From IMG/VR virus record IMGVR_UViG_3300027798_000005, positions 1 through 32,403 of that record: a stretch of 32,403 nucleotides of DNA. One strand, 5' to 3'. Of the stretch, positions 1 through 32,403 are shown piece after piece. A program made the position numbers and the translations under genes. Below the pieces are notes generated by a model that did no database searches, was not told the DNA's origin, and saw only the letters and a program-made list of their open reading frames with translations. Numbering within the stretch: position 1 is the first letter of the stretch; each line of letters begins with the position of its first letter. Origin of the DNA: a virus.

Positions 1-127
1 CCAGCCGTTTTTTCGTTTCCTAACATTTCAGTAGTAACAACATACATACTATCCACATAGTCGCAATCTACTAAACGCAAAGCAATTTCTAAACTATCTT
101 TATCTTTTAAAACTACTTTAGGATTTA
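1..127. repeat. Terminal direct repeat, exact copy of 32277..32403 (127 nt). Either a circular-assembly overlap or true terminal redundancy.
   Basis: Read directly: the first 127 bases equal the last 127 bases, and an ORF is continuous across the implied junction. Confidence 0.95.
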
Positions 128-398
128 TGCGTTTTAAGGCGTTATTTTTATTTTTGTGTAGTCTTTGTAGTTCAATAGATTTCTTTTGATTTTGACTATC
201 TAAAAACGCTATTGTGTCCCTATATTTAGATATTACTTCTTTATCTATGGAATCATTTTTTACTTTTACTTCTTTGTAGACTAATTTCGGTTGTGAAGTT
301 TCGCAACCTCTAAAAAGCATAAATACTAAAAGTACCACAAAAGCGACAAACCAAATGTTTAATCGCTTAATAAAATTGTATAGGTTAATTTGTTTCAT
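1..398 (-). CDS. 5' part (ATG at 398) of a 189-aa membrane-anchored coiled-coil protein, a spanin candidate. It continues across the circular junction into 32276..32105.
   Basis: Hand translation from ATG 396-398 gives MKQINLYNFIKRLNIWFVAFVVLLVFMLFRGCETSQ... with no stop, and it joins in frame to ...LRLVDCDYVDS of the 32105..32356 ORF. It has an N-terminal hydrophobic anchor followed by Cys and sits at the end of the lysis gene cluster. Confidence 0.6.
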   Translation of the reverse strand, partial: MKQINLYNFIKRLNIWFVAFVVLLVFMLFRGCETSQPKLVYKEVKVKNDSIDKEVISKYRDTIAFLDSQNQKKSIELQRLHKNKNNALKRINPKVVLKDKDSLEIALRLVDCDYVDSMYVVTTEMLGNEKTA

Positions 399-403
399 TT
401 TTT

Positions 404-1240
404 TTATCGTGTTAATGTAAATTCATATTCTAGTCCACTTCTTTTTACATATACTTTCATCCAACAACTCCCCAAATGTTTTGGCATTCCTATTTTTTCA
501 ACAGCCCAACCTTGACCGCTGTCAAACTCCTCTTTATAAGTTCCCGTTTTAACGTGCCATTGTTTCTTAACTTCTACAATCCCTTTAAATTGATTCATTA
601 TGTATCTGTTATGCGTCATTATCCAACCATCGTGAGTATGCCCTGACATTATCACATCAGCATCAGGAAAAATAGAAGCGTGTCTACTAACAGCTAAAGC
701 ACCTTTTGTAATAACTCCGCCCCAATGCCCATGATCATAAGCAATATTACATGGAAAATTAGCAGTGCCACTTTTAAAAGTCAAATTGATATAACCCATA
801 TATGCCCCTAATTGAATATCAGTTTTTGCAATAGTGTTTATTCTTTCAACTAAACGCATTAAGATATTTGTTTCAGCTCTTTCTGAAACACTACTCTCGT
901 GGTTTCCTGTATTGATTTGTAATATATTTTCAGCATACGGAATCATTTTTAAAGCGGTGTCATTAATTACCAAATCTAAATAATCATTTCCGTTGTGTTC
1001 AGGTCTTATAGCGTTCTTTGCTTTTCGTGGATCATACTTCCCCTGCATTAAACAAAGCATATCACCATTAATAATTATTTTAGCATTTCTTTTTTTAGCT
1101 TCGTCGAGGTGTTCAAATAAAAGTTTTCTATTTGCTTTAGGATTGTCAAAATGCCAATCGGAAGTAAGTAAGAATTCGAAAGTTTTATTATTTTCAAAAG
1201 TATATCTATGAAAATTGTGAGCCTTTTTTGTTATTATCAT
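404..1240 (-). CDS. Calcineurin-like metallophosphoesterase
   Basis: The ordered motifs SDWHFD (DxH), NGD (GD), TGNHES (GNHE) and SGHTHDG (GHxH) are present. Confidence 0.8.
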   Translation of the reverse strand: MIITKKAHNFHRYTFENNKTFEFLLTSDWHFDNPKANRKLLFEHLDEAKKRNAKIIINGDMLCLMQGKYDPRKAKNAIRPEHNGNDYLDLVINDTALKMIPYAENILQINTGNHESSVSERAETNILMRLVERINTIAKTDIQLGAYMGYINLTFKSGTANFPCNIAYDHGHWGGVITKGALAVSRHASIFPDADVIMSGHTHDGWIMTHNRYIMNQFKGIVEVKKQWHVKTGTYKEEFDSGQGWAVEKIGMPKHLGSCWMKVYVKRSGLEYEFTLTR

Positions 1241-1334
1241 AATAGTTGGTTAATTATAAGGGATTCAAACCCTTGTCAAATGCTTATGCAAATATGTTAT
1301 CCTTGTCAGTATTTATTCCTGATTACACCAATAA

Positions 1335-1709
1335 TTACCAACGTGCTTTTCTTCCTCTATGGTCGTAATGCGTGAACGTAGGATAAACACCTATTCCTCC
1401 CTCTTTCATTTTACCACTTTCAATAAGTCCTTCAATTACTAAAGCTACTTCTTTAGGTGTCATTCCTTTTACTTTAATATCCGCAGCAGTACCTCTTAAA
1501 TGTTGGCTGTCTTTAACACCGCCTATTTTAGCGTTATACTTTGGACTTCTGTAACCGCTTGTAATTGCAATAGGTTTATTTATTGCGGTTCTTAATATTT
1601 CCAAATTGCGTGCAAGTTCAACAATATTTAAAAGTGCGCTGTTTGGAATATCTCCGCCATCTTTACACTTAAATTCTTCAAGACTAAAATTAGTCGTTAT
1701 TTTTGCCAT
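1335..1709 (-). CDS. Endolysin, peptidase M15 (zinc D-Ala-D-Ala / L-Ala-D-Glu peptidase-like)
   Basis: FSLEEFKCKDGG...ITSGYRSPKYNAKIGGVKDSQHLRGTAADI...THYDHRG matches the M15 family pattern with H/D/H zinc ligands. It lies immediately downstream of the holin. Confidence 0.85.
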   Translation of the reverse strand: MAKITTNFSLEEFKCKDGGDIPNSALLNIVELARNLEILRTAINKPIAITSGYRSPKYNAKIGGVKDSQHLRGTAADIKVKGMTPKEVALVIEGLIESGKMKEGGIGVYPTFTHYDHRGRKARW

Positions 1710-1711
1710 CT

Positions 1712-2146
1712 TTATTTTATTTTATTAATATCTTCTTTTACTTCTTTTGCTCTATTTAATAATTCTTTTAACATTTTCCAAATGTTAATATTTAAAGCTT
1801 CTTCAATATTTTCTTTAATGCTTGTAAGTTCAATTAATATCAAAAGAATCGCCACTAATTTAGTAAACATAAATTGAATAGTAAAATGACTTTGAGTAAA
1901 TTCATTCAATAAAAATTTATCAATTACAAAAAGTAAAATCAAAGTGATTTGATACAACAACATTTTAGACACTATATTCGATAATTTACGAGAACGAATA
2001 GAACGCCACCCATTTAGTTTAACGCTTTTAAATATACCAGTAAAGGTGTCTAAAGCAATACCTAAAGCAACCGCAATAAGCAATCCGTAAATGGGTGTAA
2101 AAAATAAAAATAGTCCAGCTATAAGATAGGTTAAGTAGGTTTTCAT
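1712..2146 (-). CDS. Holin (toxin-secretion/phage-lysis holin family pattern)
   Basis: Multiple hydrophobic helices, an ALDTFTG motif near the N-terminus, ELTSIKEN near the C-terminus and a charged C-terminal tail. Its stop lies 2 nt before the endolysin ATG. Confidence 0.75.
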   Translation of the reverse strand: MKTYLTYLIAGLFLFFTPIYGLLIAVALGIALDTFTGIFKSVKLNGWRSIRSRKLSNIVSKMLLYQITLILLFVIDKFLLNEFTQSHFTIQFMFTKLVAILLILIELTSIKENIEEALNINIWKMLKELLNRAKEVKEDINKIK

Positions 2147-2347
2147 TTATTCTTGTGTTGGAGTGTATTCAATAGTTTCTAATTCCGATAAATCGTGCCA
2201 TATATCATAAAAGCATTCCGCAGTAAGTACATTCATTCCTACTATCCAATTGTCGTTTCCATCTTTGGCAAACTCCAAAACGTTGCCTTTATTTTCGTAG
2301 CCGTTTAAAGCATTGTATTGCTCTTGATTTGCTTTTAGTACTAACAT
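2147..2347 (-). CDS. Hypothetical protein (66 aa)
   Basis: ATG-initiated ORF packed between the RBP-like gene and the holin with 1-nt spacers. Confidence 0.5.
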   Translation of the reverse strand: MLVLKANQEQYNALNGYENKGNVLEFAKDGNDNWIVGMNVLTAECFYDIWHDLSELETIEYTPTQE

Positions 2348-2348
2348 G

Positions 2349-3206
2349 TTATAAAGAGTTTAAATAAGTGTTAACAGCTGTTATAATATCTGAATTTTCA
2401 GATACCATACTTGCGCCATTCATATAGAAAGATATCGTGTGCGCTCCGTAAGAAGTACCACTTCTTAAAATTAATTGATTTGAGGATGTCATTGTAACTG
2501 ATAAAGCAGTTCTGCTCGCTTGCGTAGTTCCGTTAAATAATTCAACATTTGTAACGCTTGTACGATGTATAGACTTCATTCCCTTTGTAGCTGTAAAATC
2601 AAAAGAACCACCTGTTAAACCTAATGATTGATTAATACGCTGATTTACCGAAGAAGTACGAGACATATTATTTATACCTGCTAAACTACGCCCATCCAAA
2701 GCACCTGTACCGCTTGCAGTGTCCATAAATAAAAATCTACTCGCATTATTTTGCGTATAATTAACTCCATCTGTAACAGGATTGAAGTTAGTGTCTATGT
2801 AAGAGCTACTTCCATTACCTTGAAAACCTTTTCCACTTATAAAAGTTGGAGCATTAAATAAAGTTGCTGTATGTGTAAAATTTTTCCAATCAATACGAGC
2901 GAAGTCAGAATTTGAAGTAGTAGCAAAAAGATATAAGCAATCTATTTTACTCCAAGCACCAGCGTTTTTTAAATCAATAACTAACTGATTTTGTTTTAAC
3001 TTTTCATCATCACTTGGTAAAGTAAAACCTAATTCAGTACCTCTATTTAAAATAGATTGATAATCTGCATCATAAGCAAAACCAACTATATTAGTATCGC
3101 CTGCCCAACTATTAGCGTGAACAGAACCCCAACTTATATCGTTGTTAACTGCACCTTGACCCCAACCTATATTATTATTTTTCGCTCCTTGTCCCCAATC
3201 GCTCAT
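2349..3206 (-). CDS. Putative tail fibre / receptor-binding protein
   Basis: N-terminal Trp-Gly repeats (DWGQGAKNNNIGWGQGAVNNDISWGS..SWAGD) are followed by a Ser/Thr/Asn/Gly-rich beta-type domain. It is the last structural gene before the lysis genes. Confidence 0.4.
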   Translation of the reverse strand: MSDWGQGAKNNNIGWGQGAVNNDISWGSVHANSWAGDTNIVGFAYDADYQSILNRGTELGFTLPSDDEKLKQNQLVIDLKNAGAWSKIDCLYLFATTSNSDFARIDWKNFTHTATLFNAPTFISGKGFQGNGSSSYIDTNFNPVTDGVNYTQNNASRFLFMDTASGTGALDGRSLAGINNMSRTSSVNQRINQSLGLTGGSFDFTATKGMKSIHRTSVTNVELFNGTTQASRTALSVTMTSSNQLILRSGTSYGAHTISFYMNGASMVSENSDIITAVNTYLNSL

Positions 3207-3280
3207 TTTGTACTTTTTTTAATTGTTCAACTTTTGCTAAATATAAATTTAGCTTTTTAAAATTTTCGATTTTTGGTTTC

Positions 3281-3793
3281 TTATAATTGCCAGCCACCAT
3301 AAAAATTATTTGTATCAGGATTTACATCCTCATTATTATTGCTATTATATTCAGGATATGTAGATTGATTAAAACACATAAAATCTATAAATCTTTGCGT
3401 GTAACTTTCTGCAATATCCCTTTCCTTTTCTACCAAGTAATCAACTTCTGCTTTATCTACGTTTGTAGCGTTTTCGCTTGTATGTTTAAACAAACCTTTA
3501 TTACTTAATGTATATGCTGCAAATGGTAAATAATAAACCATAGCCCAATGAATAAGCATAGGCTTAACGTAAGTTGTTAAAAGTGTTTTATACTCTGAAA
3601 ATTCAGGCTCGTTTATATCATCATTTAAAATTAAATCCTGTAACTTTTTATATAATTGCGAACCTAAATAATTTTGAATAGTAATGTCCTGACTAATTTT
3701 TATGTATTCGATAAAATCGTCAGCATCTAAATTGCCGTTAGTTATCGTAAATTTCTTTACGTCTTCTGTTGATATAAGTAATGCGTATGCCAT
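3281..3793 (-). CDS. Hypothetical virion protein, possibly a head-tail connector
   Basis: 170-aa ORF directly downstream of the portal gene. Function is inferred from position only. Confidence 0.35.
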   Translation of the reverse strand: MAYALLISTEDVKKFTITNGNLDADDFIEYIKISQDITIQNYLGSQLYKKLQDLILNDDINEPEFSEYKTLLTTYVKPMLIHWAMVYYLPFAAYTLSNKGLFKHTSENATNVDKAEVDYLVEKERDIAESYTQRFIDFMCFNQSTYPEYNSNNNEDVNPDTNNFYGGWQL

Positions 3794-3800
3794 AGTTTAA

Positions 3801-5600
3801 TTATTTAGGTAAAAAGCCTTTATTAGGCATATCAATAGGTCTTTGAGAAACTAATTCAGGATTTTTTATAACGTATCCGTATTGCTCGGCTTTACGCCCT
3901 GCAATTTGTTTAGCTTTTGGTGAATTAACATCTATGTTTACATTTTCAAAACTTGCATAAACTTGTTTATTCCATCTATGATGGCAAGCTCCCCCGCCTT
4001 TATAAAACCATACATTTACTAAAGGACTTCCGTTAGGTCCAAAACCTTTTTTCTCTCCTTTAGAATTAGTTCTAACCTCGTTTACTTCTTTATTTGACAT
4101 TGCTATAATATCTTCTTTACGATATATTTTACCAGCGTCAATCATTTTTTGGCAAAACTTTCTACTTTTTAAAGTTGTTTCACCTGCGTAAACATATCGA
4201 GTTATAAAACGGACTCCGTCAATAGTTTCATCTTGTTCACTTTTTGAGTTTCCTCTTGCAGTACCGGTACTTACTAAATTGATTATTTTAGATAATAAAC
4301 TTTGATTTGATTCTTTAGATAACAATTCATTTTCTGCATCGTCATTATCGTAATCAACTTCGCTTTCGTCTATTAAAAGCCATTTATCATTTGGTGTTTC
4401 ACCTAAAGAAATTAAAGCATCTGCAACTGAATCATCTGAACTATTTTCACTTAAACAACAAGTATGAGCTGAAAGTTGCGTTCCTGTTTCTTCTGCTACT
4501 TGTTCAGAAGTTTGTGCATTCTCTAAATCGGTAAACTCTAAAGGCTGAATCGTTTTAAAGTATAATTTTAACTTAATATTATTAACTGATAAAATAGTAT
4601 CTAACGCTTCAATGATTTCAATCTGATAAGGTTTGATTACTAAATTATCATAAAGTAAAGTCGCTGTTTTAATTTCGTCTGCATTGTTAGAAAATCCACC
4701 TCCTGAATCACGAACTCCTAAAAGCATTGGTGAAGTAACTCTATGCCCTACAACTAATTTTTCAAAACATTCTTTAGCTAAATATTCATAATGTTGCGGT
4801 GCATCGTTTAATGGTATATCAGTTACTTCCGTTGCATTTTCTTTGCTACTATTAAAAGACACTATTACTTTTTGCCCTTTAGAACCTGTTAATTTACGTT
4901 TTACATCAGCTGAAATTTCTTCTCTTTTTTCTTCAGGCGGTATATTGTTATTAAAGTTTACAACTTTAGTACCACTAAAACCATTCATTACATCATTAAT
5001 CAAATAGTCTGAAATTTCTTCTTCTAACTTTGCATAAGGTAACGCACCCGAATAATCAATCGGAGTATAATAATGGTAACCGCTTACATAAGGTCTTACA
5101 ACATAAAGTTCAACATCTTTTTTATTACCAAAACCAAAAGCAGGAATACGTTTAACCTCATCACTCGGTTTTTTCTTTGCCCAATCAGGATGATAATACC
5201 ACGCTTCAATCTCTCCTTTATCGTTGCATTTTTCAGCTCTTAAAGTATGCATTGGAAAATGCTCTATAAATTTTACTTCGCCCTTTTCGTAAACAACTTG
5301 CATAGCAGCCATTCCTAAAAGTTTTCGTTCTAAAGCAACTTTCTTTAATGCGTTTGGCTTTATTATAGAAATCATTTTAGCGTACTCATCAGGCTTTTTA
5401 TTAGCGTCTAAAGCACTAATACCTTTCCCGTAAATCATATTACTACAACCTGTAATAATAGCGTTATTTGTGGTGCTATATAAATACCTATCAATTAAAA
5501 ACTGAAAGTAGTTGTTATCAGCTCCATATTCCACAAAATCACCTTTTTTACTTTCGTTAATTTGTGGACTTGTATAAGCACTTAAATTTAATACATACAT
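3801..5600 (-). CDS. Portal protein with a C-terminal MuF / SPP1 gp7-like minor head domain
   Basis: 599-aa ORF, the largest head-module gene. An acidic linker is followed by SRKFCQKMIDAGKIY...GGGACHHRW, which resembles the Cys/His signature of MuF-type head morphogenesis proteins. Recognition is from memory. Confidence 0.55.
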   Translation of the reverse strand: MYVLNLSAYTSPQINESKKGDFVEYGADNNYFQFLIDRYLYSTTNNAIITGCSNMIYGKGISALDANKKPDEYAKMISIIKPNALKKVALERKLLGMAAMQVVYEKGEVKFIEHFPMHTLRAEKCNDKGEIEAWYYHPDWAKKKPSDEVKRIPAFGFGNKKDVELYVVRPYVSGYHYYTPIDYSGALPYAKLEEEISDYLINDVMNGFSGTKVVNFNNNIPPEEKREEISADVKRKLTGSKGQKVIVSFNSSKENATEVTDIPLNDAPQHYEYLAKECFEKLVVGHRVTSPMLLGVRDSGGGFSNNADEIKTATLLYDNLVIKPYQIEIIEALDTILSVNNIKLKLYFKTIQPLEFTDLENAQTSEQVAEETGTQLSAHTCCLSENSSDDSVADALISLGETPNDKWLLIDESEVDYDNDDAENELLSKESNQSLLSKIINLVSTGTARGNSKSEQDETIDGVRFITRYVYAGETTLKSRKFCQKMIDAGKIYRKEDIIAMSNKEVNEVRTNSKGEKKGFGPNGSPLVNVWFYKGGGACHHRWNKQVYASFENVNIDVNSPKAKQIAGRKAEQYGYVIKNPELVSQRPIDMPNKGFLPK

Positions 5601-5602
5601 AA

Positions 5603-5932
5603 TTATTCAAATATTTTATATTCGTTTGTTGTCACGTGTTGGACATATTCATCTTTATTGATTGAATAGGTACTTAATGCTTGATTTGTACAGAATATCT
5701 TATCTCTATAAACGATATTTGTACCATATTTAATTATTAAAGTGTAATATTTATTTTCTTTAATTGGAAAAATAACGGAAGTAGTAACAAAATATTTATC
5801 AATTGAAAATGTAGCATCAATTTCAGTTTCTATATTCGTTTCTTCATCTCGCAAAACAATAGTATCCGCATCACTACCATAGATAATAGCGTTTAATGTT
5901 TGTGCGGTTTCTTGCTCTCTTAAAATAATCAT
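5603..5932 (-). CDS. Hypothetical protein (109 aa)
   Basis: ATG ORF preceded by the conserved late motif. Its stop lies 2 nt before the portal ATG. Confidence 0.5.
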   Translation of the reverse strand: MIILREQETAQTLNAIIYGSDADTIVLRDEETNIETEIDATFSIDKYFVTTSVIFPIKENKYYTLIIKYGTNIVYRDKIFCTNQALSTYSINKDEYVQHVTTNEYKIFE

Positions 5933-5940
5933 ATTACTTA

Positions 5941-5955
5941 TTTATTTAAAAACAA
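5941..5955 (-). promoter_or_regulatory. Late-gene upstream motif TTGTTTTTAAATAAA (copy a)
   Basis: One of four exact 15-nt copies. It lies 8 nt upstream of the ATG at 5932 and just downstream of a terminator. Confidence 0.55.
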
Positions 5956-5973
5956 GAATTTAACATTTTTGTT

Positions 5974-6007
5974 AAAATAAAAAAGGAGCAATCAATCAAG
6001 ACGCTCC
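5974..6007 (-). terminator. Rho-independent terminator
   Basis: The minus-strand RNA reads GGAGC-13 nt loop-GCUCC followed by UUUUUUAUUUU. It lies downstream of the 6033 stop. Confidence 0.65.
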
Positions 6008-6032
6008 TTTTTAAATTCAAAACTATGAAAAA

Positions 6033-6560
6033 TTAAGAACCTGAAACCACTGTAAAACCTGCTCCAGCAAGAGTATCAATAATAAAGTTAGCAGGGACTT
6101 GCTCTTGTGCTGTAAGTGTTAATGTATAACCACTTAAATCGCCCATAGCACCACCTGTAACAATTGTACCACCTGTTACCTCACAACCATGTTTTAAACC
6201 TGCTAAAAAGAAGTTTCCGTTGTTATCTTCTACAATAACATTCGGACGACCATAAGCCATAAGTTTTAATTCTTTATGGTCTTTAACGGTTAACTTTTTA
6301 AAAGTCAATTCTAAAACTTGTTCGTAAAATGTAGTTCCGTTTTCACGTGAACTATTAATGTTTTGAGTAAAGGTACTTGCACCTTTTAACTCATATTTGT
6401 AAGCGTCAGGAGTACCCGCAACAGCATCAATTGCATCTGTATTAGTTACATCGTAAGTAATAGCACCTAATTCGCCATAATTAACGAAATATACATTTTT
6501 TAAACCACCAACTGAATCCTTACAAACTTCTAATCTTCCTAATGATAAATCACAAGCCAT
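6033..6560 (-). CDS. Abundant virion structural protein, possibly the major tail tube protein
   Basis: 175-aa ORF immediately after the capsid gene and bracketed by two terminators, which suggests a highly expressed monocistronic unit. No family was recognised. Confidence 0.35.
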   Translation of the reverse strand: MACDLSLGRLEVCKDSVGGLKNVYFVNYGELGAITYDVTNTDAIDAVAGTPDAYKYELKGASTFTQNINSSRENGTTFYEQVLELTFKKLTVKDHKELKLMAYGRPNVIVEDNNGNFFLAGLKHGCEVTGGTIVTGGAMGDLSGYTLTLTAQEQVPANFIIDTLAGAGFTVVSGS

Positions 6561-6575
6561 ATTATTTTTTGTTTT

Positions 6576-6607
6576 ATAAAAAAAGGGAAGGCATTTTACC
6601 TCCCCTT
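6576..6607 (-). terminator. Rho-independent terminator after the major capsid gene
   Basis: The minus-strand RNA reads AAGGGGAGG-UAAAAUG-CCUUCCCUU (9 bp, one G.U) followed by a U-run. Confidence 0.75.
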
Positions 6608-6629
6608 CTTAAAGTTAATATTTAATTAA

Positions 6630-7562
6630 TTACGCTGGAGTATATAATACGATTTCAGAACCGATACCATATTGAACCGCTGCAGTAAATCTCATAATAA
6701 CGTTTACTGTTTGTGCTCCTGTTACTTCCGCTTGGTCAATTACTCTCACTTCATTTTGGTCTGATAATAAACCTGTACCGAAATATAAGTTTGATTTTTG
6801 AGCAGCCATCATATAGTTAGAAGCTAATCCGTTTGCAACAAATAATTTAACACCATCAAAAGATAATGAACCATTATTGAACCATTGCGTACCCATTGCG
6901 TTAGTTCCGTTTGCTCCTAAGCCCGACGCTTGGAAACCGCCCAAAGCCCTTACGTATGCACGAGCTACATTTTGAGAAACATAGATGTATAAATCTTCTT
7001 TTCCGTAAAGTGCAGCAGGAATAGCGTCAACAACTTTTCCAAGTTCAGCGATTACGTTAGCAGCGGTAACAGTTGTACCAACTACATCAACCACAGTAGC
7101 GTCAGCAGTAGCTAAAGGAACAAATCCGTTAAATTCTCCTGCGTTTGCATCTGATCCTCTCCATATGTTAGTTTCCATTTTTTCAGCCACTTTCGCTGCA
7201 ACGTGTCCGATTAAGAAATCAGCAAATGATTTTGGTAAAGTGTCAAAAGCAGACATTCCCATTTCAATCGATTGCCATGTACTTTTGAAATCTTTCGAGC
7301 AAAGTTCCAAATTTACTTGAAATTCCTCAGGTTGAATTACTCTCTCTGTAATTGTTACAGTAGAAGTAGGGTCAAAAGCACAAGTAGCATCTTTTACAAT
7401 TGCATCCGTAGCAATTCTATTGATAACTGATTTATACTTTACGTTTGGCATTACTTCGATTCCACCATTCTCAATAGTAGAAGCCGATAATAAGGCAGCA
7501 GATATGTATTTCTTTGAAAACTCACCTGCATAAGTTGTTGTGATACTTGTTGTAGTAGCCAT
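6630..7562 (-). CDS. Major capsid protein
   Basis: 310-aa ORF between a scaffold-like gene and a strong terminator. Its composition and size are typical of HK97-fold coat proteins. The call rests on context rather than a specific motif. Confidence 0.7.
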   Translation of the reverse strand: MATTTSITTTYAGEFSKKYISAALLSASTIENGGIEVMPNVKYKSVINRIATDAIVKDATCAFDPTSTVTITERVIQPEEFQVNLELCSKDFKSTWQSIEMGMSAFDTLPKSFADFLIGHVAAKVAEKMETNIWRGSDANAGEFNGFVPLATADATVVDVVGTTVTAANVIAELGKVVDAIPAALYGKEDLYIYVSQNVARAYVRALGGFQASGLGANGTNAMGTQWFNNGSLSFDGVKLFVANGLASNYMMAAQKSNLYFGTGLLSDQNEVRVIDQAEVTGAQTVNVIMRFTAAVQYGIGSEIVLYTPA

Positions 7563-7575
7563 TTTTTTTATTTAA

Positions 7576-8127
7576 TTAGTTTGCGATTTTACTCATTACT
7601 CTGTCGAAAGTTGTCATTTCTCTACTTTGTGAGAAAAGGATTTTTTCAACGTTTTGTTTAGCATCAGGATTGTGTGTTAAAGGTTCAGCTGATAATTCAA
7701 CTACTTCTTTAACTTCCGTTTGTTTTGCTAATTCTGTTTTTAAAGATTCAATTTCAGCTTTTAAATCTTCAATTTCTTTTGAAAAATGTGATTCTCTTAC
7801 TGTCGATTCAATTACCTTTTTAGCTGTTTGTGTTGGTTCCGCTGCTTGTTCAACTTCTACTTCAACTTCTGGGGTTTCCTCCTCTGTTGGTGCAGGTTCT
7901 TTGATTTCAGCAATTTCGCCCTCTGTTGCAACAACTAAAATCATTCCGTTATCAAGAATATACTCACCTACTGGCAAGGCAACTCTATCTTCACCATTAA
8001 CAATAAACACAGGTTGACCTGCTTCGAACATTTCCGCTTCGATAACAGTACCATTGTCTAAAGTCATTTGCTCTAATTGGATTTGCATCCCTAAAAGCTT
8101 TTTGATTTCTGTTAGTACGTTTGACAT
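7576..8127 (-). CDS. Putative scaffolding protein
   Basis: It lies directly upstream of the capsid gene and has an acidic Glu/Pro/Thr linker (EEETPEVEVEVEQAAEP) plus a coiled-coil segment (EIEDLKAEIESLKTELAKQTE). Confidence 0.4.
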   Translation of the reverse strand: MSNVLTEIKKLLGMQIQLEQMTLDNGTVIEAEMFEAGQPVFIVNGEDRVALPVGEYILDNGMILVVATEGEIAEIKEPAPTEEETPEVEVEVEQAAEPTQTAKKVIESTVRESHFSKEIEDLKAEIESLKTELAKQTEVKEVVELSAEPLTHNPDAKQNVEKILFSQSREMTTFDRVMSKIAN

Positions 8128-8138
8128 ATTAATATTAA

Positions 8139-8153
8139 TTTATTTAAAAACAA
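8139..8153 (-). promoter_or_regulatory. Late-gene upstream motif TTGTTTTTAAATAAA (copy b)
   Basis: Exact 15-nt copy, 11 nt upstream of the ATG at 8127. Confidence 0.55.
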
Positions 8154-8177
8154 GGTTTGTTTAATGTTGTTGTATTT

Positions 8178-8546
8178 TTATAAAGATTTACCTATTCCGT
8201 CAACTGAATTAAATAATTTTTTATAATCAGCCGCTTTGCCTTGTAAGTCTTTTTTATAACTTTCAAAACCTGTATCTCCCAAACCTAATTCTTTAGCTTT
8301 TGTTTCTAATTGATTAATTAAATCCACAGCATTTTGAGCGTTTTGATAAGCTACTCTGATATTATCGGAATAAGTGATAAGCATATCTTTAGCTTTGTTT
8401 TTAGCCTTGTCTACATTATCTTTTAAACCTTTATATTTTTGAATTTCAGATTTGATGTCATCTGTTAAAGCTAAATCTACTTTATGCGTTCCCAATTCCG
8501 TTTTAGGGAATAATTTACTAAATACTTGTTTTTCTTGTGGTGTCAT
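8178..8546 (-). CDS. Hypothetical head-module protein, tandem paralogue 1
   Basis: It shares MTPQEKQVFSKLFPKTEL.. and the ..KAKELG.. core with 8567..8920. The first 53 nt are identical at the DNA level. Confidence 0.6.
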   Translation of the reverse strand: MTPQEKQVFSKLFPKTELGTHKVDLALTDDIKSEIQKYKGLKDNVDKAKNKAKDMLITYSDNIRVAYQNAQNAVDLINQLETKAKELGLGDTGFESYKKDLQGKAADYKKLFNSVDGIGKSL

Positions 8547-8566
8547 CTTTAATGTTGTTGTATTTT

Positions 8567-8920
8567 TTAGAACTCCGCTACTCTATCAATAGCATCGCTT
8601 GTCATTTGCCAAGCCTTATTGATTTCATTATAGTTTGGTATTGCATTTGGATTTATACCTAACTCTTTTGCTTTTGCTTCAATATTATTAATCAACTTCA
8701 TTTGTGTATTTAAAACGCTTTTAGCACTATTGCTTTCTGTTTGCATTGCTTTATAAGACGTTTCATAGTTAGTAATTGATTTTTTTACCGATTCAGTAGC
8801 TGCTTGTAAAAGAGTAGTTCCTGCTTTTAAGTCATCAGCTAAAGCCAAATCTACTTTGTGAGATGCTAATTCCGTTTTAGGGAATAATTTACTAAATACT
8901 TGTTTTTCTTGTGGTGTCAT
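8567..8920 (-). CDS. Hypothetical head-module protein, tandem paralogue 2
   Basis: See 8178..8546. The 53-nt 5' identity spans 8868-8920 and 8494-8546. Confidence 0.6.
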   Translation of the reverse strand: MTPQEKQVFSKLFPKTELASHKVDLALADDLKAGTTLLQAATESVKKSITNYETSYKAMQTESNSAKSVLNTQMKLINNIEAKAKELGINPNAIPNYNEINKAWQMTSDAIDRVAEF

Positions 8921-8921
8921 A

Positions 8922-9110
8922 TTATCCGTTTATTCTTGTTATTGTTCTTACTCCGTTATCTTCTGTAATAGTTACGTTATCAACTCCGCTTGTTTTACCA
9001 ATGCCTTGATTTTGTAAATCGCCATTACAACATTCTTTACTATAAGTGTTGTCATCACATAGGCAACCACGCTTACCGCCCTTTGGACTTGTTTTACTTT
9101 TTGTTTTCAT
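8922..9110 (-). CDS. Small Cys-rich basic protein (62 aa)
   Basis: ATG ORF with the motif GCLCDDNTYSKECCNG. It overlaps the upstream gene by 17 nt, and its stop lies 1 nt before the next ATG. Confidence 0.45.
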   Translation of the reverse strand: MKTKSKTSPKGGKRGCLCDDNTYSKECCNGDLQNQGIGKTSGVDNVTITEDNGVRTITRING

Positions 9111-9687
9111 ATTTATTTATTATTTGTTTTATTTGTTCGATAACACTCGGTTGTTTAGATAATTGCTTTTTTTCTTCTAACTTATCAGCAAAGTAACCCT
9201 CTAAAGAAAAACCTTTTACTTTACCCGTTTTTACGTAGTCATTCCAAATGGTATCATCTTCAACTTTTACCGAAGCCATCCACGAACCAACAGGAACTGA
9301 TAAATTATAAATTGCTGACTTATCTTTTGCAGTATCTTCAACAATCCAACTTTCAACAACAGTCAATCCTTTGATTTCTTTTCCGTGTTCTAAAGTCCAA
9401 TTGTTCTGATTACCATTTTTAAAGAATAATTGACTCGCTTTGTTAACGGTATCTTTTGAAAAGTATATGTAGTATTCATCTTCTCCGTTACGTCTGTAAA
9501 TAGGTTTTTCAGGAATTAAAACCGCACCCATTAAAATACGTTTTTCACTACTAACCTCTGCAAGTTTGATTTCTTCTGACTTTAACGCTACGAAATTAGA
9601 TTCGATTGCAGGAGTTGAAACCACTGAAATAGCATCAACACCGCTTAACTCGTCTTTATCGTCTATAATTAATTCGATTAAATTCAT
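9094..9687 (-). CDS. XkdF-like putative prohead serine protease
   Basis: GVDAISVVSTPAIESNF near the N-terminus and a ...VKGFSLEG region resemble the XkdF family pattern. It is the first gene of the head module and is preceded by the late motif. Confidence 0.5.
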   Translation of the reverse strand: MNLIELIIDDKDELSGVDAISVVSTPAIESNFVALKSEEIKLAEVSSEKRILMGAVLIPEKPIYRRNGEDEYYIYFSKDTVNKASQLFFKNGNQNNWTLEHGKEIKGLTVVESWIVEDTAKDKSAIYNLSVPVGSWMASVKVEDDTIWNDYVKTGKVKGFSLEGYFADKLEEKKQLSKQPSVIEQIKQIINKYENKK

Positions 9688-9694
9688 AATTTTA

Positions 9695-9709
9695 TTTATT
9701 TAAAAACAA
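9695..9709 (-). promoter_or_regulatory. Late-gene upstream motif TTGTTTTTAAATAAA (copy c)
   Basis: Exact 15-nt copy, 7 nt upstream of the ATG at 9687. Confidence 0.55.
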
Positions 9710-9772
9710 CAATTAATATTTTTTGTTATATTTGTACTTTCCATTTTAGATTTTTTTAAGTTATTTTTCATT

Positions 9773-9800
9773 AAAGCCACTTACCTGAGAGAGTGGCTTT
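9773..9800 (-). terminator. Hairpin downstream of the tape-measure gene (weak or bidirectional terminator)
   Basis: AAAGCCACT-10 nt-AGTGGCTTT. The T-run is good on the plus strand, while the minus-strand U-tract is only the three stem U's. The hairpin directly follows the stop at 9805. Confidence 0.4.
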
Positions 9801-9804
9801 TTTA

Positions 9805-11832
9805 TTATCCTAAACTTGCGTTATTTACTATATTCCTATCCAAACTTTGTTGAGTAGTTACATTATTTGCTACTACGTAAGCTTGAACAGGTTGCTGATT
9901 TCCTAATGTTTGAGCAATTTGATTTACTCCGCTATTACCTACAACATTGAAACTTGGAGCAGGTGCTTGCGCTCCGCCACCATTTGCAGGTGCTGAACCA
10001 CCACCGCCACCGCCACCTAAAGCAGATAAAGCTTTTACAGTAGATGCTATATTTGCAGCAATTCCTACACCAGCTGAAATATTATTTGCAGTAATATAAG
10101 CAGGTGCAACATAAGGACCTAATTCTAAACCTGCCCTTGCGTTTGCTGCTTGTGTATTAATAATAATTTTAGCAATACCCACAGCACTTTCTGCAACAAT
10201 TAAACCCTTTTGAATTGCTTTATTTTTTTCAAATATTCCTTTTAAAACTCCAATACCTGCAATAGTAGAATCAATGTTTTGATTTTGTAAGGCTAACTTT
10301 TGGTCTGCAACTGCTTTGTCTATTGCTATTTGTTCATCAGCAGTTTTTTTAGCATCTTCTTTTTTCTTTTCATCAGCTGCTTTTTGATTTTCATCATCTT
10401 TTACTTTAGCTTCACCCTCTAAAATTTTATATTTTTCTTCAATTGCTAAACGTGCTTTTGCTTTTTCTTCTGCTGATAATTTAACCGCATCAAGTTCGGC
10501 TAAATCCCTTGATTTTTGAAGTGCTACTTTTTGAGTTTCGGATTTAGCTTTTAAATCTTCAATTGCTTTTAAATTGTTTTCTTCAATTTGCTTAACTGCA
10601 TCTTTTTGCTTTTTTAATTCTTCAAGTTCTTTTTGTTTATCTTCGGCAGCTTTTTTATTCTTTTCATCTTGTTTTGCTTTTGAATCTTCCGACGCTTTTT
10701 GGTCAATAGCTTTTAAAGATAGTTGCAATCCTGCTCTATCATTCTTTAATTTTTCTAAACCTTTTTTAGCTTCTTTCTGAACCTCATCTGCTTTTTTTCT
10801 TTCCGTTTCAGGGTCAAAAATTAAACTCGCACCCTTATCAATTAAATCAGTAAAACCTTTAGCAAGTCCAAAATCTTGTCCTAATGCTTTACCTACTGCA
10901 TCAACTCCTTCTAATAATAATGTTAAAGGTGTTTGTATAAATTTAATAATACCAGTTAATATATCTTTATTTCTTTGCGAAGCTGCTATTTGCGCTTTTG
11001 CTGTAATTTCATTTTGAGCAATTTGCGTTTCAGTTGCTTTTATTACTTGGTCTGTTTGAGCAATCTTTATTTTTAAAATATCCTTTTCAGATTTACCTTG
11101 TAACTTTAAAATATTTTCTTGCCCACCTATTGCGTCAAGTTTGCCTTGTTCAGCTGTTAAATTTGTAGCAGCTAATTCGTTTAGTTTTTCTTGTTCACTA
11201 CTTACGCCACTAACAGCACTTTTAATATCATCCCAATAAGCAACAACAGCACCTAAAGCTAAAACTAAAAGACCAATACCTGTTGCTGCTATTCCTGTTC
11301 TAATTCCCGCAAGCGCTACTTTAGCTGAAACACCCAAAGCCCTAAATGCTACCATTCCCTCACGAACACCACGAACGCCCTCGGCAAGTGCCATAGCTCC
11401 CTGAACTTTTAAAATAGCTTTTTCAAGTTCCTCACTTTGTCCGCCTGTTAAAGCCATTGCACCTTGAACACCTGCAAAAGCCGAAGTAGCACCTTGTAAA
11501 GCTCCGCCTAACTTTGTGTCAAATGTAGTAGCCGCTGCATCAACAACCATATCGGTCTGCATTTGCACACGTCTATAATTACCAACAGACGCAAGTAAAT
11601 CTTTATACTCTTGACTTGCTGACTGACCTGCTAAAGCTAATTCGTAAAGTCTGTCCTCCGCTTCACCCATTCGAGCTGTAAGCGGTTTTAAATCCCCGTA
11701 AACTTCCTCAAAAGATGCATCTACACTTTTAACGGAATTATCTACTTTCTTTAGTGCCTTATCTAAATTATCTAAACCGCCTACGGCTTGGAGCGTATTA
11801 ACATCAATTTCTATCGTTTTTGTAATTGCCAT
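9805..11832 (-). CDS. Tape measure protein
   Basis: 675 aa with long Lys/Glu/Ala coiled coils, an internal hydrophobic segment (GIAATGIGLLVLALGAVVAYW) and a Gly-rich C-terminus (GGGGGGSAPANGGG). Confidence 0.65.
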   Translation of the reverse strand: MAITKTIEIDVNTLQAVGGLDNLDKALKKVDNSVKSVDASFEEVYGDLKPLTARMGEAEDRLYELALAGQSASQEYKDLLASVGNYRRVQMQTDMVVDAAATTFDTKLGGALQGATSAFAGVQGAMALTGGQSEELEKAILKVQGAMALAEGVRGVREGMVAFRALGVSAKVALAGIRTGIAATGIGLLVLALGAVVAYWDDIKSAVSGVSSEQEKLNELAATNLTAEQGKLDAIGGQENILKLQGKSEKDILKIKIAQTDQVIKATETQIAQNEITAKAQIAASQRNKDILTGIIKFIQTPLTLLLEGVDAVGKALGQDFGLAKGFTDLIDKGASLIFDPETERKKADEVQKEAKKGLEKLKNDRAGLQLSLKAIDQKASEDSKAKQDEKNKKAAEDKQKELEELKKQKDAVKQIEENNLKAIEDLKAKSETQKVALQKSRDLAELDAVKLSAEEKAKARLAIEEKYKILEGEAKVKDDENQKAADEKKKEDAKKTADEQIAIDKAVADQKLALQNQNIDSTIAGIGVLKGIFEKNKAIQKGLIVAESAVGIAKIIINTQAANARAGLELGPYVAPAYITANNISAGVGIAANIASTVKALSALGGGGGGGSAPANGGGAQAPAPSFNVVGNSGVNQIAQTLGNQQPVQAYVVANNVTTQQSLDRNIVNNASLG

Positions 11833-11933
11833 TTTACTTGGTTTTTAAATTCTTGTAGGTTACTTGGTATTTTATATTTTCCTTTTGCGATGTCGACCGC
11901 TTCACTTGTTCCCAACTTTTGGAATTCAAGCAT
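11811..11933 (-). CDS. Possible small ORF (40 aa)
   Basis: Hand-translated as MLEFQKLGTSEAVDIAKGKYKIPSNLQEFKNQVKWQLQKR. It fills the 114-nt gap upstream of the tape-measure gene and overlaps that gene's start. Confidence 0.3.
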   Translation of the reverse strand: MLEFQKLGTSEAVDIAKGKYKIPSNLQEFKNQVKWQLQKR

Positions 11934-11946
11934 TTCAATAATTATT

Positions 11947-14193
11947 TTAAGCATTTTGTATAATTGGTATTTCGATGTCGTTTATTGTTCCTGTTTCGTC
12001 TTGCCACTTTCCAGTAATATATCCTATCCTTTCAGCTCCTGTTGTGTTTTGTGATATATCCACTCGTATTGTTGTGTCATTATCGTAATCAGTAGCTATG
12101 TAATCAATCCACCCATAAAGCGACGCTTGTAATGATATTACAGGACTTACATTACGCAATAATAAAACTTCAATAGTTTGCTCCGTATTATCAACTTCAT
12201 AAAAAGGTTCAAAAGCAAATCTGTTTCCAATCGGAACTTCGCCACTTCGATAGTCCGTAAGCAATTCTAAAGTAGTTTCGCCACTTGTTAAATCAGTTGT
12301 TAGCTTGTTTATAGTATATCTTTTATCTCTTATTATAATTCTGTCATTTAATTTAATATCAATTAACTGAACAGGATTAAAATAGCATTTTACAATAACT
12401 AATCTACTTTTGATATTGAAGATATTACCTAAATAATTTTCGTAGTGTCGTTTGTAAAGTCCGTTTGAAACGTTTGATAAAAACCACGTGCTTATTTCTT
12501 CTCCCCAATTTAAAGTAAGAATAGTTCCGTTGTCGTAATCATTTGAGAATCTTCTGTATTGAGTTATAATTTGATGACCGCCCGTAAGTAAATCAATTCT
12601 AATAGTTGGACTTACCGTTTGCGTTCCGTTATCGTACATCAATAATGGTTTTGGTACGTAATTATTTAGATCACTCTTTTTAAAAGTAAGTGTTTGAAAG
12701 TTACTATTTGATTTACGTTCATACATTGCATTTTCAAAAGGTAACTCTACGCTGAAAGTTGAACTCTCTAAACTATCAATTTGCTCATAAGACAAATCCC
12801 CATAAGAGAAGTTTCGAGTCGACAAAAACAATTCATCAAATTTAGTATTTAATATATTTTCAGATTTTTGGTATTTGAAATTTATATTTTTATACATTGA
12901 TGTTTTCTTTAACTCAATTTCATCTGATATTACATTTGCACTTATATCATTATAACGCCCATCGTTGTAATATAATTCTAAAGGTATTAACTCGTAAGTT
13001 GTTTCATCTTGCGGAATAATTACAAGGTTAAACATTTTGATAAGTCCCGTAATTAAATCAATTAGTTTTAAGTCAGGTGCATAAGATCCAATGTCGATAG
13101 TTGCTCCTATTGTTTGACTTGTACCACTTGCTGTATAACTTACTGCACTACTTCCTATTCCACGAGTATAAGTTAATAAACTTGTAAAAGAAAAACCCGC
13201 TTGCCCTTGAATCGCTAAAGTAAATTTGTCAGTTACGTTTTGAGTAGTTAAAACGTGACTAATAAACAAGTCATTACTATTACCTATAACACCCGCATAA
13301 GTTCCGTGTAACGCTCCATTCTTATAAATTAATATATCATAAGGCTGAGTGCTTGCGGTTGTAATTTGAAGTCTTACTTGTCTAAATCCTGTACCTTGAA
13401 AACCTATTTCATCAGTAGTCAAATTTACTTCCGTATCTGTTAAAGCAGGATTTTTAGAAGTAAAATTCACTTTTAAAGGTGTTAACTTTTGGCTAAAACT
13501 TTCAGTGTTTTTAAACAACATCCATAACTTACTGAATTGCGGATAATCTAAAAAAGCACCCGTAAAATTCAAGTCGTAAGTGTCCGAAATTTTATCTAAA
13601 ATAAAAGACAAAGGAATTGCAGGAAATAAACTATTCCATTTTATAGACCCCGCATTAATTGTAATGTCATTACTTCCGCCTGTATTGTAATCATATATTC
13701 TATCATTCGCAAATAACGGATAAGATACATTACCCGTTGATGTTGTAATTCTGCTAATTACTTCCGTACTTGTATAAGTGTGATTTAAACTACTAAAATC
13801 TAAATTTGCTAACTTATCCTCTTTTAAAATATCTTTTATGTTTTTAGCCTTACCATAAAATACAATTGAATAAGCGTCTAACATTCCGTTTTTATACTTC
13901 ACATCGTTTAACGCAAATGCACCCTCTCTAAAAGTACGTGTATCAATTTCAATATATCCGTTGTATTTTACTCTATGGTCAAAACCACCATCTATACTAC
14001 TTTCGTACCAATGTTTAAATATTTCGTTATTAATTGTACTTGCTGGAATAGTGAAACTTTGTGTAAAATCTGTTTTAGCTTTTGATACGTCAGAAATATC
14101 TTGAACAGATGAAGTTACTGAAATCTTTTCATCTTCAAATAATTCAATGCGTTTCGATATTCCATCAACTTTTATATAAAGTGCTACTATCAT
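11947..14193 (-). CDS. Large tail / baseplate structural protein
   Basis: 748-aa beta-rich ORF translationally coupled (ATGA overlap) to the preceding tail gene. Its N-terminus resembles distal-tail/hub-type proteins. Function is inferred from position. Confidence 0.45.
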   Translation of the reverse strand: MIVALYIKVDGISKRIELFEDEKISVTSSVQDISDVSKAKTDFTQSFTIPASTINNEIFKHWYESSIDGGFDHRVKYNGYIEIDTRTFREGAFALNDVKYKNGMLDAYSIVFYGKAKNIKDILKEDKLANLDFSSLNHTYTSTEVISRITTSTGNVSYPLFANDRIYDYNTGGSNDITINAGSIKWNSLFPAIPLSFILDKISDTYDLNFTGAFLDYPQFSKLWMLFKNTESFSQKLTPLKVNFTSKNPALTDTEVNLTTDEIGFQGTGFRQVRLQITTASTQPYDILIYKNGALHGTYAGVIGNSNDLFISHVLTTQNVTDKFTLAIQGQAGFSFTSLLTYTRGIGSSAVSYTASGTSQTIGATIDIGSYAPDLKLIDLITGLIKMFNLVIIPQDETTYELIPLELYYNDGRYNDISANVISDEIELKKTSMYKNINFKYQKSENILNTKFDELFLSTRNFSYGDLSYEQIDSLESSTFSVELPFENAMYERKSNSNFQTLTFKKSDLNNYVPKPLLMYDNGTQTVSPTIRIDLLTGGHQIITQYRRFSNDYDNGTILTLNWGEEISTWFLSNVSNGLYKRHYENYLGNIFNIKSRLVIVKCYFNPVQLIDIKLNDRIIIRDKRYTINKLTTDLTSGETTLELLTDYRSGEVPIGNRFAFEPFYEVDNTEQTIEVLLLRNVSPVISLQASLYGWIDYIATDYDNDTTIRVDISQNTTGAERIGYITGKWQDETGTINDIEIPIIQNA

Positions 14194-15221
14194 ATCACAT
14201 CGTTTATTAGTCCGTAGTTGTATTCAAACTCAACCTCGTAGTTAATATTCTTATCTTTTAAATGCGTTTTAATATCCGCACTTTGACTTTTTACTATTGC
14301 GGGTTTATTATCTAATAAAACAACTTGACTTAAAAGTAAATCCTGAATTAACTCGCTGTAATTTTCATCCACCCAGCCTGTGTTACATTTTATCTTTTGT
14401 GTGCCTTGAAAATTAAAACGTTGTTTCTGACCTTGTAAGACATTATAATTTATTGAACTTGGCAATAGGTTATAATCTTTTGAAGTAACGTCTATGCCTT
14501 GCTGATTAGCTTTAAAGAAAGTAAGATACTGCCAACCTCCAAAACGATTAATAAAAGTGCAAATTATTGGAGTATAAATTGGCTCGCATAATTGTTCAAA
14601 AAAAACGTTCTTTCTTACATCTTCTTGAATTATTCGTAATTCAGTTGTATTAGTTTTTATAGGTATTTTAAACATACTTGCATCTTCTTCAGATGATACT
14701 ATTACTGAAGAATCTATTAAAGTACTTCCGTTATACCATTCAACTATTGTATCAAATTCTACTGGGTCTGGTTCAATCCATACGTTTAAATAATATCCGC
14801 TTATTGTATTGTAATATATTTTTTGATTTCCACTTAAACCTATAACTGTATCTTCATTTATTTGATTGTAGCCACTAGAATATTGAGTGTACCCATTCAA
14901 ACAAACAAAAGTTTCATCATCTAATTCAACATCATCTGAATATCGTACTACTTTCATATAGCACCATGTATTTACACTTTCTTCTGTTGGTTCAGTAGGT
15001 ACAACTGGCGCAATTGGTTTAATAAATTCAATTGCAAAGTTTGAAACATTCCACGCTATATCCGTTTGAGTTGGGCTCGGTACAGATTTCGTTAATGTAT
15101 AGTTTGGAGTTGTTGGTTCGGTTGTTCCTTTATTCCATAAAAAAACCTCAATCTTTGCAGAAGTTTGACCGACCTCGTTAACCTCAATAAAATACGGACT
15201 TCTAATAAATATCTTTTTCAT
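14190..15221 (-). CDS. Tail structural protein
   Basis: 343-aa ORF in the tail module with 4-nt overlaps to both neighbours. Confidence 0.4.
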   Translation of the reverse strand: MKKIFIRSPYFIEVNEVGQTSAKIEVFLWNKGTTEPTTPNYTLTKSVPSPTQTDIAWNVSNFAIEFIKPIAPVVPTEPTEESVNTWCYMKVVRYSDDVELDDETFVCLNGYTQYSSGYNQINEDTVIGLSGNQKIYYNTISGYYLNVWIEPDPVEFDTIVEWYNGSTLIDSSVIVSSEEDASMFKIPIKTNTTELRIIQEDVRKNVFFEQLCEPIYTPIICTFINRFGGWQYLTFFKANQQGIDVTSKDYNLLPSSINYNVLQGQKQRFNFQGTQKIKCNTGWVDENYSELIQDLLLSQVVLLDNKPAIVKSQSADIKTHLKDKNINYEVEFEYNYGLINDVI

Positions 15222-15751
15222 TTCTTATTAATTGTATATTGTAAAAATTGTTCAACGTCTAAACCATACGCTTCAACTAATTCATCTGGCAAACGTTCAA
15301 ATGCTTTCTCAAATGGTTTTGTAAAAAATAAACTCGGTTTAATACCTTTGTTATAAACACTTCTTGTAATTAAAAAAGAAGTAGATTGATAGCTTAAAAA
15401 TTTACCTGTTTTTCTATCTTTAAATTGTATTCTTTTTTGTCTAACCCATTTTGAAATACCTTGAGTTAGTCCGCCTTTTTTACCTGTACCACTTCCAAAC
15501 TTAAATGGGCTGTTAGGTGCTTTTGTTGAGCTTGTTTTTCCTTGAACTCCCTTATCTTGATACGCTCCGTAATCTTCCATCAAAAAAGCCATTCGAAAAC
15601 TATTCGCACCTACTTCAATTTCTTTATCTAAAGAGTTGTAAAGTTTCTTATCAACGTTTTTATTACCCTTTGTTAAATTGCTCCTACTTTGTTGGATCAC
15701 ATATTTAGCAAATGCGTTTAAATATTCCTTTGTATTTTTATTGTCTAACAT
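15218..15751 (-). CDS. HK97 gp10-like tail-completion / head-tail joining protein
   Basis: The DYGAYQDKGVQGK...KPSLFFTKPFEKA pattern resembles the gp10 family (..FGT....PF..PA..). Confidence 0.4.
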   Translation of the reverse strand: MLDNKNTKEYLNAFAKYVIQQSRSNLTKGNKNVDKKLYNSLDKEIEVGANSFRMAFLMEDYGAYQDKGVQGKTSSTKAPNSPFKFGSGTGKKGGLTQGISKWVRQKRIQFKDRKTGKFLSYQSTSFLITRSVYNKGIKPSLFFTKPFEKAFERLPDELVEAYGLDVEQFLQYTINKK

Positions 15752-16167
15752 ATTGTCATATCATTACGAACTAATACATCAAATGTAACAGCCCAACCTG
15801 CTAAATCATTTTCAAATCTTTCTGTAAATGGGTCAAAACTTGGTGAACCTGTCAACTCCCAGAAGTCTGAACGTAAATCCCCACGATTTAACCTATCTAA
15901 AAAACGAACTCCAACAGCCAATTGAGTATTCCAAATATCAACCTTATTACTTTCATCTTTTTGATTAAGTAAATCCATTAAAAGAATAGTAACATTAAAT
16001 TGTATTACGTTCCCTTGATGCGTTGCTGAATTAATCATAATATGCGACAAAGGAAACAAAGTCCTTTTAGCCAAATCAACTTCGAAAATGTCGCCTTCTG
16101 TAACTGTATTTACAAAAGGTTCATCAAGTAACGCTTCTTTTATTTTATTTATTAAACTATACACCAT
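15745..16167 (-). CDS. Hypothetical tail/connector protein (140 aa)
   Basis: ATG ORF overlapping both neighbours within the tail module. Confidence 0.4.
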   Translation of the reverse strand: MVYSLINKIKEALLDEPFVNTVTEGDIFEVDLAKRTLFPLSHIMINSATHQGNVIQFNVTILLMDLLNQKDESNKVDIWNTQLAVGVRFLDRLNRGDLRSDFWELTGSPSFDPFTERFENDLAGWAVTFDVLVRNDMTIC

Positions 16168-16411
16168 TTCTTTTTAAATTTTTTATTTCTATTTCTGTTT
16201 TTTCCTTTTCAAAACTTAACCACATCATTAATTGTGTGATGGGAATCCTTGTAACGGCATCAAATTTGAGTACATCTCCTTGAGCTGCTGCATAGAGTGA
16301 CTGATACCAACCCCATTTTTTTCCAAAATGTTCTTCGCTTGTTCCGATTGTTCCACTTCGCTCTGTATAAAGTCCGCTAAACCGTTCACGCAATCGTTGA
16401 GCAAAGTCGAA
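16157..16411 (-). CDS. -1 frame extension, giving a predicted 248-aa frameshift fusion with 16228..16902
   Basis: The -1 frame is open from the U9 run to the stop at 16157 (FDFAQRLRERFSGLYTERSG...). The track's M at 16393 is a TTG, so an independent gene is unlikely. Confidence 0.45.
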   Translation of the reverse strand, partial: FDFAQRLRERFSGLYTERSGTIGTSEEHFGKKWGWYQSLYAAAQGDVLKFDAVTRIPITQLMMWLSFEKEKTEIEIKNLKRNGV

Positions 16412-16902
16412 AAAAAAAGCATGGACCCAAGTGCAACATCTAAAGGCATATACTTTAAAACCTCTGCCATATCTTGTGAATCTTTACTATATTCTTCAAT
16501 AGTGTACAAAGACTTTGTTTTGTTTTTAATCGGTCTGTAAAGAACCGCCATAGCTTTATGTAGTGTTTGCGTGTCGCTTAAATAACTTTCCAAATCAATA
16601 TACTCACCAGAAGTAATATCTTCTAATTTAGGTATGAATCCAAACTCATAAACTCCTAATTTAAATGTATTTGTTAGTTTAGGCTTTTGTTGTAATAGGT
16701 TATTGATATGCGTTAATATTTCGCTTACTTCTGCTATTCTTATTCTCGCAACATCTTTTAATTCAATGTTACAAAATATTTCTATTGTCTTTTGATTAAC
16801 GAAGTCGCTCGGCTCGTTATTTGAAATTAACTTTTCAAATCTTTGATATTGATAAAGAGTAATTTCGTTTAGTGTTTCAGGTATCGTAATATTTATTTTC
16901 AT
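16228..16902 (-). CDS. Tail assembly chaperone-like protein (zero-frame product, 224 aa)
   Basis: It is preceded by the late motif, contains an in-frame U_UUU_UUU slippery run, and an open -1 frame overlaps its 3' end, as in G/GT-type chaperones. Confidence 0.45.
   Translation of the reverse strand: MKINITIPETLNEITLYQYQRFEKLISNNEPSDFVNQKTIEIFCNIELKDVARIRIAEVSEILTHINNLLQQKPKLTNTFKLGVYEFGFIPKLEDITSGEYIDLESYLSDTQTLHKAMAVLYRPIKNKTKSLYTIEEYSKDSQDMAEVLKYMPLDVALGSMLFFSTLLNDCVNGLADFIQSEVEQSEQAKNILEKNGVGISHSMQQLKEMYSNLMPLQGFPSHN
16410..16418 (-). promoter_or_regulatory. Slippery homopolymer (U9 on the mRNA), candidate -1 programmed frameshift site
   Basis: The codons read CUU UUU UUU UCG in the zero frame (L162 F163 F164 S165), which fits the X_XXY_YYZ heptamer. 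Confidence 0.45.
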
Positions 16903-16907
16903 ATTCT

Positions 16908-16922
16908 TTTATTTAAAAACAA
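16908..16922 (-). promoter_or_regulatory. Late-gene upstream motif TTGTTTTTAAATAAA (copy d)
   Basis: Exact 15-nt copy, 5 nt upstream of the ATG at 16902 and just downstream of a terminator. Confidence 0.55.
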
Positions 16923-16944
16923 GGTTTTAACAATTTTGTATAAA

Positions 16945-16970
16945 GTAAAAAGCAATCCGTTAAGATTGCC
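16945..16970 (-). terminator. Rho-independent terminator
   Basis: The minus-strand RNA reads GCAAUC-UUAACG-GAUUGC followed by UUUUU. It has the same loop as the terminator at 24472-24500. Confidence 0.65.
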
Positions 16971-17088
16971 CTGTTGCTGTTTGATATGCTTGAACTAATT
17001 TTTTTATTTCGCCCACGTTTCTGGGTAGGTTAATTTTAATTTGTCTACCTGTTTTTTTGAGTAGATATATTTCAACTACTGCTATCAT
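16960..17088 (-). CDS. Possible small ORF (42 aa)
   Basis: Hand-translated as MIAVVEIYLLKKTGRQIKINLPRNVGEIKKLVQAYQTATGQS. It starts 19 nt after the TerL stop, and its own stop lies in the terminator loop. Confidence 0.35.
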   Translation of the reverse strand: MIAVVEIYLLKKTGRQIKINLPRNVGEIKKLVQAYQTATGQS

Positions 17089-17107
17089 TTGTCCGTATGT
17101 TGGTTGA

Positions 17108-18376
17108 TTAGTAGACATAGTAATTACCTTTGTTTGGGTTTACATTAAACCACATACGCATCATTAAAGCATCCGAATAATCGGGCGACCTTCCAATACG
17201 TTTTTTAATTTCATCTTTACCCATTAGCCTTATTCGTGTTGTGTCAATTTCTTTTGGTAGTCTTACCATTTCAAGTTCTTCTGTAAGGTGCTTTTCTATT
17301 TTCTCATTGCAATTAACATACAATTCGTTTCTGTTTATTTTTTCAGCTAAATAGTAATAGCATTGGTCTTTTAATGACGCAAAATTATCTTTAATTCCAT
17401 TTACTTTTATTGGTACGCTATTATTTACAAATCCATTGCATCGAAGATAATCTACAACACCACCACCAACACCATCTTCATCTACTATAACATTGTTATC
17501 ATTTATATTATATTGTGTTTGTAAAGTCTTTATTTCGCTTACTATAAAATCAATCCGACTTATATCGTATTCTTTTATTTCTATTACTCTGAAATCATCC
17601 CAAACATAAACAACTGTTTTATCTTTTCCTAATCGTGCAATATCGGCTGTAATATATTTTATACCGCTTTCAATATGTGTATTAGAAAATACTTTAACTA
17701 TTGATTGATTGTTTATTAATTGTCCTTCATCTTCGCTTGCTTCGGCTTCGTAAAGTTCTTTAAAAATCTTTTCTGGTAAATCTTTTTTTGCTTGCAGTAC
17801 TTCATCTTCTGACAATATGCCCTCACGAATTGCATCCCAACAAGTTACTTTAAAGTAAGCATAGTTTTTATCTGTTTTAGACTTGTCTTTTAACTTATGT
17901 ACCCAATTAGATATACCGCCAAAGTTACCAATTAATTTACAAGGTGCTTCTGTTGCTGTTAAAGTTGAACGCAAAGCAAACCACGCATCTTCTTTAGCTC
18001 TCGGTGCTTCATCAAATACACACGCATAAACATCTTCTCCATATAAGTTATCAGGATTGTCTGCTGATTTAAAATGTATTTCCGCACCATTCGGACACGT
18101 TATAATTAAATTACTTTCGTTAAAATTATAAACGCCATAACGTGATAAGTTACGGCGTAATCTTTTAAATGCAATTTTAGATTGAGAGAATACAGGAGCA
18201 ACCCACCAATAATTTTTACCATCTCCATTTTCGTATTCGTGAGCCTTACCAAATAACCAAATAATATGCGAGTGTGTTTTACCTACTTTAGTACTTGCTT
18301 CTGTAATTGTAAAACGTGCATCACAAAATAATATATCTTTTTGATAAGATGTTAAATGTGGCTTGTTTATTTCCAT
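17108..18376 (-). CDS. terL: Terminase large subunit
   Basis: Walker A-like EASTKVGKTHS, Walker B VFDEAP, and a C-terminal nuclease-type ADIARLGKDKTV motif. It overlaps the TerS-like gene. Confidence 0.85.
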   Translation of the reverse strand: MEINKPHLTSYQKDILFCDARFTITEASTKVGKTHSHIIWLFGKAHEYENGDGKNYWWVAPVFSQSKIAFKRLRRNLSRYGVYNFNESNLIITCPNGAEIHFKSADNPDNLYGEDVYACVFDEAPRAKEDAWFALRSTLTATEAPCKLIGNFGGISNWVHKLKDKSKTDKNYAYFKVTCWDAIREGILSEDEVLQAKKDLPEKIFKELYEAEASEDEGQLINNQSIVKVFSNTHIESGIKYITADIARLGKDKTVVYVWDDFRVIEIKEYDISRIDFIVSEIKTLQTQYNINDNNVIVDEDGVGGGVVDYLRCNGFVNNSVPIKVNGIKDNFASLKDQCYYYLAEKINRNELYVNCNEKIEKHLTEELEMVRLPKEIDTTRIRLMGKDEIKKRIGRSPDYSDALMMRMWFNVNPNKGNYYVY

Positions 18377-18627
18377 TCATTCATATCAATTTTAGGAAAT
18401 TGTAATTCTGTTTTCTGTTCTATTGTTTGTTTAGGTAGTCCGTATCTATAACTTAACCAAAGTTTAATTGCATTTACATCGCTATCTAATACCTTTGCAT
18501 ATAGCATTTTCCAAACTGTATCTGGTACAGTAATAGCATCCATAGACTCGATTAAAGATATAACTTCATCTTTTTTTAATCTACCTGAATTTGGTCTTGC
18601 TCCACCTCTTTTTTTTGGTTCATTCAT
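18367..18627 (-). CDS. Putative terminase small subunit / DNA-binding protein
   Basis: Basic N-terminus KKRGGARPNSGRLKK and a position immediately upstream of, and overlapping, terL. Confidence 0.45.
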   Translation of the reverse strand: MNEPKKRGGARPNSGRLKKDEVISLIESMDAITVPDTVWKMLYAKVLDSDVNAIKLWLSYRYGLPKQTIEQKTELQFPKIDMNEWK

Positions 18628-18649
18628 ATTGAAAAAATTTGAAATCCAA

Positions 18650-18844
18650 TTATTCTTTTCTCATTTCTTTAGTAGTATATTCTAATTTTAATACAATTCT
18701 ATCAAAATTTTCATCTGTAAAATTAACTTGCGTTTCGCTTAAATCTTCATTATCTAATTTTCCTGACTTAATATAAGTTATAAAGTCCTCTAATACTTTT
18801 ATAGAGTTTTTTTTAAACCTATCTTTATCAATATTATTGTTCAT
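18650..18844 (-). CDS. Hypothetical protein (64 aa from the first ATG)
   Basis: The track start at 18871 is a TTG. The first ATG, at 18842-18844, gives MNNNIDKDRF... with an 11-nt overlap to the upstream gene. Confidence 0.45.
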   Translation of the reverse strand: MNNNIDKDRFKKNSIKVLEDFITYIKSGKLDNEDLSETQVNFTDENFDRIVLKLEYTTKEMRKE

Positions 18845-19211
18845 TTGTCTGCACCTCGTAAACACGTTCAATTTCTCTTATCATATCACGCCAGCAAGAA
18901 CCGCAAGAAGTTGTCTTAAAATCAATGCTAAACACTTCCTTGTAAATAATCTTTAAACGTTCCTGTACTTTAATTGTAAGTTGTTCCGGTTTGTTTGGTA
19001 AGAAGTCAGCTAACCAAGTAACGTTATCTTCTGAAATGCAATTTGGCTGTCTATAACTCCAAAGTTTATTAAGTGCATCTTTACGTTCTTCACATCCGCA
19101 GTCGATTCCTGTTACTTCTGAAATTTTATCTACAACGGCTTTTATACCTGTTGCAGTTGTGATTTGTTCTATTGTGTCGCCAAGTCCTTTTGGCTTTCTT
19201 CCTCTTGCCAT
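18834..19211 (-). CDS. Hypothetical Cys-motif protein (125 aa)
   Basis: Basic N-terminus MARGRKPKGLGDTIE, then DCGCEERK and CGSCW motifs. Confidence 0.5.
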   Translation of the reverse strand: MARGRKPKGLGDTIEQITTATGIKAVVDKISEVTGIDCGCEERKDALNKLWSYRQPNCISEDNVTWLADFLPNKPEQLTIKVQERLKIIYKEVFSIDFKTTSCGSCWRDMIREIERVYEVQTNEQ

Positions 19212-19214
19212 TTG

Positions 19215-19391
19215 TTATAATTTTATGTTATTTCTTAAAGTAGTGATTTCTAATTTAAGATTTTTAATAATTTCGTTAGAAGCTTTATTCATATTTTCTA
19301 AATCTTTATTTTTTTTATTTAATTTAAAATTTTCAATTTTAGCCTCAACTAACTTATCAATAAAAATTTCTAATATTTCTTCGTTATCCAT
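19215..19391 (-). CDS. Small coiled-coil ORF (58 aa, below the ORF-track cutoff)
   Basis: Hand-translated as MDNEEILEIFIDKLVEAKIENFKLNKKNKDLENMNKASNEIIKNLKLEITTLRNNIKL. It fills the gap between 19397 and 19211 with 5-nt and 3-nt spacers. Confidence 0.5.
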   Translation of the reverse strand: MDNEEILEIFIDKLVEAKIENFKLNKKNKDLENMNKASNEIIKNLKLEITTLRNNIKL

Positions 19392-19396
19392 ATTTT

Positions 19397-19885
19397 TTAT
19401 TTTAAATTGTTATAATCTTCTTGAAACAACTCTCTTAATTTTTTCTTGTGTGCTTTTAGCGAGTGGAATATAGATACAAAACTTATGCCAGTTTCTTTTG
19501 CTAATTTACGCATAGATATATCGTTATCCCTATAAATTGTAAATAGCTTTTTATCGTACATATCCCAACTATTAACCTCTGCTTCGCATTTGGTTCTAAA
19601 CTTATACCATTCAATTTCGTAATCTTCATCAAAGTTATCTTCTATTGGTACGTCAATTTGTTGTTCTGTTACAAATTTATTATAAAAAGTTTGTAGATAT
19701 ACGGAACGAATTACAATAAAAATATAACCTTTGTTTAGTTTACCATTTGTAAAGCATTTTTCTTCGCTTGAATACTGGTGCAATTTTAAATAAGTTTCGG
19801 AAACTATATCTTCGCAGTAAGACTTATCAAATATCTTTGCGTATTCGATAAGTTGTTTATGATGTTGAAATAGTTTCTCTAACAT
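19397..19885 (-). CDS. ECF-type sigma-70-like factor, candidate late transcription factor
   Basis: A region-2-like EDIVSETYLKLHQY...GYIFIVIRSVY segment and a region-4-like HTH LFTIYRDNDISMRKLAKETGISFVSIFHSLKAHKKKLRELF. Confidence 0.5.
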   Translation of the reverse strand: MLEKLFQHHKQLIEYAKIFDKSYCEDIVSETYLKLHQYSSEEKCFTNGKLNKGYIFIVIRSVYLQTFYNKFVTEQQIDVPIEDNFDEDYEIEWYKFRTKCEAEVNSWDMYDKKLFTIYRDNDISMRKLAKETGISFVSIFHSLKAHKKKLRELFQEDYNNLK

Positions 19886-19968
19886 TTTTTAAAATAAATC
19901 AGGAATAGCCAAACCTGAATTAATAACCTTAAATATATAAGCCATTGTAAGAACGTTGCTATTTTTTA

Positions 19969-19976
19969 CAAATGTA
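19969..19976 (-). promoter_or_regulatory. Bacteroidota-type -7 box (TACATTTG on the minus strand)
   Basis: The plus strand reads CAAATGTA. TTTG candidates lie 15 and 22 nt further upstream. The box sits in the 110-nt gap ahead of the sigma-like gene. Confidence 0.5.
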
Positions 19977-19995
19977 TACAAAAAATAAATACAAA

Positions 19996-20256
19996 TTACA
20001 AATTTATTTTTTCAAAGCTAAAAAAATTATCAAAATAATCAATTTCGATATTAAAACCTTCTTGTAAATGTGATTTATCTGTGTATCGATATTCTAAAAC
20101 CCAATGCCAATGTTCGCTTTTATCAATCCATTTTGATGGTTTGCGAGTTTCTTTTACTACTCCAATAAGTCGGAAAGGTCTACCTGTATCACCAACTTGT
20201 AAACGTAAATCGGTGTAAATTTCTTTTCCTTTAGGAAGTTTTAAAATCACATTCAT
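19996..20256 (-). CDS. Hypothetical protein (86 aa)
   Basis: ATG ORF overlapping the VRR-NUC gene's end. Confidence 0.5.
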   Translation of the reverse strand: MNVILKLPKGKEIYTDLRLQVGDTGRPFRLIGVVKETRKPSKWIDKSEHWHWVLEYRYTDKSHLQEGFNIEIDYFDNFFSFEKINL

Positions 20257-20491
20257 AGTCTTGCCATATTTTTACGTTTAAACCTTTTGCTCTCATTTCT
20301 TCAATTCTATACTTTTGTATTTGTGATAAAACTCCCTTTGGTTTTTTGACTTCTATAAAAGTAGCTACATTATTTTTATCAACCGCTAATAAATCCATAA
20401 TGCCATTTTTATTAGTACGAATTAATTTAAGAACGAAGTAACCTTCTGCTTCTAACTTTTTTATTATTTTGTGTTGTATCTTTGATTCCAT
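20231..20491 (-). CDS. VRR-NUC domain nuclease
   Basis: GIMDLLAV...ATFIEVKKPKGVLSQIQ matches the D..(E/D)xK plus Q pattern of VRR-NUC. Confidence 0.75.
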   Translation of the reverse strand: MESKIQHKIIKKLEAEGYFVLKLIRTNKNGIMDLLAVDKNNVATFIEVKKPKGVLSQIQKYRIEEMRAKGLNVKIWQDYECDFKTS

Positions 20492-21713
20492 ATTGCTTTT
20501 TGAAAATTGAGTTGGTATAATCTAATTTTTTTGAAACTGCATTGTAAATATTTTGTTCTATTCCATTTTTTGAAAATATCCAAAATACGTTATTAACTTC
20601 CCTATCTTTTGTGGTTAATCTATCTTTACTTTGAAAGTAACTAACTGCACTGAATTGTATGTTAAGCATAATTAAAGCATCGGCTTTCGCTAAACTAATA
20701 CCTTCACGACCTGAAACTATTTGAAGTGCTATCCATTTATCAGTTGTATTAAATTCATCTAAATCAGTTGTCAATTTATTGCCAAACGTTTCTTTTAACA
20801 TATCAAGTTCCGCTACAAAGTTATAAAATATTGCTATCTTATTATCTTTAAATTTTTCTTTAATAAATAACGCCTTTGAATTGTCTATTATTTGCGTTGT
20901 GCCATCCTCATATTTTATAGTTCCGCTACAAAGTTGATGTATCTTTTGCTGCAACTTAACAGCTGTATCTGCTACAATTGTTTTGCCACTTATTGAAGAA
21001 GTTACAACTAAATCCTTTTTTAACTTATCTATAATTTTATAAATTATTGGTTGCATTTCAACTTCTAAAACCATTTCATTAACGTTGGATGTAAACCCAG
21101 CTTCTGCTTGAGTATAGGTTAAAATATAATATCTACATAAATGCCAAAACTCTTTTTTATTAGCATCTGAATAATCGTTTACTGTTGCATATCCTAAACG
21201 CTTTTGAGTTATGTTTACGTATTCATTTGCCCACTTATAAAAATTCTTATGATCATTAAAAGGGTGGTGGTTTGAAAGCGTAAACAAATGGTAAAATTGT
21301 GAGTAGCTTTCAGGAGTTGGAGTTCCTGAAAGCATTATCATAGGTAAATTCCCAAAACGTTGCTTAATATCTTTATAACACTTCGATGGTTTTGGATATG
21401 AAGTATATCCGTGAACCTCATCTATTATAACCACATCAAAATTGTTATTGGTAATCGTGTGTAATGATTCACGATTGATAGCAATTAAATCAAATGTAAA
21501 TCCAAAATTAATATAATCGGATTCAATACTTGAAATTGCTTTCTTTTTAGTTATAAATAAAACTGATTTGGCTTTAAAGTTTTGGCAAGTTTGAAGTGCC
21601 ATTAAAGTTTTACCTGTTCTAACTTGTGCAAATATGCAAACTAACTTTTTACGTTGTAAAATTTCAGATGCTTCATTTGAAATTTTTATTTGATAATCTC
21701 TTAATTTATTCAT
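20427..21713 (-). CDS. SNF2/DEAD-like superfamily 2 helicase
   Basis: LRDYQ, the Walker A motif AQVRTGKT, DEVH (VIIDEVH) and LSGTP motifs are present in order. Confidence 0.8.
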   Translation of the reverse strand: MNKLRDYQIKISNEASEILQRKKLVCIFAQVRTGKTLMALQTCQNFKAKSVLFITKKKAISSIESDYINFGFTFDLIAINRESLHTITNNNFDVVIIDEVHGYTSYPKPSKCYKDIKQRFGNLPMIMLSGTPTPESYSQFYHLFTLSNHHPFNDHKNFYKWANEYVNITQKRLGYATVNDYSDANKKEFWHLCRYYILTYTQAEAGFTSNVNEMVLEVEMQPIIYKIIDKLKKDLVVTSSISGKTIVADTAVKLQQKIHQLCSGTIKYEDGTTQIIDNSKALFIKEKFKDNKIAIFYNFVAELDMLKETFGNKLTTDLDEFNTTDKWIALQIVSGREGISLAKADALIMLNIQFSAVSYFQSKDRLTTKDREVNNVFWIFSKNGIEQNIYNAVSKKLDYTNSIFKKQYGIKDTTQNNKKVRSRRLLRS

Positions 21714-21891
21714 AAGATTTAAAAGTTACAGGATATTTAGACAAAAAAGTAATTACTTCTTTTAGTTTAGCAAATTTAATATACTTTCCATTTTTATCTA
21801 AAACCTTTACCATTTCAATAATTATTTTAGGTTCATTATTTATAAAATCAAACCTATATTTTACTATTTCAAAACTACCTATATTTTCCAT
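21706..21891 (-). CDS. Hypothetical protein (61 aa)
   Basis: ATG ORF with a 1-nt spacer to the primase gene and an 8-nt overlap with the helicase gene. Confidence 0.45.
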   Translation of the reverse strand: MENIGSFEIVKYRFDFINNEPKIIIEMVKVLDKNGKYIKFAKLKEVITFLSKYPVTFKSYE

Positions 21892-21892
21892 A

Positions 21893-24214
21893 TTAAAACA
21901 TTATATCGTTATCATCTTCAACTTCTGTACCTAACATAAACCAACGCATACCATTAGTATTTCCTTCAGTATATTCTAACTTTTTAAAAGTGGCAAACTT
22001 ATTAACCCAAATGTTGAATTTCTTTCTTGTTAGCCATTTTTTAAAATCTTGATATTCTTCAGTAAATTTTACAAAGTATTGTGTTTTATCATTTCTAATA
22101 CCTATTGGAAAATTGTCTTTATCATTTATCCATTCGTAAAATTCCATACAAGTTTCTGCAATAAATTTACGCATTTTTAAGTTTTTAGCATTTTGAATAA
22201 CTAAACCGCTTTTTAAATATACTTGCAAACAATAAACCATATAATTATCAAACTTTTGAAACTCTAATATTTCCCAATCATCAAATAATTGTTTCCCAAA
22301 TTCATCATAAGGTGTTAAGTTTTTGCCATAATATTGAGCAATTTCTAACTCAAATCTTCTTCTATCGTGTGAGTTACCTTCTCCTTTAATCGCATAATTT
22401 GTACTAATAACCATCTTTGGACTTTCCTCAACTTTTAATCGAATAGCGTCTTTATTTTTACGCTCTAAAGTCATCCCTTCAGTTACTAAACTAAATTTAC
22501 TTTCAAAATCAAAATTCTTTTTAACATCATCAAATACTAATACTTGCGTTTCTGGACTTACTGTCTGATACGGAAAAGATTTTTTATCATCAAATGTTTT
22601 ACCATCTAAAATTGACACCCTTCTTATTTGTCTTAAACCCTGAACAAACAAACCTTTTCCTGTTCCGCCTTCAGGATTTTCAGATATAACCTCATCATTT
22701 AAAATAACTGCTTTGTTATTCATTTTATTTTTATATGTAGATAAAAGATAACCAATAACGCTTTCAATTGACAAAGGTTCTCCTGAAGATATATTATTTA
22801 TAAAAGTTTTATACTCATTATTAAAATCTTCTAAACTTTCCCAATCCCTTGGTATTATTTGAGAATCCCAAACATACCCATTAACATCTATATAATCTAT
22901 TAATTTAATTTGGTGCTTATTTACTTCTAATATACCATTTTTAAAAGCTAAATAAGAAGTAGTTTTAGTATCTTTTAACATCATCAATTCAACTGTTTCA
23001 ATCATTGCTAAAAGGTTTTCAGAAAATAAATTTTGATAACCAGCACAATATTTCCAAACATCTATTTGTTGTCTTTGTATTAAATAATCTAAAACAAAAT
23101 CCTTTATCTTTTCTATTGAAGTTTCAACAACTTTATTTGATTGAATAAAAAGCCAAGTAGGTTTTTGAGAACCATCAGGGAAATATTTTTTAAATCCGTT
23201 GCGTTCCAAAAACAATTTATATTTTAAAAGGTCAATTTGAATTTTATTTTTTTCGTTTAAAAACCAAAAATCTTCGTGTTCTAATTCTTCCTTTATTTCG
23301 TTATAAACATCCTCCTCAATGTTATGCTTTTTTAATACTTCTTTTTTGCCTTTCTTTAAATCAGATTTTATAGAATCAATTTTATTAAAATCTTCAAAAT
23401 ACTTAATATCAAAGTTTCTTTTTTTATATGCACTTTTAATTGTTGTTGTAGCTTCCTTTTCTGAAAAGTCACCAATAACAACATTATTTAAAATATAACC
23501 TTCTGCGGTTGTTTGGCTAATACCATATTCACAAAAAGCACCAGCTAAATCAAATATAAAAGAGTTACGTTCTCCTTCTCTAAAATCTTTTTTCCAATTC
23601 CATAACATTATTTTAGATATTATTTTATCTTCATCAGTAATCGGAACAAGTGGAACTCTATCAGAAATATTAAACCCTTCATCTTTTAAAATAGGTTCAA
23701 ATAATTCTGCTTCAAAATTTACATAAATATTAGGGTCATAACTTTCAAAACATACCCTATCTATATTTGAGTTAACAATATCGAAATAATCATATTCAAA
23801 TTGATTTTGAAACTCTTTAAATACTTTTGGATGTGTTTCTTTAGTTAATTCATTTGATACCCTTATAACCCCTTTTATTCCATTTCCTGAAGGAGATATA
23901 AAAAGAAGTATAAAATGTTTATTCTGTTTTAATAATTCCAAATGATTAAACATAGCTTCTTCATTTGGATATTTATCAAAATCCATAATCATTAAACCTG
24001 AATGCTCTTTTAAAGAATTCGAATTTCGTTCATTAAAAACTCCTGAAAATAAAATACAAGGTAATTTGTTTTTGTTTTCCTTATTACCATTTCTAATACT
24101 TTCAACAAGTTCTTTTGAAGCACCCTGTTTAATTCTTTTAATAATCTTTTCAATTGGAACGTGAAAAGGAACGTCTTTTGACTTATACAAGTCTTTAAAT
24201 ACTGATACTATCAT
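21893..24214 (-). CDS. DNA primase / superfamily 3 helicase fusion (VirE-N/primase-like N-terminus, P-loop C-terminus)
   Basis: The N-terminal segment LPCILFSGVF...GLMIMDFD...FISPSGNGIKGVIRV resembles a VirE/BT4734-type primase domain. The C-terminal part has Walker A PEGGTGKGLF and Walker B LVFDDV. Confidence 0.7.
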   Translation of the reverse strand: MIVSVFKDLYKSKDVPFHVPIEKIIKRIKQGASKELVESIRNGNKENKNKLPCILFSGVFNERNSNSLKEHSGLMIMDFDKYPNEEAMFNHLELLKQNKHFILLFISPSGNGIKGVIRVSNELTKETHPKVFKEFQNQFEYDYFDIVNSNIDRVCFESYDPNIYVNFEAELFEPILKDEGFNISDRVPLVPITDEDKIISKIMLWNWKKDFREGERNSFIFDLAGAFCEYGISQTTAEGYILNNVVIGDFSEKEATTTIKSAYKKRNFDIKYFEDFNKIDSIKSDLKKGKKEVLKKHNIEEDVYNEIKEELEHEDFWFLNEKNKIQIDLLKYKLFLERNGFKKYFPDGSQKPTWLFIQSNKVVETSIEKIKDFVLDYLIQRQQIDVWKYCAGYQNLFSENLLAMIETVELMMLKDTKTTSYLAFKNGILEVNKHQIKLIDYIDVNGYVWDSQIIPRDWESLEDFNNEYKTFINNISSGEPLSIESVIGYLLSTYKNKMNNKAVILNDEVISENPEGGTGKGLFVQGLRQIRRVSILDGKTFDDKKSFPYQTVSPETQVLVFDDVKKNFDFESKFSLVTEGMTLERKNKDAIRLKVEESPKMVISTNYAIKGEGNSHDRRRFELEIAQYYGKNLTPYDEFGKQLFDDWEILEFQKFDNYMVYCLQVYLKSGLVIQNAKNLKMRKFIAETCMEFYEWINDKDNFPIGIRNDKTQYFVKFTEEYQDFKKWLTRKKFNIWVNKFATFKKLEYTEGNTNGMRWFMLGTEVEDDNDIMF

Positions 24215-24228
24215 ATAATTTTAAAAAA

Positions 24229-24269
24229 GAGAAAACCCACTAAAGGCTCAACTCTTTAATGGGTTTCTC
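24229..24269 (-). promoter_or_regulatory. Strong hairpin plus U6 located 14 nt upstream of the primase ATG (leader terminator / attenuator-like)
   Basis: The minus-strand RNA reads GAGAAACCCA(U)UAAAG-8 nt-CUUUA(G)UGGGUUUUCUC followed by UUUUUU. It lies between the -7 box at 24326 and the ATG at 24214. Confidence 0.5.
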
Positions 24270-24273
24270 GGTT

Positions 24274-24291
24274 ACGTTAAAATTTTAACGT
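24274..24291. promoter_or_regulatory. Perfect 18-bp palindrome ACGTTAAAATTTTAACGT, an operator-like site
   Basis: Read directly; the sequence is its own reverse complement. It lies between the promoter box and the leader hairpin. Confidence 0.5.
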
Positions 24292-24325
24292 TAAACTTTC
24301 GATGTAGGTTGAGCGTCTACAAATG

Positions 24326-24333
24326 CAAATATA
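24326..24333 (-). promoter_or_regulatory. Bacteroidota-type -7 box (TATATTTG on the minus strand)
   Basis: The plus strand reads CAAATATA, about 110 nt upstream of the primase ATG. Confidence 0.45.
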
Positions 24334-24364
24334 CAAAAAAAAATAATACAAAAAAAAATATTTT

Positions 24365-24465
24365 CGCAACACATTTTTACTTTTTTTTAGCAAAAAGTAC
24401 CCCCCCCTATACTTTTTTATTTTTATCTATAAAGGGTATATAGAAAAGGGTTAAAATGTGTTGCG
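24365..24465. repeat. 13-bp perfect inverted repeat (CGCAACACATTTT / AAAATGTGTTGCG) enclosing a 75-bp structured AT-rich core with a C8 tract
   Basis: Arms lie at 24365-24377 and 24453-24465. Inside are TACTTTTT/AAAAAGTA (24378-85 / 24392-99), the C8 tract (24400-07) and CTATA/TATAG (24427-31 / 24439-43). Adjacent is a 15-bp tandem TACAAAAAAAAATAW x2 at 24332-24361. Confidence 0.7.
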
Positions 24466-24471
24466 TAAGAA

Positions 24472-24500
24472 TAAAAAAACCACTCCGTTAAGAGTGGTTT
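24472..24500 (-). terminator. Rho-independent terminator
   Basis: The minus-strand RNA reads (AAA)CCACUC-UUAACG-GAGUGG followed by UUUUUUU. It lies downstream of the SSB-like gene. Confidence 0.7.
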
Positions 24501-24522
24501 AAGCTTTGCCGAGCCTTGTTTA

Positions 24523-25239
24523 TTAATATGCTAAATCTTCTTCTTCTTCTAATATTTCAGGTTCATTTACTTCGATATTAGCAACTGGCTTTTTAAGATA
24601 CGATTGTAAATAAGAATCTAATATATCAAATACTTCATCGGCTTGTACGGATTCATCTTCTGTTAAAGATCGTTCAAATTTGAATTCTGGAGTATAAAAT
24701 GTAACAGCACCTTTTTTACCTTTTTTAGTGCTATCAATAATAATCCATTCATCGGCTAAACGTTTTTTAGATCGGTTAAAGAAATCTCCCCACTCCTTAA
24801 CGCAAGCACCTTTTAACTGAATATTAGCAAGCGTTCCATCTTCTAACATAACATAAATAGATTTATGATATTTAGCACCAGCAGAAACAACAGCGTCTTT
24901 AATATCTTTATAAAGTCCTTTTGCTATTGTTGTTTTAGTAGATTCGCCTTTTACGTTTTTGTGATAGCATACAGCGTTTAATTCCTGATCTGATACGGTC
25001 TTTACTTCGTTAGAAATAATTTGTCCACTTAAAGCATCACTCCAACCTTTTACGCTTTGCAATTGGTCAAGGAATAAAAATTTAAAAGGTAATTGAATTT
25101 TAACGTTTGCTTTTTCTTTGTCTTCAATGTCCTTATCATAATAAGAAAAACATTGATCATTTGATTTCCAGCTTAAGAATTTAGCAGCTGGATTTTTTGC
25201 AGTTTCGCCACCTGTAATGGCTTGTCTTCTTGTACTCAT
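24523..25239 (-). CDS. Putative ssDNA-binding protein with an acidic C-terminal tail
   Basis: The C-terminus EPEILEEEEDLAY (acidic, with an aromatic end) resembles phage SSB tails, and the gene lies in the replication module. The track start at 25278 is a TTG; the first ATG is at 25239 (MSTRRQ...). Confidence 0.4.
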   Translation of the reverse strand: MSTRRQAITGGETAKNPAAKFLSWKSNDQCFSYYDKDIEDKEKANVKIQLPFKFLFLDQLQSVKGWSDALSGQIISNEVKTVSDQELNAVCYHKNVKGESTKTTIAKGLYKDIKDAVVSAGAKYHKSIYVMLEDGTLANIQLKGACVKEWGDFFNRSKKRLADEWIIIDSTKKGKKGAVTFYTPEFKFERSLTEDESVQADEVFDILDSYLQSYLKKPVANIEVNEPEILEEEEDLAY

Positions 25240-25311
25240 AATATAAATAGTTTTACGGATTGGAATTATGCGAGCCAACCCTACCCGCTTTGAGTGATGT
25301 AAATATACAAA

Positions 25312-25761
25312 TTAAAACGATATACTCAAAGAACTTTTGCGTATATTCTCACTAACTTTTGGAACTTCAACACCCTCACTATCGTAAATAGTTTCATTTG
25401 ACTTTTTAGCCACTTTTAAAAGCATTTCTCTATCAGTCAAAGCTTGTTTAATTTGTTGCCATTTTTCATCCTCTGAATAGTTTGGAGTGCTTCCACCATT
25501 GCGATAAGTTCCTTTGATACCAAATGCTTCGAAGTTTTCACTTGGTAAACTACTTTTAAGCTCATCAGTAACGATTGTTAGTACTTCGTTTAATCTTACA
25601 GCCTGTGCGAATAATTCCACTTTGTCAACTTCGCCAGCATCTAATAAATCTGTTGTAAATTTCTTTGCAGAAAGTTGCAATTCCTTCTTACTTGGTAAAA
25701 AGTTAGTAGTGTTTAACTCCTGTTGAGCCATTAACTCGAATAATTGTTTTGATTTTCCCAT
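25312..25761 (-). CDS. Hypothetical protein (149 aa)
   Basis: ATG ORF 23 nt downstream of a TATATTTG box. Confidence 0.5.
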   Translation of the reverse strand: MGKSKQLFELMAQQELNTTNFLPSKKELQLSAKKFTTDLLDAGEVDKVELFAQAVRLNEVLTIVTDELKSSLPSENFEAFGIKGTYRNGGSTPNYSEDEKWQQIKQALTDREMLLKVAKKSNETIYDSEGVEVPKVSENIRKSSLSISF

Positions 25762-25784
25762 GTTTTTAAAGTTTTAAATTTTGT

Positions 25785-25792
25785 CAAATATA
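25785..25792 (-). promoter_or_regulatory. Bacteroidota-type -7 box (TATATTTG on the minus strand)
   Basis: The plus strand reads CAAATATA, 23 nt upstream of the ATG at 25761. The 20-nt shared early motif lies 12 nt further upstream. Confidence 0.55.
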
Positions 25793-25831
25793 CAAAATAT
25801 TTTATTATTTTATACTTTTTTATGTAATATT

Positions 25832-26500
25832 TTAAAATAATTCAATTTGTTTACTTTCTTTTTTATTTATAATTCCTAAAGCGGTTTCAAAAATAGTTCT
25901 TCCAGCTTCATAGTCTACCAGGTTACGAGCCATTTTTAAAATTAGCTGTTTGCCTTTATATTTTCTAAAATCGTAATCGTGAAAATCGCATAAATCTTGT
26001 AACCTTGATGCTTGTACTAATGAAGTATCGTTTCTATTACTCAATATATTTGGAAATTTAAAGTTACTCCAATATGTATGCCTATCTTTTTGTATAGGAT
26101 TAAACATAGGCTCATAATATGGATTCACATTTTCAACAACCCATTTACCAAAAAAATGATATTTTAAAAAAATAACCTCTTCATAGAGTTTCATATCTGG
26201 ATAAACAGGTTTTAAACCATTTTTTCCAAAACCCCAATATCTTGCCTTACTATGGCTCGGACAAGGTGGCGAACTCCAAATAAAATCAAACTCTTTGTAA
26301 TGGTCAAGTAAATATTTGTGTGCATCTGCAACTATTACTTTATCATTTGGAAATCGTTCTTGATACAATTGAGCTGCTACCTCATCTAATTCAACAGCAA
26401 TCACTTCAATTTCTATTCCTGCTTGTTTTGCAACTTCATCCCATTTATATCTATTACCACCTAAACAGGCATATAAGTTCAATATTTTATATTTTTCCAT
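25832..26500 (-). CDS. DNA (cytosine-5) methyltransferase, unusually short (222 aa)
   Basis: Motif I LYACLGGN, motif IV SSPPCPSHS (catalytic PC) and motif VI VVENV are present. Confidence 0.7.
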   Translation of the reverse strand: MEKYKILNLYACLGGNRYKWDEVAKQAGIEIEVIAVELDEVAAQLYQERFPNDKVIVADAHKYLLDHYKEFDFIWSSPPCPSHSKARYWGFGKNGLKPVYPDMKLYEEVIFLKYHFFGKWVVENVNPYYEPMFNPIQKDRHTYWSNFKFPNILSNRNDTSLVQASRLQDLCDFHDYDFRKYKGKQLILKMARNLVDYEAGRTIFETALGIINKKESKQIELF

Positions 26501-26606
26501 TTCTTAATATTTTAAAATAAAGTTGATTTACTGATTCTTTATTGCAACCTCTTTTATAGTAGAAGTTAATTACTCTTTTTATTCTTTGTAGGTTTGATTG
26601 TTTCAT
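26487..26606 (-). CDS. Possible small basic ORF (39 aa)
   Basis: Hand-translated as MKQSNLQRIKRVINFYYKRGCNKESVNQLYFKILRNGKI. It starts 1 nt after the upstream MTase stop and overlaps the C5-MTase start. Confidence 0.35.
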   Translation of the reverse strand: MKQSNLQRIKRVINFYYKRGCNKESVNQLYFKILRNGKI

Positions 26607-26607
26607 T

Positions 26608-27417
26608 TTAAAATAAAGTTTCTTGTTTCTGATTAATTAATGTTTTTGCAAATCCATATTCTTCAATATCTTTTAGTTTCTGATATTCCTCATCAATCCA
26701 ATTTGAAGATAATTTATGAAAATCTTTTTTAATTTCAAAACCAAAAGCACGCCTTTTCAATTCTTGTGCAGCTATTAAGGTGCTGCCACTTCCAGCGCAA
26801 GGGTCGATAACTACATCGCCTTCATCACTAAAAATTTTAATTAGATTTTTTAAAACTTCTTGCGGTTTTTGAGTAGGGTGTATTTTTTCGCTATTTGTAT
26901 CACGAACCCAATCCATGCAATTAAAAATCATTTTACCTTTATTATTAAATTTTGGTAATTTTTCACGATATAATATTAATGCATATTCGCAATTACCTAC
27001 AACTTTCATATTAGCTTTTAAAACCTGTGCAGAGAAGTTTTTTCTAAATACTAAATTTATATAATGATTAAATCCGTATTTTTTAGCTTTTTCAATAAGT
27101 TCAAATTGTTGTTCAAATTCACAAAATACAATCATACAAGGGCTTTTGCCTTTTTCTTTTGGTTCTTTAATTAACATAGTTGAACAGAAATGTAAAAATT
27201 CTGTAATTCTAAAATCTTTATCAGTATCAAAAAATTCTTTCCCTGCAAGTTCACTTTCCCCATTTGAGTTATCTCCGTCTTTATACCAAGCTGGATTGCT
27301 TGCGTAAGCGTTATTTCCTAAATTATAAGGTATATCTGCTATTACAAGTTGCGCTTTTGGTATAGCGTATGTTTTAAAATTTTGGAAATGGTTGTTAAAT
27401 ATTTGTGCTTTTTTCAT
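26608..27417 (-). CDS. N6-adenine / N4-cytosine DNA methyltransferase (beta class)
   Basis: Motif IV IADIPY (DPPY-type) precedes motif I VIDPCAGSGSTLIAA. Confidence 0.85.
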   Translation of the reverse strand: MKKAQIFNNHFQNFKTYAIPKAQLVIADIPYNLGNNAYASNPAWYKDGDNSNGESELAGKEFFDTDKDFRITEFLHFCSTMLIKEPKEKGKSPCMIVFCEFEQQFELIEKAKKYGFNHYINLVFRKNFSAQVLKANMKVVGNCEYALILYREKLPKFNNKGKMIFNCMDWVRDTNSEKIHPTQKPQEVLKNLIKIFSDEGDVVIDPCAGSGSTLIAAQELKRRAFGFEIKKDFHKLSSNWIDEEYQKLKDIEEYGFAKTLINQKQETLF

Positions 27418-27572
27418 CTTTTCAAATCGTATTTAATTACTTCTTTTAGTTTCGGGTCTGTATTATTTGCCACTTCAATAGCTTTCAATCTGCTATCTTT
27501 TTGGATTTCGTAAGCGGTCGGTATTCTTTTACCTACTGCAACTATTGTTTTACGTTTGGATAATTTTCCCAT
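27414..27572 (-). CDS. Possible small basic ORF (52 aa)
   Basis: Hand-translated as MGKLSKRKTIVAVGKRIPTAYEIQKDSRLKAIEVANNTDPKLKEVIKYDLKR. It fills the 132-nt gap, and its stop overlaps the MTase start as ATGA. Confidence 0.4.
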   Translation of the reverse strand: MGKLSKRKTIVAVGKRIPTAYEIQKDSRLKAIEVANNTDPKLKEVIKYDLKR

Positions 27573-28071
27573 ATTCTTTAAAATCTTCGTATGTCCATTT
27601 TGTATAAACTTTATCGTTTAAATAAGTTCGTTTTTTTCTTAAATTAATTGCCACTTCTAAAATGTGAGGTTTTTTAATTTTTGGCTTTATTTCATCTATT
27701 TTATTTTTACTTATTGTTACAATATTAGGTTTTGATAATCTTTTTACCTTTACTCTTGATGCATTGTAATCGTTAATTTCTTTGATTTTTGCTTCTAAAA
27801 ACTCATTTGATTTTTGAAGTAAAGACTTATCTTTATTTTGATAGCATTCTGAAATTAATTTGAAATAAATATCATCTTTATAACTATTGTAAGTTCTTAA
27901 AATATAAAATACACTGCTCCTATCTTTTTTAATATTTTTAGCTATTTCTACAATACTCATAGTTTCAATGTTTTCTTTTGCATAAATAGCTCTTAAATAA
28001 ATAAATAATTTATCACGTTTATTTGTTGTTATGTCTATTCCGTAAAATTCTTTAATTTCAAATGGTGTCAT
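27550..28071 (-). CDS. HTH protein resembling DnaA domain IV
   Basis: MSIVEIAKNIKKDRSSVFYILRTYNS resembles the DnaA C-terminal DNA-binding helix-turn-helix pattern. Confidence 0.35.
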   Translation of the reverse strand: MTPFEIKEFYGIDITTNKRDKLFIYLRAIYAKENIETMSIVEIAKNIKKDRSSVFYILRTYNSYKDDIYFKLISECYQNKDKSLLQKSNEFLEAKIKEINDYNASRVKVKRLSKPNIVTISKNKIDEIKPKIKKPHILEVAINLRKKRTYLNDKVYTKWTYEDFKEYGKIIQT

Positions 28072-28327
28072 CAGAGTTCATTTTAGATTCGTAAATGTGG
28101 TAAGTTTCAATAATTGTTTTCTCAATAATAGTAGTGTGCATTTTTCTTTGATATCCATTACTATCCAAAATTAATTCCATTTGTTCTTTTGAGTAGTATG
28201 GGATTCGTGCCTTTCCTATATTTTGTTTATGCACCTCTTTTATACCTAACTTATTAATTATTTTGTTTATCGAACTTCTATGCTTTTGAGCTTTATTAGC
28301 TATAAATTCAACTGTATAAAATTCCAT
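28058..28327 (-). CDS. Small HTH DNA-binding protein
   Basis: FIANKAQKHRSSINKIINKLGIK is an HTH-like segment. The gene overlaps both neighbours. Confidence 0.4.
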   Translation of the reverse strand: MEFYTVEFIANKAQKHRSSINKIINKLGIKEVHKQNIGKARIPYYSKEQMELILDSNGYQRKMHTTIIEKTIIETYHIYESKMNSDDTI

Positions 28328-28698
28328 TATTCTAATTCTAAAATTTTCATTACTTCTTCGGGACGTTTGGCATACTCTTTAAGTATTAAATCCATTTGGT
28401 AATAGTCAGTTAAAACTCTTTTACTCATAGTTTCAAAAAGATTTTCCATACTTTTAAATATTTCATCTACTTTCTGCGTATCTACTTCATCCATCTTTTC
28501 AAACTCTTTGCGCTCGGCATTGATTAAGATGTTAATACAAGGGCGTAAAACCTCTTTTAAACGCCCTTTATAATATTTACTATGCTTTAGTATTTCGTTG
28601 CAATGTAAAGCGTACTGATTAGCTAAAATTGACTTTGCTAATGCTGTATTGAATATTACTTCTAAATATTCTTTCTGTGTCATTTCTTTAGTTTCCAT
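28327..28698 (-). CDS. Hypothetical protein (123 aa from the first ATG)
   Basis: The track start at 28713 is a TTG. The ATG at 28696-28698 gives METKEMTQKEY... Confidence 0.5.
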   Translation of the reverse strand: METKEMTQKEYLEVIFNTALAKSILANQYALHCNEILKHSKYYKGRLKEVLRPCINILINAERKEFEKMDEVDTQKVDEIFKSMENLFETMSKRVLTDYYQMDLILKEYAKRPEEVMKILELE

Positions 28699-28807
28699 TT
28701 TTATAATTTTCAAAGAATTGATCCAATAATATTATTTCATTTGGTGTTAGCTCGTTAAATGATTTTCCGTTGACAAGCCATTTTCCTGCAATCAATTCAA
28801 TTCGCAT
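28688..28807 (-). CDS. Possible small ORF (39 aa)
   Basis: Hand-translated as MRIELIAGKWLVNGKSFNELTPNEIILLDQFFENYKNGN. It overlaps both neighbours. Confidence 0.35.
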   Translation of the reverse strand: MRIELIAGKWLVNGKSFNELTPNEIILLDQFFENYKNGN

Positions 28808-28947
28808 ATCTCTCTAATTTTTACAAATGGGTTATTGTGTCTAAATCTTGCAAATGCTTCATCAAAAGATGCAGCTTCGATTATCTTTTCGCAATCTATA
28901 CAATCGTCGTTTTTGTGACGCCAGTAATATATTTTAAATTTTTTCAT
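28792..28947 (-). CDS. Possible small ORF (51 aa)
   Basis: Hand-translated as MKKFKIYYWRHKNDDCIDCEKIIEAASFDEAFARFRHNNPFVKIREICELN. It fills an otherwise 220-nt gap. Confidence 0.4.
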   Translation of the reverse strand: MKKFKIYYWRHKNDDCIDCEKIIEAASFDEAFARFRHNNPFVKIREICELN

Positions 28948-29152
28948 AATTAAATAAATTATCTACGTATTCAATAGTTGTTGGTTCTCCTGTTGTTTCT
29001 TGCATTAAAAAGATAACGCTTTCAAATTTTAAGTTAGTCCAAGCGACCTCACTTTTCAATTCGCATATTAATTTTTTAGCTGTAAATCTGTAAGGGCAAG
29101 ATTTAAGTTTTGTTCTATTTTCCTTGCTTAATTTTTTCCAAAGTGTTTTCAT
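28934..29152 (-). CDS. Hypothetical early protein, tandem paralogue
   Basis: It shares MKTLW..LSKEN and ..WTNL.. with 29154..29375. Confidence 0.55.
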   Translation of the reverse strand: MKTLWKKLSKENRTKLKSCPYRFTAKKLICELKSEVAWTNLKFESVIFLMQETTGEPTTIEYVDNLFNYEKI

Positions 29153-29153
29153 G

Positions 29154-29375
29154 TTATTTGTTGTAAAAAAGTCCGTATAAAAGTGTTATAAAATCTTTAT
29201 CGTAAGCAGTTAAATCGTGAAGCATCGTATTTGAAGTTGATACTGTTAAATTAGTCCAGCCATAATTGTTTTTTAATTCTTCAATAATATTTTCATATAT
29301 TGAAGGATATTCTTTTTGATTTTCTAATAGTCTTAATTGATTTTCTTTTGATAATCGTTCCCAAAGTGTTTTCAT
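29154..29375 (-). CDS. Hypothetical early protein, tandem paralogue
   Basis: See 28934..29152. The two genes are separated by a 1-nt spacer. Confidence 0.55.
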   Translation of the reverse strand: MKTLWERLSKENQLRLLENQKEYPSIYENIIEELKNNYGWTNLTVSTSNTMLHDLTAYDKDFITLLYGLFYNK

Positions 29376-29491
29376 TATTTTTTAGTTTTAAAGATTAATA
29401 TTCCGCATATAAGCAATGCTCCAGACATTACAATAAAATTATCGGTACTCATTCCGATAGTTGCAACTGATAAAAAGATAATTGTTTTCAT
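29375..29491 (-). CDS. Small hydrophobic ORF (38 aa), first gene of the minus-strand early operon
   Basis: Hand-translated as MKTIIFLSVATIGMSTDNFIVMSGALLICGILIFKTKK. Its ATG is 21 nt downstream of a TACATTTG box, and there is a TAATG overlap with the next gene. Confidence 0.45.
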   Translation of the reverse strand: MKTIIFLSVATIGMSTDNFIVMSGALLICGILIFKTKK

Positions 29492-29512
29492 GTTTTAAAT
29501 ATTTTGATAGGG

Positions 29513-29520
29513 CAAATGTA
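29513..29520 (-). promoter_or_regulatory. Bacteroidota-type -7 box (TACATTTG on the minus strand), leftward early promoter
   Basis: The plus strand reads CAAATGTA, 21 nt upstream of the ATG at 29491. Confidence 0.55.
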
Positions 29521-29577
29521 AAACGAAAAAAGTTATAAAAAAAATTATTTTATACTTTTTTATTTAAAATATTTGTA

Positions 29578-29585
29578 TATATTTG
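29578..29585 (+). promoter_or_regulatory. Bacteroidota-type -7 box (TATATTTG), rightward promoter of the plus-strand block
   Basis: Read directly, 20 nt upstream of the ATG at 29606. It is divergent from the 29513 box. Confidence 0.55.
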
Positions 29586-29605
29586 CATAAATAAAATTAT
29601 AACAT

Positions 29606-29830
29606 ATGAAAAAAACAGCAGTAGAATGGTTAGTTGAGGAAATGTTAAAGCAAGGATATTTTGATGGTAATAAGCCATTAACATATACAAACTTAGATCA
29701 TTTACAACAACAAGTCAAAGAAATGGAAAAGCAACAGATTGTAGATGCTTATCAACAAGGCTACAATAATGCTTATTTTGCTAATCCATTAAATAAAGAA
29801 CAGTATTACAATGAAACTTTTAACAAATAA
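29606..29830 (+). CDS. Hypothetical protein (74 aa)
   Basis: First ATG ORF downstream of the rightward promoter. Confidence 0.55.
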   Translation: MKKTAVEWLVEEMLKQGYFDGNKPLTYTNLDHLQQQVKEMEKQQIVDAYQQGYNNAYFANPLNKEQYYNETFNK

Positions 29831-29833
29831 AAA

Positions 29834-30043
29834 ATGAACATTTTACAAAAATTAATTTCAGAAACCGCAAAGAATAATAACACCTTTGCTAAAATGGTAG
29901 GAGTAACTCCTTCAAAATTATCGTTACAGATTAAAAGTAAAAATCCAATGACTCCAGCTATTACATACGCTAAATTATTAAAAGTAAAATTAGAGTTTGA
30001 AGAAAATGGCTGTAAAGTTGAATTAGATTATAGTAAAGATTAA
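29834..30043 (+). CDS. Small HTH (Cro-like) protein
   Basis: TFAKMVGVTPSKLSLQIK is an HTH-like segment. Its stop TAA lies inside the TTAAC box of element E1. Confidence 0.4.
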   Translation: MNILQKLISETAKNNNTFAKMVGVTPSKLSLQIKSKNPMTPAITYAKLLKVKLEFEENGCKVELDYSKD

Positions 30044-30178
30044 CGTTTGTGGCTTTGTCGTCGTTGTGGCGATTTAAGACCAAACTTAACAAATAATAAC
30101 TAAATTATAAAATTATGACTGAACTTTCAAAAAATACCCAAGTGCCACAATGCGACAAAACCGCTGTTATGCACAGTA
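30038..30178 (+). repeat. Structured cassette-boundary element E1 (attC-like imperfect inverted repeat)
   Basis: The left arm GATTAAC-GTTT-GTGG-C-TTTGTCG-TCG-TTGTGGC (30038-30070) pairs with the right arm GCCACAA-TG-CGACAAA-A-CCGC-T-GTTATGCACAGTA (30144-30178), with a 73-nt loop between them. Confidence 0.8.
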
Positions 30179-30579
30179 TTTTACTTAAATATCTTCCCTA
30201 TGGTGTTTATTTTAATTGCCAATATGGTAGATTAAAACTTATTGGATATAATGGGAGATTTATTTTTGAAAATGGTGATTCTGCGAAAAATATAATTGAT
30301 TTAGGATATGTTCCTGAATTAAAGAACATAAATGATTTTCTTGTTCAGCAACAATTAAGTAAATTTTCAAGATATATTTTAGGAAAAAGAGAAGATTTAT
30401 ATTTCCACAAAATAACTTGGAAAAAAGGGAAAAATGGCTCATTAACTATAAAAATACCAAATAGAGATACAGGAGGTCATTTACAAATTACAACTTTTTT
30501 AGGTTATAATAAGAATATGACAGCAGAACATTATAATTGGTTTTTAGAAAATCATTATGATATATACGGAGTTCTATAA
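30115..30579 (+). CDS. Hypothetical protein (154 aa, or 136 aa from the ATG at 30169)
   Basis: The first 18 codons overlap the right arm of E1. An in-frame ATG lies inside the GTTATGC box. Confidence 0.55.
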   Translation: MTELSKNTQVPQCDKTAVMHSILLKYLPYGVYFNCQYGRLKLIGYNGRFIFENGDSAKNIIDLGYVPELKNINDFLVQQQLSKFSRYILGKREDLYFHKITWKKGKNGSLTIKIPNRDTGGHLQITTFLGYNKNMTAEHYNWFLENHYDIYGVL

Positions 30580-30725
30580 TATTGTGCATAACGTTTTGTG
30601 GCTTTGCGTTCGTTGGGGATTTCCAGCACTAAAGCCGATTGATAGTACAAATTTTAATTTAAGCAGAAATGATTATAGATAGCACTAAAGCCCCAATGAC
30701 GCAAAACCACTGTTATACGCAGCCC
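30580..30725 (+). repeat. Structured cassette-boundary element E2
   Basis: The left arm TATTGTGCATAAC-GTTTT-GTGG-C-TTTGCGT-TCG-TTGGGG (30580-30618) pairs with the right arm CCCCAA-TG-ACGCAAA-A-CCAC-T-GTTATACGCAGCCC (30691-30725), with a 72-nt loop. Confidence 0.85.
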
Positions 30726-31328
30726 TTTTCGGAAGTTTATAATGAAGATTGTATTGAAATAATGAAACGATATGAAGATAATTACTTTGATATTGCAATA
30801 GTTGACCCACCATACGGAATTGATATAAATTCAAGTGGCACACATTTTAAAGAAAAATACGAAATAAAAGAATGGGATAAAGCAACACCAAATGACGAGT
30901 ATTTTAAAGAACTAAAAAGAGTATCAAAAAATCAAATAATTTGGGGCGGTAACTATTTTTTAGACAGATTAGGAAATTGCAAATGTTTTATTATTTGGGA
31001 TAAAAAAATAGCTGAAGATATGAGTTTTGCAATGTGTGAAATGGCTTGGACTTCATTTAAAAATGGAGCAAAGATTTACAATAAAACTGCAACACAACTA
31101 AATAGAATACACCCGACACAAAAACCAATAGGACTTTATGATTGGTTAATTGATAGATATGCAGAAAAAGGGCAAATTATATTAGATACTCATTTAGGTT
31201 CTGGGTCAAGCAGAATTTCGGCAAATAAAGCTGGTTTATCATTTGTTGGTTGCGAAATTGATAAAGACTATTTCAATGCACAAGAAAAAAGATACAAAGA
31301 ATTTATTTCACAGACGAGGCTCTTTTAG
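30669..31328 (+). CDS. N6-adenine DNA methyltransferase (Dam-like, beta class)
   Basis: Motif IV IVDPPYGI precedes motif I ILDTHLGSGSSRISA. Both possible starts (30669 and 30696) lie inside element E2. Confidence 0.85.
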   Translation: MIIDSTKAPMTQNHCYTQPFSEVYNEDCIEIMKRYEDNYFDIAIVDPPYGIDINSSGTHFKEKYEIKEWDKATPNDEYFKELKRVSKNQIIWGGNYFLDRLGNCKCFIIWDKKIAEDMSFAMCEMAWTSFKNGAKIYNKTATQLNRIHPTQKPIGLYDWLIDRYAEKGQIILDTHLGSGSSRISANKAGLSFVGCEIDKDYFNAQEKRYKEFISQTRLF

Positions 31329-31473
31329 GGTTGCGTATAACGTTTTGACGCTTGGCGATGTGGCAAAAAAAGTACACCCGAATTGTCGAATTATTACTGG
31401 TGCATAAGGTACAAAACCAATTATAAATTAAGCCAGATGTTGCCATATTGCCAAACGGCTGTTATGCAATCGG
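31328..31473 (+). repeat. Structured cassette-boundary element E3
   Basis: The left arm GGGTTGCGTATAAC-GTTTT-GACG-C-TTGGCGATGTGGCA (31328-31365) pairs with the right arm TGCCATATTGCCAA-A-CGGC-T-GTTATGCAATCGG (31441-31473), with a 75-nt loop. Confidence 0.85.
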
Positions 31474-31491
31474 TTTTTAAAATTATGAATT

Positions 31492-31680
31492 ATGAAAAAA
31501 TACGAATACAGAATGATTGATTATGATATGTTTGATGAAGATATGTCAAGAGAAATTGAAGGTCTAACTTCTCGTGGTTGGAAAATTATAAGAATATTAG
31601 AACCTATGAAATGGGTAAATAGCGAAGGAATGTTTATTAGAATATTTTATCAACGTAAACGTTCTGAAACTGTTGCATAA
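31492..31680 (+). CDS. Small protein resembling DUF4177 (62 aa)
   Basis: The YEYRMIDYDMF....LTSRGWKIIRILEP pattern. The ORF lies wholly between the E3 right box and the E4 left box, and its stop TAA is inside GCATAAC. Confidence 0.5.
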   Translation: MKKYEYRMIDYDMFDEDMSREIEGLTSRGWKIIRILEPMKWVNSEGMFIRIFYQRKRSETVA

Positions 31681-31681
31681 C
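31669..31681 (+). repeat. Half element E4 (left outer box only)
   Basis: GTTGCATAAC (31672-31681, within ACTGTTGCATAAC) is complementary to the E3 right box GTTATGCAAT. No matching inner arm or right box was found downstream. Confidence 0.6.
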
Positions 31682-31715
31682 TTGTTGCTAACCTCAATAA
31701 AAGTATTACTTATCT

Positions 31716-31904
31716 ATGTCAAAGCCTATTAAATATACAAAAAGTAAAGTTATTAAGCTAACAGAAGTTCAATATAACACTTTAAAAAAGTTAGAGAATT
31801 ATAACATTAGAGTTTGCGACTTTGTAAGAGATGCAATTGCTGAAAAATTAGAGCGTGATAAACACGAAATATTAAAACCAAAGGCAGATTATTGCCCTTT
31901 TTAA
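31716..31904 (+). CDS. Ribbon-helix-helix (CopG/Arc-like) protein
   Basis: KVIKLTEVQYNTLKKLE...FVRDAIAEKLER shows a strand-helix-helix pattern. Confidence 0.45.
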   Translation: MSKPIKYTKSKVIKLTEVQYNTLKKLENYNIRVCDFVRDAIAEKLERDKHEILKPKADYCPF

Positions 31905-31918
31905 AAATAAAAATTAAG

Positions 31919-32110
31919 ATGGAACCAAAATTAAAAGCAAAAGAGTTGTTTGATAAATACGTAGAATTAAGTGGTATTTTTGTAGGAGATTATGAAAGTG
32001 AAAAAGAAATGTGCTTAATTTTAGTTGATGAAATGTTAAATGAATTTTATACGCACCCTATAGCAAAAATATATTGGCAAGAAGTTAAAAACGAAATCAA
32101 TAAACTATAA
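31919..32110 (+). CDS. Hypothetical protein (63 aa from the first ATG)
   Basis: The track start at 31892 is a TTG. The ATG at 31919 gives MEPKLKAKELF... Confidence 0.45.
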   Translation: MEPKLKAKELFDKYVELSGIFVGDYESEKEMCLILVDEMLNEFYTHPIAKIYWQEVKNEINKL

Positions 32111-32403
32111 AGCACTACCAACAACTAAACCAAACACCACAGCAAAAGGCACAGCGTATTTAAGTGATTTACTTATGCGCTGTTGCTTTTTTATATATCG
32201 CTCCTGTTCTTTTGCAAGTTCAATTAAATTATTCTCTTTTACTTCAAATTGTCCTATAATACTATCTTTAAAAATACCAGCCGTTTTTTCGTTTCCTAAC
32301 ATTTCAGTAGTAACAACATACATACTATCCACATAGTCGCAATCTACTAAACGCAAAGCAATTTCTAAACTATCTTTATCTTTTAAAACTACTTTAGGAT
32401 TTA
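32105..32403 (-). CDS. 3' part of the junction-spanning 189-aa membrane-anchored coiled-coil protein (spanin candidate)
   Basis: The ORF is open to the window end and continues from 398..1. It has a C-terminal hydrophobic helix YAVPFAVVFGLVVGSAL. The M at 32356 in the track is an internal TTG. Confidence 0.6.
   Translation of the reverse strand, partial: NPKVVLKDKDSLEIALRLVDCDYVDSMYVVTTEMLGNEKTAGIFKDSIIGQFEVKENNLIELAKEQERYIKKQQRISKSLKYAVPFAVVFGLVVGSAL
32277..32403. repeat. Terminal direct repeat, exact copy of 1..127
   Basis: Read directly. Confidence 0.95.

Follow-up and report, generated by a model that had tools for sequence, protein, structure and literature searches.

attC-type hairpins as probable boundaries of mobile gene cassettes in a Bacteroidota phage and its relatives

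Introduction

The closest described systems are the attC sites of integrons and the arrays termed CALINs, clusters of two or more neighbouring attC sites on one strand without an integrase nearby. Such clusters with methyltransferase cassettes were reported in 2023 from a virulent phage of Polaribacter, and one of the sites was active with IntI1 (Qi et al., 2023; PMC9892861). A further site, P12002L_attC1, was predicted by HattCI alone, was not among the sites also supported by Infernal, and gave no verified recombinants with IntI1 (PMC9892861). IntegronFinder surveys find almost no integrons in Bacteroidota, and an IntegronFinder/HattCI survey of 10,705 phage genomes lists no Flavobacterium phage. 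According to published work, an insertion specific to IntI, the I2 alpha-helix, shifted integron integrases from recombination of double-stranded DNA towards recombination of single-stranded DNA (PMC7790495).

Here we analyse the window, that is, the whole 32,403-nt stretch of viral record IMGVR_UViG_3300027798_000005, a complete genome (127-nt terminal overlap) of a phage that belongs to the Bacteroidota phages. We conclude, with considerable confidence, that three hairpins in the window, E1-E3, are attC-type structure-specific recombination sites that, together with a half-site ending at 31681, bound three mobile cassettes in the phage backbone.

Results

Three related hairpins on one strand

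E1-E3 are imperfect hairpins of ~125 nt each, with AAC at the 5' foot and GTT at the 3' foot:

30042..30168, + strand: E1 hairpin, AAC to GTT (AAC 30042-30044, GTT 30166-30168); covariance model E 6e-17
30590..30714, + strand: E2 hairpin, AAC to GTT (AAC 30590-30592, GTT 30712-30714); covariance model E 4e-17, folding z-score -3.0
31339..31463, + strand: E3 hairpin, AAC to GTT (AAC 31339-31341, GTT 31461-31463); covariance model E 2e-14

The AAC-GTT distance of 122-124 nt that a first-pass annotation of this DNA had given for all three elements follows from the triplet positions. The pattern AACGTTT-N(105-125)-CTGTTAT matches three times in the window, always on the + strand, where 0.01 matches are expected from shuffles. 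A family covariance model (R1), built from an alignment of E1-E3 with 14 homologues from other phages, matches E1-E3 on the + strand and, with both strands searched, nothing else in the window better than E = 0.67, in agreement with the annotation's view that these arms occur nowhere else in the genome. The annotation had also inferred compensatory stem changes from the three copies and had proposed that covariation be checked on more homologues; with the 14 phage homologues added, compensatory double changes are observed at 11 of 17 consensus pairs, and AAC and GTT are invariant in 17/17 aligned elements.

DNA folding of the + strands reproduces both the asymmetric bulge (an internal loop of 4-5 nt vs 1 nt) and the C.A mismatch that had been described by eye, and on the - strand of E3 the described hairpin does not form. 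Folding z-scores of single sequences are modest (-1 to -3), which we count against an attC reading. Folding of both strands, likewise proposed in the annotation, gives a divided answer: DNA parameters favour the transcribed strand for 32/43 elements, but RNA parameters show no preference (20/43). With the strand preference weak in the one case and absent in the other, we dropped folding energy as an argument.

The boxes in the window read GATTAAC, GCATAAC and GTATAAC on the 5' side and GTTATGC, GTTATAC and GTTATGC on the 3' side, and meet the RYYYAAC/GTTRRRY R-box criterion, with the degenerate RYYY part fitted only partly. The attC criterion of an inverted-repeat hairpin with a variable loop is also met (family elements range from ~74 to 204 nt). 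The criterion of extrahelical G and T bases on the R''-L'' (3') arm is not met: the extra bases lie on the 5' arm instead, as a 4-6 nt spacer, together with a conserved C.A mismatch and T.G wobble. Rfam curated models, run on the whole window, gave zero matches at the gathering score. The start codon of the ORF downstream of E1 (30115) lies inside the E1 loop, and E2 contains the candidate starts 30669 and 30696 of the methyltransferase ORF that follows it. The three elements of the annotation stand, but a fourth, hairpin-less half-site, TTGCATAAC, which ends at 31681 at the stop of ORF 31492..31680, had been overlooked.

Cassette boundaries and array edges

The signature that defines the cassettes is that the bases past the GTT of site n match, as a reverse complement, those preceding the AAC of site n+1. 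The annotation had paired the outer boxes within one element; the observed pairing instead spans genes, with a mean R'/R'' match over 10 nt in the window of 8.3/10 with the next site, 3.9 with the element's own box and 4.1 as background. At other loci (152 pairs) the corresponding values are 7.35 vs 4.06, and in 90 cases the lone mismatch is G vs T at position 8. The attC criterion that R' be complementary to the next site's R'' is thus met. Each hairpin had, in addition, been placed 3' of its ORF; the observed crossover assigns it to the downstream ORF instead, and a cassette is a hairpin, the downstream ORF and an R'' box. The array is laid out as follows:

29834..30044, + strand: backbone gene, 69 aa; the first AAC overlaps its stop codon; marks the array's left edge; conserved in relatives L249 and L251
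30045..30592, + strand: cassette A; E1 inner hairpin, R' box, ORF 30115..30579, R'' box
30593..31341, + strand: cassette B; E2 inner hairpin, R' box, methyltransferase ORF 30669..31328, R'' box
31342..31681, + strand: cassette C; E3 inner hairpin, R' box GTTATGCAATCGG, ORF 31492..31680 (62 aa), R'' box AACTGTTGCATAAC (31668-31681)
31682..31705, + strand: terminal junction; phage backbone resumes (TTGTTGCTAACCTCAATAAAAG...); no hairpin; presumed insertion point (attI-like position)

The array lies between the stop of backbone gene 29834..30043 and TTGTTGCTAACC, and begins at E1, since no upstream partner box for the R'' of E1 was found in the window. The boxes of cassette A, R' GTTATGCACAGTATTTTA (30166-30183) and R'' TATAATATTGTGCATAAC (30575-30592), are complementary at 16/18 positions, and its ORF (154 aa) has no family match. 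The boxes of cassette B, R' GTTATACGCAGCCC (30712-30725) and R'' GGGTTGCGTATAAC (31328-31341), match at 9/10 positions, with a G/T wobble at position 8, and its ORF encodes an N6/N4 DNA methyltransferase (PF01555, E 6e-16). Phage filifjonk9-1 has a cassette with an unrelated ORF and with both ends the same as in cassette C (20/20 and 14/14 identical). If the attC-type nature of the sites is accepted, three sites and a half-site within 1.7 kb on the + strand, with no recombinase, fulfil the CALIN criterion, and the array of the window is therefore of CALIN type.

Cassettes move and are replaced in related phages

Movement of a whole cassette is observed between lillamy9-1 and lillamy9-3, near-identical isolates of equal genome length: a single 439-bp unit, consisting of hairpin, ORF and R'' box, is relocated to a terminal site, equivalent to the hairpin-less junction of the window at 31681/82, where lillamy9-3 carries it. 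The junctions of the moved cassette share ATAAC only, with 5-7 nt in common with the target. Mumin6-1 and filifjonk9-1, 99.6-99.9% identical, show whole-cassette differences.

Replacement is observed in the window's own relatives. The two backbone points that flank the array are the same in L251 and L249, but the cassettes between them differ, the backbone gene in each ending in its own ..TAAC and being followed by a different hairpin and cassette. In L251 the cassettes are replaced exactly between window 30044/45 and 31681/82, and the backbone resumes at the same point as in the window (..CTCAAC|TTGTCGCTAACCTCAATAAAAG). Homology with window relatives breaks at window 30047 and 31673, the former break, in L251, agreeing with the left boundary of cassette A. 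One 103-nt hairpin occurs in four upstream contexts that differ, each time followed by the same methyltransferase. The box signature, the movement of a cassette and the replacement in a relative together place the crossover at the 5' AAC of the + strand: the AA|C crossover criterion of attC is met, with the exact nucleotide within ATAAC unresolved.

A site found in 23 Flavobacterium phage records is 91% identical to E1. Comparison of the window with Lillamyvirus phages gives 91% identity for the inner part of E1, but both flanks and the downstream ORF differ. A crossover at the left AAC alone does not account for this, and we count it against our reading. Several window relatives lack an element at the corresponding locus, which also counts against it. 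Against cultured phages, neither the phage backbone (megablast) nor E2 alone (nucleotide comparison) gave a match. A small ribbon-helix-helix-like gene past the terminal site had, by eye, seemed common to the window and Lillamyvirus phages; BLASTP found no similarity, and it was set aside.

A large family with two strand layouts

The element family is very large and seemingly uncatalogued: members occur on viral contigs and in Bacteroidota genome stretches, more than 120 of each, and the densest arrays have up to 12 sites per 8 kb (bacterial array context was limited to 8-kb stretches). One contig of LMO8 (L179) carries two elements. The element is on the transcribed strand in 81/81 phage cassettes and antisense to the cassette ORF in 102/119 cases in bacterial relatives: the bacterial arrays have the canonical integron layout and the phage cassettes are inverted. 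The + strand of the window corresponds to the integron 'bottom' strand, which is why the phage cassettes count as inverted relative to classical ones.

R1 detected none of the 16 canonical attC sites of a Vibrio record (best E 0.24), and the window family and the Vibrio attC family are distinct at profile level. R1 likewise gave no significant match on Polaribacter phage P12002L, the sites of which have much shorter loops; their common architecture and cassette signature were judged by eye. By eye, too, P12002L_attC1 has the architecture of E1-E3; it is undetected by R1, and the lack of verified recombinants from it with IntI1 counts against our reading.

A tyrosine recombinase linked to related arrays

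The first-pass annotation had found no recombinase in the 32 kb, and none was detected by tblastn with the family recombinase or by a Pfam scan of 20 window proteins, which included all array ORFs, left out larger structural and replication ORFs, and revealed no recombinase, transposase or HUH protein. Nor was a recombinase found in isolate phage regions (two whole genomes, six array regions) or in sampled parts of close relatives.

In related arrays, the neighbouring protein that recurs most often is a tyrosine recombinase; in 20/21 loci that encode one, its position is downstream of the final element. This linked recombinase is Xer/IntI-like, matching XerA (E 3e-33) and IntI4 (E 7e-32) about equally, and has domains PF13495 and PF00589, which we take to be the two Pfam domains of IntI. 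It shares a C-terminal tail with IntI4 and lacks the IntI-specific insertion of ~40 residues (query 298-316 aligns to IntI4 180-241); its TIGR02249 scores, 114-232 bits, are below the cut-off of 265, and some linked recombinases (e.g. L169 and L183) have an extra N-terminal region of ~120 aa. On the role given to the insertion in PMC7790495, its absence counts against a single-strand attC-type reading. The complete-integron criterion (an adjacent intI with the I2 helix) is met neither in the window nor in related loci. In five phage contigs the motif AAC|TAYTATAT stands ahead of the recombinase gene; the window's junction lacks it. Polaribacter Freya phages have a recombinase homologue with a variable upstream block (0-4.1 kb), in which R1 finds no sites.

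Discussion

The description of E1-E3 in the first-pass annotation as integron attC-like cassette separators gains support from the boundary signature, from translocation and backbone-site replacement in relatives, and from the linked tyrosine recombinase. If the hairpins instead had a function in RNA alone, such as RNase III-type processing of a polycistronic early transcript, its stabilisation or control of its translation, the DNA patterns would be by-products. The transcribed-strand orientation of all phage elements, the start codons within A-rich loops, the G.T (G.U) wobble conserved on the transcribed strand and the better folding of that strand with DNA parameters would fit such a function, but the antisense orientation of the bacterial elements, wobble-paired sequences that flank a whole ORF, movement and replacement junctions at AAC and arrays linked to a tyrosine recombinase would not; with RNA parameters showing no strand preference and no Rfam family matching, we consider it very unlikely. 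The annotation had kept an RNA-level role as a real alternative; the bacterial orientation weakens it as the sole function, whereas a secondary RNA role in the phages is not excluded. A transposon with terminal inverted repeats, made of the ORF and its R'/R'' boxes, was rejected because the moved unit includes the inner hairpin.

Mere linkers, the short homology of which would let general homologous recombination swap genes between unrelated phages, would have no need of covarying stems, a fixed wobble or cross-gene R'/R'' complementarity, and would leave the polarity of the recombinase relative to the arrays unexplained; the 5-7 nt that the moved lillamy9-3 cassette has in common with its target also speak against them. 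We regard this explanation as highly improbable, even though E1 is 91% identical across otherwise unrelated phages, cassette C shares its ends with a filifjonk cassette with a different ORF, and chimeric hairpins exist (element 6 of L005 and the first element of L251). Strand-specific hairpins, and insertion 3' of a fixed pentanucleotide that is repeated at the element's right end, recall single-strand 'peel and paste' by an HUH (IS200/IS605-type) transposase that inserts 3' of ATAAC. This we find barely credible: no HUH transposase is present among the scanned window ORFs, the recurrent neighbour of the arrays is a tyrosine recombinase and not an HUH protein, and each unit has a single hairpin, not subterminal hairpins at both ends, with its two ends pairing together as in integron cassettes.

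For attC-type recombination at E1-E3, the mechanism that we infer is the following. The + strand, when single-stranded, would fold into the hairpin, and a tyrosine recombinase would bind the AAC/GTT box and the inner stem and cut at or just past the 5' AAC, in what would be the counterpart of the AA|C bottom-strand cut in classical attC sites; both the single-stranded substrate and the exact cut within ATAAC are inferences. Two cuts would free a circle of hairpin, ORF and R'' box, in which the cassette's own R'' and R' could pair to give an outer stem of 10-18 bp with the fixed T.G wobble, and the circle might then re-insert at a different AAC, with a preference for the terminal junction. The A-rich loop is predicted to supply the translation start of the downstream ORF in a polycistronic early transcript; with the start codon in the loop, each cassette would carry its own initiation region. 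The enzyme acting on this phage is also inferred: most likely, it would be a Xer/IntI-like tyrosine recombinase from the host chromosome, or from a co-infecting or resident phage with a complete system. Since the phage does not encode the recombinase, catalysis on this phage is unproven.

More tentatively, as a possibility that we can neither favour outright nor set aside, the elements may belong to a separate, Bacteroidota-wide integron lineage, largely missed by standard tools, in which an Xer-like enzyme recombines hairpins without the I2 helix, a T.G wobble and a C.A mismatch replacing the extrahelical bases. Phages of this phylum would draw on a pool of inverted cassettes of their own, in which the hairpin precedes the ORF and the loop contains the start codon, and would shuffle them during lytic growth, for example to change their anti-restriction methyltransferases.

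If our reading of the sites is correct, virulent Flavobacteriia phages gain, lose and reorder accessory genes modularly and site-specifically. Most identifiable accessory cassette genes are DNA methyltransferases, which counter host restriction. Among Baltic Flavobacterium phages, whether a phage has or lacks one methyltransferase has been linked to how efficiently it plates on a second host (PMC7077304); cassette swapping would be the mechanism by which such differences in host range arise. How integron recombination originated would become testable in a second lineage, because a large attC-like family is linked to a recombinase without the insertion thought to underlie single-strand recombination, and integrons of Bacteroidota may be under-counted. 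Identical cassette ends around unrelated ORFs bear on how cassettes form.

Comparison with known systems

Like integron attC sites and CALINs, the window hairpins have an outer AAC...GTT box separated from the inner box by an unpaired spacer, and their loop is variable, with one site per cassette and the R' of one site matching the R'' of the next; crossover is at AAC, on the strand with AAC at its 5' foot, and the family's arrays, like integron arrays, are confined to one strand. Bacterial relatives resemble integrons further: their recombinase is placed at the insertion end, and their ORFs run antisense to the strand that is cut. The window resembles P12002L in having methyltransferase cassettes in a virulent Flavobacteriia phage. 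Unlike in attC sites, the spacer of the window family is strongly asymmetric (4-6 nt vs 1-2 nt), extrahelical bases are not obvious, their place being taken by a C.A mismatch and by a T.G wobble fixed at position 8 of the outer stem (10-18 bp), the phage ORF is on the cut strand with its start in the loop, and the family model misses 16 canonical Vibrio attC sites. The linked recombinase matches IntI (VchIntIA/IntI4, PDB 2A3V) and XerA (PDB 4A8E) nearly equally, but differs from IntI by the ~40 missing residues.

In CTX-type filamentous phages, a folded single-stranded attP is recombined by host XerCD, and the whole phage integrates at dif. By analogy, and as a lead only, the window family may likewise present a phage DNA hairpin as substrate to a host Xer-type recombinase that the phage does not encode; the difference is that whole phages integrate there, whereas in the window family gene cassettes are exchanged within an array.

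Elements E1–E3 are conserved and strand-specific

E1, E2 and E3, the attC-like folded elements between plus-strand accessory genes of the window, have AAC and GTT triplets at coordinates that confirm the positions assigned in the first-pass annotation:

E1: AAC 30042-44, GTT 30166-68, plus strand, from sequence pattern
E2: AAC 30590-92, GTT 30712-14, plus strand, from sequence pattern
E3: AAC 31339-41, GTT 31461-63, plus strand, from sequence pattern

The pattern AACGTTT-N(105-125)-CTGTTAT has three matches in the window, on the plus strand only (0.01 expected). Folding of each plus strand as single-stranded DNA reproduced the hairpin originally described, with a closing ATAAC/GTTAT box, an internal loop of 4-5 nt vs. 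1 nt, a 4-bp stem, a C.A mismatch, and a longer inner stem. Folded singly, E1–E3 gave modest z-scores (-1 to -3), and Rfam yielded zero matches to the whole window. In 23 Lillamyvirus records (Baltic Sea Flavobacterium phages), a site shares 91% identity with E1 over 138 nt; in five Muminvirus snusmum records, the identity of the corresponding site to E1 is 72%. Many elements of the E1–E3 type are present in Lillamyvirus and Muminvirus phages. The compensatory stem changes inferred from the three copies were borne out by homologues: in an alignment of 17 distinct elements, 11 of 17 consensus pairs have compensatory double changes. R1, a covariance model built from the same alignment, with the window plus strand as modelled strand, identifies exactly E1–E3 in the window (E 2e-14 to 6e-17), in agreement with the claim that nothing similar occurs elsewhere in the genome, and identifies 9-14 elements per region in Lillamyvirus and Muminvirus phages; all these matches are on the transcribed strand. 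We conclude, from the covariation and from R1 matches on the transcribed strand only, that the folded element is real, structure-conserved, and strand-specific.

Outer boxes pair across genes

The R' box (bases that follow GTT) does not pair with the R'' box (bases that precede AAC) of its own element; its partner is the R'' box of whichever element comes next, on the far side of the gene:

E1 right box GTTATGCACAGTATTTTA, plus strand: complementary to TATAATATTGTGCATAAC, preceding E2
E2 right box GTTATACGCAGCCC, plus strand: complementary to GGGTTGCGTATAAC, preceding E3
E3 right box GTTATGCAA, plus strand: complementary to TTGCATAAC at 31673-31681, a half-site that no hairpin follows

Scored over 10 nt, the match with the next element's box averages 8.3/10 across 27 different neighbouring pairs from phages, vs. 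3.9 with the element's own box and 4.1 for background; for 152 pairs from other loci, the corresponding comparison is 7.35 vs. 4.06. The sole recurrent box mismatch in the latter (90 cases) is at position 8, where G after GTT is opposite T before AAC; on the modelled strand, this is a fixed T.G wobble. Integron cassettes, like the phage units, each carry both halves of their own site, joined in the circle form.

Cassette C, the third of the window (compared over 31455-31700), and a cassette of phage filifjonk9-1 (L005 reverse strand 3430-3830) have identical ends (20/20 and 14/14 nt) and unrelated ORFs; their R' and R'' boxes, unlike those of most cassettes, match at only 7/10 positions.

Cassettes move and are replaced as units

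Phages lillamy9-1 and lillamy9-3 have equal genome lengths and one 439-bp segment differently placed, mid-array in one of them and, in its counterpart, adjoining the terminal site that lacks a hairpin. The moved unit consists of an inner hairpin, GTTAT.., an ORF, and ..ATAAC, and its three junctions have (T)ATAAC alone in common. Phages mumin6-1 and filifjonk9-1 (99.6-99.9% identity) exhibit whole-cassette differences, and one 103-nt hairpin is followed by the same methyltransferase whichever of four different cassettes precedes it. IMG/VR includes phages closely related to that of the window (gene 27550..28071, 76-98% identical at the protein level). Of these, contig L251 aligns to the window until 30047 and resumes from 31673, with two other hairpin-plus-ORF units between, and L249 has a third cassette set at the same place. 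Replacement between the same backbone points implies a phage backbone comprising ..TAAC, then cassettes, then TTGTYGCTAACC..., with cassette boundaries, from movement and replacement, as follows:

30045-30592, plus strand: cassette 1
30593-31341, plus strand: cassette 2
31342-31681, plus strand: cassette 3

Judged from these alignments, the crossover lies at the AAC with which the plus-strand hairpin begins at its 5' foot. The first-pass placement of attC-like elements 3' of ORFs stands insofar as each element follows a stop; it fails insofar as the hairpin travels with the downstream ORF, not with the ORF whose stop precedes it. For the ORFs downstream of E1 and E2, no usable start codon lies outside the loop or right arm, which implies that the cassette itself supplies an A-rich initiation region.

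Two elements (L005 reverse strand 3305-3443 and L251 reverse strand ~12944-13070) are chimeric, with arms of two different hairpin types and poor pairing; chimeras of this kind suggest that elements have undergone internal recombination or deletion. Lillamyvirus and the window have the inner part of E1 in common, with both flanks and the downstream ORF different. Together, the shared E1 interior, the shared ends of cassette C, and the chimeric hairpins suggest either that exchange also takes place within elements or on their GTT side, or that cassettes are formed on a common site template; the alternatives are undecided.

A tyrosine recombinase is linked to related arrays

The claim that the 32 kb encode no recombinase held: there was none among scanned window proteins, and tblastn with the family recombinase found no window homologue. 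The protein that recurs most among neighbours of arrays is a tyrosine recombinase containing PF00589 and PF13495. Of the NCBIfam families, it best matches NF040815, 'site-specific tyrosine recombinase/integron integrase', with two members above cut-off; its match to TIGR02249 (integron integrase) is under cut-off and in two pieces. The protein resembles XerA (4A8E) and IntI4 (2A3V) to about the same degree. Aligned to IntI4, it has 18 residues where IntI4 has 61, and lacks the IntI-specific insertion. The recombinase gene is downstream of the last element in 20 of the 21 loci encoding one, in the same direction in 14 of those 20. Nine recombinase-linked loci are viral contigs, and, in five of the nine, the motif AAC/TAYTATAT (slash, junction) marks the terminal junction just upstream of the recombinase gene. 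An enzyme of this type likely acts on the window phage, although this is inferred and not shown.

Ten Polaribacter Freya phage isolates have a homologue of the array-linked recombinase. Directly upstream of it is a small-gene block that varies from 0 to ~4.1 kb (L260, Freya_10 1-4147, vs. L261/L262, Freya_1) and that ends ..TTGTTGCTAAC/ACCCC. Because R1 found no sites in the block, a different site type may be involved.

The window genome

Window positions 1-127 and 32277-32403 are identical over 127 nt, implying that the window is a whole phage genome of ~32.3 kb, circular or circularly permuted; a minus-strand gene crosses the end junction. The genes comprise one minus-strand set and a short plus-strand block (~29600-32110). 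Apart from the E1 site, no part of the window matched cultured phages at the nucleotide level, and it has few proteins in common with the Flavobacterium phages that carry E1-like sites. A C5 cytosine methyltransferase gene (25832-26500, minus strand), outside the array and without an adjoining hairpin, has 63% protein identity to a hairpin-bounded cassette methyltransferase of phage hemulen6-1 (L002 4142-4888). Neighbouring small paralogues are encoded at 8178-8546 and 8567-8920 (minus strand; N-terminus MTPQEKQVFSKLFPKTEL in both) and at 28934-29152 and 29154-29375 (minus strand; both begin MKTLW(K/E)(K/R)LSKEN).

Spread and orientation of the family

Searches with a 23-base pattern identified, among the matches listed, at least 120 stretches in IMG/VR and at least 120 in one-genome-per-species bacterial assemblies, the latter nearly all from Bacteroidota (Flavobacterium, Chryseobacterium, Pedobacter, Chitinophagaceae, Bacteroidales, and others among those listed). 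R1 arrays contain up to 12 elements per 8 kb (among the matches listed); 63 of 124 loci have at least two elements, and 0 of 124 have elements on both strands. Two family elements are in the assembly of Flavobacterium sp. LMO8, a Baltic phage-study host strain (NZ_WIBJ01000019.1, 897-1777). We conclude that the window array belongs to a large family of Bacteroidota and phages.

Pattern matches also occur in three Proteobacteria-labelled assemblies, all on short contigs (Pseudidiomarina fusca, L156; an uncultured Gammaproteobacteria MAG, L160; a Proteobacteria MAG, L181); these may reflect contamination, mis-binning, or true spread beyond Bacteroidota, which are indistinguishable.

Of 119 cassettes in bacterial loci, 102 have their longest inter-element ORF antisense to the modelled strand; in phages, that ORF is sense in 81 of 81 (70 in seven isolate loci plus the window, 11 in viral contigs). 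The bacterial order along the modelled strand is cassettes (antisense), terminal site, recombinase (sense), which is the layout of a classical integron read along the bottom strand. The aadA7 bottom strand, 5'-..CTAAC GCTTGA.. (PMC9892861), resembles the family's 5'-..ATAAC GTTTT.., in agreement with a bottom-strand reading. Sense ORFs in phages, together with this layout, imply that phage cassettes are inverted relative to classical cassettes, with transcription towards the insertion end. Four bacterial-assembly loci (L163, Flavobacterium caseinilyticum; L231; L221; L150) are low in G+C and oriented as in phages, their ORFs lying on the same strand as the elements; they may represent prophages, or phage contigs that were binned into bacterial genomes.

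Comparison with known systems

The first-pass annotation had weighed attC-like sites against RNA-level elements. The attC-like reading was right in substance, and is strengthened by the box signature, cassette movement and replacement, and the linked tyrosine recombinase. A secondary role of the hairpins in phage mRNA remains possible. The window array has three integron-type cassettes and no integrase; one cassette encodes a DNA methyltransferase (PF01555).

A full-text literature search found no description of the site family or of a link to an Xer-like recombinase, a result limited to the collection searched and not proof of novelty. A screen in which IntegronFinder 2 and HattCI plus Infernal were run on 10,705 phage genomes yielded 17 CALINs (attC clusters lacking an integrase), some in virulent phages (Qi et al. 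2023, PMC9892861), including, in Polaribacter phage P12002L, a CALIN with two methyltransferase cassettes (PMC9892861). P12002L attC1, which by eye has the E1–E3 architecture on the transcribed strand, was a HattCI-only prediction and yielded no verified recombinants with IntI1 (PMC9892861); attC2, which recombined (PMC9892861), covers, as we located it, the hairpin-less terminal junction. No Flavobacterium phage is listed in that survey (PMC9892861), although there are 9-14 sites per Lillamyvirus or Muminvirus phage. In IntegronFinder surveys, complete integrons were almost absent from Bacteroidetes (PMC9024848), and R1 left undetected the 16 canonical attC sites of a Vibrio anguillarum integron. 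The family differs from classical integrons in site details, in phage cassette orientation, and in the type of linked recombinase.

Follow-up and report, generated by a model that had tools for sequence, protein, structure and literature searches.

Positions 30045-31681 of the DNA analysed here, a 32,403-nt stretch of viral sequence (the window), very probably hold a three-cassette integron-type array without a recombinase of its own (a CALIN), in a virulent-type flavobacterial phage (probability about 0.85). Three hairpin elements of about 120 nt alternate with three genes, each gene is bracketed by an inverted repeat of its own, and relatives of the phage carry other whole cassettes at the same site. 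The array maps as follows, with E-values from the covariance model R1 described below:

30040-30044, + strand: TTAAC (backbone attachment box), where the 69-aa gene 29834-30043 ends; directly followed by the array
30045-30165, + strand: E1, attC-like hairpin, 121 nt; R1 E = 2e-15; end duplex −30.4 kcal/mol
30166-30592, + strand: cassette body 1; 5' box 30166-30180, 3' box 30578-30592; 15/15 pairing, G.T at position 11
30593-30711, + strand: E2, 119 nt; R1 E = 1.7e-23 (+) versus 0.019 (−); fold −18.1 (+) versus −16.3 (−) kcal/mol
30712-31341, + strand: cassette body 2; 5' box 30712-30726, 3' box 31327-31341; 15/15 pairing, G.T at position 11
31342-31460, + strand: E3, 119 nt; R1 E = 8.4e-14; fold −15.9 (+) versus −11.4 (−) kcal/mol
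31461-31681, + strand: cassette body 3, the last; 5' box 31461-31476 (T31470 bulged), 3' box 31667-31681
31682-31715, + strand: backbone resumes; sequence begins TTGTTGCTAACCTCAATAAAAG

With three elements in 1.4 kb and no recombinase anywhere in its 32.4 kb, the window matches the definition of a CALIN, two or more serial attC-type sites without an integrase close by. The coordinates of the first element were corrected to 30045-30165, with TTAAC (30040-30044) before it. The ORF of cassette 2 (30669-31328) encodes an N6/N4 DNA methyltransferase (Pfam PF01555, E = 5.9e-16); a homologous methyltransferase cassette in phage hemulen6-1 (L002, 6019-6689) has other boxes, which are again mutually complementary. 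The ORFs of cassette 1 (30115-30579, 154 aa) and cassette 3 (31492-31680, 62 aa) had no Pfam or PHROG match and fell into no recognised family, and the 'DUF4177-like' label given to the third gene was dropped.

Gene-specific boxes bracket each gene

The inverted repeat around each of the three genes is 15 nt long and has the form GTTA-N6-G-N4 ... N4-T-N6-TAAC, in which position 11 is a fixed G.T. Three complementary box pairs had been proposed, and all lay at the coordinates given, with 13/13 pairs including one G.T for gene 1 (30166-30178 with 30580-30592), 14/14 for gene 2 (30712-30725 with 31328-31341), and nine Watson-Crick pairs plus a terminal T.G for gene 3 (31461-31470 with 31672-31681). 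At full length, pair 1 (30166-30180, GTTATGCACAGTATT, with 30578-30592, AATATTGTGCATAAC) comprises 10 Watson-Crick pairs, the G.T and four further Watson-Crick pairs, and pair 2 (30712-30726, GTTATACGCAGCCCT, with 31327-31341, AGGGTTGCGTATAAC) follows the same pattern. When T31470 is bulged out, 31461-31476 and 31667-31681 also form 15 pairs with the G.T at position 11, and a single-stranded DNA fold of the circular junction of cassette 3 predicts a continuous stem with exactly this bulge. An all-versus-all cross-table of 5' and 3' boxes revealed full pairing only between boxes of one gene; the outer boxes of a single element paired poorly, as had been noted, through TAAC and GTTA(T) only (4-5 bp).

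Scanning the window with the strict 15-nt pattern recovered two pairs, on the + strand only, compared with none in 300 shuffles (mean 0.0, rising to 0.11 when one mismatch was tolerated). A looser inverted-repeat criterion (at least 12 nt, one mismatch) performed at chance level, with 17.6 hits per shuffle, and was replaced by the 15-nt rule, indicating that the signal is carried by the full-length pattern. Folds of the circular junctions of the three cassettes reached −25.3, −30.8 and −24.8 kcal/mol, with z-scores of −4.8, −6.1 and −3.1.

The hairpin elements belong to a family also found in bacteria

The inner stems had been described as co-varying within an element, and the end-duplex energies and the covariation across homologues show that these stems are real. 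E1, E2 and E3 had end-duplex energies of −30.4, −29.9 and −26.7 kcal/mol, compared with −18.6 kcal/mol for the best background in the whole window, while in 56 bacterial homologues the stem was 92.7% paired, with a covariation score of 0.722 versus 0.193 in shuffles and about 0.1 in slid controls. A search of the window with R1, the covariance model of 56 elements from Bacteroidota genomes (bacterial copies only), returned exactly three matches, all on the + strand (E = 1.7e-23, 2e-15 and 8.4e-14); the window elements belong to the same family as those of the bacterial arrays. An Rfam scan of 29400-32403 (E up to 10) gave sub-threshold chance matches only and no curated RNA family.

The sites are laid out as TAAC↓G(4-5 unpaired nt)-stem a-C/A mismatch-stem b ... 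loop ... T↓GTTA (arrows, element edges and breakpoints), and show the imperfect palindrome, outer cores, inner boxes, spacer and loop of an attC-type site, with an outer core of (A/G)TAAC as against the strict RYYYAAC. Candidates for the part that extrahelical bases play in strand choice are a conserved C/A mismatch between the inner stems, an asymmetric spacer of 4-5 nt versus 1 nt, and the position-11 G.T. The + strand folded better than the − strand for all three elements, and the sites probably act as folded single-stranded DNA. The downstream ORF of E1 starts within the AT-rich loop of the element, which contains its ATG (30115) and its first 17 codons, and the ATG of the methyltransferase ORF (30669) lies inside E2. 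E1 is 94% identical to elements ahead of unrelated genes in Lillamyvirus and in contig L249, and E2 is 96.6% identical to two elements of viral contig L152. Such nearly identical elements before different bodies mean that some exchange must also take place in or past the 5' box, an outcome not foreseen by the simple model.

Whole cassettes are gained, lost and moved with exact breakpoints

The initial annotation had proposed a comparison with related phages, and this comparison uncovered zero, one, two or at least three unrelated cassettes at the site, all with TAAC↓ as the precise breakpoint. The site is empty in L012 and L011 and holds one cassette in L008, two in L007, three in the window and at least three in L005; the backbones of these five relatives are 76-98% identical to the window in a neighbouring protein, and even relatives at 91-98% identity differ in their cassette sets. 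The counterpart of the 69-aa gene is kept in L007, L008 and L012, where it terminates in (G/A)TAAC and is followed by a different first cassette (L007, L008) or by none (L012). These differing or missing first elements also ruled out E1 as a fixed, attI-like part of the backbone. L007 carries two different cassettes and then rejoins the window sequence exactly at 31681/31682, a junction that by analogy would be the insertion end of the array, in an attI-like position.

The same breakpoints shift the unit boundaries. Crossover had been placed at G↓TT of the right box, yielding units 30166-30711, 30712-31460 and 31461-31681; the comparative breakpoints lie instead where the left box ends on its 3' side, TAAC↓G, and give 30045-30592, 30593-31341 and 31342-31681, so that the element travels with the downstream gene. 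The opposite phase, a gene plus its downstream element, was rejected by the insertion/deletion table of seven Lillamyvirus/Muminvirus arrays: in these genomes, each gain, loss or move concerned a whole cassette, that is an element with its downstream body. Integron crossover falls inside the outer core (...AA↓C, equivalent to G↓TT); here, the junctions of donor and target map to AAC↓ with single-nucleotide precision, as do all array ends, insertions and deletions, and the cleaved phosphodiester bond would lie somewhere within the common TAAC. Read on the folding ('bottom') strand, the unit geometry is that of a canonical integron, with the difference that the phage genes lie on this same strand.

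Seven phage isolates carried 10-19 cassettes each, all following the box pattern, and the largest array (19 cassettes) takes up about 7.5 kb of a 38-kb genome. Two sibling isolates capture a relocation: a 439-nt unit, 100% identical between them, is internal in lillamy9-1 but sits at the array end in lillamy9-7. The donor was resealed as ACATAAC↓GTTAAAGC and the target reads CTTATAAC↓TACAATATT, with target-site duplications at neither. In lillamy9-7 the relocated unit adjoins element-free backbone, at the array end where complete systems have their recombinase. The variable arrays of the window relatives and the move to the attI-proximal end in lillamy9-7 are both integron traits, and in Lillamyvirus the same backbone is abutted by five different last cassettes. 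Together, the whole-cassette polymorphism of the relatives and its exact breakpoints identify the boxes as the footprint of integron-type site-specific cassette mobility rather than of RNA processing, the reading favoured from the outset.

Cassettes 1 and 3 were absent from all other loci collected. Megablast with 20 kb of window sequence as the query matched none of 50,697 phage records, indicating that the window phage is not a described one. Screening the proteins that it shares with Lillamyvirus for candidate enzymes turned up just three: a methyltransferase, a holin and a protein of 149 aa with no known function.

Related arrays in bacteria and phages, and their recombinases

The same combination of elements and boxes fills arrays in Bacteroidota genomes and many phage contigs among the matches listed; the genome and viral scans used a pattern derived from these same elements, and prevalence and taxonomic range are only rough. 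With no constraint imposed at position 11, the G.T was present in 196 of 199 cassette-flanking 15-nt repeats on the element-sense strand, from at least 120 genome loci. We oriented bacterial elements by the AAC↓G ... T↓GTT rule, as fold energy alone is unreliable. Among the matches listed, bacterial chromosomal arrays had a uniform element length (mode 118 nt), and in 130 of 141 decisive bacterial cassettes the strand with the G.T was the antisense strand of the gene. The integron rule that ORFs lie opposite the folding strand therefore holds for the bacterial relatives (130:11 among the matches listed) but not for the phages, where genes lay on the folding strand in the window (2:0), in isolates (62:0) and in viral contigs (211:4), again among the matches listed. 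Flavobacterium sp. LMO8, a host strain in the Lillamyvirus study, carries a bacterial-type array.

The 32.4-kb window itself contains no tyrosine recombinase by profile and phmmer searches, in agreement with the earlier remark that a cognate integrase is missing. Pfam, PHROGs and phmmer with a recombinase seed likewise found none in lillamy9-1 or P12002L, and no transposase appeared among the window ORFs searched; the Pfam search took in 28 window ORFs, among them every one of the 23 that reach 150 aa, and the PHROGs search eight window ORFs, most of them near the array, plus two L001 ORFs. The large gene beside the Lillamyvirus array (gp001), a recombinase candidate, was identified as an exonuclease. 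Related systems do have such an enzyme. Among the matches listed, examined for bacteria as 8-kb blocks, a tyrosine recombinase sits at the array 3' end (element-sense) in Flavobacterium difficile, Arundinibacter, Terrimonas and two MAGs, and in at least eight viral contigs a homologous recombinase of 266-294 aa starts 40-60 nt past the last TAAC. The F. difficile enzyme comes from strain KDG-16 (L130, 4569-5627), and a phage-borne one is encoded in IMGVR_UViG_3300020045_012733 (L202). These array-associated recombinases scored 150-231 bits against TIGR02249, below the curated cut-off of 265 for integron integrases, matched the model in two stretches that omit positions ~179-254, and, compared with an approximate IntI1 query sequence, lack about 50 residues in the IntI-specific region; their best match among solved structures is XerA. 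An IntI with its specific additional domain was found neither in the window nor in the related arrays. Given scores below the cut-off and no IntI-specific insertion, the system is not an 'integron' in the strict sense. A TATAT motif follows the last TAAC in recombinase-bearing systems and is absent at the terminal junction of the window.

Proposed mechanism

In the model that we propose, the mobile unit would be one attC-like hairpin plus the gene 3' of it, ending in ...TAAC, and the + strand would be the folding strand, corresponding to the integron 'bottom strand'. An Xer/IntI-like tyrosine recombinase would cut in or beside TAA↓C at the 5' base of the hairpin, and recombination between two successive sites would release a circle. 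Circularisation would put the cassette's own 3' and 5' boxes on either side of the element, where they could zip into a 15-bp outer stem with the G.T wobble at position 11, extending the inner stems. The circle would then re-enter at the array 3' end. Boxes that close a circle in this way would account for outer boxes that co-vary across the gene and inner stems that co-vary within the element. The single-stranded nature of the substrate and the role of the G.T are presumptive. The recombinase would presumably be supplied in trans, with the host chromosome or another phage, co-infecting or resident, as its source. Neither the window nor lillamy9-1 yielded a recombinase, so that activity in the window phage is inferred; the array may still be active.

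A wider reading, to which we assign even odds, is that the window belongs, as a member without a recombinase, to a separate phage-adapted branch of an integron-like system of Bacteroidota that has gone unrecognised. This system would have attC-like sites of about 118 nt, a circular form closing a 15-bp, G.T-marked stem, and a short Xer-like recombinase without the IntI domain that reads extrahelical bases. In the phage branch, the platform would be reversed, running from an early promoter through the cassettes to an attI-like TATAT site and the recombinase, and in the cassettes the folding strand would carry the genes, with their start codons lying within the site.

Alternative explanations

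One alternative explanation is at the RNA level, raised as a panhandle on each mRNA in the initial annotation: the boxes would pair in a polycistronic transcript as a panhandle or RNase III-type stem, processing or stabilising monocistronic mRNAs, with gene-content differences being secondary. The phage folding strand is indeed the coding strand (62:0 in isolates and 211:4 in viral contigs among the matches listed) and the fixed mismatch, read on that strand, is a wobble compatible with G.U, so the mRNA would fold and could add a secondary effect. In bacteria, however, the G.T is kept (196/199 among the matches listed) on a strand that is mostly antisense to the genes (130/141 decisive cases among the matches listed), which means that the conserved pairing is not an mRNA property. 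Moreover, in cassettes 1 and 2 the 5' box falls within the ORF, past the start codon, such that cleavage would remove the start codon, and exact cassette-wise gain, loss and relocation as well as the recombinase adjacency would go unexplained. We consider this account highly improbable. Homologous recombination at conserved intergenic repeats without a site-specific enzyme is very unlikely too. It has a precedent in T4-type phages, whose promoter-early stem-loops (PeSLs) recur between the genes of hyperplastic regions, on either side of small accessory genes, and go along with an exchange of modules that is attributed to homologous or illegitimate recombination at a promoter-plus-terminator repeat. 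Elements up to 94-97% identical between unrelated phages would suffice for such exchange, and the L152 and E1-type elements are cases of the same element joined to different bodies. Yet the elements of one array have mostly diverged too far (19 clusters at 85% identity) while all breakpoints fall at TAAC↓, the unit relocated in lillamy9-7 landed beside element-free backbone, and neither the gene-specific complementary boxes with their invariant G.T nor the dedicated tyrosine recombinase next to related arrays would be accounted for.

GTTA...TAAC inverted repeats around each gene might also suggest small DNA transposons or MITE-like units with 15-bp terminal inverted repeats, moved by a transposase. 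This idea is scarcely credible: the mobile unit extends past the repeats to include the whole upstream element, and these boundaries contradict it; the relocation left no target-site duplications at donor or target; the repeat sequence differs per cassette, offering no common binding site; and the window ORFs searched contained no transposase. An inert array, assembled in a host integron or a recombinase-encoding phage and now carried as fossil cargo, would fit the missing recombinase, the terminal junction without TATAT and the confinement of cassettes 1 and 3 to this locus among those collected. We deem it unlikely, as relatives at 91-98% identity in a neighbouring protein hold different cassette sets at the same site and all three elements and box pairs are intact in the window. 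Lillamyvirus, which is also recombinase-less, shows a relocation at 100% identity, demonstrating that arrays without their own recombinase are dynamic.

Relation to known systems

The integron-type reading rests on a series of shared traits. As in class 1 integrons and the Vibrio cholerae chromosomal array with its ~120-nt VCR repeats, the units consist of a gene and an imperfect palindrome with conserved outer ...TAAC and GTTA... cores, an unpaired spacer, covarying inner stems and a variable loop; crossover inside the core leaves the outer-core halves in an array belonging to different cassettes; folding favours one strand; excised cassettes return at the recombinase end; and element length is uniform in chromosomal arrays. 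In contrast to integrons, the outer stem here is 15 bp with an invariant position-11 G.T rather than a 7-bp R box, the associated recombinase has no IntI-specific insertion and stays below the TIGR02249 cut-off, phage genes lie on the folding strand with start codons often in the element loop, and the phage recombinase, when present, lies downstream of and co-directional with the cassettes.

Acinetobacter plasmid pdif modules resemble the array in being discrete gene modules bounded by short inverted sites and moved by an Xer-type recombinase supplied in trans, but pdif sites are 28-bp double-stranded XerC/XerD sites in alternating orientation, and to our knowledge have neither a ~120-nt hairpin element nor gene-specific complementary boxes. 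PeSLs share with the array stem-loops that flank small accessory genes in virulent phages and are linked to modular exchange; we know of no cassette-specific boxes, fixed breakpoint or dedicated tyrosine recombinase in PeSL shuffling.

A phage cassette array without an integrase had been called unusual; however, attC clusters in virulent phages were published in 2023, including one in a flavobacterial phage with methyltransferase cassettes (Qi et al. 2023, Front Microbiol, PMC9892861). In that study, 17 CALINs with 2-4 predicted sites each are listed, none of them from a Flavobacterium phage. In the array of Polaribacter phage P12002L, attC1 was predicted by HattCI alone and attC2 by HattCI and INFERNAL, and IntI1 recombined one site (PMC9892861). 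We found that the P12002L array obeys the same box rule, the recombined site being the array's terminal 3' box plus the backbone beyond. The published CALINs share with the window an attC-type array, an integrase-less phage and methyltransferase cassettes, but we found in PMC9892861 no description of the 10-19-cassette Lillamyvirus/Muminvirus arrays, the box rule, the unit phase, the strand inversion or a phage-borne Xer-like recombinase. Our literature search found nothing closer; the 15-bp G.T box, phage genes on the folding strand as opposed to the bacterial orientation, and a recombinase without the IntI-specific insertion appear to be new.

Implications

The data suggest that flavobacterial phages of this kind trade accessory genes such as DNA methyltransferases by site-specific recombination. 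Integrons are seen as bacterial devices, with phage examples so far limited to a handful of 2-4-site clusters. If our reading is true, integron logic would be widespread in Bacteroidota phages, in arrays of up to 19 cassettes, and current integron finders, keyed on the IntI insertion, would call such arrays CALINs or miss them. Strand choice without the IntI extrahelical-base domain would become testable, with the position-11 G.T and the C/A mismatch as candidates, as would cassette gene orientation and an element that supplies the start codon to different genes. On the wider reading above, phage and bacterial cassette pools would be separate. Finally, virulent phages would have a concrete mechanism for swapping methyltransferases and small genes against host defences, giving rise to mosaic accessory regions, and, again on the wider reading, phages, including virulent, recombinase-less ones, would shuffle such counter-defence genes in real time via a recombinase supplied in trans.

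A three-gene array at the end of a short operon

The array region (30040-31681) is located at the 3' end of a short operon (29606-32110) that runs rightward, divergent from the structural, lysis and replication genes, mostly encoded on the - strand. It holds three attC-like elements of about 120 nt, each following ...TAAC and ending just before GTTA...:

30045-30165, + strand, element E1
30593-30711, + strand, element E2
31342-31460, + strand, element E3

From its 5' side, each element comprises a G with 4-5 unpaired bases, a 4-bp stem, a C/A mismatch, a 6-8-bp stem and further pairs, followed by an AT-rich loop, the complementary arm and a single T. The element ends form duplexes of -27 to -30 kcal/mol (E1-E3), compared with -18.6 kcal/mol for the best elsewhere in the window, and under DNA parameters the + strand of each element folds more stably than its - strand. 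The loops of E1 and E2 hold the ATG of the next open reading frame (ORF), which therefore continues across the right arm and the 5' box, that is, the first of the two inverted repeats bracketing each gene. A 179-186-nt variant of the element, found in the Flavobacterium phage Lillamyvirus (L001, 4361-4546) and in L007, a relative of the window phage (reverse complement, 13373-13551), carries a whole small ORF within its loop (MNKEVKKILEKEFDYDFKSEF... in Lillamyvirus), indicating that the loop can expand to hold coding sequence. Element loops (E2 loop, 30625-30695; alignment columns ~35-105) contain AGCAC(A/T)AA in 3-4 spaced copies. Read on the opposite strand, these are TTTGTGCT, which resembles Bacteroidetes -33/-7 promoter motifs; they could be promoters or accessory-protein binding sites.

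Cassette 1 encodes a 154-aa protein without a family, cassette 2 an N6/N4 DNA methyltransferase (PF01555) and cassette 3 a 62-aa protein, also without a family; the 'DUF4177-like' label of the initial annotation is not supported. Outside the array, the window carries methyltransferase-like genes at 25832-26500 (-; PF00145, N-terminal part only) and 26608-27417 (-; PF01555), as well as a gene for a 149-aa protein without a family (25312-25761, -). The latter is 60% identical to Lillamyvirus gp039, whose gene adjoins that of the methyltransferase gp038, itself 48% identical to the cassette-2 enzyme. Boxes and elements were absent around these three window genes.

Complementary boxes are shared across each gene

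The complementary outer boxes proposed in the initial annotation were found exactly where it had placed them. Two of the three pairs extend to 15 nt, with 10 Watson-Crick pairs, a G.T and 4 Watson-Crick pairs; with T31470 bulged, as predicted by the single-stranded DNA fold, the third fits this pattern as well. Full pairing of a 5' box was confined to the 3' box of the same gene, and the strict 15-nt pattern, observed twice, did not occur in 300 shuffles. Within the array, an element lies between the preceding cassette's 3' box and its own cassette's 5' box, which have only TAAC/GTTA in common. Once a cassette is excised as a circle, both of its own boxes would flank the element, which would explain why the outer boxes co-vary across a gene. 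Folded as single-stranded DNA, the circular junctions of units 1, 2 and 3 form one continuous hairpin (-25.3, -30.8 and -24.8 kcal/mol); the array-context folds of E1, E2 and E3 reach -16.0, -18.1 and -15.9 kcal/mol. Homologous methyltransferase cassettes of the window and the phage hemulen6-1 have different boxes, each pair being internally complementary, which argues that complementarity is maintained and not inherited by chance.

Cassettes move together with the upstream element

Cassette polymorphism among relatives, a comparison suggested in the initial annotation, was indeed present. Relatives of the window phage (76-98% identity in a neighbouring protein) keep the upstream gene ending ...TAAC, and at this site L012 and L011 carry no cassette (a terminator follows), L008 one, L007 two, the window three and L005 at least three. 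The L007 backbone rejoins the window sequence at 31682. In L007, the closest relative with the full locus, the end of the array (reverse complement, 13665-13760) shows a last cassette whose 3' box is degenerate, with TATAAT replacing TATAAC. Beyond it lie ~100 nt of nested, GC-rich hairpins (TAGGCGGGC...GCCCGCCTA) and then a terminator-like stem, which the window lacks.

The arrays of seven Lillamyvirus/Muminvirus genomes differ only in which units, each an element plus its downstream body, they have and where these lie; at the array end, the same backbone adjoins five different last cassettes. The most telling case is the relocation of a 439-nt unit between two isolates of a single species: with 100% identity, it lies between two cassettes in lillamy9-1 and at the array end in lillamy9-7, where its donor site is cleanly resealed, with junctions at AAC| and no duplication. 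Whole-unit differences and junctions of this kind indicate that the initial annotation, whose observation held, was right in kind and wrong in phase: the cassettes are mobile, but crossover is at the left box and the element travels with the downstream body, not the upstream gene. The window units are accordingly 30045-30592, 30593-31341 and 31342-31681.

Three unrelated genes follow an E1-type element (94% identity) in frame: that of window cassette 1, the one for methyltransferase gp009 of Lillamyvirus and one in the IMG/VR contig L249. The loop and right arm of these elements encode a common N-terminal peptide, MTELSKN(T/A)QVPQCDKT(A/T)V (window 30115-30168; L001 5076-5129; L249 ~3868-3921), so the element seems to supply a start codon and leader for any body. 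Viral contig L152 (reverse complement, 3045-3163 and 3908-4026) has two identical copies of an element, 96.6% identical to E2, each with the same 5' box (GTTACCCGCTGTTT) after it but a different gene beyond. The neighbouring bodies there have 5' and 3' boxes that fail to match, and the array looks chimeric or rearranged. Elements preceding different bodies thus imply some exchange at or just past the 5' box, which could reflect recombination on the other strand or homologous recombination.

The G.T pair follows the element and not transcription

The boxes might instead pair in each mRNA as a 5'-3' panhandle, the alternative raised in the initial annotation. Phage mRNA will contain these hairpins, and a secondary effect of this kind is possible. 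Strand orientation, however, argues against the panhandle as the primary function. On the element-sense strand, G in the 5' box lies opposite T in the 3' box in 196 of 199 bacterial cassettes among the matches listed, with no constraint set at that position. Among these matches, that strand is antisense to the cassette genes in bacteria (130:11), and in phages it is the sense strand (viral contigs among the matches listed, 211:4; isolates, 62:0; window, 2:0). The fixed G.T therefore tracks the element, not the direction of transcription, and is a DNA feature. The same split follows from how the platforms are laid out: bacteria have a recombinase, the insertion site and then genes reading away from it, and phages an early promoter, genes reading towards the insertion site and then the recombinase.

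One element family in phages and Bacteroidota

E1 is 91-94% identical to an element of Baltic Flavobacterium phages (Lillamyvirus), which have almost no proteins in common with the window phage. The leftward early region of seven isolates (six Lillamyvirus, one Muminvirus) is wholly a chain of 10-19 cassette units, every cassette being bracketed by GTTA-N6-G-N4 ... N4-T-N6-TAAC, with elements of 56-67, ~118 or 186 nt in between. A covariance model built from 56 bacterial elements only recovered all three window elements at full length, on the + strand only (E-values 1.7e-23, 2e-15 and 8.4e-14), with no further match in the window. Covariation in the inner stem is strong.

A pattern derived from these elements, which biases the taxonomic picture to close relatives, matched at least 120 loci in a species-representative genome collection and at least 120 times in IMG/VR. 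Among the matches listed, the genome loci are almost exclusively Bacteroidota, with isolates of Flavobacterium (including strain LMO8, a host strain in the Lillamyvirus study), Riemerella, Pedobacter, Hymenobacter, Arundinibacter and Terrimonas. One contig binned as Candidatus Saccharimonadales (JAYRNA010000016; L069) has a phage-type layout, with sense cassettes and then a co-directional 276-aa recombinase, and could represent a prophage or a phage contig that was binned wrongly. The few other non-Bacteroidota titles (Bacillota, Bifidobacteriaceae and Gammaproteobacteria MAGs; Pseudidiomarina) may likewise stem from binning or contamination.

An adjoining recombinase and a candidate attI-like site

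Among the matches listed, a tyrosine recombinase gene lies directly past the array 3' end, in element-sense orientation, in five bacterial loci (F. difficile KDG-16, Arundinibacter roseus, Terrimonas sp. and two MAGs), and in eight viral contigs a homologous 266-294-aa protein starts 40-60 nt past the last cassette's TAAC. The best NCBIfam models are NF040815 ('tyrosine recombinase/integron integrase') and TIGR02249 ('integron integrase'), with nearly all scores under the cut-offs and the TIGR02249 match omitting the model's central part. In an alignment to an approximate IntI1 sequence, ~50 residues are absent at the IntI-specific insertion; the nearest solved structures are XerA, then VchIntIA. 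Such enzymes would presumably be the recombinase source for phages without their own.

Phage and bacterial systems carrying the recombinase have in common TAAC|N3-5-TATAT(A/G) after the last cassette (viral L202, L251, L258, L180, L147 and L229; bacterial L130, L047, L117, L072 and L059), a candidate attI-like site. Lillamyvirus has a recognisably similar motif, TAAC|TACAATATTAC (L001, 7193-7210); the TATAT motif is absent at the window's array-end junction (31682 TTGTTGCTAACC).

Relation to known integrons

Integrons have been reported in Bacteroidota (PMC8618304). Qi et al. 2023 (PMC9892861) described 17 integrase-free attC clusters in phages, among them that of Polaribacter phage P12002L with two methyltransferase cassettes, and showed IntI1-mediated recombination for one P12002L site; no Flavobacterium phage is listed among them. 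The recombined site consists of the array's terminal 3' box and the adjoining backbone, and its active 'bottom' strand, by the paper's primer convention, would be the gene-sense strand, which fits the geometry deduced from the present arrays. P12002L cassettes follow the box rule in part. A literature search, with most subscription journals outside its scope, turned up no account of the 15-bp box and its G.T, of the inverted strand use in phages, of an insertion-less recombinase adjoining these arrays or of phage contigs carrying it.

Together, these results identify the region as an integron-type array of three cassettes that lacks a recombinase of its own. It is a member of a large family of attC-like sites in Bacteroidota, and the phage form of this family differs from canonical integrons in the orientation of the genes, the architecture of the outer stem and the type of recombinase.
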